Positions 1 to 64,000 of a DNA stretch of 64,000 bases are shown piece by piece. Where the stretch lies: the IMG/VR virus record IMGVR_UViG_3300005393_000370. The stretch is one strand, 5' to 3'. The first letter of the stretch is position 1; the number at the start of each line of letters is the position of its first letter. The notes under the pieces are model-generated. The model saw only the letters and a program-made list of their open reading frames with translations, was not told the origin of the DNA and ran no database searches. The DNA is from a virus. The translations under genes and the position numbers were made by a program.

Positions 1-117
1 TCGGCAGCTTTACGAGAAGCTGCATCCGCCGGTGAAGTAAGTCGCCTCGTTTTCGCGTCTGTCCTGATCCCCTGACCATTCGGCTGAACAGCCATCCTCA
101 ACCCGGAGAAAAGAAAC

Positions 118-531
118 ATGAACCCCACCGTTGTGATTTGGATTCTCGCTGTCGTGTGCGCCATCCTCGTTGGCCGTGAAGTCGGCAAGTGGCTCTTCGC
201 CAAGAATGCCAAGCTGATGGAGAAGAAGCGGGCCGCCCAAGTGCTGGCCGGCAAGCTGCGTGAGAACGGCCTGCGGCTGCTGCCCGCCCTGCTTGAAGAC
301 TTCGCCGTGGGCGACGTGCAGGACATGGTGGAGAGGATTCACGATGTCGCCAAGGTCGTCGAAGCCGGCAACGAGGCCATCGAAAAGGAACTGGCCGGCG
401 TCTACGAGCGCGTCCTGGACGCGAAGCTGCGGCAGCCCGAGGGCCTGGCCTTCATCAAGGCGAAGATTGCCACTCTCGAAGCGCCCCCGGCCCCGGCCGA
501 GGCCCCGGCTCTCGCTCCGGCCAAGTCGTAA
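118..531 (+). CDS. hypothetical protein with N-terminal membrane anchor
   Basis: 137 aa; GGAGA upstream; hydrophobic N-terminus VVIWILAVVCAILVG followed by a helical charged region. Confidence 0.75.
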   Translation: MNPTVVIWILAVVCAILVGREVGKWLFAKNAKLMEKKRAAQVLAGKLRENGLRLLPALLEDFAVGDVQDMVERIHDVAKVVEAGNEAIEKELAGVYERVLDAKLRQPEGLAFIKAKIATLEAPPAPAEAPALAPAKS

Positions 532-555
532 AGCCACACACCTGCCGCACCGCTC

Positions 556-628
556 CCGTCAGGAGACGTGCATCAAGGGCAGGTCGCTCCGTTTTCCCGT
601 GCCCGGTTGCGGTCATACGCGACCGGGC
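556..628 (+). promoter_or_regulatory. intergenic structured element, copy A (homologous to 6965-7025)
   Basis: CCGTCAGGAGACGTGCATCAAGGGCAGGTCGCTCCG aligns with the capsid leader at 27 of 32 non-gap positions; followed by hairpin GCCCGGTTGC/GCGACCGGGC (601-628). Confidence 0.5.
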
Positions 629-714
629 CGGCTCTCCGCTGGCTCCTGGACCTGAGCCGCGAGCCACCCGATAACCGAAGACCCGGAAAGACCCCACGTG
701 CAACCATCGTTGTG

Positions 715-1080
715 ATGAAGAGCAAAACCCTTATACCTCTAATGGCCCTGCTTGCGTTGACGCTGGTTCTCTGGCTTGCTTCCGCTGTCGGTTGCGACGG
801 TCCTCATGGAGCAGCCCAGCCTGCCAATCCGTCCGTCAAGGTGCTGGCCTTTACCGCGACGTGGTGCGGGCCGTGTCAACGGGCCAAGCCGGCGCTGGCG
901 CAGATCGAGACCGCCGGCACGGAGGTGCAGATCATCGACATTGACGAGCAGCCTGCGTTGGCGCAGCAATACCGTGTCACCAGCGTGCCGACGTTCATCG
1001 TCTACGTTGGCAGCAGACAGGTCGTGCGGACCCAAGACGTTTCCGTGGTGGTATCCTGGGCGCGCTCCCGGAGCCGATGA
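715..1080 (+). CDS. exported thioredoxin, probable lipoprotein
   Basis: FTATWCGPC active site; IDID and VTSVPTF cis-Pro motif; N-terminal MKSK, hydrophobic stretch, then lipobox-like AVGC; start placed at ATG 715. Confidence 0.88.
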   Translation: MKSKTLIPLMALLALTLVLWLASAVGCDGPHGAAQPANPSVKVLAFTATWCGPCQRAKPALAQIETAGTEVQIIDIDEQPALAQQYRVTSVPTFIVYVGSRQVVRTQDVSVVVSWARSRSR

Positions 1081-1250
1081 TGGCCCGCCGTTGTCGCAAC
1101 TGTCCCGAGAAGCCGCAGCCGCAGCCTCAGCCTGTGCCAGCGAAATCGGCCGCCACGACGGAGCAACGAGTCGAATCCGTCCGGCGACGAAGGGAACTGA
1201 ACCGGCGACGACCAAGGCTGAACACGAGACATGAGGTTGCACCGGGCTGA
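1077..1250 (+). CDS. small basic hypothetical protein
   Basis: 57 aa translated by hand (MMARRCRNCPEKPQPQ...); ATG overlaps the thioredoxin stop. Confidence 0.35.
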   Translation: MMARRCRNCPEKPQPQPQPVPAKSAATTEQRVESVRRRRELNRRRPRLNTRHEVAPG

Positions 1251-1337
1251 ACGCCGCAGCAACCAGCGAGCCGCACTTGCCGCTGACCCCACGCGAACCC
1301 GAGAGTTGCAACCTCATCAATACTATGCTGGCTCTCC

Positions 1338-3011
1338 ATGAGTCTTGTAGACGACCTGAAACGGACCATTACGGAGGGATTGAAGAGTAAGACCCTCACG
1401 TCTTGCAGCCGGTGGGCCGAGAGTCGTCGGGTGATGGGGGCACCCTTCAACGGGCCTTACGGCTTTGGGCGGCATCCCTGGTGCCGCGAGATTCACGACA
1501 GCAAAGCGGCCTGGACGATTGCGATGAAGGCCGCCCAGTTGGGTGTGACGGAGACCGGAATCAATCGGGCCTTCTTCACGCTCGACCAGTTGAAGCGAGA
1601 TGTGCTCTACGTCCTGCCGACGACGCTCAACGCGAGCGACTTTTCCAAGGCCCGCTTTGCGACCGCGCTGAAGCTCAGCTTCTACCTGAAAAACCTGTTC
1701 GTCGATACGAACACAGTGGGGTTGAAATCGACGGGCACAAACGTCCTGTACATCCGAGGCAGCCGAGGCGACAGCAACCTGAAGTCCATCCCGGTGTCCG
1801 AGTTGGTCTTGGACGAGTTGGACGAGATGGACGCGCACGCGGTCTGGCTGGCGTTGGAGCGATTGAGCGGCCAGGTCGAGAAGCACATCCTGGCGATCTC
1901 GACGCCGACCGTGCCGAAATATGGCATCCACAAGCTGTTCCTGCAAAGCACCCAAGAGCACTTTTGCTTCAGGTGTCCGCACTGCGGCCGGCGAACGGAA
2001 TTGATCTGGCCCAATTGCGTGGAGATCATCGGCGAATCGGTCAACGATCCACGGTGCAAGGAATCGTTCCTCAAGTGCAAGGAGTGCAAGCACAAGCTGG
2101 AGCACGAGGCTAAGCCGGAGTTCCTAGCCGGCGGCGTGTGGAAGGCGACCGAAACCAACGTCCTGCCCGAGGAATCGCGGGGTTTCTACATCAATCAACT
2201 GTACTCATCCACGGTGACGCCAGGCGAACTGGTGATCGCCTACCATCGCGGACTCGGTGACGAAGCGGCCAACACGGAGTTCCATTGCAGCAAGCTGGGT
2301 GTGCCGTTCATCGGCGTTGGTGCCCAGGTGACGGACGAAATGATTGACGAGTGCTTGAAAGGGCACACGATCAACGATCCTCGGCCGCAGATCGGCGGCG
2401 ACCGCCTGATAACGATGGGCGTGGACCAGGGCAAGACTGGCTACATTTCGGTCGTAGATTGGCTCTTTGACCGGCACCCCGGCAGCGACGTGAGTGCTGC
2501 GGCCATCGGCAAGCTGCTCTGGTTCGGCAAGTTCGCGGAAGACGACTGGAACTACTTGGGCGAGTTGATGCGGGAGTGGCAAGTCCTGGCCTGTGTGGTG
2601 GACGCCGACCCCAACATCAACGACGCCCGCCGCTTTGCGAAGAAGTTTCACGGCTATGTGTGGCTGACGCGATACCGGCGAGGCCAGACGGCCAAAGAGG
2701 TTGCGATCAGCGAAGAGGAGACGGGAGCACCGTTCGCCACGGTGGACCGCACAAGCTGGCTGAGTTGCACGCTTGGTCGCTTCAAGTCGAAACCCTCCCG
2801 TATCCTGCTGCCGCGCGACATCAGCTTGGAATACCGCGAGCACGTCAAAAACCTGGTGCGGACCTATGAGAAGGACGACACCGGGAACATGGTGGCGACC
2901 TACGTGAACACGGGACCGGACCACTTCGCACACAGTCTCGTTTATGCGGACATCGGCCTGACGCTGGCTCCGCTGACGACCGGCGGTGAAGACATCGGAA
3001 AAGTAACGTAG
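1338..3011 (+). CDS. terL: terminase large subunit, lambda GpA-like
   Basis: VLYVLPT, Walker B LVLDELD, coupling motif ISTPT, CPHC...CKEC zinc finger, nuclease MGVDQG and C-terminal DHF; directly upstream of the portal. Confidence 0.92.
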   Translation: MSLVDDLKRTITEGLKSKTLTSCSRWAESRRVMGAPFNGPYGFGRHPWCREIHDSKAAWTIAMKAAQLGVTETGINRAFFTLDQLKRDVLYVLPTTLNASDFSKARFATALKLSFYLKNLFVDTNTVGLKSTGTNVLYIRGSRGDSNLKSIPVSELVLDELDEMDAHAVWLALERLSGQVEKHILAISTPTVPKYGIHKLFLQSTQEHFCFRCPHCGRRTELIWPNCVEIIGESVNDPRCKESFLKCKECKHKLEHEAKPEFLAGGVWKATETNVLPEESRGFYINQLYSSTVTPGELVIAYHRGLGDEAANTEFHCSKLGVPFIGVGAQVTDEMIDECLKGHTINDPRPQIGGDRLITMGVDQGKTGYISVVDWLFDRHPGSDVSAAAIGKLLWFGKFAEDDWNYLGELMREWQVLACVVDADPNINDARRFAKKFHGYVWLTRYRRGQTAKEVAISEEETGAPFATVDRTSWLSCTLGRFKSKPSRILLPRDISLEYREHVKNLVRTYEKDDTGNMVATYVNTGPDHFAHSLVYADIGLTLAPLTTGGEDIGKVT

Positions 3012-3024
3012 CGAGAGAGCAGGC

Positions 3025-4827
3025 ATGGCCGACGCGCAAACGATCAGCTTGGTTGACAGCCGCCATCCCGGCTACTTGTCCGGCATGACAGACTGGCGCA
3101 AGTGGCGTTTGTCCTACGACGGCGGCGACGAGTTCCGCGAGGTCTACCTGGAGAAGTTCTCCGCGCGGGAGGACCACCCGGAGTTCAACGCCCGCAAAGC
3201 CATGACGCCGATCCCGAAGTTCGCGGGCGCGGCGATCAACGACATCCGCAACGCGATCTATCAGCGGATGCGGGACATCACGCGCAAGGGCGGCAGCAAG
3301 GCGTACCAGTATGCTGTCAACGGAATGAACCTCGGCGTGGATCATCGCGGCTCGACTATGAACGCCTTTATCGGCGTGAAGGTCTTGACGGAATTGCTGG
3401 TCATGGGCCGGGTGGGCGTCTTCGTCGATGCCCCGGCGGTGCCCAGCGGTGCGACCTTGGCGGATGTGGGCGGCATTTCGCCGTACCTTTACAAGTACGA
3501 CATCGAAGACATCCTTAGCTGGACCTGCTCGAAGCCTGAAGAGCCGAGTGAGTTCCAAGCGCTGCTCTTGCGTGACACCGTGATGCAGTACGACCAGTCG
3601 TACTTCCTTCCGACGGTGCAGGTGCAGCGCTACCGGTATCTGTGGATCAACCCCGAGACCGGCAGGGTCATCTTGCAGTTCTATAACCTGGAAGGCACGC
3701 CGACCGACAAAGACGGCCAGCCGGCCGGCCCCGTCGAGTTGGAATTGACCCGCATCCCGTTCGTGATGCTGGACATCGGCAACAGCTTGATTAAGGACGT
3801 GTGCCAGCACCAGATCGCGCTGCTGAACCTGGGTTCGAGCGACGTGAGCTACGCCCTCCGCAGCAACTTCCCCTTCTACGTCGAGCAGAAGGACCTGCGG
3901 GCGGTCGGTGCCCACTTGAAGCACGCCGCCACGGGGGACGGCACAGCGACGACCGGCGGCCAAGGGGCAGCCGAGACAGACATCAAGGTCGGCGCGACCC
4001 ACGGCCGGGCCTACGACAAGGGAATGAACCCGCCGACTTTCATCAATCCTTCGTCCGAGCCGCTACGGGCAAGTTTGGAACTACAAGACCGGCTGAAGAG
4101 GGACATTCGCGAGTTGGTGAATCTCGCCGTGTCGGCTCTTGCCGTCCGCGCGTCGGCCGAATCGAAGGCAATGGACAACCAGGGCCTTGAGGCCGGGCTG
4201 TCCTACATCGGCCTGCTCTTGGAGAGTGGCGAGCGGCAGATTTGCGAGCACTGGGCGTCCTACGAGGAGCGGAACGCTGCGAAGCGTGAGGTCGCCACGA
4301 TCAAGTATCCCGACCGGTACTCGTTGAAGACCGACGCCGACCGGATCAAGGAAGCGCAGGACCTGACGAAGCTGATGAACAGCGTCCCCGGCCGGAAGGT
4401 CAAGAAGGAATTGTCCAAGGGGATCGTGCAAGCACTGCTGGGCGGCAAGGTCAGCGTGAACGATTTGGAAGCGATCAACGAAGAGATTGACAGCGCTCAC
4501 TACACCAATGCCGACCCGAACACGATCATCCTGGCGGCCCAGGCTGGATTGGTCGGCGAGCAGACGGGTTCCGTGGCCCTGGGGTTCGACGACGACGAAT
4601 ATCTGGCGGCCCGGCAGGATCATTTGGACCGCGTGAAGCGGATCGCGGAGGCCCAGGGCTTGACGGGCAAAGGCAAGCCGGGCAGCGATCCAGCGGCCCG
4701 AGGGGTGGCGGACCTTTCGACGAATCCCAACGCGGGTGAAGAGGAAAAGGCCGTCAGCCGCAACACGGATTTGCAGGACACCACGGCCCCGCGTGTGCGC
4801 GGCAAGGGGCGCTTTGCAGGAGAATAA
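3025..4827 (+). CDS. portal protein
   Basis: 600 aa directly after terL; RHP..W.KWR..Y.GG N-terminus and IPFV motif typical of portals; synteny. Confidence 0.8.
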   Translation: MADAQTISLVDSRHPGYLSGMTDWRKWRLSYDGGDEFREVYLEKFSAREDHPEFNARKAMTPIPKFAGAAINDIRNAIYQRMRDITRKGGSKAYQYAVNGMNLGVDHRGSTMNAFIGVKVLTELLVMGRVGVFVDAPAVPSGATLADVGGISPYLYKYDIEDILSWTCSKPEEPSEFQALLLRDTVMQYDQSYFLPTVQVQRYRYLWINPETGRVILQFYNLEGTPTDKDGQPAGPVELELTRIPFVMLDIGNSLIKDVCQHQIALLNLGSSDVSYALRSNFPFYVEQKDLRAVGAHLKHAATGDGTATTGGQGAAETDIKVGATHGRAYDKGMNPPTFINPSSEPLRASLELQDRLKRDIRELVNLAVSALAVRASAESKAMDNQGLEAGLSYIGLLLESGERQICEHWASYEERNAAKREVATIKYPDRYSLKTDADRIKEAQDLTKLMNSVPGRKVKKELSKGIVQALLGGKVSVNDLEAINEEIDSAHYTNADPNTIILAAQAGLVGEQTGSVALGFDDDEYLAARQDHLDRVKRIAEAQGLTGKGKPGSDPAARGVADLSTNPNAGEEEKAVSRNTDLQDTTAPRVRGKGRFAGE

Positions 4828-4830
4828 TCC

Positions 4831-5427
4831 ATGCTCGTTGACATTGATCGGGAGTCCCAACCACAGTTTCGTACCGGCAGCGGCTCCGTGGGCCTCGATG
4901 TCATCCGCCTCGGTTCGGCGGATGCCCGCCAGACCATCACCGTGACGGCCACGACTGGCACCTTCAAGCTGTCGCTGGATGGCGTCGAGACGGCTGCCAT
5001 TGCCTTCGATGCCCTGGCAGCGACCGTACAGACGAGATTGGAAGCCCTCCTCGGCGCGGGGAATGTCGCGGTCTCCGGCAATGCTGGCGGCCCATTCACT
5101 ATGACGGCGAAGGATACCAAACGCTGGCAACGGATCAGCGCGTTGATTGGCATCGACGTGGACCTGGAAGGAGAGGACCACGGAGTCGCTGTGAGCGTCG
5201 TCGAACACGGTCATGCGGTCGGTGGTGAGGCGAAGAAGTATGTCGTGATCCGCGCCAATGGGGCCAATGCCAACGTCATTACGGTCGGCCATTCGGTCGC
5301 GGACGTGGGCAACGGGTTCATCCTCTCGGCCGGGCAGCAAAGTCCGCCGATCTACGTGGACAACCTGAACAAGGTCTATCTCGTCGGCGGTGCGGCGGAC
5401 CAGGGCTACTCGTGGATCGCCTGTTAG
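4831..5427 (+). CDS. putative virion protein with inserted beta module
   Basis: 198 aa in the head module; central QTITVTATTGTFKLSLDG...GNVAVSGNAGGPFT segment resembles a module recurrent in phage structural proteins. Confidence 0.6.
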   Translation: MLVDIDRESQPQFRTGSGSVGLDVIRLGSADARQTITVTATTGTFKLSLDGVETAAIAFDALAATVQTRLEALLGAGNVAVSGNAGGPFTMTAKDTKRWQRISALIGIDVDLEGEDHGVAVSVVEHGHAVGGEAKKYVVIRANGANANVITVGHSVADVGNGFILSAGQQSPPIYVDNLNKVYLVGGAADQGYSWIAC

Positions 5428-5437
5428 GGTGTAGCCG

Positions 5438-5992
5438 ATGGCGCTGAACTACGACTACTACGGCAAGGCAGAGGGCGATACGCCGGCCGAGCGGACGGCC
5501 GAGGCGATGGAATACTTCGCCCACCGCCTCCACGAGACGGCGTGGACCGATGCCAGCGATAGCGACCGCGAGAAGGCGCTGATTGCCGCCCGAGGGATCA
5601 TAGACGCCTTGAACTACAAGGGCGTGAAGCACAGCGTTTATACGCTCTGCGGTTCTTCGGATACGAGCGGCCAGTCTGCCGAGGCGCTGCGGGCCGCCGC
5701 GGCGAGTCAAGCCTTGGAGTTTCCGCGCGGCGAAGACACGGTGGTTCCCGAGGCCATCCGCATTGCCCAGTACGAAATTGCCTATGCGTTGTTGGACGGC
5801 AAGGACCCGGAGTTGGAGTTGGAGAACCTTGCCGTCACGGCGATGGGCTACGGGGCAGTCAAGACCAGCTACGAGCGCGGTCAACTACCCATCGAGCACA
5901 TTGTAAACCTGGTGCCGAGTTCTGTTGCGTGGCGCTTGCTCAAGCCTTTCTTGCGCGACTCGGACGCCTTGAAGTTGTCACGATTGAGCTAG
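5438..5992 (+). CDS. head-tail adaptor, DnaT-like family
   Basis: KALIAA...IDALNYKG, QALEFPR and VPEAIRIAQYEIA motifs typical of this phage family. Confidence 0.65.
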   Translation: MALNYDYYGKAEGDTPAERTAEAMEYFAHRLHETAWTDASDSDREKALIAARGIIDALNYKGVKHSVYTLCGSSDTSGQSAEALRAAAASQALEFPRGEDTVVPEAIRIAQYEIAYALLDGKDPELELENLAVTAMGYGAVKTSYERGQLPIEHIVNLVPSSVAWRLLKPFLRDSDALKLSRLS

Positions 5993-6103
5993 GCGCGTGC
6001 CCTGGCTCCCTTTCCTACCGGCGCGATGCCGGGTCAGGCTCCGCTGAAACCGAATAGGCGGGTCGGCTTGCTATCAGTTCCATTCGGGTTGAGGAATGTT
6101 CGC

Positions 6104-6961
6104 ATGTTCCGTTCGCTGTATCTGTCTCGTCCGTGGAATGCGTGTTTCGAGGGTGACGATGATGCTGCCGCGAAGGCTGCCGCCGACAAAGCCGCCGCCG
6201 ACAAGGCTCCTGCCGAGGCCGCTGCTGCGGCTGCCGGCAAGACGTTCACCCAGGAAGACGTGAACCGCTTTCTCGCGGAGGATCGTCGCAAGTACCAGGC
6301 CCAGATCAAGGAGCAGGCCGACAAGTTGGAGAGCGTGCTGAAGAACAGCCAGTTGAGCGAGCAGGACCGCAAAGTGCTGCAAGAGAACCTGGCGACCCTC
6401 CAAGGCCAGTTGCGGTCGGCCGAAGCGGCGGCGGCAAAGCAGAAACAGGAATTGGAACAGCAGTTCCAAGCGAAGTTGGTGGACGCGGAGAAGAAATCCC
6501 AGATTTGGGAGGCACTGTACCGCGAGTCCACCGTGCAGCGGGCGTTGCAGGACGCCGCCGTGAAGGGTGAAGCGTGGGCACCCAGCCAGATCGTCACGAT
6601 TCTGAAGCCCATGACGAAGCTGGTCGAAGGCGTCGATCCGATCACGAATCGGCCCAACGGCCAGTACGAAGTGAAGATTGAAATGCTCGATACAAACCCC
6701 AAGACCGGTCAGAAGGAGTTGATGGTCTACACCCCCAACGAAGCCGTGGCGCGGATGAAGGAACTGGAGGACCAGTACGGCAACCTCTTCAAGTCGGGCG
6801 TCGTATCGGGCATCGGTTCGAGTTCGGCCACCGGCGGCCTCATGCCGGGTAAGGGCGGTCGATTAGATGCGGCGACGTTGAGGAACCTCACGCCGCAGCA
6901 GTATCGAGAGATTCGAGAGAAGAACCCTGAATTGCTCGGTCTCGCTCCCAAGCGCCGCTAG
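6104..6961 (+). CDS. capsid scaffolding protein
   Basis: Ala/Lys-rich N-region, KTFTQEDVNRFLA motif and long coiled coil; directly before the major capsid gene; start placed at ATG 6104 after GAGG. Confidence 0.8.
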   Translation: MFRSLYLSRPWNACFEGDDDAAAKAAADKAAADKAPAEAAAAAAGKTFTQEDVNRFLAEDRRKYQAQIKEQADKLESVLKNSQLSEQDRKVLQENLATLQGQLRSAEAAAAKQKQELEQQFQAKLVDAEKKSQIWEALYRESTVQRALQDAAVKGEAWAPSQIVTILKPMTKLVEGVDPITNRPNGQYEVKIEMLDTNPKTGQKELMVYTPNEAVARMKELEDQYGNLFKSGVVSGIGSSSATGGLMPGKGGRLDAATLRNLTPQQYREIREKNPELLGLAPKRR

Positions 6962-6964
6962 CAC

Positions 6965-7025
6965 CTGTCAGGGGATGTGCGTGAAAGGTCGCTCCGGCGG
7001 CTGACTGGTCATGGCGACTGGCAGC
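6965..7025 (+). promoter_or_regulatory. intergenic structured element, copy B, in the capsid gene leader
   Basis: CTGTCAGGGGATGTGCGTGAAAGGTCGCTCCG followed by GGTCATGGCGACTGGC, homologous to 556-628. Confidence 0.5.
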
Positions 7026-7070
7026 AGCGCCCAAGAGCAGAATCATCCCATCAGCTTTGGAGAAACAACG

Positions 7071-8477
7071 ATGAATCGTCTCTACCTCAGCCAGCCGTTC
7101 GTGGCTTGCTACGAAAACAACCTGGACGCCTACATCCCCGAGTTGTGGGCGCAGGAAGGTCTCGCCATCCTGGAAGAGAACATGGTCATGGCGAACCTGG
7201 TTCACCGCGACTTCGAGAACGAGGTCGCCAAGTTCGGCGACGTGGTGAACACCCGGAAGCCGGGCGAGTTCAAGATTCGCCGGAAAACGGACGGCACCAC
7301 GCTGACCCAGCAGGACGCCACCGCGACCAACGTGCCGGTCGCCCTGGACCAATGGTTCTATTCCAGCTTCGTGATCCGCGACGGCGAAGGCAGCAAGTCC
7401 TTCCAGGAGTTGAAGGAAATCTACCTCCAGCCCGCGATGCTGACCATCGCGCGCGGCATCGACCGCTCCCTACTCGGCCGGGTCCACGCCTACTTCGGCG
7501 GCACCCACGACCGCATCGGCCGGCTTGGTGCCCTCAGCGCCAGCAACGCCAAGGATTGGAGCCTGGACGCCCGCGAGCGCCTGAACGTCAACAAGGCCCC
7601 CGTGGACGGCCGCCGGCTGGTCATGGCCCCGACCGCCGAGACCGCCATGCTCAAGACCGACCTGTTCATCAAGGCTAACGAGCGAGGCGACGGCGGCACG
7701 GCGTTGCAGAACGCCACCCTGGGCCGCATCCTCGGCTTCGACACCTTCATGTGCCAGAACGTCAACTGCGTTCTGAGTGGGGACACCGACAGCGATCCGG
7801 TGACGGAGCCCTACGCGGCCGGCACACCCGGCGCGACCCAGTTCGCGTCCGTCCTGGCCCCGGAGGCGGGCGAGTTCGTCAACATCGCCGGCAACGACCA
7901 GCCGACGTGGTGCGTCACGACCAACGCCGCCTGGTTCACGCTGAACGAGGCCCTGAAGTACGCCACGCTGGACGACGCCGTTGCCACGCGCGTCAAGAAG
8001 TGCCGTGCGCAGCATGGCCTGGCGAACCTGCCGGTCGGCTACAGCAAGGCCATCGTGCTCGACCAGTACACCGCTGGCAGCGCTCCGCAAGTCGGCCAGT
8101 TGCTCGCCTTCGGCAGCACCGCTGGCACCCGGCACACCTACACGGTGATCGAGTCGGAAGACGCCGGTGCGACTTGCACGGTGTACCTCGATCGGCCGCT
8201 GGAGAAGGTCGTGAGCGCCGACGACGCCGCTTACCCCGGCCCGCTCGGTTCGATGAACCTGGCGTTCCATCGGGACGCCCTGGCCCTCGTGACCCGGCCG
8301 CTGGCCCTGCCGGATACCCGCATGGGCGTCATGGCCGCCGTGGTCCCGCACAACGGGATCGGGATGCGCGTCTTGATGCAGTACGACATCAACGCGGGCG
8401 GGACCGTCGTGAACTGCGACATCCTGGCTGGCGTGGCCGTTCTGCAAAGCGGCCTCTGCGTCCCCGTGCTCGGCTAA
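7071..8477 (+). CDS. major capsid protein, P22 coat-like HK97 fold with insertion domains
   Basis: IPELWAQE..LEEN.V..LVHRDF..GDVVN, LG.I.GFDTFM and NLAFHRDA.ALV.RPL motifs; start at ATG 7071 after GGAGA. Confidence 0.9.
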   Translation: MNRLYLSQPFVACYENNLDAYIPELWAQEGLAILEENMVMANLVHRDFENEVAKFGDVVNTRKPGEFKIRRKTDGTTLTQQDATATNVPVALDQWFYSSFVIRDGEGSKSFQELKEIYLQPAMLTIARGIDRSLLGRVHAYFGGTHDRIGRLGALSASNAKDWSLDARERLNVNKAPVDGRRLVMAPTAETAMLKTDLFIKANERGDGGTALQNATLGRILGFDTFMCQNVNCVLSGDTDSDPVTEPYAAGTPGATQFASVLAPEAGEFVNIAGNDQPTWCVTTNAAWFTLNEALKYATLDDAVATRVKKCRAQHGLANLPVGYSKAIVLDQYTAGSAPQVGQLLAFGSTAGTRHTYTVIESEDAGATCTVYLDRPLEKVVSADDAAYPGPLGSMNLAFHRDALALVTRPLALPDTRMGVMAAVVPHNGIGMRVLMQYDINAGGTVVNCDILAGVAVLQSGLCVPVLG

Positions 8478-8502
8478 CCCTGATCTCCGTCGAGCGAGCT
8501 GC

Positions 8503-8543
8503 GGTCGCCCGGCCCGGACAATACCGGGCCGGGCGGCCTTTCT
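8503..8543 (+). terminator. putative intrinsic terminator after the capsid gene
   Basis: stem CGCCCGGCCCGG/CCGGGCCGGGCG, 6-nt loop, followed by CCTTTCT. Confidence 0.65.
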
Positions 8544-8580
8544 ACCATCCACTGCGCCTGCGGGCGGACGGAGATGCCTC

Positions 8581-8877
8581 ATGGAACTGTTCTTTGCCCA
8601 AGCCGATACGTTTGCCGATGCGATTGCCTTGCTCAAGCAGTACGGCCCGCTGGTCCTGGTGACTGCCATTCTTCTCTGGCAAAGCTGGGTCCGCGAAGGT
8701 CGCATGACCAAACGGATCGTGAAGCTCGAAGACGAGCAACGCAACGTGCTCATGCCACTTGTCGAGCGTTGCGCGGATGTGATCGCCCAGAACACCTTGA
8801 TGATGGAGCGGCTGGAGAAGGCGCTGGACGAGCGCTTCGAGTGCCCTTGGCGGCCCAAATGCTCGCAACAAACCTGA
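8581..8877 (+). CDS. small single-TM protein with coiled coil (holin-like)
   Basis: 98 aa; TM YGPLVLVTAILLWQSW; GGAGA RBS. Confidence 0.55.
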   Translation: MELFFAQADTFADAIALLKQYGPLVLVTAILLWQSWVREGRMTKRIVKLEDEQRNVLMPLVERCADVIAQNTLMMERLEKALDERFECPWRPKCSQQT

Positions 8878-8888
8878 GCGTGACGCCC

Positions 8889-9395
8889 ATGACGTATCCT
8901 GCCAACTTCGGACTGAACCAGCAGATTCGGCGCGTGCTCTACGCGCTGAAGCGTCAATACGGCGGCACGATTGTCGTTTATCAGAACGGTACGGTGACTA
9001 CGGATACGAAGACCGGCGAAACGACCCGGACGAAGACGGCCACGCGGATTCAGCGGGCCGTCGTCCTGCCCGAAACCATCAGCCGCGAAGTGAAGCAGTC
9101 GATCTCGCTGATCTCCGCGAACAAGCAAATGGTCACGGGCGGAGGATACGAGGCGGGCAAGCGGCTGTTCATCGTCGAACGCCGCGACTGTCCCCACCTC
9201 GTCCTGAAGGAGAGCGACTGGCTCGTCTACCACGGCCGCAAGTATGCAATCGAGAACTTCGAGGAGTACGAGTTCGATGCGGCCTACATCATCCACGGCA
9301 AGGAATTGGTGGGCGAGTCGATCAGCGGCGGGGCGACGGTGGCGGAAGCCGCCGCCTCCCTGACGCTCGGCTCTCAGGCCGAAGGGGAGGTGTAG
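8889..9395 (+). CDS. head-tail joining (head closure) protein
   Basis: synteny; beta-rich; DWLVYHGRKYAIE resembles head-closure proteins; start placed at ATG 8889. Confidence 0.55.
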   Translation: MTYPANFGLNQQIRRVLYALKRQYGGTIVVYQNGTVTTDTKTGETTRTKTATRIQRAVVLPETISREVKQSISLISANKQMVTGGGYEAGKRLFIVERRDCPHLVLKESDWLVYHGRKYAIENFEEYEFDAAYIIHGKELVGESISGGATVAEAAASLTLGSQAEGEV

Positions 9396-9397
9396 CC

Positions 9398-9895
9398 ATG
9401 CCCGCCAATCCCAACTGGGCACGCTGGGTCTTCGCATCCGTAGCCACCTACTTGAAGCAAGTGGCTCAAAGCCAGCAGCTTCCCGTTCTGATCGAGGGCT
9501 TGGACGAGCGGACCACAGAGTTTATGAGCGCCACGGATCGGTGCGAGGTCCGTATCACGGGACCGTTCACGAAGGAACTAAGCCGCGACTACTTTCAAGT
9601 CGAGGTCGTGGTCAACGTCCTGTTTGTGAGCCGCTACGAAGAGCAGAAGAACCAGTACGCCATCATCCAGAAGACCGGCGTGTTCCAGGAGGCAATGGAC
9701 GGCAGTATCGCCGTCTACAAGTACGGAAATGGGCCGGAGGACGACGAGCACGCCCTAATCGACTGTCTCTCGCCGGCCCAAGGCCGACACGATGCCATCC
9801 GCGTGATGCACTTCGGCCAGATCAATTCGACCGACCGCTTGAAGCAGAGCATGGTAGACGCTCGCTATCGCATGGAGATTTCCACCAACCCCTAG
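9398..9895 (+). CDS. tail terminator-like protein
   Basis: 165 aa directly before the tail tube gene; alpha/beta pattern EVRITGP...VEVVVNVL. Confidence 0.5.
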   Translation: MPANPNWARWVFASVATYLKQVAQSQQLPVLIEGLDERTTEFMSATDRCEVRITGPFTKELSRDYFQVEVVVNVLFVSRYEEQKNQYAIIQKTGVFQEAMDGSIAVYKYGNGPEDDEHALIDCLSPAQGRHDAIRVMHFGQINSTDRLKQSMVDARYRMEISTNP

Positions 9896-9911
9896 ACAGG
9901 AGAAACCGAAC

Positions 9912-10658
9912 ATGGCACGCATCGAATTGCGAGACTGCGATGTCATTCTGCAAGACGGCCTCAGCGGGACGGCGAAGATCAACGACGCCACCCCGCCGGT
10001 TGCGACCGACACCAGCATGACCATCGACACGATTGTCCTGAACACGGCCGACACCGACTTGGTGCCGATCGGGGCACGTTTCAAGGTCGCGGGTGAGACG
10101 GATCAGGTGTTCCACACCGTCACCGCCCGCACGCCGGCCGACAGCAGCCCGACGACGGACATCACGTTCACGCCGGCTCTCGGCGCGGGCACGTATGCCG
10201 ACGAGGGTGTGGTGACGTTCTACCCCCAGAATCTCGACATCAAGATCGGGGAAGGGAACATCACCTACACCGAGCACAACGAGTACGAGTACCTCAAGGA
10301 TCGGGGCAACCTGGATACGGTGAAGGAAGGCGACGAAGTGCCGATGGACGTGAAGTTGGAGGCCGTCTTCGAGCACATCACCCAGGGCACAAGCGAGCCG
10401 ATCAGCCCAATGGACGCCTTGAAGGGAATCGGCGGGGCGGCCGAGTGGGTGAGCGCGTCCAGCGACCTCTGCGAACCATACTGCGTGGACGTAGTGGTCC
10501 TGCATACGCCGCCCTGTGGCACGGCCGAATTGGAGCGCGTGACCTTCCCTGACTTCCGCTCGGAAACCCGCGAGATCAACTACAAGGAGTCCACGATCTC
10601 GATTACGGGCAAGTGCAAGGCGACCGAACCGCTCGTGGAGCGCGAGGCGGCGGCGTAG
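9912..10658 (+). CDS. major tail (tube) protein
   Basis: 248 aa; strong RBS; lies before chaperone and tape measure; C-terminal ISITGKC strand. Confidence 0.7.
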   Translation: MARIELRDCDVILQDGLSGTAKINDATPPVATDTSMTIDTIVLNTADTDLVPIGARFKVAGETDQVFHTVTARTPADSSPTTDITFTPALGAGTYADEGVVTFYPQNLDIKIGEGNITYTEHNEYEYLKDRGNLDTVKEGDEVPMDVKLEAVFEHITQGTSEPISPMDALKGIGGAAEWVSASSDLCEPYCVDVVVLHTPPCGTAELERVTFPDFRSETREINYKESTISITGKCKATEPLVEREAAA

Positions 10659-10712
10659 TGACGACTCCCCGGCCCCTTGAGGCCGGTTTCTCTGGCCTGC
10701 AAGACCAGATAT

Positions 10713-10757
10713 GCGGTGCCGGCAGCGGTGCCGGCACCGCCTCTTACTCTTTCCTTT
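10713..10757 (+). terminator. putative intrinsic terminator after the tail tube gene
   Basis: perfect 11-bp stem GCGGTGCCGGC/GCCGGCACCGC followed by a pyrimidine tract. Confidence 0.55.
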
Positions 10758-10775
10758 CAGCGAGGGAACAAAGCA

Positions 10776-11303
10776 ATGAAGATCGCCGGTGTTGACCCTA
10801 AATCACTTTCCAACGAAGTGTTGCTGGTCCTGCCGCGCGGCGACAATGAGATCGTCTTCCGCGCCAAGGGCCTGCCCGACATGGCGGAGTTCGAGGCCCT
10901 GTGTCCGACTCCCAAGCCGCCGGGCAAGTTCACCAAGGACGGCTGGATTCCCAACCTCAATGATCCTACCTACCAGCAAATCCTCGGCGAGTGGGCCAAG
11001 AAACGGCTGGGCTACCTGGTCGTCAAGTCTTTGGCCCCGTCCGAGATTGAGTGGGATTCGGTCAAGGAAAACGATCCTCGCACTTGGCCCAAGTACGAGG
11101 ACGATCTGAAGAGCGCGGGGCTGACCCAGGTGGAGTGCAATCGTGTGCTCGGGCTGGTCCTGGAGGCGAACGCCCTGGACGACACCAAGATACAACGGGC
11201 GCGCGAGGTTTTTCTGCGTGGTCAGGGACCGATGCCCGAAGAGTTCTCTTCGCCCCTTTCCGAACCGCCGAGTTCGCCGTCTGGCGGGCCTGTGAACGGC
11301 TAG
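10776..11303 (+). CDS. tail assembly chaperone (G-like), with probable -1 frameshift extension to 11479
   Basis: between tail tube and tape measure; a -1 frame ORF overlaps its 3' end and ends at 11479; GGTTTTT at 11207-11213. Confidence 0.65.
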   Translation: MKIAGVDPKSLSNEVLLVLPRGDNEIVFRAKGLPDMAEFEALCPTPKPPGKFTKDGWIPNLNDPTYQQILGEWAKKRLGYLVVKSLAPSEIEWDSVKENDPRTWPKYEDDLKSAGLTQVECNRVLGLVLEANALDDTKIQRAREVFLRGQGPMPEEFSSPLSEPPSSPSGGPVNG

Positions 11304-11481
11304 GAGTCCGGCCACCGGGCGTCAAGCCGTCCTGGGACGAGTGCGGCGTTGAGACCCAGGCCATGATCGTCGCCTTCGACCAAATGCGAAGTCACGACGA
11401 AGCGGAGCGGGAAGCTCAACTGGCCGGGGCAAGGACGCCCTTCGCGGCAGCCCGGCCGGCGAAAGGGGAAGGTTCCTGACC

Positions 11482-12015
11482 ATGAAGTTCACGGCCCATC
11501 TCTCGATCCCGCGCATCGACGGAGCGGCCTATCGCAACGTCCTGGACGCCCACATGAAGGATGTGATTGCCCAGGGCCTCATGGAGTGGTTGGAAGCGGT
11601 CTTGGCGGAGATTCCGGTGTGGAGTGGGGCATCGCGGGCGACATTCCTGAAGCTGGCCCAGCAGATCGGCTACGGGCTGCCCGTCGCGCCGGCGGCGGTT
11701 GAGACGGCTCACGGGTTGTTCACCGAACGGATCGACCGGACCTGGATGGGCACCGCGCAGAGCGACGGCAAGCTGACGGCGGACAAGGAGACCGGCGAGT
11801 ACACGTTTACTTACAGCACGACGCTGCCCTGGCTCATCTGGAACGAGTATCACAACGCCAACGTCGAGCCGGACCCGACGCTCTTCTATCGGTTGATTGA
11901 ACCTGGTCCCTACAACTTCCAGGTCACGGGTGCCAGGGCCTTCTTGCGGTTTGCGGAGACGGTGGACCTTCCCAAGGTCAAGCCTCACATGCGCGTGGTG
12001 CGAGTGAAGTCCTAG
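11482..12015 (+). CDS. HK97 gp10-like tail component
   Basis: IPVWSGASRA resembles the tPVdtG.lR motif; Y..Y.EY-like stretch; synteny. Confidence 0.5.
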   Translation: MKFTAHLSIPRIDGAAYRNVLDAHMKDVIAQGLMEWLEAVLAEIPVWSGASRATFLKLAQQIGYGLPVAPAAVETAHGLFTERIDRTWMGTAQSDGKLTADKETGEYTFTYSTTLPWLIWNEYHNANVEPDPTLFYRLIEPGPYNFQVTGARAFLRFAETVDLPKVKPHMRVVRVKS

Positions 12016-12027
12016 CAAGGTGCTCGA

Positions 12028-15000
12028 ATGGCCGACGAAACCATTGTCAATAAACTCGGCTTCAGTGTCGAAGACGCCTTGCGCGAGCTTCAGCGATTGG
12101 ATTCCGCGCTGCAAACCTCGGGCACCGCTTTCCAGACGTTCGGCGAGCGGATGAACGCCTGGAACAGTGGGGCGGAAGCCGCCGTCAACCGGATGAAAGA
12201 GATGGCCTCGGCCGCCACGCGGCTGGCCAATTCGATGGCGAAGACGGCGGGCGGGCCAGCAGCGCCGGCAGCCCCGGCCACCGCGCCCACCTCCAAGCTC
12301 TGGCTGCCCTCTGGCGTGGCCGAGGAGGCCCAGAAGGCCAATCAGACGATGCAGAATCTCGGCAACACGGCGACGGAAGCCGGGAACAAGATGCGCGAGG
12401 CGGGCGAGAAGGGCACGAAGGCCGGGAAGGATGCCGGCGAGGCGGCGAAGCACGCCCACGAGCATACCAAGGAGTGGACCATTGGTTGGGAAACTCTGAC
12501 GCGAGTGGTGATGACTCAGGCCATCGTCCGTGCTTTGAGCCAAATCCGTGATCTCTTGCGCGAGTCGGTGGATCAGGCGCTCAAGTTCTCCACGCATATC
12601 TCGGAAATCCAGACCATCGCCCCGAGGATCGACCGCAACTTCCAAGGATTGAGCAAGGAAGTCGCCAACCTTTCCAAGCAGTTCAACTTCCCGCTGCCCG
12701 ACGTGGCCGAGGCGGTGTATCAGACGATCTCCGACCAGTTCACCACGGCGGCCGAGCGCACGGATATTCTGACGGCCGCCGCCAAGCTGGCCAAGGTTGG
12801 CGTGATGGATTTGAACGAGGCCGCACAGCTTTTGACGGGTACTCTCAACGCCTACGGCATGGCGTCGGACCAGGCCGAAACTGTGGCGGCCAAGTTCTTC
12901 AGGACCGTTGAGTTGGGCCGGATGCGCGGAGCCGAGTTGACCCCGGTGATTGGCCGCATCATCCCAATTGCCAATGAGTTGGGCGTCAACCTGGATGAAG
13001 TCAACTCCTCGATGGTCGCCTTGACCATCGGCTCGATGCGCGTCAATGAGGCGGCCACCGGCTTCCGGGCGGCGATGTCGGCCCTTATCAAGCCTTCCGA
13101 GCAGATGCAAAAGGAGTTGGCTGCGCTGGGCTACGCCACGCCGCAATTGGCGGTCAAGGCCGAGGGACTGCAAGGCATCTTCCTCAAGCTGGCTGGCAGC
13201 ACAGACGAGAACGTGGCGGCGATGGCCAAGCTGTTCCTCAACATCCGTGGCTTGAACGCCGAAGCGCGTTTGACCGGCGAGGGGGCGGAAAAGGTCGCCG
13301 AGGCCATGAAGGCAATGAGCGACATCAATCTCACCGACAACTTCAACGAGATATTCAAGCAGTTCACCTCCACCGACGCCCAGCAGTACATGGCGGAGTT
13401 GAACAGGTTTAAGACGACGTTGGCGACCGAGGTGGGGCCGGAACTGGTCAGGTTCCTCAAGCAACTGCTGGATGCGGCGGGCGGGGCGGACGGCTTGGCG
13501 TCGGCGCTCAAGAGCATCGCCACGACCTTGACGAGCCTGGCCGAACTGCTCGCGCCGGTGGGCGGGTTGATGGCGCTATTCTCGCTTCGCGGCAAGCTGG
13601 CGGGCATGACCGGCTTCAAGGGCGCGATCCTCAACAACGTCGTCGCGCCGTTGACGATGGCGTCGTGGGCTGCGGATTTCCTGGATTCGCAGATGGCCAC
13701 GATGCTCGACAACGCCAATGCGAAGTTTCGCAAGGACGTTGCGGAGATCGTGGCTTCCCAGAAGAAGGCGGCCCAGTCGCGGCTGGACGCCGAGATGAAG
13801 GTCTATGACGAAGCCGGCCGCCGCTTGGCGCAGTACACGGCCGAGGTGCGCAAGGAGTACAACGCCCAAGTGGACCATGTACGGAAGGCCAATGAGGAGT
13901 TGGTCGTTTCGGCGCGGACCACGATGCAGTCGATGATTACGGCCCGCGAAAAGGTCGTGCAGCAATTGCGCGCGGCCGCGCAGGACGCCAATAAGGCGGC
14001 CGAAGACTCTATGAAGCGTCAGGCCGATGCCCAGGCCAGGTTGGACGACCTGCTCTTCAAGCGACGGCTCGAAGAGCGGCAGAAGCACGACGACTACTTC
14101 AAGAAGCCCGAAGTCACGTCGGATATGTACGGCCGGCGGGCGCTCGAATTGGCGCAGCAGGCTGCGGGCCTTTTGGCCAAGGCCGAGACCCCGGACCAGG
14201 AGCGGACGGCCCAGGCGATCTTCCAGCGGGCGGCGGCCTACGCCCAGGAAGCGGAACAGATCGCCAAGGGGACCGAGAACGAGTGGCTGCGGAAACGTGC
14301 CGCCGACACGGTGGAAGACATCATCCGCAAGCAGATCGAGGCCGAGAAAGAGCTTCAGGCCAATAGCGCCACCCGCACCTCGGTGGCTGCCCGTGCGGCT
14401 GCTCAAGAGCAAGAGCGCGTGAACCGGATGAAGGTCTTGATGAAGGGAATCCTCGAAGACCTTGATCTGTTCGACAAGAAAGGTCCGGTGGACCCCAAGA
14501 AGACGGCCGAGATGTCGGCCGACTTGAAGAGCAAGATGGCCGCCTTCAAGAAGGAATGGATGGACGGCACGGCCGATCTCAGCCTGGACGAGATGCTGAA
14601 GTTCGACGACCTGGGGCGGCGGGTCAAGACGGCCTTGGAGGGCGGCGTCTCGGAGGCGGAGGTCCAGAAGCTCTTTGCCGCTCCGACAACGATTGACCAG
14701 TTTCGTGCCCAGATCGAGGCGGGACTGAACAAGAAGGCGATGGAGGTCTCGGTCCTGTTGCCGGTGGCCTCGCCTGATCTCGCCAAGAAGCTGTTGGCGG
14801 AGATGCCCTTGCCCGACCGGGACAAGTACCTTCAGCAACAGAACAACGCCTACGAAAAGCAACTGGAACTGGTCAAGAAGCTCGCCAGCGAACAGCAGAG
14901 TTTGACGGCCGCCACGACCAATCAGAAAGCGGCCGTGGGATCGCTCGGGGCGAACCTGCAAATCTACGAGCAGGGCATGGAGCGTTGGGGCACCTTCTTG

Positions 15001-15846
15001 AGTCAAGCTGCGGCCAAGGCGAAAGGCGCGATCCTCGGCGGCGGGGACATTCAGAAGGAAACCAAGGCCCTCGCCGACATGATGCAGCGTTTCCAGCAGT
15101 TGTCCAAGGCCGGCGGCAAGGATTTCGGGCTGAAGGAGTATGAGGAATTGCAGAAGAAGGCCACGGCGCTTATGGCCAGCCCCACCATCACGGATTGGGA
15201 CCGCAGTTTCCTCACCAACCAGATGGCCAACTTGAAGGTCTTGGCCGAGCAGACCGAAGCGCTCAAGAAGTTGCAGACGCCGCAAGGCCAGCCCCGCGAC
15301 GTGGAAACGGAGTTGCTCAAGGCCCGGCAGGAGGCCGAACGCCTCAAGGAACTGATCGACAAGCTGCGGCCCCAGGCGGCGACGGAAATGGGCGAAGGCG
15401 CGAAGGCGGCCCAAACGTCGCTGAGCGCGATCCCGAGCATGGCGGGCCTGGCCGGCGACATCCAAGCGGCGGCCACGGCTATGTGGGACTTGGCCGCCGC
15501 CTCGTGGAGTGTGCAGGCCCCGCCGTCCGCCATGACGGCGGCCAAGGGCCGGATCGCGTGGAACTTCTTGTCCCTCGGCGGCCCAGTGCAGGGCACGGAT
15601 GTTATCCCGGCGATGCTCTCGCCGGGCGAGGTGGTCATCAACGCCGCCTCGGCGCGGCGATTCGCCGCACAACTGACCGCCATCAATGCCGGCGTGCAGC
15701 CGGTCTATCGCAGCGAAGGCGGCAGCGTCACCAACATCGGTGACATCAACGTGAACGTAACCGGCGGCGGAACTAGCCGCCAAACGGCTAGGGAAATCGC
15801 CGCCGAGATTCGACGCGAATTGCGGCGCGGCACGGCGACCCTGTAA
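12028..15846 (+). CDS. tail tape measure protein, TP901-like core
   Basis: 1272 aa, Ala-rich and helical; AEAVYQTIS and AAAKLAKVG core; C-terminal GGPV.GTD.IPAMLSPGEVVINA motif. Confidence 0.92.
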   Translation: MADETIVNKLGFSVEDALRELQRLDSALQTSGTAFQTFGERMNAWNSGAEAAVNRMKEMASAATRLANSMAKTAGGPAAPAAPATAPTSKLWLPSGVAEEAQKANQTMQNLGNTATEAGNKMREAGEKGTKAGKDAGEAAKHAHEHTKEWTIGWETLTRVVMTQAIVRALSQIRDLLRESVDQALKFSTHISEIQTIAPRIDRNFQGLSKEVANLSKQFNFPLPDVAEAVYQTISDQFTTAAERTDILTAAAKLAKVGVMDLNEAAQLLTGTLNAYGMASDQAETVAAKFFRTVELGRMRGAELTPVIGRIIPIANELGVNLDEVNSSMVALTIGSMRVNEAATGFRAAMSALIKPSEQMQKELAALGYATPQLAVKAEGLQGIFLKLAGSTDENVAAMAKLFLNIRGLNAEARLTGEGAEKVAEAMKAMSDINLTDNFNEIFKQFTSTDAQQYMAELNRFKTTLATEVGPELVRFLKQLLDAAGGADGLASALKSIATTLTSLAELLAPVGGLMALFSLRGKLAGMTGFKGAILNNVVAPLTMASWAADFLDSQMATMLDNANAKFRKDVAEIVASQKKAAQSRLDAEMKVYDEAGRRLAQYTAEVRKEYNAQVDHVRKANEELVVSARTTMQSMITAREKVVQQLRAAAQDANKAAEDSMKRQADAQARLDDLLFKRRLEERQKHDDYFKKPEVTSDMYGRRALELAQQAAGLLAKAETPDQERTAQAIFQRAAAYAQEAEQIAKGTENEWLRKRAADTVEDIIRKQIEAEKELQANSATRTSVAARAAAQEQERVNRMKVLMKGILEDLDLFDKKGPVDPKKTAEMSADLKSKMAAFKKEWMDGTADLSLDEMLKFDDLGRRVKTALEGGVSEAEVQKLFAAPTTIDQFRAQIEAGLNKKAMEVSVLLPVASPDLAKKLLAEMPLPDRDKYLQQQNNAYEKQLELVKKLASEQQSLTAATTNQKAAVGSLGANLQIYEQGMERWGTFLSQAAAKAKGAILGGGDIQKETKALADMMQRFQQLSKAGGKDFGLKEYEELQKKATALMASPTITDWDRSFLTNQMANLKVLAEQTEALKKLQTPQGQPRDVETELLKARQEAERLKELIDKLRPQAATEMGEGAKAAQTSLSAIPSMAGLAGDIQAAATAMWDLAAASWSVQAPPSAMTAAKGRIAWNFLSLGGPVQGTDVIPAMLSPGEVVINAASARRFAAQLTAINAGVQPVYRSEGGSVTNIGDINVNVTGGGTSRQTAREIAAEIRRELRRGTATL

Positions 15847-15871
15847 CCCCTTTTCATCGAGAGGAACACCT

Positions 15872-16480
15872 ATGAGCGTCAGTCGAATGAGTGTTGGGCA
15901 GAACGCGGGTTGCAGCATGGTCCGCGCCCGCAAGTGCGACGATCAGCTTCAACCCCGCGGCCGGTTCGTGGTCGAGCACTTCCGCAAGGGAGAGAAGATC
16001 GGCCACTACGAGTTCCCCAACGGGATCGCCAACCAGGGCAAGAACAAGCTCCTAGACGTGATGTTTCACGGCGTCTCGGCCATCACGACCTGGTGGCTGG
16101 GGCTGATCGACAACAGCGGCTACAGCGCGCTGGCCGCTGGGGACACCTACGCCAACATCAACCAGGCGGGCAACGGCTGGGACGAGTTCACCGACTACAC
16201 GGACCCGGCCAACGCCGGCAGCGCCAGCACCCGGCCCGAGTGGACGGAGGGTGCAGCGTCGGGCCAGGCGATTACCAACGGCAGCCCGGTGGTCTTCGAC
16301 ATCACCGGCAGCGGCACGGTCAAGGGCCTGTTCCTCGTCGGCGGTGCTGCCAACGCCCAGAACAAGGGCGACTACCAAGCGGCCGGGGCCGTGCTGTGGG
16401 CCACGGCGCTGTTTGGCACCGGCGACGTGCCGGTCAACGCCGAGGACCAGTTGAAGGTGACGTACACCGTCAGCGCGTAA
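15872..16480 (+). CDS. putative tail/virion protein
   Basis: 202 aa; GAGG RBS; HYEFPNGI.NQG...LLDVMF and LKVTYTVS motifs common in phage tail regions. Confidence 0.6.
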   Translation: MSVSRMSVGQNAGCSMVRARKCDDQLQPRGRFVVEHFRKGEKIGHYEFPNGIANQGKNKLLDVMFHGVSAITTWWLGLIDNSGYSALAAGDTYANINQAGNGWDEFTDYTDPANAGSASTRPEWTEGAASGQAITNGSPVVFDITGSGTVKGLFLVGGAANAQNKGDYQAAGAVLWATALFGTGDVPVNAEDQLKVTYTVSA

Positions 16481-16499
16481 GAGGAGACTCCCTCGCCAC

Positions 16500-16543
16500 G
16501 GGTCGGGTGGGGTCGCTTATGACCCCGCTCGGCCCTTCTTTCT
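16500..16543 (+). terminator. putative intrinsic terminator or processing hairpin
   Basis: 15-bp stem with G-U pairs, GGGTCGGGTGGGGTC/GACCCCGCTCGGCCC, followed by TTCTTTCT. Confidence 0.55.
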
Positions 16544-16561
16544 CCCTTTTGAGGAATCACG

Positions 16562-17536
16562 ATGGCCTACGAACGATTTGCCAACGGCGGCCTCTCCTCG
16601 CTGGACACCGCCATCGACAACGACGATCTCGCCTTGACCGTGAAGTCGGCTGTCGGATTCCCCACCGGCGGCAACTTTCGCATCATCATCGACAACGAGA
16701 TCATCCTGGTCACGGACGTACAGGGCAAGACCTTCACGATTACGCGGGCACAAGAGGGGACCAGCGCCGCCAGCCACGATGCGGATGCGGCGGTCTTCCA
16801 TATTCTCACGGCCGGTGCCTTGGCTCAGCGGGACAGCGACCAGTTTGCCGTGGGCGCAGTTGCCGACCGCGATCCTGCCGGGCAAGCGGGCCGGCTCTAT
16901 CTGCCTACCGAAGGGTACATCGCCCGCGACAACGGCCTCGAATGGGAGCGGCTGCCCTTCTGGCGATTCACGCCGCCGGCCAGCGGCGACTTCACCTGGG
17001 TCAACCAAGGCTCGGCGACCGCTGCGGACGTGAAGGGCATGATGGTCTTGACCACGCCGAGCGTGGCATCGGGCGAGAATCTGCGGTGTCTCGTCAAGTC
17101 CGCGCCGGCGACTCCCTACACGATTACCGTTGCCTTGATGGCCCACAGTCCCATCTACACCACCTCATCGGTGATGCCGCAGTATGGCATTTGTCTGCGC
17201 GATAGTGCTTCGGGCAAGCTGCTTGTCTACGGCTTCGGCTACAACAACTACCCCTTCCGCTTTCAGTACGCGCAGATGACGAACGCCACGACGGTTTCCG
17301 GCGGCGTCGTGGACACGACGGTGCCCCGGCACTGGCCGCTTTGGTTGCGGGTTGCGGACGACGGCACCTACCGCCGGGTCTACGTCTCCGGGGATGGCGT
17401 TCGATTTCAGCCTGCGGTGTCGGCCGAGTCGCGGACAGCATTTCTCACGGCCGATCAAGTCGGCGTGTTCGCCAACAGTTGGAAGAACGACAAGATAACG
17501 CGCGTCATTTCTTTTCTGCACTGGAGGGAGTCCTAA
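16562..17536 (+). CDS. putative receptor-binding/tail protein, paralog 1
   Basis: 324 aa; N-terminal beta module, GRLYLPTEG and WVNQGSAT shared with the next two ORFs; divergent beta-rich C-domain ending FLHWRES. Confidence 0.7.
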   Translation: MAYERFANGGLSSLDTAIDNDDLALTVKSAVGFPTGGNFRIIIDNEIILVTDVQGKTFTITRAQEGTSAASHDADAAVFHILTAGALAQRDSDQFAVGAVADRDPAGQAGRLYLPTEGYIARDNGLEWERLPFWRFTPPASGDFTWVNQGSATAADVKGMMVLTTPSVASGENLRCLVKSAPATPYTITVALMAHSPIYTTSSVMPQYGICLRDSASGKLLVYGFGYNNYPFRFQYAQMTNATTVSGGVVDTTVPRHWPLWLRVADDGTYRRVYVSGDGVRFQPAVSAESRTAFLTADQVGVFANSWKNDKITRVISFLHWRES

Positions 17537-18522
17537 TGGCTGAGCAATTCAAGAACCTCGCCAGCACTACGCTCGCCGAAGACCTGGATGATTCGGAAAC
17601 TGAGGTCGATGTCGCTAGCGCGATGGGCTTCACCGGCGGCGATTTCCGCATCCTCGTGGATAGCGAGATTATGAAGGTCACAGGCGTCAGCGGGACGACC
17701 TTAACGGTCTCACGCGGGGCGGAAGGAACGAGTCCGAGCGCCCACACCAATGGCGCTACCGTCCGTCACGTCTTGACGGTCGGCGCGCTCGACGCCCACG
17801 ACCAGAACGATCTGGTGGTCCGAGACGCCTATGCCAGCAAACCGGCGGCCGGTGTGCCGGGGCGCATCTTCCTGCCGACCGATGGTATCTTCATCGAGCG
17901 CGACAATGGCTCGGCGTGGGAAAAGTTCGGCCCGCTTTGGCCCATGACCCCTCCCCAAGCCTCGGAGTTCCCGACGTGGGTGAACCAAGGCTCGGCGACT
18001 GTTGCGGACAACAAAGGGGCACTCTGGTTCGAGTCGCCGACCCTCTCCAGCACCAACCTCCGGCTGCGGGTGAAAGCGTATCCCAGCCCGCCGTTCACGG
18101 TGGAAATGGCGATTCTACATCTCGTTCCCCCTAATGCCGGCAGCTACGCGGGTGCGGGGCTTATTATCCGCGATGATGTGTCGGGCAAGGTGCAACACTA
18201 CGGGTTTTACGATGGTGCTCCGGGCTTGATTGGGGGCTACAGCCGTCCCACCGTCACGGGTAGTTCCACCGCCATCACGGGTTGGCCTGGATCGGGACAA
18301 CTTTACCAGACCGAATCAGGGCTGCTCTGGATCAAGTACGAAGACGACAACACGAACCGCAAGATTTCGATTTCCACGGACGGCTATTCGTGGGTGCAGA
18401 TGGTCAGCCTCGCCCGAACCGACTACCTGACTCCGACGCAGATCGGGATTTGGCTTGCAGCCCAGCAAACCACTCCTGACTGCAACCAGGGGGCAACCTT
18501 TCTCCACTGGAAGCAATACTAA
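17536..18522 (+). CDS. putative receptor-binding/tail protein, paralog 2
   Basis: 328 aa from ATG 17536 (TAATG overlap); GRIFLPTDG, WVNQGSAT, ends FLHWKQY. Confidence 0.7.
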   Translation: MAEQFKNLASTTLAEDLDDSETEVDVASAMGFTGGDFRILVDSEIMKVTGVSGTTLTVSRGAEGTSPSAHTNGATVRHVLTVGALDAHDQNDLVVRDAYASKPAAGVPGRIFLPTDGIFIERDNGSAWEKFGPLWPMTPPQASEFPTWVNQGSATVADNKGALWFESPTLSSTNLRLRVKAYPSPPFTVEMAILHLVPPNAGSYAGAGLIIRDDVSGKVQHYGFYDGAPGLIGGYSRPTVTGSSTAITGWPGSGQLYQTESGLLWIKYEDDNTNRKISISTDGYSWVQMVSLARTDYLTPTQIGIWLAAQQTTPDCNQGATFLHWKQY

Positions 18523-19508
18523 TGGAAACCTTCGCCAATCAAGCCGTTACCACGCTGTCGGCCGCAATCACCAGCGTGACCGCCACGAGTTGCACGGTCG
18601 TCGATGCCACGGCGTTTCCGGCTTCCGGGAACTTCCGCATCAAGATCGACAGTGAAATCCTCATTGTCACCGGCGTGGCGGGCAACACCTTCACGATCAC
18701 GCGCGGGGCCGAGGGCACGACGGCGGCCACGCACGCCAATGGCGCGAATGTGATCCACCTCTTGACCAAGGGCGGCTTGGAGGCGCGGGTCGCCAACCGC
18801 TTCATCACTGATCTTTACGCCAATAAGCCCGCTGCCGGGGTGAAGGGACGCTTGTTCCTGCCCACGGACGGACTGTTCCTCGAATACGACGACGGGGCGG
18901 CCTGGCACAAATACGGGCCGTATCGCCGGTTCAAAGCGCCGCCCGAGACCGGCTGGTCGTGGGTCAACCAGGGTAATGCCACGGCGACGTACAGTGACGG
19001 TCGGATCGTCCTGGAAGACCCCGATCTCGACAGCACCGATCCCCAGCTTCGCATCTACGTCCGGCCCGCGCCGCAATGGCCGGCAACCTTGACGCTGGCG
19101 TATCTGGCAAACGGGATCGGTGGCGGCAGTTCGCCATATCCTCAGATGGGCTTCTGCACGCGCCAGCACAGTCCCGGCATCAGCTATGACGGCTACCTCG
19201 CTGCATACGGCATCATGCTGGGAGGTACGCAGTGGCAGTCGTATGGAGCTTCGCACATCTCTCCGACGAACAGCGGTTCGTCATTTAGCTGGGACGACTA
19301 CTTCATGCCCCAGCGGCTCATTTGGGGCCGCTTGGAGGTTTACGGCGACCGAAAGCGCTTCTATATGTCGGTGGACGGCGTGAACTTCATCAAGGTCAAG
19401 GACGATTCGATAAGCTCTTACGGGATTAACCAGGTCGGCATCTTCATCGACCCCAAGAACAACGCTCAACCCGTCTCGTTGTCTCTGGTCCACTGGGAAG
19501 AGGGCTAA
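18522..19508 (+). CDS. putative receptor-binding/tail protein, paralog 3
   Basis: 328 aa (TAATG overlap); GRLFLPTDG, WVNQGNAT, ends LVHWEEG. Confidence 0.7.
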   Translation: METFANQAVTTLSAAITSVTATSCTVVDATAFPASGNFRIKIDSEILIVTGVAGNTFTITRGAEGTTAATHANGANVIHLLTKGGLEARVANRFITDLYANKPAAGVKGRLFLPTDGLFLEYDDGAAWHKYGPYRRFKAPPETGWSWVNQGNATATYSDGRIVLEDPDLDSTDPQLRIYVRPAPQWPATLTLAYLANGIGGGSSPYPQMGFCTRQHSPGISYDGYLAAYGIMLGGTQWQSYGASHISPTNSGSSFSWDDYFMPQRLIWGRLEVYGDRKRFYMSVDGVNFIKVKDDSISSYGINQVGIFIDPKNNAQPVSLSLVHWEEG

Positions 19509-19511
19509 GCG

Positions 19512-22073
19512 ATGGCCCAGACCGGCAAGCTAGGCACCGCCGATTCCCAACTGGCGAACGTGCAACTGGCGTTTGCCGCTGCCGAGCCATTGCCACCCTC
19601 GGTCACGACGGAGAGCGGTCGGCTCGGCGGGCAGTTGGGAGACATGGTTCTCGCCCTCGGCGGGGTGATTGGCGCGAGCGTCATTCACCTTGCGGCCGAG
19701 AGCGTGCTTGCCGCTGCGCAGACGGCGGGTGGCGAGGGCGTGTTCGCGCCTCATGCGTCTCCGCTTTGGGCCTTGGGTGGTCAAGACTCTCAACTGGGCG
19801 ACACCGAACTGGCCTTCTCCGGTGCGGACGCCGCGCCGCCGACGATTACCACCCAGAGCGGCCGGCTTGGCGGGCAACTGGGCGGTCTGGTTCCTGGCCT
19901 CGGCGGGTCGATCGGCGCGGGCGTCATTCACCTGTCGGCCGAGAGCGTGCTGGCGATCGCGCAGACGGCGGACTCTGCCGCCACGTTCGCGCCCCACCCC
20001 TCGCCTCTTTGGGCCTTGGGCGGTCAAGACTTCCAACTGGGCGATACCGAACTGGCTTTTGCCGGTGCCGACGAGGCGCGGCCGGAGACGGGCGACCGTA
20101 CTGGGCAGCTTGGCACCTTCAATTCGCTTCTGGGCAACATGCGGCCCGCCCTGGGCGAAGAAGAGGGCGGCGGCGGGGCCAACATCGTCTATGCCGATGC
20201 CGAGAGCGACTTGGCGGTGTCGGCCGAGGCGGCTACGAACGTCGTGCGGACGTGTGCCGCCTCCAGCGCACTGGTCCTATCGGACGCCGCTGGACGCAAC
20301 AATCTCCTGAGCGGGGCCGCCGAATCGACGGTCAGCCTGGACACGGCGGCAGCCTTTACGGTGGCGCGAGCGGCGGCGGCCGAGAGCACGCTGGCCCTGG
20401 CAGATGTGGCCGGGCGCAACAATCTGCTCAGCGGTGCGGCCGAATCTCCGATCAGCCTGGATGTAGCGGCTGGATTCACGGCCGCATGGGCGGTGGCGGG
20501 CGAAAGCACGCTTGTCCTGACGGATGCGGCGGCCAATATCGGCGGTCAGCTTATTGAGGCGGCGGCAGAGTCTACGCTGGTCCTGGACGTGACGGCCGAC
20601 TTCACGGTCGCGCGGGCGGCGGCGGCCGAGAGCGCACTGGCCTTGGCCGATGCAGCCGGCCGCAACAATCTGCTCAGCGTCGGCGCTGAGTCCGCGATCA
20701 GCCTGGATACGGCGGCGGAGTTCGCGGTGGCACGGGCGGCAGCAGCGGAAAGCGCGTTGGCCTTGGCTGATGCGGCGGGCCGTAACAACTTGCTTAGCGC
20801 CAGCGCCGAGTCGGCACTCAGTTTGACTGTCGAAGCGGCCCGCGTCTTGCCGGCTGTTATCGACGTGGCAGCCGAGTCCGCGATCAGCCTGACCGGGGCG
20901 GCCGGGCGCAACAACATCGTGGCGGCGGATGCCACGAGTGTCCTGGACCTGACCAGTGCGGCGACGTGTGTTCATGTTGTCCCCACGCCGGTCAGTGCCG
21001 AATCAGCACTCAGCCTGGACACGGCGGCGGCCAACACGGTGGTGCGAACGGGATGGGCCTGGGACGACCTTTGGGAGTTGTGGCACGAGGCGTCCGTCGT
21101 TGTCGTGCGGAAACTGGCCGCAGAAAGCCCCCTCACGCTGGCCCAGTCGGAAGTGACCGCGCGGCCGTGGTACTTGTCGGTCGAAACCCCCGTTCAGACC
21201 GTCACGGAGGAGTACGATCCGCAAGTTGACGATATGGTCACGCGGATCGAGGGCTTGCAGGACGCCGCCAGCGTGGCCCGTCCGCTGCCAATGGCGGTCC
21301 ACCAGCCGATCCCGCTCGCGCAGACGGCCTCGGTCATCAAGGTCAAGCCCACGGCCATCAACGTGTCGGCCGGAAGCGTCCTGGAACTGCTGGGCGAAGT
21401 CCGGCCGAACCAGACCGGCGAGGTGGGACACTGGCTGGCGTTCACGCAGACGGCCACGGTCGATAAGTGCAAGCCGGCCAGGTCCGCCTTGGAGTTGGCG
21501 GCCGAGGCAGCGGCCGTTTGGACCGGCCCGCGCGACGCGGATTCCTCGCTCAACCTGCGCCAGTCGGCGACGTACTATCTGGTCTCGGCCGGCGTCCTTC
21601 AGCGGTATCATCCGTTTGTTGGAACGGGGGAACTGGGGGCGTTGGCAGCCCCGTCATCGACCCTCGAAGGTCCGCGCGCCGGCGTCACGGCCCCTTTCCA
21701 GTTGGTCTACCCGGCGAGCGGCCCCATCACCGATTCGGTGACACTGCGAGCACCGAACTTCGGCAACAAGGATCGACTTGGTTTCAACCGCGTGCTGCGC
21801 GAGACGCGGGGCGGCACGCTGATCGTCTTTGCCGACCCGATGTGGCCCAAGATTCAGACCCTCGTATTGAACTTCTCCGGCTTGCGGAGCAACCAGGCCC
21901 AGCAACTACTGACGTTCCTGGATGCCCACCTTGGCGAGGAAGTGGGCGTCTACGACTGGGAGCATCGCTATTGGACCGGCGTGATTACCACGCCGACCGA
22001 TCCGGTCGTCCAGGACGGCAAAGACCGCTTCTCGGCCAGCTTCGAGTTCGAGGGCGAGGTGGTGCCGGCATAA
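19512..22073 (+). CDS. repeat-rich tail protein with C-terminal distal-tail-like domain
   Basis: 853 aa; 81-aa N-terminal repeats, about 40-aa AAES/GRNNLLS repeats, C-terminal 110-aa domain resembling the next ORF. Confidence 0.7.
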   Translation: MAQTGKLGTADSQLANVQLAFAAAEPLPPSVTTESGRLGGQLGDMVLALGGVIGASVIHLAAESVLAAAQTAGGEGVFAPHASPLWALGGQDSQLGDTELAFSGADAAPPTITTQSGRLGGQLGGLVPGLGGSIGAGVIHLSAESVLAIAQTADSAATFAPHPSPLWALGGQDFQLGDTELAFAGADEARPETGDRTGQLGTFNSLLGNMRPALGEEEGGGGANIVYADAESDLAVSAEAATNVVRTCAASSALVLSDAAGRNNLLSGAAESTVSLDTAAAFTVARAAAAESTLALADVAGRNNLLSGAAESPISLDVAAGFTAAWAVAGESTLVLTDAAANIGGQLIEAAAESTLVLDVTADFTVARAAAAESALALADAAGRNNLLSVGAESAISLDTAAEFAVARAAAAESALALADAAGRNNLLSASAESALSLTVEAARVLPAVIDVAAESAISLTGAAGRNNIVAADATSVLDLTSAATCVHVVPTPVSAESALSLDTAAANTVVRTGWAWDDLWELWHEASVVVVRKLAAESPLTLAQSEVTARPWYLSVETPVQTVTEEYDPQVDDMVTRIEGLQDAASVARPLPMAVHQPIPLAQTASVIKVKPTAINVSAGSVLELLGEVRPNQTGEVGHWLAFTQTATVDKCKPARSALELAAEAAAVWTGPRDADSSLNLRQSATYYLVSAGVLQRYHPFVGTGELGALAAPSSTLEGPRAGVTAPFQLVYPASGPITDSVTLRAPNFGNKDRLGFNRVLRETRGGTLIVFADPMWPKIQTLVLNFSGLRSNQAQQLLTFLDAHLGEEVGVYDWEHRYWTGVITTPTDPVVQDGKDRFSASFEFEGEVVPA
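19530..21030 (+). repeat. intragenic repeats: 243-nt period, then 120-126-nt period
   Basis: CTTTGGGCCTTGGG at 19764 and 20007; GRNN codons at 20292, 20412, 20658, 20778 and 20904. Confidence 0.85.
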
Positions 22074-22093
22074 TCTCTGGCGAGGAGAGGCCC

Positions 22094-22492
22094 ATGTTCA
22101 CACTGCAAGCCCCACATCCGCTCTTGCGGACCACGACGCTTCTGCCCAACCCGCTGTTCAGCGACCAAGAGGGCTTGACGGCGACCGTGACTCGTAAGCT
22201 GGCGATGGACGGCACGCGCTACACCTACGTCAAGCGCAAGGGCGACCGCCGGAGGCTGAAGTGGACCTTCCGGCTGATGCGTAACAAGGGCCTCGAATTG
22301 CGGGCCTTTCTCTTCGCCTACTTTGCCTCGCCGGTGAGGATCATCGACCACAACGGGCGGGTGTGGATCGGCAACTTCACCAACAACCCGTTCGAGTTTG
22401 ACACTGCCCAGAAGGCCGGGCCGGCGATCAGCCCGATGCCGCGCGGCGAGGCCCAGATGATCGAACTAGAATTCGAGGGAGTCCAGCAGTGA
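22094..22492 (+). CDS. distal-tail-like small tail protein
   Basis: 132 aa from ATG 22094 after GAGGAG; similar in pattern to the C-terminal domain of the upstream gene; precedes the hub gene. Confidence 0.6.
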   Translation: MFTLQAPHPLLRTTTLLPNPLFSDQEGLTATVTRKLAMDGTRYTYVKRKGDRRRLKWTFRLMRNKGLELRAFLFAYFASPVRIIDHNGRVWIGNFTNNPFEFDTAQKAGPAISPMPRGEAQMIELEFEGVQQ

Positions 22493-25392
22493 GAAGCATC
22501 TCCGCAGCCGGACTGGCGAAACTGGCGACCCGCTACGGCACCGAACCCATTACCATTATCGAGGTGGATTGGGTGGAGGGGAGCACCGCGCGCTATGCCG
22601 ACCGCACCGTGGGCTCGATCCCCGGTCGCATCGTGGAGGTCGGCGACCTGGATAACGTCGTGGGCGTGAGCAACAACAGCGGCTCCCAGCAGCTTGCCGT
22701 CACGCTGGACGACACGGATGGCTCGATCAAGGCCATCTTCGACACGCACGACGTTCACAAGCGAACCTGCCGGGTCTACCAGTATTTTACCGGCCTCGAT
22801 CTGTCCGATAAGTTCCTCTTGTTCAGCGGCAAGGTCAGTTCGCCCATCACTTGGAGCGAGCGAGACCGGACGGTGAAGTTCACGATCCTCTCGCAACTGG
22901 AAGACAAGGAGATCGGCTTTTCGGCAGAGGAGGGGCAGTTCCCTTACCTGCCGGCGGATATGGTGGGCAAGGCGTGGCCGATGATCTTCGGCAAGGTGGT
23001 CAACTGCCCGACGCTTCAAATCAACAAGGCGGTCACGGGCACGACGCTCACCAGCGTTGGCATCCTCAGCGGCATGGACCTGTGGGCCTCCATGCCGGAC
23101 GGTGCCGACGATTCGCAATTCACCATGAGCCTGATGCTGATGGTGATTGAGCGGAATCATTATGCCGAAGTGAAGGAGTGCTGGGCACCGGCCTTCCATC
23201 CGCCGGTGGATGCCCAGAAGGCGGCCGAACTTCAGCAACGCATCGACTCGCTCAACGAGCAGATCAATGACGCCGTGGCCCGGCGCAGCAAGCAGCGGAC
23301 GTGCGCTCAGGCCCGCCGGCAGCAGCAGATCGACGAGGCCAACGTCAAGGGGCTGGGCGAGAATCCCATCCACATCCTGGGCGGAGAGGATTTTCCCCAG
23401 GGGCGGACCTTGACCATCAACATCAACGGCGGTCTGTTCACGGGGCACTTCGAGGGCGACTTGTTTCACGTCCAGAGCCGCCAGCACCCGGCGGACGCCG
23501 CTACGGCTGCGGACGCCTATGCCGAGAAGACCGAGGAGCCGGCTGTCTGCCTGGAGCCAACGCAGACCCGCTACTATCGGTACGAGGACGAAATTCCTCC
23601 GGGCTGCGGCGCTCGGCCGTCCTGGGTGAACAAGATCATTCACTACGGGTGGGTGACGACGAACAGCCAGGCCACTACGCACCAGATGGACACCGAGCCG
23701 GTGGCCCAGCACTTCTGGGTCGATCCGGGCGCGTCGGTGAAGATCGCCAGCGACGAGCCGATTACCTACATCGTCTCCATCGTGCCCGGTACGGTCTTGG
23801 CGGTGAAAGCCTACAAGCAACTCACCGGCGAGCGGCGGCTGGTGGACGTGCCGACCGACCTGTACACGGTCACGACGCAGACCTATGGGTCCGTGACGGC
23901 CGTACAGATCGTTGTCAACAAGCCGCTCTCTTCCATCACGGACCAGGGCTGGAGCGATGATCTCTACGTGACTTTCCAGTCAAGCGTCGGCCCGGACACC
24001 GTGAACATCCTCAAGTACCTGATCGCCAACTACACCGATCTGACCTGGGATGCCACGTCGTTCAATCACGTCCAGGAGAAGCTCCAGCCGTTTCCGGCCA
24101 ACTTCCCGATCCTGGACCGGAAGAACACCATCGACGTATTGCAGGAGATCGCCTTCCAGGCCCGTTGTGCCATTTGGCTCAGCAACGGGGTCTTCTACTT
24201 GAAGTACCTGCCCGAGGAGCCGACGCCGGCCGGCACGATTACCGTCAGCGACATCGACGCCGAGCGAGGCATTGAGGTGGAGTTGACCGGGACGGAAGAC
24301 ATCGTGACCAAGATGAAGGTCAAGTGGCGGCTGAGTTGGGCCGACATTTCGGACCAGCCAAAGGACAAGGCCGAGAAGACGATCCTGCTGCGGCACAACG
24401 TCGCCAAGTATGGCACCCAGGAGCAGGAATACGACTGGTACATCTACAATCAGCCCGACATCGCCTACAAGTGCGCGACCTTCTGGCTGATCCGCAAGTC
24501 GAACACCTGGAAGCGGATCAAGTTCAAGACCTTCTTGAACAAGCTGAACCTGGAGACGTTCGACGCCGTGATGCTGGATTTCGACCAGCCTTACGTGGCC
24601 AACGGGCCGGTGCTGGCAGTCGTCGAAAAGGCCAACTACAATTCGGCCGAAAACTGCGTAGACTTCGAGTGCCTGGTGCCCGTGGCAGCAGGCACGATGG
24701 AGCAATACCACTTCTTCTGGCCGGCGGCGCTGCCACAGACGGACATCTGGCCACCTGCCGATGAGATCGCGGCCGGCTGCGCCGGTGGCGACGGGATCGG
24801 CACCGGGGCCACGGGCAACTTGCCGGTGGGCGACACCACGACGATCCCGGACGGCAGCGTGGTCTTCGTCGGCGGCCCGAACGTCGTCTTCCGCGCGCAC
24901 AGCGATTGGGGCGACAGCACACCGACCGACGTGGGCTTCACAGCCCAACCCGTCGTGGACACGGCGACCTACATCAACCTCTCTCCCGGCTCGCGCCCGC
25001 GACTGAACCTGCGGACGTATCCCCGGCGGAGCCTGCCGGCCATCACGCCGGCCGCTTCGACGGCGAGCGCGATCACGGTCGATATTCACCAAACCAAGAT
25101 TCTCGACACGTCAGGCAGCGAAACCAAGGTCGCCTATCTCTCTTCAATCCTTCATGGCATCAACGAGGATGGCAGCTTGACCATTGATCGGGGCGCGCTG
25201 GTGGCTGATGGAGAACACGAGGAGGGGCAGCCGCTCTCCGACGTACTCAAGAACGGCGAGGATTACCTAGCGATCCGCACGGACGTTTCTATTTGGGATC
25301 AGGAGTACGGGGAGCACGAGTTTGACTTCGCCTATGACTTTATGACCGAGAAGTTCGGCGCAGGCACGGCGTTCCTGCAAAGCGAGGAGTGA
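22489..25392 (+). CDS. tail tip / baseplate hub protein
   Basis: 967 aa, GTG start overlapping the upstream stop; WPMIFGKV, VLQEIAFQARC and YGTQEQEYD hub-like motifs. Confidence 0.7.
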   Translation: MRSISAAGLAKLATRYGTEPITIIEVDWVEGSTARYADRTVGSIPGRIVEVGDLDNVVGVSNNSGSQQLAVTLDDTDGSIKAIFDTHDVHKRTCRVYQYFTGLDLSDKFLLFSGKVSSPITWSERDRTVKFTILSQLEDKEIGFSAEEGQFPYLPADMVGKAWPMIFGKVVNCPTLQINKAVTGTTLTSVGILSGMDLWASMPDGADDSQFTMSLMLMVIERNHYAEVKECWAPAFHPPVDAQKAAELQQRIDSLNEQINDAVARRSKQRTCAQARRQQQIDEANVKGLGENPIHILGGEDFPQGRTLTININGGLFTGHFEGDLFHVQSRQHPADAATAADAYAEKTEEPAVCLEPTQTRYYRYEDEIPPGCGARPSWVNKIIHYGWVTTNSQATTHQMDTEPVAQHFWVDPGASVKIASDEPITYIVSIVPGTVLAVKAYKQLTGERRLVDVPTDLYTVTTQTYGSVTAVQIVVNKPLSSITDQGWSDDLYVTFQSSVGPDTVNILKYLIANYTDLTWDATSFNHVQEKLQPFPANFPILDRKNTIDVLQEIAFQARCAIWLSNGVFYLKYLPEEPTPAGTITVSDIDAERGIEVELTGTEDIVTKMKVKWRLSWADISDQPKDKAEKTILLRHNVAKYGTQEQEYDWYIYNQPDIAYKCATFWLIRKSNTWKRIKFKTFLNKLNLETFDAVMLDFDQPYVANGPVLAVVEKANYNSAENCVDFECLVPVAAGTMEQYHFFWPAALPQTDIWPPADEIAAGCAGGDGIGTGATGNLPVGDTTTIPDGSVVFVGGPNVVFRAHSDWGDSTPTDVGFTAQPVVDTATYINLSPGSRPRLNLRTYPRRSLPAITPAASTASAITVDIHQTKILDTSGSETKVAYLSSILHGINEDGSLTIDRGALVADGEHEEGQPLSDVLKNGEDYLAIRTDVSIWDQEYGEHEFDFAYDFMTEKFGAGTAFLQSEE

Positions 25393-25395
25393 GTC

Positions 25396-26214
25396 ATGGC
25401 TGCCCTGTATCCCCTGACGCTCGACGCCTGGAACAGCCTGCTTGGGCGGATCAACAACCTTGCCTCATGGCCGCCCGAAGGCTGCGATCCCATTGCGCAA
25501 CTGCCGCTTGTGACCGCCCCGCACAAGTGGACGGTGCAGGACATCACGGCGGCCCAGAACAAGCTGATCGCGATTTGTTCCGAGAATACTTTCACGACAC
25601 CTTCGCCGAGCGATAAGTGGCGGAAGCTCTACATCGACGAGCTTGACGAGGCCATCGACAACGGCTGGTGCAACTGCGAGCCGCCGATACCGTGCTGCAT
25701 ACCTTATGGAAACGGGACTGTCTGGATCGAAGGCCCCGGCGGCGGCTATTACGTGACCATACCCTACTGGCAAGTCATCGAACAATACCTTTACGGGAAC
25801 ATAAGCTACGGGGCGGCTGAGGCGGCTCTGCCCGAGGAAGTCATGGCGCATCTGGTGCAGTGCTATCCAGGCAGCAGTGCCTTCCTTTCCCACAGCTACC
25901 ATCACCTTCATGGGGTGGGCCTAGTCTTTCAGGACGTTTGGCTCGAAGGCGGCAACCGGGGAGGAGAGTATTGGGAGGACGGAGGGACTGACCCAGAGGA
26001 GGTTACTTACTTGGGGCGCGTGCCGGCCATTGCTTCAAGCTATCACAGCAGCTACGTGCAGGGAGCGACTAATTACTACGGCCCGATTGGTATGGGCTAC
26101 CATTACGATTACATCGAACAGCGCTGGTATGAAACATTCTTGATCGGCGGCTTCGACAGGGATTGGTACTGGTATTACTTCTCTTACTGGAATCTGTTCA
26201 TGTGCTCGGCGTGA
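25396..26214 (+). CDS. putative tail-distal protein with Cys-rich N-region and aromatic-rich C-domain
   Basis: 272 aa, last gene of the + strand virion block; Tyr/Trp/Gly-rich C-half that looks lower in GC. Confidence 0.6.
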   Translation: MAALYPLTLDAWNSLLGRINNLASWPPEGCDPIAQLPLVTAPHKWTVQDITAAQNKLIAICSENTFTTPSPSDKWRKLYIDELDEAIDNGWCNCEPPIPCCIPYGNGTVWIEGPGGGYYVTIPYWQVIEQYLYGNISYGAAEAALPEEVMAHLVQCYPGSSAFLSHSYHHLHGVGLVFQDVWLEGGNRGGEYWEDGGTDPEEVTYLGRVPAIASSYHSSYVQGATNYYGPIGMGYHYDYIEQRWYETFLIGGFDRDWYWYYFSYWNLFMCSA

Positions 26215-26264
26215 ACCTTCCTCACGGCAAGTAGACAAGGGCAAGTGCGGCAAGTGCGGTTGGG

Positions 26265-26306
26265 CAACGTGCCCAGGTGGATACTCACCTGGGCATGTTG
26301 CATTTC
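26265..26306. terminator. hairpin at the convergence of the two transcription blocks
   Basis: 15-bp stem CAACGTGCCCAGGTG/CACCTGGGCATGTTG (one G-U pair), 6-nt loop. Confidence 0.6.
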
Positions 26307-26321
26307 TGGGAGAAGCATCCT

Positions 26322-26507
26322 ATGGAAAGCGCGTTTGCTTGGCTGAACCAGTTGTTCCAGGCCATCTATCCGTTCTTCGCGCGCATCCTGATGTGCGTGC
26401 TACGCACGGTGGCGTGCGGTGGGTGGAGCGTCTTTTCCACCGTAAACGGCGCGGCCTCCAAATGGCGATGTTTCACATCCTTCCCCCAGCATCGCCACGA
26501 CGGCTAA
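26322..26507 (+). pseudogene. possible frameshifted gene remnant (SPFH/band-7-like N-terminus)
   Basis: GGGAGA RBS; MESAFAWLNQLFQAIYPFFARIL continues as VRATHGGVRWV only after a 1-nt shift near 26391; family assignment from memory only. Confidence 0.3.
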
Positions 26508-26539
26508 CCCATCGGCTACATACGAGAACCCATGCGATT

Positions 26540-26941
26540 TCAGGACAGGCGGGCAGCGCACTTGTGGCACTGCTCCAAAGTGACTTCGTGGCTGAAGTGC
26601 TCGGTCTTGGGGCTGCCACAGATGCCGGTGATATGCAGCGCGCCGTCCAGGACTTGGACGCGGAGCATCCGCAGCGTGCAAGGCGGCCAGGTGGGATAGA
26701 GGCGCGAGCCCTCTTGCCGGAAGCCGGCGAGTGCCGGAGGAAGTCCGGGGAATTCCAGAGAGCCGTCCGGGTGGACCGTGGGCCATCCGTGGGTCATTTC
26801 CACGTCGGGAATCGCGTGTGCCAGGAGGCGATAGAAGCTCGCGGGCGGACCGCCGGAATAGACGAGGTAGTTACAGCTTCCCGAGGGCGTCGGGCGGCGG
26901 GGTTGGTCGTCAGGGCAATCACACGGCATGGGTGTCACCAC
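26540..26941 (-). CDS. Cys-rich hypothetical protein
   Basis: 133 aa; CDC and C..P....F...V...QCHKC; overlaps the upstream minus-strand gene. Confidence 0.6.
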   Translation of the reverse strand: MVTPMPCDCPDDQPRRPTPSGSCNYLVYSGGPPASFYRLLAHAIPDVEMTHGWPTVHPDGSLEFPGLPPALAGFRQEGSRLYPTWPPCTLRMLRVQVLDGALHITGICGSPKTEHFSHEVTLEQCHKCAARLS

Positions 26942-27420
26942 AATTCACGGGGGCAGTGCTCCGTAGCCATCTTGATCTTGTTGAGAACGGCCACGCCGTT
27001 TTCGGCTACCCGACAACCGCAGCCTCGGCAGATTTGCCGTTCAGGGTCAAACCACTTGCACGACTTACAATGCTGATAGAATATCCGCTCAACTTCTTTG
27101 TCGGATCGCTCGGGCTGACCAGCGGCCGTCCATCGGGCCAGGGCCTCGGTATAGGAGATTGCCCGACGCACCAGCCCCGGAGTTTTGGGCGCATCTGAGG
27201 AGTCAGACGGCGGCGGCGGGGATGGCGGCGGTGGCGGGGACGATTCAGGGGTTGCTATCTCGGTCGGCTTCAGTTCAAGCCCGAGGCAATGGCGACAGTC
27301 GATGGGTCGAACTGGCCGCAGAAAGTAACCCCTAGAGGGATCGTTGCACTTAGGGTGCATGTCTGCGCCAGTGAGGCGCTTCGGGCATAGCGCATATTCG
27401 CGCTGTTCGACCGTTGACAT
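26935..27420 (-). CDS. Cys-rich protein with C-terminal CxxC...CxxCGC...CP..W domain (DUF6171-like)
   Basis: 161 aa; GGGGA RBS; poly-Pro linker; CKSC...CRGCGC...KIKMATEHCPRELW. Confidence 0.65.
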   Translation of the reverse strand: MSTVEQREYALCPKRLTGADMHPKCNDPSRGYFLRPVRPIDCRHCLGLELKPTEIATPESSPPPPPSPPPPSDSSDAPKTPGLVRRAISYTEALARWTAAGQPERSDKEVERIFYQHCKSCKWFDPERQICRGCGCRVAENGVAVLNKIKMATEHCPRELW

Positions 27421-27429
27421 GGGGTCCCC

Positions 27430-28050
27430 TCAGAACATCCGCAGCATGGCGTGGTAGACTTCCGCCTCGGCAATGCAGTCTGCCAAAGCGTCGTGGGGGT
27501 TCGTGTTGACGATGCCCAGCTTGGCGCACATCGCACCCAGACTCACACGCGGGAACGGCTGCGGTTCGCCCTGGAAGGCGGCCTTGTCGTTCAGGGCCAC
27601 GGCGTAGAGCATCCCGTCGCGGGCATGACTGTGGAAAATCACGTCGGTTTGTTCCACGCCCAACCATGCCTTCAAGAAGCTGGACTCGAAGGCCCAGTTG
27701 TGAGCCAGCGGGATCAGGCACTTTCGGAAGGGCAGTTTCAGGGCCTCGTACCACTCGAAGAGCCAATCGGCCACGCGGTCGGCCTCCGGGGCGTGGAGCA
27801 GCAGGTGCTCCATCGGAATCTTGTGCTTCTGCTTGGCAGCCTCGCTCTCCCGCTCGGGGTGCTGTGGCTTGACGTGTGTGTAGAATGGGCGCACGCCCTC
27901 CAAGACCTTGAAGTCGCTGTCCAGCGGCACGACGGCGATCTGGATAATCTCGTGCCAGCCGGGCCGGGTGCCGGTAGTCTCCAAGTCAACGGCCGCCATG
28001 AGGCAGCCGTTGAGGTGGACCAGGCCGGGATAGATAATCGAATCAGCCAC
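27430..28050 (-). CDS. DEDDh 3'-5' exonuclease (DnaQ-like)
   Basis: AVDLETTG, LAHNWAFE and HDALAD motifs. Confidence 0.88.
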   Translation of the reverse strand: MADSIIYPGLVHLNGCLMAAVDLETTGTRPGWHEIIQIAVVPLDSDFKVLEGVRPFYTHVKPQHPERESEAAKQKHKIPMEHLLLHAPEADRVADWLFEWYEALKLPFRKCLIPLAHNWAFESSFLKAWLGVEQTDVIFHSHARDGMLYAVALNDKAAFQGEPQPFPRVSLGAMCAKLGIVNTNPHDALADCIAEAEVYHAMLRMF

Positions 28051-28540
28051 GGCGGCTTTTCCTCCCCGGCTTCATCAGCTTCCGGCCTAGCTTCCGGGCA
28101 GTCTTCTTCCGGTCCATCGCTTTGGCGGATTTCGCCTGCGACTTCCGCACGGCCCGGAGAGCGGCCTTGACGACCGGCTCGTAGTTCGGCATGTCGTTGA
28201 GGTCGGCCGGCAACAGGCCGCGCTCGATCATTTCCTCGTAATGGATCAGCGCCATCGCGTTGAACATGATCGCGGCCAGGTGATCCTCGTCCCGCTTGCC
28301 CTGCTGGTACTTCATCAGGTGCCGCTTGAGCGAGGCCACGCAGCGGGAGAACGGCATCCCTTTCTCCCAGTTGCGCTCGGCGTACTTCTTGGCTCCCATC
28401 AGCAGCCAGTGGCCTTGACGCTCTTCCGCGAACGGGGAGATCAGGTCAGGGCGGGGCTTGTCGTCCGCCGTGTCGCGGATCGCCATGCCGTCGCCGAAGG
28501 ATTGTCGTGTGCCGCTGTCTGTCATGCCGTACTTAGCCAT
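28043..28540 (-). CDS. dATP/dGTP diphosphohydrolase-like protein (DUF5664 family)
   Basis: DDKPRPDLI, GAKKYAERNWEKG, SLKRHL and EDHLAAIMFN family motifs; start placed at ATG 28540. Confidence 0.8.
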   Translation of the reverse strand: MAKYGMTDSGTRQSFGDGMAIRDTADDKPRPDLISPFAEERQGHWLLMGAKKYAERNWEKGMPFSRCVASLKRHLMKYQQGKRDEDHLAAIMFNAMALIHYEEMIERGLLPADLNDMPNYEPVVKAALRAVRKSQAKSAKAMDRKKTARKLGRKLMKPGRKSRRG

Positions 28541-28712
28541 TCGTCTCTTCTCCAAGGTTCACAGGTGCAACTTCAAGGATGTCGCCACCGTAGTCGTCGG
28601 CGAAGGCCGCTTCGTCCTCGGGCCATTCATCGACTTCGACTTCGGCGACTAGCTCGGCTCGTAACACGGAGCGCGAGAGGAAACCGGTGGAGCGATACAC
28701 ACGAAGCGTCAT
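28533..28712 (-). CDS. small acidic hypothetical protein
   Basis: 59 aa translated by hand (MTLRVYRSTG...GEETNG); ATGA overlap with the primase stop; fills the gap in the operon. Confidence 0.55.
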   Translation of the reverse strand: MTLRVYRSTGFLSRSVLRAELVAEVEVDEWPEDEAAFADDYGGDILEVAPVNLGEETNG

Positions 28713-31381
28713 TGCTTGACTCCTTTGACCGGTTTAAGAGTCAGATCGGAAACGTAGGTCTTGTGGTAGTTGCCCTTGAAGCGTTGGTGCCGCACGGGCA
28801 ACTCCTTGCTCACGCGAATCTTTGTCCAGAAGCCCCGTTCATCGGAGTGGTCTTCCGATTTGCTGAGCCAGGTTTGGAAGGCGCTGAAGAACTCAGAGAA
28901 CAGCGTGTGCTTGTCCGGCGTGTGGTCACACCGCTCATTGATGAATTGCTCCAGGGGAGTCTGGTTGTCTTCCTGGGCCGATAGCTTGCTCCCCGTGGTC
29001 ACGACCGGCAGCCGTAATCGCCCAATGATGGGCGGCAGGTCCATGTGCATGATTGTGTGGAGGAAATGCGGGGCCTCCTGGTCCAGGAAAACCTCCATCT
29101 TCGGTTTGGCGATCTTCTGTTCTTCCAACAGGTCGTTGACGCGAATCATCGTGATGCGCGTATCGCCGGGGAAGATGGGACAGTTCCGTGGGTTGTTGGC
29201 CGTCTGGACCCAGTGCGTGGCGTTCGGCTGCTCGAAGCTGTCGTGCCGCATCTTGCGAATGAGAATGGTGCGGCCGGTGCTGTACTCCTTCAACTTCGCG
29301 TGGGCACCAGGGGATTTTGTGATGTCTACCTCTTCGACCGCACAGATGATCGCGCCGGACAGCTCGCCATTAAACTCGCTGGTGAGCGCCCGTTTCGCTT
29401 GGACCACGCCTTTCGTCACGAGGCGGCTGAGTGATTCATAGAAGATGCTCTTTCCACTGTCTTCGGGTCCAAAGAAGAAGAGGTAAGGCGTTGGCTGAAA
29501 AGGATCGCGGAAGGCGCAGGCGACCCAGGCTCGCAGGTAATCGGCCCCGGTGCGGATATTCGCGTCGATGGCCCACGGCAACTCACGAAGCAACGACGTG
29601 AGTTCGTGGCCGATGTGGTCGAAGATCATATCCCAGTGAGGGTGAAAGGGAACCTCGTCGTCGGCTAGTTCGGCAGGCTTGAACTTGAATTGGGCAGCAT
29701 CGAGATTCCATTGCCGACCGCCGGGATACTCATCGCGGAAGGGTAGGTTCACCAACCGCCAGCCTCGGGCGACAGCCGCGCCCATGATCTCCTCGGCCTC
29801 CGTCTTGGGGTGTCCGAGGCTTTGCAGCACGATCTTGACATTGGAGAATGGCTGCCGCACCCATTCCCTTTCCTTCCTTATCACCCAGCCGGCGTGCTCC
29901 ACGGCGGCGGTTTCCACAGCGCGGACGATGTTGTCAAACTCGGTGAAGTCGAGATGGTCGTCTTCTTTGGCGTCCGTCTGGACCTTGAAAATCTTGACGG
30001 CCTTTCCCTTCTTTTCGTCCCAACCTTCCAGCTTTGGCTCGTCCGCCTTCCGCTCGATCTCGACGATGAGCCGGCCATCCTTGTGCGCCTTGAGCGTGAT
30101 CTTACGGCCTTCGGCAATATCGCCCGGCAGTTCGAGGCTTTCGCCGATCGCGGCGGCGGCTTGGACGGCTTTCTTCGGGTCGGTAAAGACGTAACCGCCC
30201 TGCTCCCGTTCGACGCCGCCAAACAACGTGGAAGCGGTCGCTAGGTCCGGGTAGCGATTGAAGTAGCACGTCGTCCACCCCTGGCCGTCTTGGGTCCAGG
30301 TGTCTGCCTCGGTGATGCCAGGGGAGAAGCGGTAGACCCGCCAAGCGCCGTTCGGCAACGGGAAGAGAAAACAGTTCGGCGTCCCTTTGTCCCGGCCCTC
30401 GGAGATCGTCTTGAAGACGCCGACCAGTTTCAGCGCCTTGCCCTCCGGGCCTTCCAGAAGTTCACGTAGCGCTACCGTATGTGTTTGCAGCAGGTGATGA
30501 TCGGCGACCCAGAGGGCGGTGAAGCCGGATCGCATCAGGGCCTCGATCTGGGCCTTGTGCGAATCGTCCAGTGGAACGATCTTCCGGCTGGATGCCAGCT
30601 TCTCGAACGGGTCTTGATCGTCTTCGGCGATCTCGTTGACTCGAATCTTCGCGCGCCGGCCCTTGACGACTTCAATATGGTCTCGCCAGTTCTTCGGGAG
30701 ATCATTTTCGCTCAGCCGTTGCGTGGCCGGCTTGATGATTTCCAGCCCGTGGTTTTCGACCGACATCTTGCGATGCCAAATCCACATGACGTGACCGCAG
30801 GCGTCGATTGCGCTGGCAAAGTCGAATCCGCACTCGGCAGACATCATGCCGAGGATACAGCGGGCCAGGGCGGCGTGTTCGGTGTGGTTGTCGGTGGGGA
30901 TGCCGGCGTCGTCGATGTAGACGTAAAGGTGGATACCGCCGCCCCCGGTGCTGCGGCGGACTTCGACGTAAGGCAGCGCACATGCCGCTTGCTTGACCTT
31001 TTCCAGTTCGTTTTCTTCAATGCCGATGCCCTGGGCGTGGCCGGTCAAGGCGTCGAAGTCATACCCAAAGTGCCGCGAGTGGCGGGCCTGCCAATCCCAA
31101 CCCGTCATGCCGATGCCTTCGGCGTAGAGGTCGAAGGGATAGCCGATCTTGTAGTCTTCCCACGTCGGGTCGGTGGCGGCGTTTTTCGGGATGCGGATGG
31201 AGTGCCAGGTATCGCTGCCGTTGGTCCATGTGGACTTCTTGCCGGCTACTGGTTCGCCGTCCGCAGCCGTCACGTTCACTTGGGTTTCCATTGCGACGGA
31301 CCACCGATCGACCAGATCGGCGTTGGCCGGCGTCTTGCGGGCACGAAGGAAGTTGGAGAGGGCTTCACTGGCGAGGGGCAT
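28709..31381 (-). CDS. AEP primase-polymerase fused to SF3 (D5-like) helicase
   Basis: N-terminal GYDFD and RRSTGGGGIHLY; C-terminal Walker A GPEDSGKS, Walker B VEEVD, motif C QTANN; start placed at ATG 31381. Confidence 0.88.
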   Translation of the reverse strand: MPLASEALSNFLRARKTPANADLVDRWSVAMETQVNVTAADGEPVAGKKSTWTNGSDTWHSIRIPKNAATDPTWEDYKIGYPFDLYAEGIGMTGWDWQARHSRHFGYDFDALTGHAQGIGIEENELEKVKQAACALPYVEVRRSTGGGGIHLYVYIDDAGIPTDNHTEHAALARCILGMMSAECGFDFASAIDACGHVMWIWHRKMSVENHGLEIIKPATQRLSENDLPKNWRDHIEVVKGRRAKIRVNEIAEDDQDPFEKLASSRKIVPLDDSHKAQIEALMRSGFTALWVADHHLLQTHTVALRELLEGPEGKALKLVGVFKTISEGRDKGTPNCFLFPLPNGAWRVYRFSPGITEADTWTQDGQGWTTCYFNRYPDLATASTLFGGVEREQGGYVFTDPKKAVQAAAAIGESLELPGDIAEGRKITLKAHKDGRLIVEIERKADEPKLEGWDEKKGKAVKIFKVQTDAKEDDHLDFTEFDNIVRAVETAAVEHAGWVIRKEREWVRQPFSNVKIVLQSLGHPKTEAEEIMGAAVARGWRLVNLPFRDEYPGGRQWNLDAAQFKFKPAELADDEVPFHPHWDMIFDHIGHELTSLLRELPWAIDANIRTGADYLRAWVACAFRDPFQPTPYLFFFGPEDSGKSIFYESLSRLVTKGVVQAKRALTSEFNGELSGAIICAVEEVDITKSPGAHAKLKEYSTGRTILIRKMRHDSFEQPNATHWVQTANNPRNCPIFPGDTRITMIRVNDLLEEQKIAKPKMEVFLDQEAPHFLHTIMHMDLPPIIGRLRLPVVTTGSKLSAQEDNQTPLEQFINERCDHTPDKHTLFSEFFSAFQTWLSKSEDHSDERGFWTKIRVSKELPVRHQRFKGNYHKTYVSDLTLKPVKGVKQ

Positions 31382-31471
31382 CGGTGTTTCTCTAAGGCCG
31401 CGTCGGTCGATCCTCGTCGAGCGTATAAACGCGCTCAGCGCGGACCTTCGAGACGGGTCCGCGTCCACACC

Positions 31472-31547
31472 CCTACACAAGACTCCCAAATCTCTTGGAT
31501 TTTCAGGAATTGCTGAAAAAACCCGAGTTTTGGGAGTCTTGTGTAGG
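31472..31547. repeat. long inverted repeat between divergent genes
   Basis: perfect 19-bp arms CCTACACAAGACTCCCAAA (31472-31490) and TTTGGGAGTCTTGTGTAGG (31529-31547), plus inner TTTTCAG/CTGAAAA. Confidence 0.9.
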
Positions 31548-31551
31548 TGTC

Positions 31552-32532
31552 ATGTCTGACGCGGACGCAACGACGCCTAATCAACCCGATGAATTTCGCA
31601 CGATTCCTCTGGCCGAAATCATCGAGCCGTGGGTGATTCTGCGGATCGTCAACCGGGAAGCGGTCGAGTACCTGGAACTGCGAGACTCGATCGCGCACCA
31701 GGGCCTACTCAATTCGATCTGCGTGCGACCGTCTGTGCGCCGGCCGGGCTACTACGAGGTAGTGGATGGCCTCTACCGCTACACGGCCGCACAGGAATTA
31801 CGGCTGCCCGCGCTGCCTTGCGTCGTCAAGCACAACCTGACGGACCAGGGCGTGTTGGCGATTCAGATACAGGCGAACGCGCTGCGGCCGGAGACGACGG
31901 TGATTGAGTACGCCCGTCAGATCAAGCGGATCATGGACGCTATCGCGGCCCGAGAGAAAAGGGACGCTACGCTGGCCGAAGTGAGCAACTTGATTCACAA
32001 GACCCCGGAGTGGATTCGCCAGCAACTCGGCCTGCTGGAACTACGAAAAGACATCCAGAAGGCCGTCGAGCGCGGCGAGATTCCATTACGGTCAGCTTAC
32101 GTGCTCGGCAAGCTGCCGCGAGTTCAGCAGGCGCAGCTTCTCGCCCTGGCGAAGTCTGCCTCGGCAAAGGAGTTTGTGTTGATTGCAGGCCGGGTGGTTC
32201 GGCGGATTCAAGAGGATGCCCGGCAGGGGAAACTGCACGACTATTGCCGGGATTTCCAGCCGGTGCCGCACTTGCGGCCGTTGAAGGAAGTGCTCGCGGA
32301 GTACCGCGAGCATCGTCTGGGCGGCTTGGCACTGACAGCCGCCAAGAGTCAAACCGCCGTGGACGGTTGGTATCTGGCTCTGCAATGGGCGCTGCATTTG
32401 GACGAAGACAGCATCCGCGAACAGCGAGAGAAAATCCTAGTGAGAACACGAGCGACGATCTTGGAACGGAGGGTAGACCTATGTGACGCAACCGAGACTG
32501 GCAACGAAAACCTGAACGACAACGACGAGTAA
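31552..32532 (+). CDS. ParB/Srx N-terminal domain protein with HTH
   Basis: ELRDSIAHQGLLNSICVR, YEVVDGLYRY and N..R; central HTH; start placed at ATG 31552. Confidence 0.85.
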   Translation: MSDADATTPNQPDEFRTIPLAEIIEPWVILRIVNREAVEYLELRDSIAHQGLLNSICVRPSVRRPGYYEVVDGLYRYTAAQELRLPALPCVVKHNLTDQGVLAIQIQANALRPETTVIEYARQIKRIMDAIAAREKRDATLAEVSNLIHKTPEWIRQQLGLLELRKDIQKAVERGEIPLRSAYVLGKLPRVQQAQLLALAKSASAKEFVLIAGRVVRRIQEDARQGKLHDYCRDFQPVPHLRPLKEVLAEYREHRLGGLALTAAKSQTAVDGWYLALQWALHLDEDSIREQREKILVRTRATILERRVDLCDATETGNENLNDNDE

Positions 32533-32571
32533 CGCACCTTCTCGAATCCTGAAACCTGGAGAAAGAACATC

Positions 32572-33312
32572 ATGTCCGACAACACTGCAATCGTCCCCGT
32601 CAACTTTGGCCAGCTCCCCAGCACCCAACTCGGCACCGATGACCAGTTCGCCGAACTGGCGAAGGGCGGCGACTACCTGGGACGGATGCAACTCTACACA
32701 AAGAGCAAGGCCAACATGAAGGGCCTGATCCCCCAGGGCCATTACGGCATCCCGGAGGGCGACGAGGAAATCACCGATCTCGGGCCGAACGTCCACGTTC
32801 TCCCGCTGGCCCGCCGGCCGAAGGCCATCGACATGACCGACATGGAGGCGCTGGTCATTTCCTACGACATGGAGAGCGAGGAGTTCAAGCGGATCGCCGC
32901 AAAGAGCGCCGAGGCCGATTCGCACTGCCAGTACGGCCCCAGCTTCCTAGTGTATGAGGAGAGCACCGGCCGGTTCCTGGAGTTCTTCTGCGGCAACAAG
33001 TCGAGCCGGATCGAGGCGAAGAAGATCTTTCCGTTCCTTCCGCTTACCCAGGCCGACATCGACGCCAAGGCGGCGGCCGGCAACGACGCGAGCAACCTCA
33101 AGCCGCACGGCCCGGTCCCGGTGACGCTGAAGGTCAAGGTCGCCGAGAACCGCAAGGGCACCTGGCACGTCCCCGTCGTGACGCTTTGCACCACGCCGTT
33201 CGGACGCCTGCCGTCCGAGGAAGTGATCGTGCGGGAGATCACGAAGTTCCTCACGGTCAAGGATAACGGTGTCGAGAAGGTCCAGGACGCTCGCCCGGCC
33301 CGCGCTCGCTGA
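32572..33312 (+). CDS. putative single-stranded DNA-binding/annealing protein
   Basis: 246 aa, GGAGA RBS, replication context, beta-rich C-half (VTLKVKVAENRKGTWHVP); function inferred only. Confidence 0.4.
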   Translation: MSDNTAIVPVNFGQLPSTQLGTDDQFAELAKGGDYLGRMQLYTKSKANMKGLIPQGHYGIPEGDEEITDLGPNVHVLPLARRPKAIDMTDMEALVISYDMESEEFKRIAAKSAEADSHCQYGPSFLVYEESTGRFLEFFCGNKSSRIEAKKIFPFLPLTQADIDAKAAAGNDASNLKPHGPVPVTLKVKVAENRKGTWHVPVVTLCTTPFGRLPSEEVIVREITKFLTVKDNGVEKVQDARPARAR

Positions 33313-33582
33313 TCGTCAGTAAACCGGCTGGGCCTCTGATGCACGCTTACCACAGCCGGTATTTGCTCTCGGGTGGACCCGCTGCCACCGGCCCCGCCCG
33401 AGTTCTGTTCACCGGCCTGTCAATGGCCTACACGCTGACAGGTGGTCGGGCGGCGGTGGCGACCGCCCGGCTCTTCTATTCCGCTTGGCCTCGGCCTGAC
33501 CGTGGGAAGCTGGAACAGGTGTGCCACGGCCTCAGCCGGATCGTCGGCGAAGGGGATTCCAGCAAGCGGAAATCAACAAACC

Positions 33583-34107
33583 ATGATGCCGGATTGCGTG
33601 CTGATCCAAGTTCCGTCCATCGACTTCCGCACCTTTGTTGGCTTGACCAACAAGGCGCTAGGGCGCTCTCCGGCTGCGTCGTCGGACGCCTGCCGCCGGC
33701 ACCTGTCGGATGCCGAGCGGTTCCTAAGCTGCTTGGCCGCCATGCGGGACGAGAAGGCCCCGGCAGGATTCCCGCCACACCTGCTAAGGCATGTCTCGTT
33801 CAGCGCGCTGATCGGAGCGGATGAGCGGGACATGCTGGAAATCCTGCAAGTGGCGAGTATGCCGTTTGTAGCGGTGGAAACGATTGCGAGGGGCGTCCAG
33901 ATCGCCGTCGTGACGGGAACCCTGGACCAGTGGCGCGATGCCATTATATCCGGCTGCGCCAAAGGCGTGCCGACCTCGGTGCGTCATTGCTTCAACAAGC
34001 TGCATGGCCTCTTCACCGCCGCTGGTCTGAAAGTCTGGCCGGATTACTCCTCTCGGCCCAATCACGACCAGACCTACTTACTGCTGGAAGACAAAAGAGG
34101 CCGGTAG
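33583..34107 (+). CDS. degenerate ThyX-fold-like protein
   Basis: HLLRHVSFSALI and AVVTGTLDQWRDAI...SVRHCFNKL resemble ThyX EHxxFTF and TxNxRxW...EIR segments; RHRx7SxRY motif absent; start placed at ATG 33583. Confidence 0.4.
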   Translation: MMPDCVLIQVPSIDFRTFVGLTNKALGRSPAASSDACRRHLSDAERFLSCLAAMRDEKAPAGFPPHLLRHVSFSALIGADERDMLEILQVASMPFVAVETIARGVQIAVVTGTLDQWRDAIISGCAKGVPTSVRHCFNKLHGLFTAAGLKVWPDYSSRPNHDQTYLLLEDKRGR

Positions 34108-34147
34108 CCACTCTCGATTTGAGCCCGTTTGGCAATCTCTCACGGGA
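34108..34147 (+). promoter_or_regulatory. bipartite 40-bp element, copy 1
   Basis: CCACTCTCGATTTGAGCCCGTTTGGCAATCTCTCACGGGA, ending about 30 nt before the MTase start. Confidence 0.75.
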
Positions 34148-34177
34148 AGAACTAACGCATCTTTTATCCCGAACCGT

Positions 34178-35494
34178 ATGCACCCCTTCTTCGACCACGA
34201 CAACCTGACGCTCTATTGCGGCGATCTGCGGCAAGTGCTGCCGACGTTGCCGGAGAGCAGTGTGGACTTCGTGGTCACGGACCCGCCCTACGGCCTGGAC
34301 TTCATGGAGAAGGATTGGGACCACGACGTTCCCGGCCCGGAGTATTGGCGGGCGATCTACCGTGTGGCAAAGCCTGGTGCGCTGCTGCTGGCCTTCGGCG
34401 GCACGCGGACCTATCACCGGTTGACCTGCGCGATCGAGGATGCCGGCTGGGAGATTCGGGACAGCTTGTTGCGGCTTTTCTCGCAGGACGCGCGTTTATA
34501 CGACTTATGGGAGAGCCTCGACGGCTATCAGCGCAAGCTACTCTCGGACCTGATTGCGCCTGGGCAACTGCTCACCTGGTTGCAGGGGCAAGGTTTCCCC
34601 AAGGCTGCCGACATCGGCAAGATGATCGACAAGGCCAAAGGAGCCAAGCGCCAAGTCGTCGGCACGAAGGTTGGCCTGCCAGGCTACTCCCTGGCTGACA
34701 ACGGCCGAACCAACGACATCTACGGCGACCTACACAATCCGCCAGCCGAGTGCGCCATCACCGCGCCGGCCACGCCCGAGGCCGCCCGATGGACCGGCTG
34801 GGCCAATGCCCTGAAACCGGCCTTCGAGCCGGTGACGCTGGCGATGAAGCCGATGGATGGCACCGTCGTCCACAACGCTCTAACGCATGGTGTGGCGGGC
34901 ATGAACATCGACGCCTGCCGCATCGGCGATAACCCTGGCTACAAGTACAAAGCTGACCGGAACGGCACCACCTTTCATGGCAAGCAGGGTGAGCGGATCA
35001 AGCAGACGGCCGCGAAGAAGGGCGCTCAGTTCATCGAGTCCACGAAGGGTCGTTGGCCGGCAAACCTGCTGCTGGATGAAGAGGCGGCCGATCAGTTAGA
35101 TGCCCACACCGGGACGCTGACAAGTGGAACCGGCACCGTCAGGTCCAAGGCCGGCGATGGCTACCACGGCGGCATGGGAAAGGCCAGAGATGCCCAAGTT
35201 GCCTATGGCGATTCCGGCGGCGCTAGTCGGTTCTTCTACACGGGCAAGGCCACGACGAAAGAGCGGGGAGAAGGCAACGACCACCCGACCGTCAAGCCCG
35301 TGAAGCTGATGGAATACCTGCTCAAGCTGCTCTCCACGCCGGACGGTGGCGTGATCCTCGATCCTTTCGCCGGCAGCGGCTCGACGCTGCTGGCCGCCCA
35401 ACGCCTCGGCCGTCGTTGCATCGGCGTGGAGCTGACCGAGCACAACTGCAACATCATCCGCAATCGCCTGATCGGAGGATCGCATGTCGGTTGA
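34178..35494 (+). CDS. N6-adenine/N4-cytosine DNA methyltransferase, beta class
   Basis: VVTDPPYG near the N-terminus; HPTVKP and ILDPFAGSGST near the C-terminus. Confidence 0.92.
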   Translation: MHPFFDHDNLTLYCGDLRQVLPTLPESSVDFVVTDPPYGLDFMEKDWDHDVPGPEYWRAIYRVAKPGALLLAFGGTRTYHRLTCAIEDAGWEIRDSLLRLFSQDARLYDLWESLDGYQRKLLSDLIAPGQLLTWLQGQGFPKAADIGKMIDKAKGAKRQVVGTKVGLPGYSLADNGRTNDIYGDLHNPPAECAITAPATPEAARWTGWANALKPAFEPVTLAMKPMDGTVVHNALTHGVAGMNIDACRIGDNPGYKYKADRNGTTFHGKQGERIKQTAAKKGAQFIESTKGRWPANLLLDEEAADQLDAHTGTLTSGTGTVRSKAGDGYHGGMGKARDAQVAYGDSGGASRFFYTGKATTKERGEGNDHPTVKPVKLMEYLLKLLSTPDGGVILDPFAGSGSTLLAAQRLGRRCIGVELTEHNCNIIRNRLIGGSHVG

Positions 35495-37523
35495 GACGGT
35501 CAAGATGCAATACCACACGTCCAAAGGGACGCCTGTTCGCATAACCGTTGTGTTGGAGAAGCGCGACGGTCGCATCTACTTCTGGGAAGGCCGTCCCGGC
35601 ACGAAGACGAAGTATGAGTTGTCGCATGAAATCAAGGCGATGTACGGGGCGCACTTCCACGGCTACGACGACGAAGGCCCCTACGCCAAGAAAAAAGTCT
35701 GGTCGGTGGATGACTGTCAGCGCAACCGTATGCAGATCGGCTACCTGGCCGGCGAAGACGTGTATGCCTGGTTCGATCGGCCGTGCCAGCACTTCGGCTA
35801 TCGGCCGCTGGCCCGCGGCGGCGTCCCGCAGGTTCTCATGCCGCATCAGGCAGATATGTCGGACGCCGGCCTGACGTATCACTACCAGATATTCGGCGCG
35901 GAAATGGGCACGGGCAAGACCCTGGCTGCCCAGATGGTGATTGAGAAGTCCAGCGTCAACCTCGTGTGGTGGGTTGGTCCGAAGACCAGCATTCCGAACA
36001 TCAAGCGTGAGTTCAAGCTGTGGGGCTTCCCCTTCGACCGCATCCAGATCGAATTCTTCACCTACGAAGGGCTGGTCCGGGTCATGGACGAGTGGGACGG
36101 CTCGCAACCGCTTCCGCAATTCCTCGTGGCGGACGAGTCCAGCCGTTGTAAGAACGACACCTCGCAACGGTCAAAAGCCTGCCAGAAACTTGCCGACCTG
36201 ATCCGCGCCGAGTACGGCTACGACGGCTACGTGATTCTCATGTCGGGTACGCCGTCGCCGAAAACGCCGTGCGATTGGTGGAGTCAGTGTGAGATCGCTT
36301 GGCCGGGTTTCCTCAGAGAGGGGAGCCGCCGGGCGATGGAAGAACGGTTGGCTTTCATGGTCACGGCCGAATACGACGCCGGCAAGTTCAAGAAGCGGAT
36401 CGGCTGGAAAGACAACGAGGACAAGTGCGCCCAGTGCGGAGCCACGCGCGAGGAAGGCCCGCACGAATTGGACGGCGTGACGGACCCCGAAGAGTACCAT
36501 CCGTTCGAGGCCAGCAGAAACGAAGTGGCCTACCTCTACGAACGGCTCAAGGGCCTGGTGGTCGTCAAGCACAAGAAGGACTGCTTGCACCTGCCCGAAA
36601 AACGATACCGCAGGATCATCTGCAAGCCTACAGCGAGCGTGCTGCGTGTGGCGCAATCCATCGCCACGAACCCAGCCTACAACGCCGTGACCGGCATGAC
36701 CTTGCTGCGGGAACTGAGCGATGGATTCCAGTACCGCGAAGTGCAGGACGGCACGACGAAATGCACGCATTGCGTGGATGGCACGGTCGCCGAGTGGACG
36801 GACCCGGAAGACCGCGAGGCCCGTTACCAGGCGATTGACCTGCTGGACCCGGCCCTACAGGCCCGTCTCGTGAAAGAGACGGTCCCTTGCCCACTGTGCA
36901 ATGGAAAGCGGGAAGTCCCCAAGATGGTGCGCGTCACTCGGGAAGTGCCCTGCCCGAAGGAAGCCGCGCTCAAGATGCTGCTGGACGAGAACGAGGAAGT
37001 CGGGCGGCTGGTGGTTTTCGCCGGCTTCACCGGCTCTGTGGATCGCATCGTCAAGCTGTGTCTCAAGGAAAAGTGGGACGTGGTGCGCTGCGATCAGGGC
37101 AACTTCCAAGTGCTTGCAGCCAAGAGCGACAGCCCGGAGGGCGTCGTTGTGACCAGCGAGGAGCCGCTGGACTACTGGGCCAATCTGGAAGGGCACAACA
37201 AGGTCGTCTTCGTTGCCAACCCCGAGTCGGGCGGCATGAGCCTGACATTGGTGGAAGCCCGCATGGCGGTGTACTGGTCCAACAGTTGGAAGCCGGAATA
37301 CCGCGTGCAAAGCGAAGATCGCATCCACCGCAAGGGCATGGACGAGAACCTGGGCTGCACGATTGTCGATCTGGTCCATCTGCCCAGCGACGACCGCGTG
37401 CTGAGCGTCATTCGCGCCAACCGGAAGCTGGAGCTAATGACGATGGGCGAACTCCTCCAAGGCGTCGATTGGAAGGATGCCGGCGAAGAAGGCGAGATGC
37501 TTGTGGAGGAGATCGCAGCGTGA
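35484..37523 (+). CDS. SNF2-family SF2 helicase with zinc-finger insertions
   Basis: AEMGTGKT, LVADES, SGTP, SGGMSLTL and QSEDRIHRKG; CAQC, CTHC and CPLC inserts. Confidence 0.9.
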   Translation: MSVETVKMQYHTSKGTPVRITVVLEKRDGRIYFWEGRPGTKTKYELSHEIKAMYGAHFHGYDDEGPYAKKKVWSVDDCQRNRMQIGYLAGEDVYAWFDRPCQHFGYRPLARGGVPQVLMPHQADMSDAGLTYHYQIFGAEMGTGKTLAAQMVIEKSSVNLVWWVGPKTSIPNIKREFKLWGFPFDRIQIEFFTYEGLVRVMDEWDGSQPLPQFLVADESSRCKNDTSQRSKACQKLADLIRAEYGYDGYVILMSGTPSPKTPCDWWSQCEIAWPGFLREGSRRAMEERLAFMVTAEYDAGKFKKRIGWKDNEDKCAQCGATREEGPHELDGVTDPEEYHPFEASRNEVAYLYERLKGLVVVKHKKDCLHLPEKRYRRIICKPTASVLRVAQSIATNPAYNAVTGMTLLRELSDGFQYREVQDGTTKCTHCVDGTVAEWTDPEDREARYQAIDLLDPALQARLVKETVPCPLCNGKREVPKMVRVTREVPCPKEAALKMLLDENEEVGRLVVFAGFTGSVDRIVKLCLKEKWDVVRCDQGNFQVLAAKSDSPEGVVVTSEEPLDYWANLEGHNKVVFVANPESGGMSLTLVEARMAVYWSNSWKPEYRVQSEDRIHRKGMDENLGCTIVDLVHLPSDDRVLSVIRANRKLELMTMGELLQGVDWKDAGEEGEMLVEEIAA

Positions 37524-37894
37524 GCGAGGTCCGATGTCGCATCGTGATTGCCAAGGGCCGCTACGAGGGTCATGCCCCTACGGAAGCCAGTGTCAACGGC
37601 GTCCTGGAGTGGGTCTTCTCCGACTCGCTGAACGAGTTGGAGTTCACGGACCCGGACGACGACGTTGCGTTGGAGGCTGAGGTCGTAGTGCTCTTGAAGT
37701 CACGCTACCGACGTTGGGGCCACGACGAGGCGATTCGTGACCGGATCGTCACGGCCCTCGTGGATCGGTTGAAGCCGGAGTACGAGAGCCAAGTGGAAGT
37801 GGAGATCGTCGAAGGGCCGGACGGATCGGACGATTCGTTTGACAACGAGGATGGCCCAGAACCGCCACACCGGATTGTCCGTGTCTGGCGATGA
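37520..37894 (+). CDS. acidic hypothetical protein
   Basis: GTG start overlapping the helicase stop; 124 aa. Confidence 0.55.
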   Translation: MSEVRCRIVIAKGRYEGHAPTEASVNGVLEWVFSDSLNELEFTDPDDDVALEAEVVVLLKSRYRRWGHDEAIRDRIVTALVDRLKPEYESQVEVEIVEGPDGSDDSFDNEDGPEPPHRIVRVWR

Positions 37895-37932
37895 CCGTGA
37901 AACCTTCTCTGTACACCTTGGAGATTGCAGCG

Positions 37933-38892
37933 ATGAAATACGTGCTGTTGGTTCTGACCCTGCTCGCCGTGGCCGTCGGCCCGGCAGTCGCCAGTGTCCC
38001 TGATGAATTGCAGAATGTGAGCGTCACCATTAAGGCGGGCCGCGCCCAAGGCTCCGGCACCCTCGTCACTCGACAGGTGGGCGACGAGACCGTGAGTTTC
38101 ATCTGGACGGCCGCGCACGTCGTCGATGGCCTGCGTACCACGCGCACGGTCGTCACGCCGCAGGGCGCTCCCCGCATCAAGGTCGAGTACAAAGACCCCG
38201 AAATCGTCCAAGAGCGCCAACAAAACGGCCGCCGCGTGGGCGAAGTCAAGTACGACTGCAAGGTCATTAAGGTCAGCGATGCCGATTATGGCGAAGACCT
38301 GGCGGTGCTCATGGTCCGCTGCAAAGGGGCCTATCCGCTCAGCGCCACGGCCAAGTTCCACAAAGACCCGAACTACATCCCACCCATCGGCATTGACTTG
38401 AGCCATTGCGGCAGCCTCCTCGGGCAGTTCGGGGCGAATAGCTACACGACCGGCGTGCTCTCTCAGGTCGGGCGCACCCTGCCGATGAAAGGCGCGAACG
38501 TCAAAGTCTTCGATCAGGTAACGACTGTTTCGTTCCCCGGTTCGTCGGGCGGCGGCATGTACCTGAAGGACAGCGGCATCTACATCGGCATGTTGACCCA
38601 GGGAGTGATGCAGTTGCAGGGCTTCAATTTCATCGTCCCCGTGCGGCGCATCCATGCCTGGGCCAAGGAAGCGAACATCGAGTGGGCCATCGACACGTCT
38701 GTCCCGATGCCCAGCCTGAAAGAAATCGAAGCGATCCCGGTGGAAGACGAAGGCCAGTCGCCTGGTGGCTATCCGCAGCGGAATCCGGCCGGCGGCCTGC
38801 CCGACGATGGTGCTGCCTTCAAGCCGCCGTTCGATTTCGATGGTGCGATCAACTGGGTGGAAAAGTTCTTCGGCCGCGCTCGCCGGCCCTGA
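37933..38892 (+). CDS. exported trypsin-like serine protease
   Basis: signal peptide MKYVLLVLTLLAVAVGPAVA; GSGTLV, WTAAH (His), DLAVL (Asp), FPGSSGGG (Ser). Confidence 0.88.
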   Translation: MKYVLLVLTLLAVAVGPAVASVPDELQNVSVTIKAGRAQGSGTLVTRQVGDETVSFIWTAAHVVDGLRTTRTVVTPQGAPRIKVEYKDPEIVQERQQNGRRVGEVKYDCKVIKVSDADYGEDLAVLMVRCKGAYPLSATAKFHKDPNYIPPIGIDLSHCGSLLGQFGANSYTTGVLSQVGRTLPMKGANVKVFDQVTTVSFPGSSGGGMYLKDSGIYIGMLTQGVMQLQGFNFIVPVRRIHAWAKEANIEWAIDTSVPMPSLKEIEAIPVEDEGQSPGGYPQRNPAGGLPDDGAAFKPPFDFDGAINWVEKFFGRARRP

Positions 38893-38994
38893 GTCGGTTC
38901 TCTTCCCTGTGACCGACAGCACTTGAGCCGGGCGGCGACAGCGCCGCTCGGCCTCTCTTACACCACTAACCGGCGAGGGCGACACGGAGAGATC

Positions 38995-40311
38995 ATGCGA
39001 TTGACAAAGAAGAAGGTCGAGAAGATCAAGCAAGCCATCACGGATGGCGCAACGCAGCCGGATATTGCCAAGCGGTTCAAGGTAAGCCGAAGCACCGTGT
39101 CCGACATCGCCACCGGCCGGGTCCACAAAGACGTGGAATGGCCCAGTGGCGAGCCACCCACGCCGAAGCGGGCCGGCGGCCAACATAAGGCCGTTCCGAC
39201 TTATGACCCTACCGACAAGCGCATCCTCGAATTGGAAGCGGAGATTGTCCACCTGACGGACGAACGGAACCGTGAGCGGCAGAAGGTCAAGGCCAGCGCT
39301 AAGATCGCGGGCTTGTTCAAGGCGGTCGTGGCGGAAATGGACCAGCGCATCAAGCCGTTCGCCGCGCTGCCGTCGCAACTTGAATACCGCCGCAAGGCGC
39401 AGATCGTCGAGCACTGCGTCATGCACCTTTCGGACGGCCATCACGATCAGGTAGTGCGGCCGGAGGAAGTTGGTGGTTTGGAGGAATACAGCTTCCCGAT
39501 CAGTTGTGCCCGTGCGGAGCGCTACGTCAACACGGTCGTCGAATGGACCCAGGACACTTTGGCACCGAAGTTCTACTTCCCCGCGCTGTGGGTGCTGGCC
39601 TACGGCGACTATACCAGCGGCGAAATCCATAAGGCGTGCGAGCGGTCCTACTACCGCAACCAGTTTAAGAACTGCCTGGCTATCGGCCAGTTGCACGCCC
39701 TGATGTACCGCGACCTAGCCGCCCATTTCGAGGAAGTCCACGTCCTGTACCTGGCCGGCAATCACGGCCGGCGGACGCCGAAGAAGGATTACCTCGGCGC
39801 GCACGACAACTGGGATTACCTCTGTGGCGAGACCGCCCGGCTGCATTGCCGTGACCTGGGGAACGTCCATTTCACGATCCCCGATGCGTGGAGCGCCAAC
39901 GTCAACATAAACGGCGTGGGCTTCAACGTCTCCCACGGCGACGACGTGCGATCCAACCTGGGCATCCCGTGGTATGGGATGGTCCGCCGACAGAAGGGCT
40001 TGATCGCGCTGGGCGCGGCGGCCGGTGCCCAACGGTGCCGGTACTTCTGTGTCGGGCACCACCATGCCGCCAGCGTCCTGTCGGACGTGGACGGCGAACT
40101 ACTGGTCAATGGCTCGTGGGTAGGCACCGACGCCTTCGCCTACAACTCGTTGTCCGGCTACCGCGAACCGTCGCAATGGCTCCACGGCGTCAACCCCAAG
40201 CATGGCATCACCTGGCGGATGAACTGCAAGCTGCGCCATGAGAACGAGAAGTCCGGTCCCAAGCGCTACCTGATCGACGGTGGCCGCGATGTGGGACCGT
40301 TGAAGTCCTAA
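38995..40311 (+). CDS. HTH-fused calcineurin-like metallophosphoesterase
   Basis: N-terminal HTH (TQPDIAKRFKVSRSTVSDI), coiled coil, then LSDGH, GD, GNHG, SHGD and GHHH. Confidence 0.85.
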   Translation: MRLTKKKVEKIKQAITDGATQPDIAKRFKVSRSTVSDIATGRVHKDVEWPSGEPPTPKRAGGQHKAVPTYDPTDKRILELEAEIVHLTDERNRERQKVKASAKIAGLFKAVVAEMDQRIKPFAALPSQLEYRRKAQIVEHCVMHLSDGHHDQVVRPEEVGGLEEYSFPISCARAERYVNTVVEWTQDTLAPKFYFPALWVLAYGDYTSGEIHKACERSYYRNQFKNCLAIGQLHALMYRDLAAHFEEVHVLYLAGNHGRRTPKKDYLGAHDNWDYLCGETARLHCRDLGNVHFTIPDAWSANVNINGVGFNVSHGDDVRSNLGIPWYGMVRRQKGLIALGAAAGAQRCRYFCVGHHHAASVLSDVDGELLVNGSWVGTDAFAYNSLSGYREPSQWLHGVNPKHGITWRMNCKLRHENEKSGPKRYLIDGGRDVGPLKS

Positions 40312-40323
40312 GCGGAGAGAACC

Positions 40324-40497
40324 ATGCCGATTCATCGAACCACGAAGAACGGTAAGCCGGCGTTGCAGTACGGCACCCACGGTGCCAAGTACACCTACAC
40401 GCCCGGCAACATACGTAGCCGCGAGGCCGCCAAGAAGAAGTGCATCAAGCAGGCTCTCGCCATTCAACGGCGAAGCGGCGTGCCGGCCGACCTGTAA
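40324..40497 (+). CDS. small basic hypothetical protein
   Basis: 57 aa translated by hand (MPIHRTTKNGKP...); GGAGA RBS. Confidence 0.6.
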   Translation: MPIHRTTKNGKPALQYGTHGAKYTYTPGNIRSREAAKKKCIKQALAIQRRSGVPADL

Positions 40498-40507
40498 GGA
40501 GAGTCCT

Positions 40508-40696
40508 GTGGCAAAGAAGAGAACAACCAGAAAGCCATCTGCGCCGCCAACGATGCCCCTGATCGAGCGGATGCAGAACAGCGGGATGATGAAGCTGGGC
40601 GACATGATGCAGTACCCGCCTGTCACCATCAAATCCATGATGCAAAAGCCGACCGCACCAAGGAAAGCGGGAGGTAGGAAGGGTCGCGGCAAGTAG
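40508..40696 (+). CDS. small basic hypothetical protein
   Basis: GTG start after AGGAG; Lys/Arg/Met-rich. Confidence 0.5.
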   Translation: MAKKRTTRKPSAPPTMPLIERMQNSGMMKLGDMMQYPPVTIKSMMQKPTAPRKAGGRKGRGK

Positions 40697-40728
40697 CGCG
40701 GGCGCGCCTAACGCGAAGGAGGCTTTCC

Positions 40729-40938
40729 ATGCCTAAGCGAGTTGGCCGCCGGACGATCGAACATTGGCGCGACGGTGAGTGCATCGCCCGGATCAATGTT
40801 ACCGACGACATGATCCGGCGCAACGGCGATGGTACGGCGCGCGTCGTGTTCCCGCCGGGGAACATCACACTGGCGACGGGAGACGAGTTGCATTTCGACG
40901 TGGACAGCCTGGTCGAGTGCTTGCAGGAAGGCAAGTAA
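40729..40938 (+). CDS. hypothetical protein
   Basis: 69 aa; GGAGG RBS. Confidence 0.65.
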   Translation: MPKRVGRRTIEHWRDGECIARINVTDDMIRRNGDGTARVVFPPGNITLATGDELHFDVDSLVECLQEGK

Positions 40939-41129
40939 TGTCCGAGACGAAACTGCGACTCAACCTCGCCCGCTTGCGGAAGGGCGAGCAACCCGAGGCG
41001 GTCGAGACCTTCTACGTGCTCGGTCGCCGACCTGCTGGGGGCATGGTCGCCAGAGTCATTATCGAGGAAGACCTGGACCTGCGAAAGCACGACACCTTGA
41101 TCTTCGACTTCACCAACGAACGGGCATGA
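40938..41129 (+). CDS. hypothetical protein
   Basis: TAATG coupling; 63 aa. Confidence 0.55.
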   Translation: MSETKLRLNLARLRKGEQPEAVETFYVLGRRPAGGMVARVIIEEDLDLRKHDTLIFDFTNERA

Positions 41130-41329
41130 GATTTCGAGCACTCTTCATCGGCGGTCCCGTGGATGGGCAAGAGCGGGTCTTGGACGCCTGCCCGCCGACG
41201 ATCGACTGCACCACGGTTCGCTACTCCCGGCTGCACGTCTTGGGTGCCACGGTGATTTACTCGTTGCACAGTCTCGAAGAGACGTTGAATTGCGTTTGGA
41301 ACCGCTACGCCGGAGAGAACGATGCGTGA
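41126..41329 (+). CDS. hypothetical protein
   Basis: ATGA coupling; FIGGPVDG motif common in small phage proteins. Confidence 0.6.
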   Translation: MRFRALFIGGPVDGQERVLDACPPTIDCTTVRYSRLHVLGATVIYSLHSLEETLNCVWNRYAGENDA

Positions 41330-41666
41330 CCTAAGCGGCTACGACTGGTATCGGTTCATCCGTGCGATTGCGCACCGCGATCCTTGGAGCGAGAAGGTCG
41401 AGTTCCTGTTGTGCCATCACGAGACCGGCAAGCCTCGGGCCGTGGCGAAACCGCTGGAGTTCGAGGAAGTGCCGCAAGGCGCTCCGATCAATCCCACCTT
41501 CTCGCTGCATGGCGACGAGGCCCAAGAACTAATGGACATGCTCTGGAACTGCGGGCTGCGGCCGACGCAGAGCAAGAGCAGCGCGGGGCAACTGGATGCC
41601 GTGGAACGTCACCTGGCCGATATGCGGGCCATTGCCTTTAGCAAGCTGGAGATCAAGCCGTGTTGA
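41322..41666 (+). CDS. hypothetical protein
   Basis: 114 aa; GGAGA RBS; LMDMLWNCGLRP...HLADMRAIAF. Confidence 0.65.
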   Translation: MRDLSGYDWYRFIRAIAHRDPWSEKVEFLLCHHETGKPRAVAKPLEFEEVPQGAPINPTFSLHGDEAQELMDMLWNCGLRPTQSKSSAGQLDAVERHLADMRAIAFSKLEIKPC

Positions 41667-41739
41667 GACGCCTTTTCGCAAGGCTGGACCTCGACCGGTG
41701 GCCGCAGCGCTTGCATGTGACCGCAAGGAGAAAAATGTC

Positions 41740-42528
41740 GTGCCCACTTATTGCGTAAGCGACTTGCATCTGTGTGACCGTGGCCCGCGTGACAACTTCT
41801 CGGTTGGCGAGCGGGAGCAGCGGTTCCACCGCTTCTTGGACTTCGTGGAAAGCAACCGCGGCCGGCTGCTGATCCTCGGCGACCTGTTCGACTGGTGGCA
41901 GGTGCCCGTGGGCGCGGCAATTATGGCCTACCGGCCGTTGTTGGATCGCCTGGCCGACATGGCGGCGACTTGGGTCGTCGGCAATCACGACAACGCCCTG
42001 GCACCGCTGATCGGCACCGAGTTGATGCCCGACCATCGCTTGCTGAAGACGGCCCGCCATCCGTTCGAGGAAATCACTGGCGGCCGGAAGATTGCCTACC
42101 TTCACGGCCACGAGGCGGACCCGTACTGTTGCGACCTGAATCCCGGCACCGGCGAAATCACCGCGATCATCAGTGGGATGCTGGAAGACCGCAACAAGGG
42201 GCCGTTCCGCAATCAACATGCCGTGGAAGACGAGTTTGTCGGCACCTTGGAAGGGGCCTTGACCCTCTGGCGCAGGCTGACGTTCCAGCACGGCCGCCAG
42301 GAGGAAATGGTCGATGGCGTCGAGAAGTACCGCCAGAACCATGAAGCTGCCGTGGTGGTCTACGGCCACACCCACGCGCCTGGCTACATCGGCGACTACC
42401 ACTTCAACACCGGTTCCTGGGCGCGGGAACACAACACGTTCGTCTCCATCAGCGACGACGGCATGGTCTCCGTCTGGGAGTGGCTGCCGGACGATAAGGC
42501 GGTTCCGTTCGACGTAAAGCTGAAATGA
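41740..42528 (+). CDS. metallophosphoesterase, LpxH-like motif set
   Basis: SDLH, GDLFD, GNHD, HGH and GHTH; GTG start after AGGAG. Confidence 0.88.
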   Translation: MPTYCVSDLHLCDRGPRDNFSVGEREQRFHRFLDFVESNRGRLLILGDLFDWWQVPVGAAIMAYRPLLDRLADMAATWVVGNHDNALAPLIGTELMPDHRLLKTARHPFEEITGGRKIAYLHGHEADPYCCDLNPGTGEITAIISGMLEDRNKGPFRNQHAVEDEFVGTLEGALTLWRRLTFQHGRQEEMVDGVEKYRQNHEAAVVVYGHTHAPGYIGDYHFNTGSWAREHNTFVSISDDGMVSVWEWLPDDKAVPFDVKLK

Positions 42529-43391
42529 ATCTGCCGGAATTGGAGCAGTACAAGGCGTACTCGATTCCGGTCACGGCGGTCTTTTACGATGCCGCCTTCA
42601 ACTGCCGGGGCGAGTTCACGCTGCAATCCGTCAAAGAGCTGGCGGACAGCATCGCTCAGGCGGGTCGCCTGATCTGTCCGGTGGCGGTGCAGCCGTGGGC
42701 CGCTGATGGGTTCGACTATCGGTTGATCGTCGGGCACCGCCGGTTCATGGCCATCACGACGTTCCTGAAATGGACGACGATACCGGCCTACATCTGCGAG
42801 GGCCTGACGGACCACGAAGCACGCATGTTGAACTTCGTGGAGAACTTGCAGCGGAAGAGCCTGAACATCCTGGAAGAAGCCAGAGGCATCCAAGCGATTT
42901 ACGCCGCCCGCATGAGCGTGCGGCAAGCCGCCCAAGAGTTGAAGCAGCCGACGAAGTGGGTACATATCCGCGTCCGGCTCTTGCGGATGCCGGAGGCAAT
43001 TCAACAAAAGGCCGCCGCCGGCCTGCTCTCCCAGGCCAACCTGGAAGAGCTGGCCGGGATGGAGTCGCCCGAAGAGCAGATTCGAGCAGCCGACCAGATC
43101 GTGACGGCGCGGCAGCGCGGCCGGGGAAAGTTCTTGCCCGGCTTGGACAAGACGTACAAACGCCGCCGAGGCGTCCGGCCGCGCGCGGAAGTCAACCGGA
43201 TGGTCGAGCGGATGCTGGCCGCCGGAATCACCGGCTTGCCGCCCCGTGTAGCTGCCTGGTGCGCGAATCAAATCTCCGACGAGGAACTGCTGCGGGAAAT
43301 CGAAGTGGCGACTCTCGAAACGGCCGGAAAGTGCAATCTCTCAAGGGAAAAGGACAACGATGGACACGCCGACGACGACAACACCGGTTGA
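42525..43391 (+). CDS. second ParB/Srx N-terminal domain protein
   Basis: ELADSIAQAG, LIVGHRRF, NFVENLQRKSL and HTH. Confidence 0.85.
   Translation: MNLPELEQYKAYSIPVTAVFYDAAFNCRGEFTLQSVKELADSIAQAGRLICPVAVQPWAADGFDYRLIVGHRRFMAITTFLKWTTIPAYICEGLTDHEARMLNFVENLQRKSLNILEEARGIQAIYAARMSVRQAAQELKQPTKWVHIRVRLLRMPEAIQQKAAAGLLSQANLEELAGMESPEEQIRAADQIVTARQRGRGKFLPGLDKTYKRRRGVRPRAEVNRMVERMLAAGITGLPPRVAAWCANQISDEELLREIEVATLETAGKCNLSREKDNDGHADDDNTG
43309..43348 (+). promoter_or_regulatory. bipartite 40-bp element, copy 2 (most divergent)
   Basis: CGACTCTCGAAACGGCCGGAAAGTGCAATCTCTCAAGGGA; both boxes and their spacing are conserved. Confidence 0.6.
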
Positions 43392-43746
43392 ACCGGGCAT
43401 CGACATTCGGAAGCTGAAACCGGAGACCGTGATCCTCTTGGAGGCGGAACCTTACCTCTACGAGATTCGCATCATGTATCCGGCGCACGGCATCGTGGAG
43501 ATTAGCTCCAACGACCCGCATTTGCGCGTTGCTACGGTGGGCCAGCTTCTCCAAAGCGTCCACTGGTCCAGTCCCGTCGCGCCGATTCCGTTCTGGATCG
43601 GCAAGGGCCTCGCTTTGGAAATCCGATTCCGCAACGGCGTCTACCGCACGCAACCCGTGGTGGCCGCCACTGTCAAAGGGAAGAGCGACGACGGTAGCCG
43701 CTGGTCCTACGACGTATTCGAGACTTGCGCCGCGTCTCAGTGCTGA
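43360..43746 (+). CDS. hypothetical protein
   Basis: 128 aa, beta-rich; AGGA RBS. Confidence 0.65.
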   Translation: MDTPTTTTPVEPGIDIRKLKPETVILLEAEPYLYEIRIMYPAHGIVEISSNDPHLRVATVGQLLQSVHWSSPVAPIPFWIGKGLALEIRFRNGVYRTQPVVAATVKGKSDDGSRWSYDVFETCAASQC

Positions 43747-43867
43747 ACTCATAACCGCACGGCTGGTGACTGGGATCGGCAAAGCCCGACCGGCAATGGC
43801 AGCCGCCGCCGGTGGCCGGCGGGGAGCCGTGCGAGAGCGGAAGTCTCCGCGAACCTGGAAACGCGAC

Positions 43868-46387
43868 ATGCCTGATACCCTGCCGCCGAAACTCTATCTC
43901 GATACCGAGACCTGCGGGCTGCACAGCATGATGGTGCTGTTGCAGTATGCCGTGGAAGACGGCCCCATTGTCTTGTATGAGGTGTGGCGGCGGCCGATCC
44001 GCGAAACGCTGGCGCTGATTGAATGGATATGCCAGCACACCGTTGTCGGCTTCAATCTTTCGTTCGACTGGTTCCACGTCGTCAAGATTTACACGATCTT
44101 TCGCCTTTGCGATCCCGACTGGATTCCCGAAGAGCATATCGACCAGATCGCCATGCTGGAGCCGCGAGGGCAAGACGGTCCTTGCGTTAAGCCGATGGCG
44201 GCCCTGGACTTGATGCTCCACAGCCGCAAAGGCCCCTACCAATCGCTGATGGCCCGCGAGGATGTCCGCATCAAGCGGGTTCCCACGGCCCTCGCCTACG
44301 CCCTGGCGCGCGAGCTGGAAGCCAGGGTCCAATTCGACAACATCTACTTCGCCAAGTCGGCCGACCCGGAAGCGCCCAGGTGGCAGGTCTTCGACCGCCA
44401 CGACAGCTTCGGCGATCTGGACCCCGACTTCAAGGATGTCGTCTTGAAGTTCACCCCGGCTGGCGGGTTGAAGTTTCTCGCCGAGCACGCCCTGAAGCTC
44501 AAGCCCAAGTATCAATACACCGACGTGGAGCCATCCCCGGCGTGGCGGCCTTACGAACTGGGCTATGCGCCCACGGCCTTGGCTGTGTCGAGTGCCGAGA
44601 AAGGCTGGGTGATTGAGACGGACGATGAAGACGCGGGAGAAGGGAGCGGGAAGAAGGTCACGAAGTACGCCTGGCCCGGAGTGATTCGTAAGTTCATCGA
44701 ACACTGGGCAACCCGTCAAGACGCCCGTGACTACGCTAACGACGACATCGTTTATACGCGGGCACTGGACAAGCATTTCGGCTGCCCGACGCCGGGCGAC
44801 AACGATTCCACCTTGACCTGCATGGTGGCCGCCGTCCGTTGGCACGGCTTCACGATTGACCGTGAAGGGATCAAGGCCCTGATGGCGAAAGCCCAGGCCG
44901 TGGTCGCGGCCAGCCCCGTGAATATCAACAAGCCACACGAGGTCCGGGCCTACGTCACGGCCGCGATGAACGACACCGAGAAGGTAATTCTCGAAGAGTC
45001 CACGAAGAAGGCCAACCTCGAAGCAATCAGCAAGTGGGGCATCGGCCGGATGTGCCCGACCTGCAAGGGCAAAGGCTGCATCGGCGAAGAGAAGGATGGC
45101 GTCACTTGCCCCGAGTGCAAAGGCGTCTGCCACGTCGGCGAACCGGAGCCGTGCGAAAAGTGCCAAGGCGGCGATCCGCAATGTGGCTGCTGCTGCGGTA
45201 CGAGCTTCCTGAAGGTTGGAAAGCATCCGGCGGCCGTTCGCGCCAAGGCAATCCTCGCCGTCAAGTTCGCCGCCAAGGAAATCGAGCTATACCACAAGCT
45301 GCTCCTGGCCGGCAAGTTCCATGCCTCGTTCATCGTGATCGGTGCTCTTTCGTCTCGCATGGCCGGAGCGGACGGTCTGAATGCCCAGGGCATCAAGCAC
45401 ACCAAAGAAGTCCGCCAGATGTTTCCCTTATTCTGGCCGGGCTACCTGCTCTGCGGCGGCGACTTCAGTTCGTTCGAGGTGACAATCGCCGACGCCGTGT
45501 GCAACGACGAAGCATTGCGGGCCGAGTTGATTGCTGGCCGCAAGATTCACGCCCTGTTCGGCATGGCGATCTTCCCCGGCACGACCTACGAGGAGGTCAA
45601 GTCGAGCGACGGCAGCACGACCAATGATATGTACACGAAGGGCAAGCAAGGCTTCTTCGGCACGATGCTCTACGGCGGCGACCACAGCACCCTGGTCAAC
45701 CGCCTGGGCATCAGCGAAGACGTTGCCAAGTCGGCCATCGAGAACTTCGGCAGCCGGTTCGTGGGCGTGAAGAGGTGGCGCAAGCGGGTTGCCGATTCAT
45801 TCTGCTCCATGTCGCAGCCCGGCGGCATCGGCACGAAGGTGGTCTGGAAAGACCCAGCCGACTACGCCGAGACGATGCTGGGCTTCCGCCGCTACTTCAC
45901 GTTGGAAAACCGCATTGCCCACGCGATTTTCAGCCTCGCCTGCAAGCCGCCCAAGCATTGGAAGAACTGCCAGGTCAAGGTGGTCCGCCGTGACCGCGTG
46001 CAGACGGCCGGCGGTGCCGTCGCTTCAGCGCTCTACGGTGCGGCGTTCGCCATGCAGGCGGCCAACATGCGGGCGGCAGCCAACCACGAAATCCAATCGC
46101 CGGGGGCCGAAATCACGAAGCATGTCCAGCGGAAGATTTGGGACTTGCAGCCGGTGGGCGTGAACGACTGGCACGTCGCCCCGATGAACATCCACGACGA
46201 GATCATGTGCGTCACTCGGCCTGACACCGTGCCGGCGGTCACGCAGGTCGTCCGCGATTCTGTTGAGCACTTCCGCCCCTACGTGCCGCTGATCGGCATG
46301 GACTGGTGCGAGGGCATGAACAACTGGGCGGAAAAGAAGAGCGGTGCCACGCAGATCAAGATTCGCGCCCCGGAGATGATGAGGTGA
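43868..46387 (+). CDS. polA: family A DNA polymerase with 3'-5' exonuclease and zinc-finger insertion
   Basis: ExoI YLDTET, ExoII GFNLSFD, ExoIII YANDD; motif A GGDFSSFE, motif B KQGFFGTMLYG, motif C IHDE; no 5'-3' exonuclease domain; start placed at ATG 43868. Confidence 0.92.
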   Translation: MPDTLPPKLYLDTETCGLHSMMVLLQYAVEDGPIVLYEVWRRPIRETLALIEWICQHTVVGFNLSFDWFHVVKIYTIFRLCDPDWIPEEHIDQIAMLEPRGQDGPCVKPMAALDLMLHSRKGPYQSLMAREDVRIKRVPTALAYALARELEARVQFDNIYFAKSADPEAPRWQVFDRHDSFGDLDPDFKDVVLKFTPAGGLKFLAEHALKLKPKYQYTDVEPSPAWRPYELGYAPTALAVSSAEKGWVIETDDEDAGEGSGKKVTKYAWPGVIRKFIEHWATRQDARDYANDDIVYTRALDKHFGCPTPGDNDSTLTCMVAAVRWHGFTIDREGIKALMAKAQAVVAASPVNINKPHEVRAYVTAAMNDTEKVILEESTKKANLEAISKWGIGRMCPTCKGKGCIGEEKDGVTCPECKGVCHVGEPEPCEKCQGGDPQCGCCCGTSFLKVGKHPAAVRAKAILAVKFAAKEIELYHKLLLAGKFHASFIVIGALSSRMAGADGLNAQGIKHTKEVRQMFPLFWPGYLLCGGDFSSFEVTIADAVCNDEALRAELIAGRKIHALFGMAIFPGTTYEEVKSSDGSTTNDMYTKGKQGFFGTMLYGGDHSTLVNRLGISEDVAKSAIENFGSRFVGVKRWRKRVADSFCSMSQPGGIGTKVVWKDPADYAETMLGFRRYFTLENRIAHAIFSLACKPPKHWKNCQVKVVRRDRVQTAGGAVASALYGAAFAMQAANMRAAANHEIQSPGAEITKHVQRKIWDLQPVGVNDWHVAPMNIHDEIMCVTRPDTVPAVTQVVRDSVEHFRPYVPLIGMDWCEGMNNWAEKKSGATQIKIRAPEMMR

Positions 46388-46695
46388 GATACATCGACCA
46401 CTACGAGATCGAATACAAGCGCCACGGCGGCGATTGGGAGCACATCGGCAACGTCTATCCTGGCTACCAATGGCGGGTCGTGCGCCCCTGGTTCCTGTTC
46501 TTCCTTTTCGCCTGGCCGACGATCGTCAACAACGCAACAGCGGCGGCGCTGCGGGCGCGCTGCCAGGCGACCGATGCCGCCCTAGCGCTCATCGACGGGG
46601 ATGCACGGGACCACTGCCGCATCTGGCGGTGGGAGCGCCGCGGTCGCCGCCTCACGAGACATATTGAGGGCCGGTTTGACGGACACCTGATCTGA
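46384..46695 (+). CDS. hypothetical protein, possibly membrane-associated
   Basis: GTG start overlapping the polA stop; hydrophobic PWFLFFLFAWP. Confidence 0.5.
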   Translation: MRYIDHYEIEYKRHGGDWEHIGNVYPGYQWRVVRPWFLFFLFAWPTIVNNATAAALRARCQATDAALALIDGDARDHCRIWRWERRGRRLTRHIEGRFDGHLI

Positions 46696-47093
46696 TGGGC
46701 AGCATCCGCCGACCAAAACATGGCCCCGAGTGGTACGTCCAGCAAGACCTGATCGCCTTTCTCAAGGCGCGGCGCTGGCACGTCGAGCATACGCACGGCA
46801 ATTTGTACCAGACTGGTTTCCCCGACTTGTACGTGATGCACGAGAAGTGGGGCCAGCGGTGGATCGACTGCAAACAGTCGAAGAAGTACACGTTCACCAA
46901 AGCCCAGCGCCAGAAGTGGCCGCTGTGGGCCGCCAAAGGGACCGGCATCTGGATACTCACTGCGGCCACGCAGGAAGAGTACGACAAGCTGTTCAAGCCG
47001 CCCAATTGGCGTGATTTCTGGAAGGCGTCGTGGGGGCAGGTTGCTGACATCGACGCCCTTCTGGACGAGCTAGACCGCACCGGCTGGCGATAG
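46695..47093 (+). CDS. VRR-NUC / PD-(D/E)XK-like nuclease
   Basis: GFPDLYV...WIDCK, KFT.AQ-like motif; 132 aa. Confidence 0.75.
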   Translation: MGSIRRPKHGPEWYVQQDLIAFLKARRWHVEHTHGNLYQTGFPDLYVMHEKWGQRWIDCKQSKKYTFTKAQRQKWPLWAAKGTGIWILTAATQEEYDKLFKPPNWRDFWKASWGQVADIDALLDELDRTGWR

Positions 47094-47144
47094 CTCGCCT
47101 CTCGCAACCCGTTACATGCCTCCAACTGCGGAGAGACCCTGCGC

Positions 47145-47645
47145 ATGAATCTGCAACAACGCCCCGAGCCGTGGATGTGTATGCCCTTGGCTTTCGCTGC
47201 CGCCTTGGACATACCGGTTGCCGACATGCTGACCGCTATTGGCCACGACGGCAGCGAGGTTGTCTTTCCAAGCCTTGCCGAGCCGCTGTGCCGGCGGGGC
47301 TTTCATATCCAAGAGCTGGTCCAGGTTGCCCTGGCACGCGGGCTGGCCGTCACGCCGGTTGAGTTGTTTCCCGTGCTGCAACCCACCGAGGCAGGGCCGT
47401 TCCACAGGGTCGTGCTCTACCCGGACAACAACTGGCGGCGCTTCGACGCCGTGATCCAAGGCAGTCGCGGCGTCATTGACGGCACGGGCGCTCGCCTCGG
47501 CCACATGGTCGCTTATGACCACGGCCGCATCTACGACCCCCGCGGGTCGGTCTACGACTACAGCCGTCTCGCTTGTGAAGCCCACCAGTTCTACACCCGC
47601 TGCGCCTGGCGGATCGACCCCATTGGAGGATGCAACCGTGAGTAA
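47145..47645 (+). CDS. putative C39-like cysteine peptidase
   Basis: Q.....C...A.A..L at the N-terminus; GHMVAY and IYDP give a plausible Cys-His-Asp arrangement. Confidence 0.5.
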   Translation: MNLQQRPEPWMCMPLAFAAALDIPVADMLTAIGHDGSEVVFPSLAEPLCRRGFHIQELVQVALARGLAVTPVELFPVLQPTEAGPFHRVVLYPDNNWRRFDAVIQGSRGVIDGTGARLGHMVAYDHGRIYDPRGSVYDYSRLACEAHQFYTRCAWRIDPIGGCNRE

Positions 47646-48312
47646 GCAATACAACAGCCAACTTCTCGCCGACATGGTGCAACTTGGTAGACCTTTCGGC
47701 GTCGAAGATAACGCCCGGCTGTACCCTCTCGTGACCGCCGGGGACGCCGCCGCCCGCAAGCAAATGATCGAGGGCAATATGTCGCTGGCCATCGCCAAAG
47801 CGGACAGCTTCATCGGGTGCTTTCCAACGCTCGCCTACCTTCGGGACGATCTCGTCAGCGTTGCGTTCGTTGGCCTCGTGAAGGCCACAAACAAGATTGC
47901 GGCAGGCAAGGGGCCGCGAAACACCGACGCGACGGCTCCAACCGACTTCATCGGTATGTGGATCAATCGGGAGCTTGGCGAACTGCTCGAAGACGAAGAA
48001 ATCGCCCCGCCGCACACATCCCTGCATCGGGCGCGCGCCCAGGGAAAAGAGCTGACCTTGCCCACGGTCTGCAACGTCATTCCTGAGCGATTCGAGACGC
48101 CCTCCTATTTGGAAGAGCTGGAGTTGCGCGACCTAATCGACGCCTGCTGTACTTGCGACGAAGAGCGCGCCTTCGTGGCGATGCGTGAAGCAGGCCACAC
48201 CTACGCCGAAGTCGCCAAGGCGATCAACATGCCGCTCAGCTCCACCTACGTCATGGCGAGAGACTTGGACGCCCGATTGCAGCACAAACTGAAAGCCATC
48301 CGTGACGAATGA
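47638..48312 (+). CDS. phage sigma-70-type sigma factor (regions 2 and 4)
   Basis: GDAAARKQMIEGNMSLAI, DDLVSVAFVGLVKA, WINREL and C-terminal HTH (GHTYAEVAKAINMPLSST); GTG start. Confidence 0.8.
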   Translation: MSKQYNSQLLADMVQLGRPFGVEDNARLYPLVTAGDAAARKQMIEGNMSLAIAKADSFIGCFPTLAYLRDDLVSVAFVGLVKATNKIAAGKGPRNTDATAPTDFIGMWINRELGELLEDEEIAPPHTSLHRARAQGKELTLPTVCNVIPERFETPSYLEELELRDLIDACCTCDEERAFVAMREAGHTYAEVAKAINMPLSSTYVMARDLDARLQHKLKAIRDE

Positions 48313-48884
48313 TACAGCGTATCTTCCTCGACCTGGACGACGTGTGCAACACGCTGGCACCCTTCGTGTTGCACTCGGTCGGATGCGTCATCGCTCCCGA
48401 TGATTACGCGAGCTACCCGCGTGAGTTTGGCTACCGCATTTCCGATGTCGCCAACTCGTTGCTTGGCGAGGCACGCTTCACACCGGCCACGCTCTGGGAG
48501 TCAATTCCGCGTTCGGTCTGGGTGAGGGTTCCTGAATCCCCCTTCTTCCATTGGCTCTTACAGACCTGCGCCGCGGCGGTCGGCCGTGAAAACGTCTGCA
48601 TCGCCACGAGTCCCACGAAATGCCCGGAGAGCCTTGCCGGCAAGCTGGAGTGGATTCACGACCATTTTCCTGCCTGGATGCACCGGCAGTATGCCGTCAC
48701 GCCGCGCAAACATCTGTTCGCCCGGCCGGATTCCCTCCTGATCGACGACTACGGCGAGAACACCGCTCGCTTCCGGGCGCTTGGCGGCCAAGTAATCCTC
48801 GTGCCGAGACCGTGGAACGAGAACTGGGCGTGCGATCCTCGCAGCTATTTGGAAGAGAACTTGGCGGCGGCACTCTCGAAATGA
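48309..48884 (+). CDS. HAD-family 5'(3')-deoxyribonucleotidase (NT5C-like)
   Basis: IFLDLDDV (DxD), GKLEWI..HF, LLIDD and PWN motifs. Confidence 0.85.
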   Translation: MIQRIFLDLDDVCNTLAPFVLHSVGCVIAPDDYASYPREFGYRISDVANSLLGEARFTPATLWESIPRSVWVRVPESPFFHWLLQTCAAAVGRENVCIATSPTKCPESLAGKLEWIHDHFPAWMHRQYAVTPRKHLFARPDSLLIDDYGENTARFRALGGQVILVPRPWNENWACDPRSYLEENLAAALSK

Positions 48885-48909
48885 GCACGTTTGGCAATCT
48901 CTCACGGGA
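48870..48909 (+). promoter_or_regulatory. bipartite 40-bp element, copy 3
   Basis: GCACTCTCGAAATGAGCACGTTTGGCAATCTCTCACGGGA, 36/40 identical to copy 1; upstream of the ligase gene. Confidence 0.75.
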
Positions 48910-48947
48910 GAGATAACAGACCTATTGACCTGAGCCGAAACGTAGCG

Positions 48948-50090
48948 ATGGCAAGGCGAGAGTTCCTGCAACTGGCCGACCATTACGACCCGCACAAACA
49001 TAGCGTGGCGGGTTGGTTCGTGTCGGAGAAACTGGATGGCACGCGCTGTTTCTGGGACGGGGGCATCACCCGTGGTCTGCCTACGGAGGCAGTGCCCTGG
49101 GCGTCGATCATCGACCCGAAGACCAATCAGAAGAAGGCCAAGAGCAAGCCCATTGCGACCGGCCTCTGGTCACGCTACGGCAACCCGATCATGGCACCAG
49201 ACTGGTGGCTCAATCAGCTTCCGTGCTGTCCCCTGGACGGCGAGCTGTGGGCCGGGCGCGGCAAGTTCCAACTCTGCCGGTCCATCTGCGGCGGAGACAC
49301 ACCGGACGAACGATTCGACAAGATTGTCTTCGCGGTGTATTCCAGCCCGCCGCTGGCGCAGGTCTTCGGCACCGGCGAGATCAAGAACTCCAACATGGTC
49401 TGCAACGTCGATTACCTGACCACCGAGCAGTGGATCAGGCAGCGGCTCTTCCAGAAAGGCGAGCGTTTCGAGCGCGTGCCCCGACCGCGACGTTGCCTGG
49501 GTGACGACTTCAAGTTCCTGCAACCGGGCCAGCCATTCGGCAAGGAATTGGCCGTGCTCAACACGGCGCTGGAGAACACTGACGCTTCGGTCTGTTACCT
49601 GCATCCACAGACGAAACTGATCGACATTCCCGATGCAGCCGGCGACCAGGTGGAGGAGTACCTGCAACGAGTGCTGGACCAGGGCGGCGAGGGCGTGGTG
49701 ATCCGCAACCCCGAAGGCATTTGGACGCCGAAGCGGCACCGCAACATCCTCAAGTACAAGCCATTCTCCGACGCCGAGGCCCGCGTAGTGGGTTTCACCA
49801 GCGGTCGGGAGACCGCCAAGGGCAGCCGGCTCTTGGGCAAGATCGGCGCGTTGATCGTGGACTACAACGGCAAGCGTCTCGAATTGTCCGGCCTGACCGA
49901 CGCCGAGCGCGAGTTCCTGAATCCCGACATGGCCCGCACGGCGGCCGACCAGCCTGGGCAGGACATGCCCGCCTTCTTCCAAGGCAAGTCATTTAAGCTC
50001 GGGCAAACCGTGACGTTTAAGTACCGCGAACTGTCCGATGACGGCATCCCGAAAGAGGCAAGGTACTGGCGGCGGAGGGACGTGGAATGA
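48948..50090 (+). CDS. ATP-dependent DNA ligase
   Basis: motif I EKLDG, DGELW, EGVVIR, ILKYKP and C-terminal OB fold; start placed at ATG 48948. Confidence 0.92.
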   Translation: MARREFLQLADHYDPHKHSVAGWFVSEKLDGTRCFWDGGITRGLPTEAVPWASIIDPKTNQKKAKSKPIATGLWSRYGNPIMAPDWWLNQLPCCPLDGELWAGRGKFQLCRSICGGDTPDERFDKIVFAVYSSPPLAQVFGTGEIKNSNMVCNVDYLTTEQWIRQRLFQKGERFERVPRPRRCLGDDFKFLQPGQPFGKELAVLNTALENTDASVCYLHPQTKLIDIPDAAGDQVEEYLQRVLDQGGEGVVIRNPEGIWTPKRHRNILKYKPFSDAEARVVGFTSGRETAKGSRLLGKIGALIVDYNGKRLELSGLTDAEREFLNPDMARTAADQPGQDMPAFFQGKSFKLGQTVTFKYRELSDDGIPKEARYWRRRDVE

Positions 50091-51064
50091 TCGACGTTTC
50101 CTCGATCCGTCTCTGCTGCGGGGACGCACGGGACCACTACGACCTGTGGGAGACCCCGACGCTCATCATCTCGGACGGGCCTTACGGACTGAACGGCTAC
50201 GATGGCGACCTTAAACGGCCCAGTCAACTCCCCGTGTGGTACGAGCCCCACGTTGCGGCATGGACCCGCCGCGCCACTGCCAGTACGACGCTCTGGTTCT
50301 GGAACACGGAAGTCGGCTGGGCGGAAGTCCATCCGGTCCTGCGGGACGCAGGCTGGATTTATCGGGCGTGCTGCGTCTGGGATAAGGGCCTCGCCCATGT
50401 GGCTGGCAATTCCAATACTCGGACCTTGCGGAAGTTCCCGGTCGTCACTGAGGTGTGCGTCCACTACGTCCGCGAGCCTCAGTTCCGATTGGCTGCCAAC
50501 GGGCCGACCGTCTCCGCCCAGGATTGGCTTCGGGAGGAATGGCGACGGACGGGGCTGTCGTTTGCCAAGGCAAACGAGGCGTGTGGCGTAAAGAACGCGG
50601 CCACCCGCAAGTACCTCACCGGCGATCACCTGTGGTACTTCCCGCCACGCGACGTGTTCCAAAGGTTGGTGGAGTTTGCCAATGCGAATGGCGACCCCGC
50701 TGGGCGTCCGTACTTCTCCGTTGACGGGGACACAAGTCTGCCTGCTTCGCAATGGGAGCAGCTTCGCGGGAAGTTCTATTGCGAAGCCGGGGTAACAAAC
50801 GTCTGGCAAGTCCCCGCGGTGCGCGGCAAGGAGCGGATCAAGGTCCAGGGCACCTCAGTCCATCCTAACCAGAAACCGCTCGCCATCATGCGACGGCTAG
50901 TGAGAAGCTGCTCAGACGCCGGTGACGTGGTGTGGGAACCGTTCGGTGGGCTCTGCACCGCTTCAGTGGCAGCAGGAGAACTCGGGCGGAAGGCGTTCGC
51001 CGCCGAAATCAATTCGGCGATCTACGAACAATCGTTGGCGCGAATCGAGCAAGCCGCACTATGA
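50087..51064 (+). CDS. N4/N6 DNA methyltransferase, beta class, variant motifs
   Basis: ISDGPYG, HPNQKP and VWEPFGGLCT; central helical insert. Confidence 0.85.
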   Translation: MIDVSSIRLCCGDARDHYDLWETPTLIISDGPYGLNGYDGDLKRPSQLPVWYEPHVAAWTRRATASTTLWFWNTEVGWAEVHPVLRDAGWIYRACCVWDKGLAHVAGNSNTRTLRKFPVVTEVCVHYVREPQFRLAANGPTVSAQDWLREEWRRTGLSFAKANEACGVKNAATRKYLTGDHLWYFPPRDVFQRLVEFANANGDPAGRPYFSVDGDTSLPASQWEQLRGKFYCEAGVTNVWQVPAVRGKERIKVQGTSVHPNQKPLAIMRRLVRSCSDAGDVVWEPFGGLCTASVAAGELGRKAFAAEINSAIYEQSLARIEQAAL

Positions 51065-51825
51065 CTGAAACTGCCAAGATCACGTATCGCCAGTACGGCG
51101 GCAAGGCGTCCATCGCGAAGTGGATCGTCTCCCACTTTCCCGACCACCGCACGTATCTGGAACCACTATGCGGCTCGGCTGCTGTGCTCCTGGCCAAACC
51201 GCGCTCGTTCGTCGAGGTCATCAACGATCTGGACGAGGTGGTCATGGGGATGTGGCGAGCGATCAAGTCGCAGCCGGAGCAACTGGCCGCCTTGGTGTGG
51301 GCCACGCCCTACACGGCTGCCAACTGGCGGGAACAGCCGGTGGGCGACATCGACCAGGCCGTGCTGCTGATGGCCCAAGGCGCGCAGTTTTACTGCGGCA
51401 ACGGCAATTCGTCCACATGGTCGCTCGATAAGTGCCCAGCCCCGCACAAGCCAAAGCCCGAGGTCTGGGCGGATTGGTTCCGGCGCGTGCTGCCGGCTGC
51501 CAACCGGATGCGCGGGGTCCAGTTGCTCCACGAAGATGCCCTGGTTGCCATCCAGCGGGTGTACCGTGATCCCGACGCCCTTATCTACACAGACCCTCCG
51601 TATGCAGGCCACGAAGCGGAGTACCGCTACCGCATCGACTATCCGGCGATGGTCGAGTTGCTGAATTCGGCCAAGGCCAAGGTGGTCGTGTCGGAGTACC
51701 CGGACGCGGCCGAGTTCTACCGCGGTTGGAACCGCATCGACCGAGTGACCGCCAGCCGGGCCGGAACGGGGCGGCACAACTATCGGGGCAAGACGAAAAC
51801 CGAAGTCCTCTTCACCAACTTCTGA
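51061..51825 (+). CDS. Dam-like (D12 class) adenine methyltransferase
   Basis: YGGK, YLEPLCGSAAV, EVIND and YTDPPY. Confidence 0.9.
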   Translation: MTETAKITYRQYGGKASIAKWIVSHFPDHRTYLEPLCGSAAVLLAKPRSFVEVINDLDEVVMGMWRAIKSQPEQLAALVWATPYTAANWREQPVGDIDQAVLLMAQGAQFYCGNGNSSTWSLDKCPAPHKPKPEVWADWFRRVLPAANRMRGVQLLHEDALVAIQRVYRDPDALIYTDPPYAGHEAEYRYRIDYPAMVELLNSAKAKVVVSEYPDAAEFYRGWNRIDRVTASRAGTGRHNYRGKTKTEVLFTNF

Positions 51826-51855
51826 GCCATTGATCCGACGATTGAGGTCCGCACC

Positions 51856-52881
51856 GTGAGTCAAACCGAAGAACTATCGCGCGTCCAAGCCAACATCGGC
51901 GACCTGGTGGAGCGTTTCGTGCTGGACCGCTGGCAAACCGGACAGCCGCGCTTCTACATCCACGACTTGCACGACTACATCGCCGCCCGGACGCAGATAG
52001 CTCCTGCCTCTCCCGATCGAATCCTCCGGCAACTTCGGCTGGAGGGCAAGTTCGACTACAAGGTCGTCAGCCGCTCGGAGTCCTGCTACGAAGTCACCGC
52101 GATTGGTCCAGGTCCGAAAACCAAGTCGGCGAAAGCTGCGACAGTCACGCGCAACCCGAAGCAAGAGGGCACCGCCTACTTCGATTGCATCCCGCAAGCC
52201 GGCTCGTGCCCTATCGGCTGCAACCAGTGTTTCTTCAACCGACCGGGCGCGTACTACGTTCCCCTGGACCGGTTGCCCCTGGTGCCCACGCCGGAAGAAG
52301 TCGGCGATGGCATCGTGCGAATGAACTGCGGCAACGACAGCAACAATCAGCGCGAGCTGGTGATCGACACCGCCAAGCAGTATCGGCGTTACTTCTTCAA
52401 CACGTCGATTCCCCGCTTCGATCTCCCTGGGCCGGTCGTGCTTACGGCCAATCCCAAGGAAGAGGATGAATCCCGCTACGCCTGGCCTGACTGGCACGGG
52501 GAAAGCTGGTACTCGCCAGCCGCCAACCTCATGTTCGTGCGGCTCCGCACCTCGGCCACAAACCTGGCCCTGGTGGACAAGGCCGTGGCCGCCTGGACCG
52601 CCGCCCAGGTGCCAGTGGTGATTACGTTCATGGCCTACTACGACCATGAACCAAACGTGCCGACCGACTTGATCTTCAAGGGGCCGTGCTACGAGTGGCG
52701 CGTGCGGCATATCAACCCCTACTGGTGCCCGACCAAGGACTTTATGCGCTGGGTCGTGTCCCGTTACGCCCAGAATCGGCTGGTGAGCATGTGCAGCAGC
52801 ATCAGTTCGGCCTACTGCCGGGACTGCCGCAACTGCGAGACCCACTACTTGCAAACGATGAAGCGGCTGCGCGGCGAATAG
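51856..52881 (+). CDS. radical-SAM-like protein with N-terminal winged-helix-like domain
   Basis: CPIGCNQC (CxxxCxxC) after an 85-aa N-domain containing SPDRILRQLR. Confidence 0.6.
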   Translation: MSQTEELSRVQANIGDLVERFVLDRWQTGQPRFYIHDLHDYIAARTQIAPASPDRILRQLRLEGKFDYKVVSRSESCYEVTAIGPGPKTKSAKAATVTRNPKQEGTAYFDCIPQAGSCPIGCNQCFFNRPGAYYVPLDRLPLVPTPEEVGDGIVRMNCGNDSNNQRELVIDTAKQYRRYFFNTSIPRFDLPGPVVLTANPKEEDESRYAWPDWHGESWYSPAANLMFVRLRTSATNLALVDKAVAAWTAAQVPVVITFMAYYDHEPNVPTDLIFKGPCYEWRVRHINPYWCPTKDFMRWVVSRYAQNRLVSMCSSISSAYCRDCRNCETHYLQTMKRLRGE

Positions 52882-52912
52882 CCGCTGCATCCATACTCCG
52901 AAGGAGGTTTTC

Positions 52913-53059
52913 GTGAATCAACTTGTGACACTCGTAATTTCGCTGCTGGCCGGCGTCATTGTCGTCACCATGACCTGCCCGCCGCTGGTGGCCATTGTCA
53001 CCGTCGTCGGTGTCTGTTTCATCGGAGCGATCATCGCCAAGGCGATGGGGAAAATCTGA
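52913..53059 (+). CDS. small membrane protein
   Basis: 48 aa translated by hand, almost entirely hydrophobic; AAGGAGG RBS, GTG start. Confidence 0.65.
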   Translation: MNQLVTLVISLLAGVIVVTMTCPPLVAIVTVVGVCFIGAIIAKAMGKI

Positions 53060-53258
53060 CCCGTCCTGCGGCTACGTGAGAGAAGGACCTGTCCGCTCCG
53101 CGGCCTCGGCCTGATGGCAAGTGCCTCCCGGCCGGGCGTCCGCACGGAGCATCGGCGATTCCGCCGTCAGGTCGCGCATCTGCTCGACGCCGAGCAGCGC
53201 GGCCAATAAAGCCTGCCCAACCCGTTAGCAACCGTCAACTGTCTCGCACTACGCGCCC

Positions 53259-61144: not shown

Positions 61145-61950
61145 TGAAGTTCGTTCGTAAACGAAAACGCGGCCAGAACAAGAAGGTCCGCAAGACGTGG
61201 TTCTCGGAAGAGGGCTACCGGATCGTCTGGCGAAAAGAAGTGTGCGGCGTCCGCGTGCCCGCCCGCTTCCAAGCGTGCGTGCGAACCGTGATCCCCTACA
61301 GCGACGGACAACCACGGCAGATGTGGGAGTTCGTCAACTACAAGCGCCGCCTGATTAAGACCCTCCAAGCGGCGCAGGACGAGTGCGAGAAACACAAGCG
61401 ACTCTGGACGAGGGCGTGTGAGGCGACGGGCATCCGGGCTTTGAAGGAACTGTTCGGCGGCAAGCTGCCGATGGGGATGCCCTTTTGGGCGCGAAAGAAC
61501 ATGGACCGCCGGCTGTACGGAATCTTGATGGACAGCCGGCCAATGAAGTACCGCGAAGACGAGGAAGACGAGACATGCACCGAGAGTTCACAACCGGCTT
61601 CCGACGCACCCGGCCCCGGCGGTCCCACCAGAACTTCGGACTGTTCTGCCTCGCCCACGGAAGCAGTTTTGGCAACCCGTACCCCTGCCTCGCCTGCCGA
61701 GGGCAAGGGACGGTGTACGACCCCACGGACCCGCCGTGCCCCGTCGAAGGCAACAAGTATCGACGCACCATCCGCTGTACCGCCTGCGGAGGCAGCGGCA
61801 AAGGGACGAAAGCGGCGTGCCGCCAAGCGTACCAGAAACTCGTCGAAGAGTACCGGCAGCAGAGGGCGGAATACGACCAACTCGCCGGCATCCGACGACA
61901 AGTCCTCCGGCGGCTCACGAAAGAAGAGGTCCAAGCCCTCCGGGAGCTAG
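61144..61950 (+). CDS. basic hypothetical protein with low-complexity read-through tail
   Basis: TGATG coupling; first 143 aa look globular, the remainder overlaps the next gene. Confidence 0.55.
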   Translation: MKFVRKRKRGQNKKVRKTWFSEEGYRIVWRKEVCGVRVPARFQACVRTVIPYSDGQPRQMWEFVNYKRRLIKTLQAAQDECEKHKRLWTRACEATGIRALKELFGGKLPMGMPFWARKNMDRRLYGILMDSRPMKYREDEEDETCTESSQPASDAPGPGGPTRTSDCSASPTEAVLATRTPASPAEGKGRCTTPRTRRAPSKATSIDAPSAVPPAEAAAKGRKRRAAKRTRNSSKSTGSRGRNTTNSPASDDKSSGGSRKKRSKPSGS

Positions 61951-61958
61951 GTCTATGA
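61575..61958 (+). CDS. DnaJ-type zinc-finger protein
   Basis: CLACRGQG and CTACGGSG, then coiled coil; ATGA coupling to the next gene. Confidence 0.6.
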   Translation: MHREFTTGFRRTRPRRSHQNFGLFCLAHGSSFGNPYPCLACRGQGTVYDPTDPPCPVEGNKYRRTIRCTACGGSGKGTKAACRQAYQKLVEEYRQQRAEYDQLAGIRRQVLRRLTKEEVQALRELGL

Positions 61959-62152
61959 CGCCGCTGGCTGAATTGCGAAGGCGAGTTAAGCGCGAAGCGC
62001 CGTTCATCGGCGCGAAGCCTTATTCGCACAACATCGTCCGGCTGACCCTGGCCCAGATCGCCGAGGACCACAGCCGCGCAGAAGCGAACAGGGCTGTCCG
62101 CGACTTCAACCTGGAAAGCAAAGGCTTCAACACGGAGCCGGAGAATGAGTGA
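61955..62152 (+). CDS. hypothetical protein
   Basis: 65 aa; PYSHNIVRLTL motif. Confidence 0.55.
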   Translation: MTPLAELRRRVKREAPFIGAKPYSHNIVRLTLAQIAEDHSRAEANRAVRDFNLESKGFNTEPENE

Positions 62153-62666
62153 GTTCTGCCCGCGCTGCACGGCACCGCTGGAAACGAACCGGGACGACGA
62201 CCGCCTATGCGAAGTCTGCGGCTGGTTCGGCGACCGACGCGAGGCCCTAGCCATTCCGCCGCGCAGCGACGTGTTCAATCCGGTGCTCGCGGCGGCGCAG
62301 GCCCTTGAACTGTACCGCGACGTGTGCCGCAAGGAACTGATCGGCGAGCAGGTCTACGACGCTGGCAGCGCGACCGAGGCGGACCTGCGCCGTTTATACG
62401 TCGCCCGACGGCACGCCGCGCATTCAATCATCGAGATGTTCGTTGTCCTGCGCAGCCGAGCCACGAAGCAACAACTCAAGCGAATCGAGGGCCGGGTCCG
62501 GTGGCCCGAGAACTGGACCGACCGCCACTACAACGCCACCAACGAACCCTGTGACCACCTGATAGGACCGTGTTCCTGCGGGGCCTGGCACCAGGAACAT
62601 GAGGACTGGGTGCAGGCCATGCTGCTGAAGCACAACGCAGAGATCATCGACGGAGACCAATCGTGA
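62145..62666 (+). CDS. zinc-ribbon hypothetical protein
   Basis: CPRC...CEVCG N-terminus; CDHLIGPCSCGAWH C-terminus. Confidence 0.65.
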   Translation: MSEFCPRCTAPLETNRDDDRLCEVCGWFGDRREALAIPPRSDVFNPVLAAAQALELYRDVCRKELIGEQVYDAGSATEADLRRLYVARRHAAHSIIEMFVVLRSRATKQQLKRIEGRVRWPENWTDRHYNATNEPCDHLIGPCSCGAWHQEHEDWVQAMLLKHNAEIIDGDQS

Positions 62667-63577
62667 GGAAACTCTGCCCGAAATGCGAGGAACTGCTGCA
62701 CGTGGACAATAGCGGCATCGCCCGCTGTGCCGGCTGCGGCTGGGAAGGTCCGGCGAATGAAGGCCGCCGTGAGCCGAGCCTGCCGGCCACCCCGCCGAAG
62801 ATGCCATACGTCTCCATCGACATCGAGACGACCGGCCTTGATCCCGCCACTTGCCAAACCCTTGAGGTGGGAGCCGTGATAGACGACTGGAAAACGCCCA
62901 TCGACCAGTTTCCCCGTTTCCGGCGAGTCCTGACCTACGAGACCGTCAGCGGCAATCCCTACGCGATGGCGCTGAACGCCAACTTGCTGAAGTTCATGGC
63001 CAGCGCGCCGCACGATCCGCCGCAGCCGCACCATCTGGCCGTGGCGAAGTGGGTCGAGACGTGTGCCATCACGCAGCCGGTGGAGACCGCCACCGTGGTC
63101 CTGGGTCAATCGCTGGGAACCGAGCCGATCTCCTGGTCGGACATCCCGAACGCGCTTCTGGCCGGGATGCGCTGCCGCGAGTTCCACGACAAGCTGCTGG
63201 CGCTGGCCGCCAATCCGCCGGGCACGAGTTGTTTCTGCCGGCCGGAGCAATTTGTCGGCCTGTTCCGCGCGTGGCTCGTGGCCTGCGGCCTTGATCCGCT
63301 TTCCCTGCAAGCGGCTGGCAAAAACTTCGCCAGCTTTGACATGCAGTTTCTCTGCCGGCTTCCCGGTTTCCGTCAAGCCGTGAAGTTCCGGCATCGTGTC
63401 CTGGACCCCGCCATCCTCTTCTGGCGACCGCTGGAAGACGAGCGACTGCCCGACAGCAAGACGTGCTACGAGCGGGCCGGCATGGATGGCAAGGTCGCCC
63501 ACACGGCCGTTGAAGACGCCCTGGCAGTGGTGAGGCTCGTTCGCATGGGCGTCAAGCGCCTGGAAGGCATGAAGTAG
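62663..63577 (+). CDS. DEDDh exonuclease with N-terminal zinc ribbon and internal insertion
   Basis: CPKC..CAGC; SIDIETTG, AGKNFASFD and HTAVEDA. Confidence 0.85.
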   Translation: MRKLCPKCEELLHVDNSGIARCAGCGWEGPANEGRREPSLPATPPKMPYVSIDIETTGLDPATCQTLEVGAVIDDWKTPIDQFPRFRRVLTYETVSGNPYAMALNANLLKFMASAPHDPPQPHHLAVAKWVETCAITQPVETATVVLGQSLGTEPISWSDIPNALLAGMRCREFHDKLLALAANPPGTSCFCRPEQFVGLFRAWLVACGLDPLSLQAAGKNFASFDMQFLCRLPGFRQAVKFRHRVLDPAILFWRPLEDERLPDSKTCYERAGMDGKVAHTAVEDALAVVRLVRMGVKRLEGMK

Positions 63578-63607
63578 GTCTCTTCTTCTGCTGTTCCTTT
63601 TGTTCGT

Positions 63608-63642
63608 GCCGGCCCGCCTGTGTGGGCGGGCCGGCGTTCTTC
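63608..63642 (+). terminator. putative intrinsic terminator
   Basis: 11-bp perfect stem GCCGGCCCGCC/GGCGGGCCGGC followed by GTTCTTC. Confidence 0.55.
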
Positions 63643-63665
63643 AACTCTGATTCGAGAGACATCCC

Positions 63666-63962
63666 ATGAACGAAGTCCGTGAAAGTCTGGCCCGCATCAA
63701 CACCTTGCTGATCTCCGACCTGAAGGGAACCAGCGACGAGTTGCGAATCCTGATCGCCGCCATCCGCAGAGAAACCGACGCGCAGAGCGAAGTGCTGCGA
63801 ACCGCCGAGTCCGGCGACCCGGCCTACATCGCCGCCAGCAACGGCTTGGTCGAATTGCTGCAACTGAACCAGGCAGCCGTGGCCGCTAACGCCGAGATTG
63901 ACCGGCTGTGCCTCGCCGCCGGCAAGGCCGTCGCTAAGTTGATGAAGAAGGCCCCCAAATAG
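63666..63962 (+). CDS. helical hypothetical protein
   Basis: 98 aa; GAG RBS; coiled-coil pattern. Confidence 0.6.
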   Translation: MNEVRESLARINTLLISDLKGTSDELRILIAAIRRETDAQSEVLRTAESGDPAYIAASNGLVELLQLNQAAVAANAEIDRLCLAAGKAVAKLMKKAPK

Positions 63963-64000
63963 GCCAACCGGCCCCGTCATTTCTAACCGGACAGGATACA

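What the first reader, a model, noticed from the sequence alone, without database searches (positions are those of the whole stretch)
6104..7115. Scaffold and major capsid protein share an N-terminal leader peptide, LYLSxPxxAC[F/Y]E
Seen: scaffold MFRSLYLSRPWNACFEGDD (6104) and capsid MNRLYLSQPFVACYENNLDAYIPELW (7071). The codons differ (CTG TAT CTG TCT versus CTC TAC CTC AGC), so conservation is at protein level. After the motif the capsid continues where P22-like coat homologs normally begin (N..DA.IPELW), so the first 14 residues or so are an add-on. Established: staphylococcal phage 80alpha scaffold and capsid carry a shared LNLQFF-type leader cleaved by the host Prp protease. This motif is unrelated in sequence, and there is no protease in the head module. 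Inference: a different, possibly undescribed leader-cleavage or targeting system, with predicted cleavage after C-[F/Y]. Candidate enzymes are the C39-like gene (47145), the ClpP-like gene (57997) or a host protease.
Basis: partly seen in the sequence, partly recalled or inferred. Interest (0 to 1): 0.8.

Follow-up and report, generated by a model that had tools for sequence, protein, structure and literature searches.

The report
Shared leader on phage scaffold and capsid
In a large group of uncultured phages of Planctomycetes, the scaffold and the major capsid protein start with the same short co-evolving tag, which is probably a removable leader, and the phage's own small cysteine peptidase, not the host enzyme used by staphylococcal phages, is the best candidate to cut it.

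Summary
The scaffold (ATG 6104) and the P22-like coat protein (ATG 7071) each begin with a leader of 14-15 residues, LYLSxPxxAC[FY]. It is an add-on: Pfam and PHROG coat profiles, and the leaderless cultured homologues, start just after it, and AlphaFold2 leaves residues 1-15 disordered.

More than 100 related phage and prophage loci, with coat identity down to 37%, carry a leader on both genes. The two copies co-vary within each genome, and codon usage shows no gene conversion. In each of six genomes scanned, only these two proteins carry it.

The hosts are Planctomycetota (Thermoguttaceae, Pirellulales). Their L27 has no extension, and Prp is absent from both hosts and phages, so this is not the 80alpha/Prp system. 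The ClpP-like and trypsin-like genes are not conserved in relatives and are rejected.

The 166-aa gene at 47145-47645 folds like C39 leader peptidases. It keeps Gln, Cys, His and Asp, and it occurs in every sufficiently complete relative. That link is circumstantial. Cleavage itself is untested, and this gene could instead serve the adjacent sigma factor or lysis.

This scan has noted other shared-leader systems, with other motifs, on other phage DNA.

Verdict: a new variant of a known kind.

The parts
6104..6148 (+). Scaffold leader, residues 1-15 (MFRSLYLSRPWNACF). The aromatic residue F15 is encoded at 6146-6148, and an acidic, Gly/Ala-rich low-complexity linker follows.
   Evidence: The leader's Cys14 is one of the few nearly invariant columns of the whole scaffold alignment A3.
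6104..6961 (+). Scaffolding protein gene, 285 aa.
   Evidence: phrog_206 head scaffolding protein, E 2e-5. It lies directly upstream of the coat gene, and this arrangement is conserved in all relatives.
7071..7112 (+). Capsid leader, residues 1-14 (MNRLYLSQPFVACY). The aromatic residue Y14 is encoded at 7110-7112.
   Evidence: pLDDT is below 50 for residues 1-15, and the N-arm helix begins at residue 18.
7071..8477 (+). Major capsid protein gene, P22-like coat, 468 aa.
   Evidence: PF11651 E 5e-31 and phrog_283 E 4e-62. AlphaFold2 mean pLDDT is 84.
47145..47645 (+). Stand-alone C39-like cysteine peptidase (P0001, 166 aa; conserved Q4, C12, H120, D131). It is the leading candidate for the leader peptidase.
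   Evidence: GGAGAG lies 9 nt upstream of the ATG. Alignments A4 and A6 show the conserved residues. Foldseek probability is 1.00 to the PCAT1, ComA and LahT150 peptidase domains. VIA-align gives Z 11.5, rmsd 2.7 over 121 residues to 6mpz_A. AlphaFold DB cluster matches are mostly named Peptidase C39. The gene is present in 12 of 13 related phage records and in the prophages of G001-G003.
47476..48312 (+). Sigma-factor-like gene directly downstream. Its true start is probably near 47650. It is a possible alternative partner of the peptidase.
   Evidence: phrog_351 sigma factor, E 7e-5. The synteny is conserved. Two database proteins fuse the two genes in frame.
57925..58695 (+). ClpP-like protease gene, rejected as the leader peptidase.
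   Evidence: PF00574 E 2e-20. There is no homologue in 13 related records or in 5 fully fetched relatives that all carry the leader.
37891..38892 (+). Trypsin-like protease gene, rejected as the leader peptidase.
   Evidence: Found only in G006 and G011, and absent from G014, G017 and G018, which all carry the leader.

Best explanation
The first 15 residues of the scaffold and the first 14 of the coat protein are one peptide module. It has a two-part signature: a hydrophobic-Tyr-hydrophobic group at about P11-P9, and hydrophobic-x-Cys-[Phe/Tyr] at P4-P1, followed by an acidic or small residue and then Gly or Asn. Both copies are translated and are kept alike by selection for recognition by one common partner.

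I think the module is most likely a propeptide that is removed from both proteins, before or during procapsid assembly. The cut would fall after the aromatic residue or one residue later. That leaves a coat protein beginning at E15 or N16, which is where leaderless P22-like coats begin, and a scaffold beginning with its acidic flexible linker.

The most likely enzyme is the phage's own stand-alone C39-like cysteine peptidase (47145-47645). It lies within the replication-gene cluster, ahead of the sigma-like gene. The whole arrangement would be a phage-encoded, convergent counterpart of the host Prp processing of 80alpha scaffold and capsid.

Shown: the shared add-on, its co-variation, its restriction to two proteins per genome, the absence of Prp and extended L27, and the fold, conserved catalytic residues and co-occurrence of the peptidase.

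Inferred: that the tag is cut, where it is cut, and by which enzyme.
For: 1. The leader is an add-on. Profile alignments start at residues 15-17. Leaderless cultured homologues SSP002 and Hiyaa begin at the equivalent position. AlphaFold2 leaves residues 1-15 unstructured, with pLDDT below 50.

2. The two copies co-vary. There are 66 distinct scaffold/capsid pairs. Within-genome identity is 52% against 36% between genomes. At the variable positions it is 43% against 25.5%, permutation p <= 2e-4, not corrected for phylogeny. Examples, scaffold then coat..VLFPCY and ..AVFPCY..VLVCR and ..MLVLR; ARFVGF and ARFVGY; TQPFVLVY and TQPFQLVY; INTFYD in both; SFRPVF and SFKPVY.

3. Gene conversion does not explain it. 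The same codon is used at 151 of 415 identical residues, against 181.5 expected.

4. A position matrix built from the leaders scores 12 bits or more at exactly two places in each of six genomes of 64-147 kb.

5. The site is exposed. In every scaffold, a Gly/Ala/Asp/Glu/Pro low-complexity linker follows the motif.

6. No other protease candidate survives. ClpP-like and trypsin-like genes are not conserved. Prp is absent.

7. P0001 has the fold of enzymes whose known job is removing N-terminal leader peptides. C12 and H120 are invariant, and Q4 and D131 are nearly so, down to 33% identity.

8. P0001 is found in all four related records that are at least 90% complete, in 12 of 13 records overall, in three prophages of G003, and in nine further records whose coat is only 37-60% identical yet still carry shared leaders. 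It is absent from 50,697 cultured phage records, and the two related coat proteins from that collection that I read, SSP002 and Hiyaa, lack the leader.

9. There is a precedent. 80alpha capsid and scaffold lose 13 and 14 N-terminal residues to host Prp (PMC5744158).
Against: - No experiment or proteomic datum shows cleavage.
- Co-occurrence of the peptidase and the leader is confounded by common descent. All carriers form one large clade that shares many other genes.
- Known C39 enzymes cut after Gly-Gly and need narrow S1 and S2 pockets. This leader ends in Cys-[Phe/Tyr].
- The gene sits in the replication-gene cluster, not the head module. It is tightly linked to a sigma-like gene and fused to it in two database proteins, which suggests another substrate.
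- No endolysin was recognised in the window. A papain-like pseudomurein peptidase, PeiR, is within 2 Z units of the best structural matches, so the gene could be the lysin.
- A Thermoguttaceae genome (G004) holds an apparently intact structural module with both leaders, but no copy of the peptidase was detected.
- In 80alpha, cleavage of either protein is dispensable, while the scaffold's N-terminal sequence itself is required. A tag can therefore matter without being cut.
Confidence: 0.4

Rival explanations
1. The leader is cleaved, but by a host protease of Planctomycetota other than Prp, by analogy with 80alpha. The phage C39-like enzyme has another job, such as sigma-factor processing, lysis or counter-defence.
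For: The only documented precedent uses a host enzyme. G004 keeps both leaders on an intact structural module with no detectable C39-like gene. The C39-like gene is linked to, and sometimes fused with, the sigma-like gene. All identified hosts belong to one phylum.
Against: Prp is absent and L27 begins MAHKKGQGSS in five host genomes. A strict DNA pattern and a leader profile found only the prophages' own scaffold and coat genes in those genomes. The other hits were internal or non-coding, for example read-through of a tRNA next to an integrase. No host protein is therefore mimicked, unlike L27 in the Prp case. The aromatic and preceding residues also vary between phage lineages (R, G, V, A, F), and that variation could not be matched to any host protein in the genomes searched.
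Confidence: 0.17
2. The leader is not removed. It is a shared docking, folding or regulatory tag, for example binding one site on the portal, on the coat shell or on a chaperone, or coupling the synthesis and assembly of the two proteins. It stays on the proteins, or leaves with the scaffold.
For: In 80alpha the scaffold's N-terminal sequence is required for assembly while its cleavage is not. The motif is tethered to the scaffold by a flexible linker, as are the cargo-loading peptides of encapsulins (own knowledge). Identity-type co-variation fits any common binding partner. P22-like phages normally mature without proteolysis (own knowledge).
Against: The coat leader is disordered in the model and is not used in the fold. 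A retained leader would add 14 mostly hydrophobic residues to every coat subunit on the DNA-facing side (inference). Conservation is sharpest at the C-terminal boundary, while leader length varies from 8 to 20 residues, which is more typical of a processing site than of a structural element. Leaderless homologues assemble without it.
Confidence: 0.3
3. The similarity has no function of its own. It would be a relic of a duplication, or the result of repeated gene conversion between the 5' ends of two adjacent genes.
For: The two genes are adjacent and in the same orientation.
Against: Seven of eight shared residues in the window use different codons. Across 66 pairs, codon identity at shared residues is below the codon-usage expectation, 151 against 181.5. 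The motif persists down to 37% coat identity. The leader's Cys is among the best-conserved scaffold columns.
Confidence: 0.02

Closest known systems
Prp-dependent N-terminal processing of capsid and scaffold of Staphylococcus phage 80alpha (PMC5744158; Wall et al. 2015, as cited there)
   Same: The scaffold and the major capsid protein of one phage carry the same short N-terminal leader: 13-14 residues there, 14-15 here. The leader ends in an aromatic residue, and the head module has no prohead protease.
   Different: The motif is unrelated: LNLQ[FH]F|A there, LYLSxPxxAC[FY] here. The hosts here lack Prp and their L27 has no extension, and the phages lack Prp. No host protein carries the tag. 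The candidate enzyme is phage-encoded and belongs to a different peptidase fold family. The coat is P22-like.
C39 double-glycine leader peptidases (peptidase domains of PCAT1, ComA and LahT150; PDB 6mpz, 7s5j, 5xe8)
   Same: The best structural matches to P0001 have Z 10.5-11.5 and Foldseek probability 1.00. The order Gln, Cys, His, Asp is the same. The known role of these enzymes is removing short N-terminal leader peptides.
   Different: No Pfam model, the C39 families included, matches P0001 at E up to 0.01. It is stand-alone, with no ABC transporter or signal peptide. The putative site is Cys-[Phe/Tyr], not Gly-Gly. The putative substrates are virion proteins, not bacteriocins.
Capsid-targeting sequences and prohead-protease sites of T4-like phages
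   Same: Short N-terminal tags are shared by several head proteins and are removed during maturation.
   Different: Those tags are cut after Glu by a serine protease of the gp21 type encoded in the head module (own knowledge). No such protease is present here. Here the conserved residue is aromatic, and the next residue is often Ala or Gly.
Phage P22 coat and scaffold (PF11651)
   Same: The coat family is the same, and scaffold and coat genes are separate.
   Different: P22-type heads mature without proteolysis, and neither protein has a shared leader (own knowledge). The cultured relatives read here also lack one.

Membership tests
Prp / bL27-type leader system (as in 80alpha) | Prp protease (PF04327) encoded by the host or the phage | tested here: not met
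   No hit in 5 host genomes or in 13 related phage records at E up to 1. The control genomes (B. subtilis, T. maritima, L. lactis) matched.
Prp / bL27-type leader system (as in 80alpha) | Host ribosomal protein L27 carries the same N-terminal extension | tested here: not met
   L27 in five host genomes begins MAHKKGQGSS directly.
Prp / bL27-type leader system (as in 80alpha) | Leader ends in the LNLQ[FH]F|A-type motif | tested here: not met
   The leader reads LYLSxPxxAC[FY]|[EDA]. Only the terminal aromatic residue is shared.
Prp / bL27-type leader system (as in 80alpha) | The same short leader on both the scaffold and the major capsid protein | tested here: met
Peptidase family C39 (P0001, 47145-47645) | Papain-like C39 fold | tested here: met
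   Foldseek probability 1.00 to PCAT1, ComA and LahT150. VIA-align Z 11.5, 11.0 and 10.5. AlphaFold DB cluster matches are mostly named Peptidase C39. Staphopain and PeiR lie within about 2 Z units, so the clan is certain and the family is probable.
Peptidase family C39 (P0001, 47145-47645) | Conserved catalytic Cys and His, with Asp and an upstream Gln | tested here: met
   C12 and H120 are invariant. D131 and Q4 are at least 90% conserved in A4 and A6, down to 33% identity. Assigning these residues as catalytic rests on their order and spacing, not on a residue-level superposition.
Peptidase family C39 (P0001, 47145-47645) | Recognised by the sequence models of the family | tested here: not met
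   No Pfam family at E up to 0.01, no PHROG, and no PDB sequence hit with the profile at E up to 10.
Peptidase family C39 (P0001, 47145-47645) | Substrate leader ends in Gly-Gly | tested here: not met
   The putative substrates end in Cys-[Phe/Tyr].
Peptidase family C39 (P0001, 47145-47645) | Cleaves the scaffold and coat leaders | not testable with these tools
   This needs an enzyme assay or virion mass spectrometry.
P22-like coat protein (PF11651) | Match to the family profile above its cut-off | tested here: met
   108 bits against a cut-off of 24; phrog_283 E 4e-62.
Canonical prohead proteases (HK97/T4 type, ClpP/S49 type) | Protease gene between the portal and coat genes, conserved in relatives | tested here: not met
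   The head-module genes give no protease hit. The only ClpP-like gene lies 50 kb away and is absent from all relatives.

The most novel reading that the evidence does not exclude
A stand-alone, phage-encoded C39-like cysteine peptidase is the head-maturation enzyme of a large clade of Planctomycete phages. It removes a two-part leader ending in Cys-[Phe/Tyr] from both the scaffold and the P22-like coat. This would be a new class of capsid-processing protease in tailed phages, with a new specificity for the C39 fold, evolved convergently with the host-Prp solution of staphylococcal phages.
Probability: 0.38. Interest if true: 0.8.

Novelty: new variant of a known kind. Interest (0 to 1): 0.62.

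Why it matters
P22-like heads are the textbook case of maturation without proteolysis. The only characterised case of one leader shared by scaffold and capsid (80alpha) depends on a host ribosome-processing enzyme.

This clade has hundreds of metagenomic members and infects Planctomycetota, a phylum with almost no studied phages. It shows the same design with an unrelated motif, no Prp, and a conserved phage-encoded peptidase from a fold family known for leader removal.

If the link holds, three things follow:
- It adds a cysteine-peptidase class to the phage head-maturation proteases.
- It extends C39-type specificity beyond Gly-Gly.
- It gives a sequence signature, the same N-terminal tag on scaffold and coat, for finding processing systems in uncultured phages.

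Even if the tag is not cut, its strong co-variation marks a common partner that is worth identifying. The 80alpha work left open why both proteins carry such a tag.

Tried and rejected
- Complex prediction of P0001 with coat residues 1-35 gave 'no answer' (score 0.00, controls not run). It is evidence neither for nor against binding.
- Prp hypothesis: rejected.
- ClpP-like gene: rejected on phyletic pattern.
- Trypsin-like gene at 37891: found in only two close relatives.
- Search for a host protein carrying the tag. A strict DNA pattern and a 14-column leader profile over five host genomes returned the prophages' own genes. The other hits proved internal or non-coding. In G005 they were one site at residue 191 of a 273-residue ORF, one short unannotated ORF, and read-through of a tRNA next to an integrase. 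In G004 it was an internal site in a membrane protein.
- Gene conversion: rejected by codon analysis.
- Sequence-based naming of P0001: no Pfam, PHROG or PDB sequence hit.
- Search for further leader carriers in six phage genomes: none.
- Looking for an endolysin or another protease among 40 further ORFs with Pfam and PHROGs: none recognised.
- Walking outward from the most divergent coat (L205) gave only fragmentary records, 16-42% complete, so the point where the leader and the peptidase are lost together could not be located.
- Literature searches found no description of this motif or of a C39-like capsid protease in phages.
- Not attempted: a phylogeny-corrected co-evolution test between peptidase pocket residues and the P2 and P1 residues. 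There are too few independent changes, and no model of the complex.
Full report
**Observation.** The scaffold gene starts at ATG 6104 and the P22-like coat gene at ATG 7071, each behind a GGAG-type ribosome-binding site. When the two N-termini are aligned on the aromatic residue (F15 and Y14), 8 of 12 positions are identical. Seven of the eight shared residues use different codons. Nothing else in the six-frame translation of the 64-kb window matches the coat 12-mer at 7 or more of 12 positions. Shuffled windows give 0.025 matches at 8 or more of 12. The C[FY][ED][GN] core occurs only at these two sites.

**The tag is an add-on.**
- PF11651 (P22 coat) aligns from coat residue 17 to profile position 5, and phrog_283 aligns from residue 15 to profile position 2.
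- The cultured relatives Vibrio phage SSP002 and Streptomyces phage Hiyaa begin at the position equivalent to residues 15-16. Their scaffolds share no N-terminal sequence with their coats.
- An AlphaFold2 model built on 49 homologues (mean pLDDT 84) leaves residues 1-15 below pLDDT 50 with no secondary structure. The N-arm helix starts at residue 18.
- In the scaffold, the tag is followed at once by an acidic low-complexity linker rich in Gly, Ala or Pro.
- The starts are secure. In several relatives a stop codon lies 0-5 codons before the leader's Met.

**Relatives and co-variation.** A scan of IMG/VR gave 80 loci with 49-82% coat identity. A scan of species-representative genomes gave 20 more. 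Further records, reached through the peptidase, extend coat identity down to about 37%. Wherever both gene starts are on the contig, both carry a leader, and the two copies change together. Examples, scaffold then coat:
- ..VLFPCY and ..AVFPCY
- ..VLVCR and ..MLVLR, where Arg replaces the aromatic residue in both
- RYWAGVRFACY and KYHAQVRYACY
- ARFVGF and ARFVGY
- TQPFVLVY and TQPFQLVY
- INTFYD in both
- SFRPVF and SFKPVY
- EFICY and EFVCY

Over 66 distinct pairs, within-genome identity is 52% against 36% between genomes. At the variable positions it is 43% against 25.5%, with permutation p <= 2e-4. That p-value is not corrected for relatedness. The best-kept positions are Tyr at P10, Cys at P2 (94%) and Phe or Tyr at P1, followed by Glu, Asp, Ala or Gly and then Gly or Asn. 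The coat leader is 14 residues in most lineages and 8 in one clade. The scaffold leader is 10-19 residues.

At identical residues the same codon is used 151 times out of 415, against 181.5 expected from codon usage. The likeness is therefore maintained at the protein level, not by gene conversion. A position matrix built from the leaders scores 12 bits or more at exactly two places in each of six genomes of 64-147 kb. The tag marks these two proteins only.

**Hosts, and exclusion of the Prp system.** Prophage copies lie in long contigs or chromosomes of Thermoguttaceae, Pirellulales and Planctomycetaceae MAGs. A few short contigs binned elsewhere are probably misbinned. In five such genomes L27 begins MAHKKGQGSS with no extension and PF04327 (Prp) is absent, while the control genomes matched. 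Prp is also absent from 13 related phage records. A strict DNA pattern and a leader profile, run over the five host genomes, returned the prophages' own scaffold and coat genes. The few other hits are internal or non-coding. No host protein is therefore being mimicked, unlike the case of L27 and 80alpha (PMC5744158).

**Candidate enzymes.** I called genes in the window and compared them with five relatives fetched in full.
- The ClpP-like gene (57925-58695, PF00574) has no homologue in any of them, nor in 13 records.
- The trypsin-like gene (37891-38892) occurs in only two close relatives.
- The head module itself holds TerL, portal, a variable ORF, an Ad1-like adaptor, the scaffold, the coat and a small membrane protein, with no protease.
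- The 166-aa ORF at 47145-47645 (P0001) is conserved. It is found in 12 of 13 records, including all four that are at least 90% complete. It is also found in the prophages of G001-G003, two of which have only 45% coat identity, and in nine further records with 37-60% coat identity. It is absent from 50,697 cultured phage records.

**What P0001 looks like.** It has no Pfam, PHROG or PDB sequence match. Its AlphaFold2 model (pLDDT 88) matches the C39 peptidase domains of PCAT1, ComA and LahT150 at Foldseek probability 1.00. VIA-align gives Z 11.5, 11.0 and 10.5. The AlphaFold DB cluster matches are almost all named Peptidase C39. C12 and H120 are invariant, and Q4 and D131 are nearly so, down to 33% identity. 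The family is large, with 1599 clusters at 50% identity and E <= 1e-3.

**Limits of that link.**
- All carriers belong to one clade that shares many genes, so co-occurrence is necessary but not discriminating.
- The gene lies in a conserved run of polA, nuclease, C39-like, sigma-like, NT5C and ligase. Two database proteins fuse it in frame to the sigma-like protein, so the sigma factor could be its substrate.
- No endolysin was recognised in the window, and a pseudomurein peptidase is among the near-best structural matches. A lytic role is therefore not excluded, although no NlpC/P60 or CHAP structure is named among the 50 entries listed by either PDB search.
- One Thermoguttaceae genome (G004) holds only the structural half of such a phage. 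Both leaders there are intact, and no peptidase gene was detected. This may be a recent remnant.
- Known C39 enzymes require Gly-Gly. Papain-like enzymes usually read a bulky hydrophobic residue at P2 (own knowledge). That would put the cut one residue after the aromatic. Either bond yields a coat N-terminus that matches the leaderless homologues.

**Mechanism proposed.** Both proteins are made with the tag. The tag is exposed: disordered on the coat, and linker-tethered on the scaffold. It is read through its two conserved groups and is removed by the phage peptidase, which could be available before the late proteins are made, given its place in the replication-gene cluster ahead of the sigma-like gene. 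My estimates are:
- about 0.9 that the tag is a functional module read by a common partner;
- about 0.55 that it is cleaved;
- about 0.4 that P0001 is the enzyme.

The main rivals are an uncleaved assembly, folding or regulatory tag (0.3) and a non-Prp host protease (0.17). In 80alpha the scaffold's N-terminal sequence is needed but its cleavage is not, which keeps the uncleaved reading alive.

**Comparison and novelty.** Functionally this looks like the 80alpha/Prp arrangement. It fails every defining test of that system except 'the same leader on scaffold and capsid'. I found no paper that describes this motif or a C39-like capsid-processing enzyme in phages. Earlier notes of this scan report other shared-leader systems in other phage groups: phage-encoded Prp, a Gly-Gly leader in actinobacteriophages, and a zinc protease. 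Those notes are unchecked leads. They suggest that the general design is widespread and that this is one more variant of it, with its own motif and candidate enzyme.

Noticed in passing
L031-L035, L032 and L056 (coat gene, just after ...IPEL); L213:1647-2405: In several relatives the major capsid gene is interrupted right after the N-arm. There is an in-frame stop, and the match spans about 2.07 kb instead of 1.4 kb. In L213 an extra 253-aa ORF lies between the scaffold gene and the part of the coat gene that matches from about residue 28 on. From the look of its sequence alone it may be a homing endonuclease, which would point to an intron or intein-like insertion in the coat gene.
   Followed up: no
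window 47145-48312; proteins P0130 and P0184: The C39-like peptidase gene overlaps the start region of a sigma-factor-like gene. Two database representatives carry the two as one in-frame fusion of about 384 aa.
   Followed up: partly
G004:C1:1296709-1321500 (loci L140-L141): A Thermoguttaceae chromosome holds only the structural half of this phage type, from the gene before TerL to the tail fibre. The ORFs look intact, but there is no replication module and no C39-like gene. It may be a remnant or a domesticated particle-forming element.
   Followed up: partly
G003:C1 at about 1.47-1.51 Mb, 2.16-2.21 Mb and 2.68-2.74 Mb: One Thermoguttaceae chromosome carries three prophages of this family. 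The peptidase gene of the first has an internal TGA.
   Followed up: no
window 4831-5427: There is a variable slot between the portal gene and the Ad1-like adaptor gene. The 198-aa ORF here, which gives weak hits to PHROG tail-protein families, is shared only with G011. Other relatives hold 0-9 kb of other DNA at this place.
   Followed up: no
window 8581-8877: A conserved 98-aa ORF, which looks membrane-spanning from its sequence, lies directly after the coat gene in nearly all relatives. It has no family match.
   Followed up: no
window 25396-27076 and the whole window: No endolysin family was recognised in any ORF tested with Pfam or PHROGs. The two ORFs at the end of the tail module have no matches.
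   Followed up: partly
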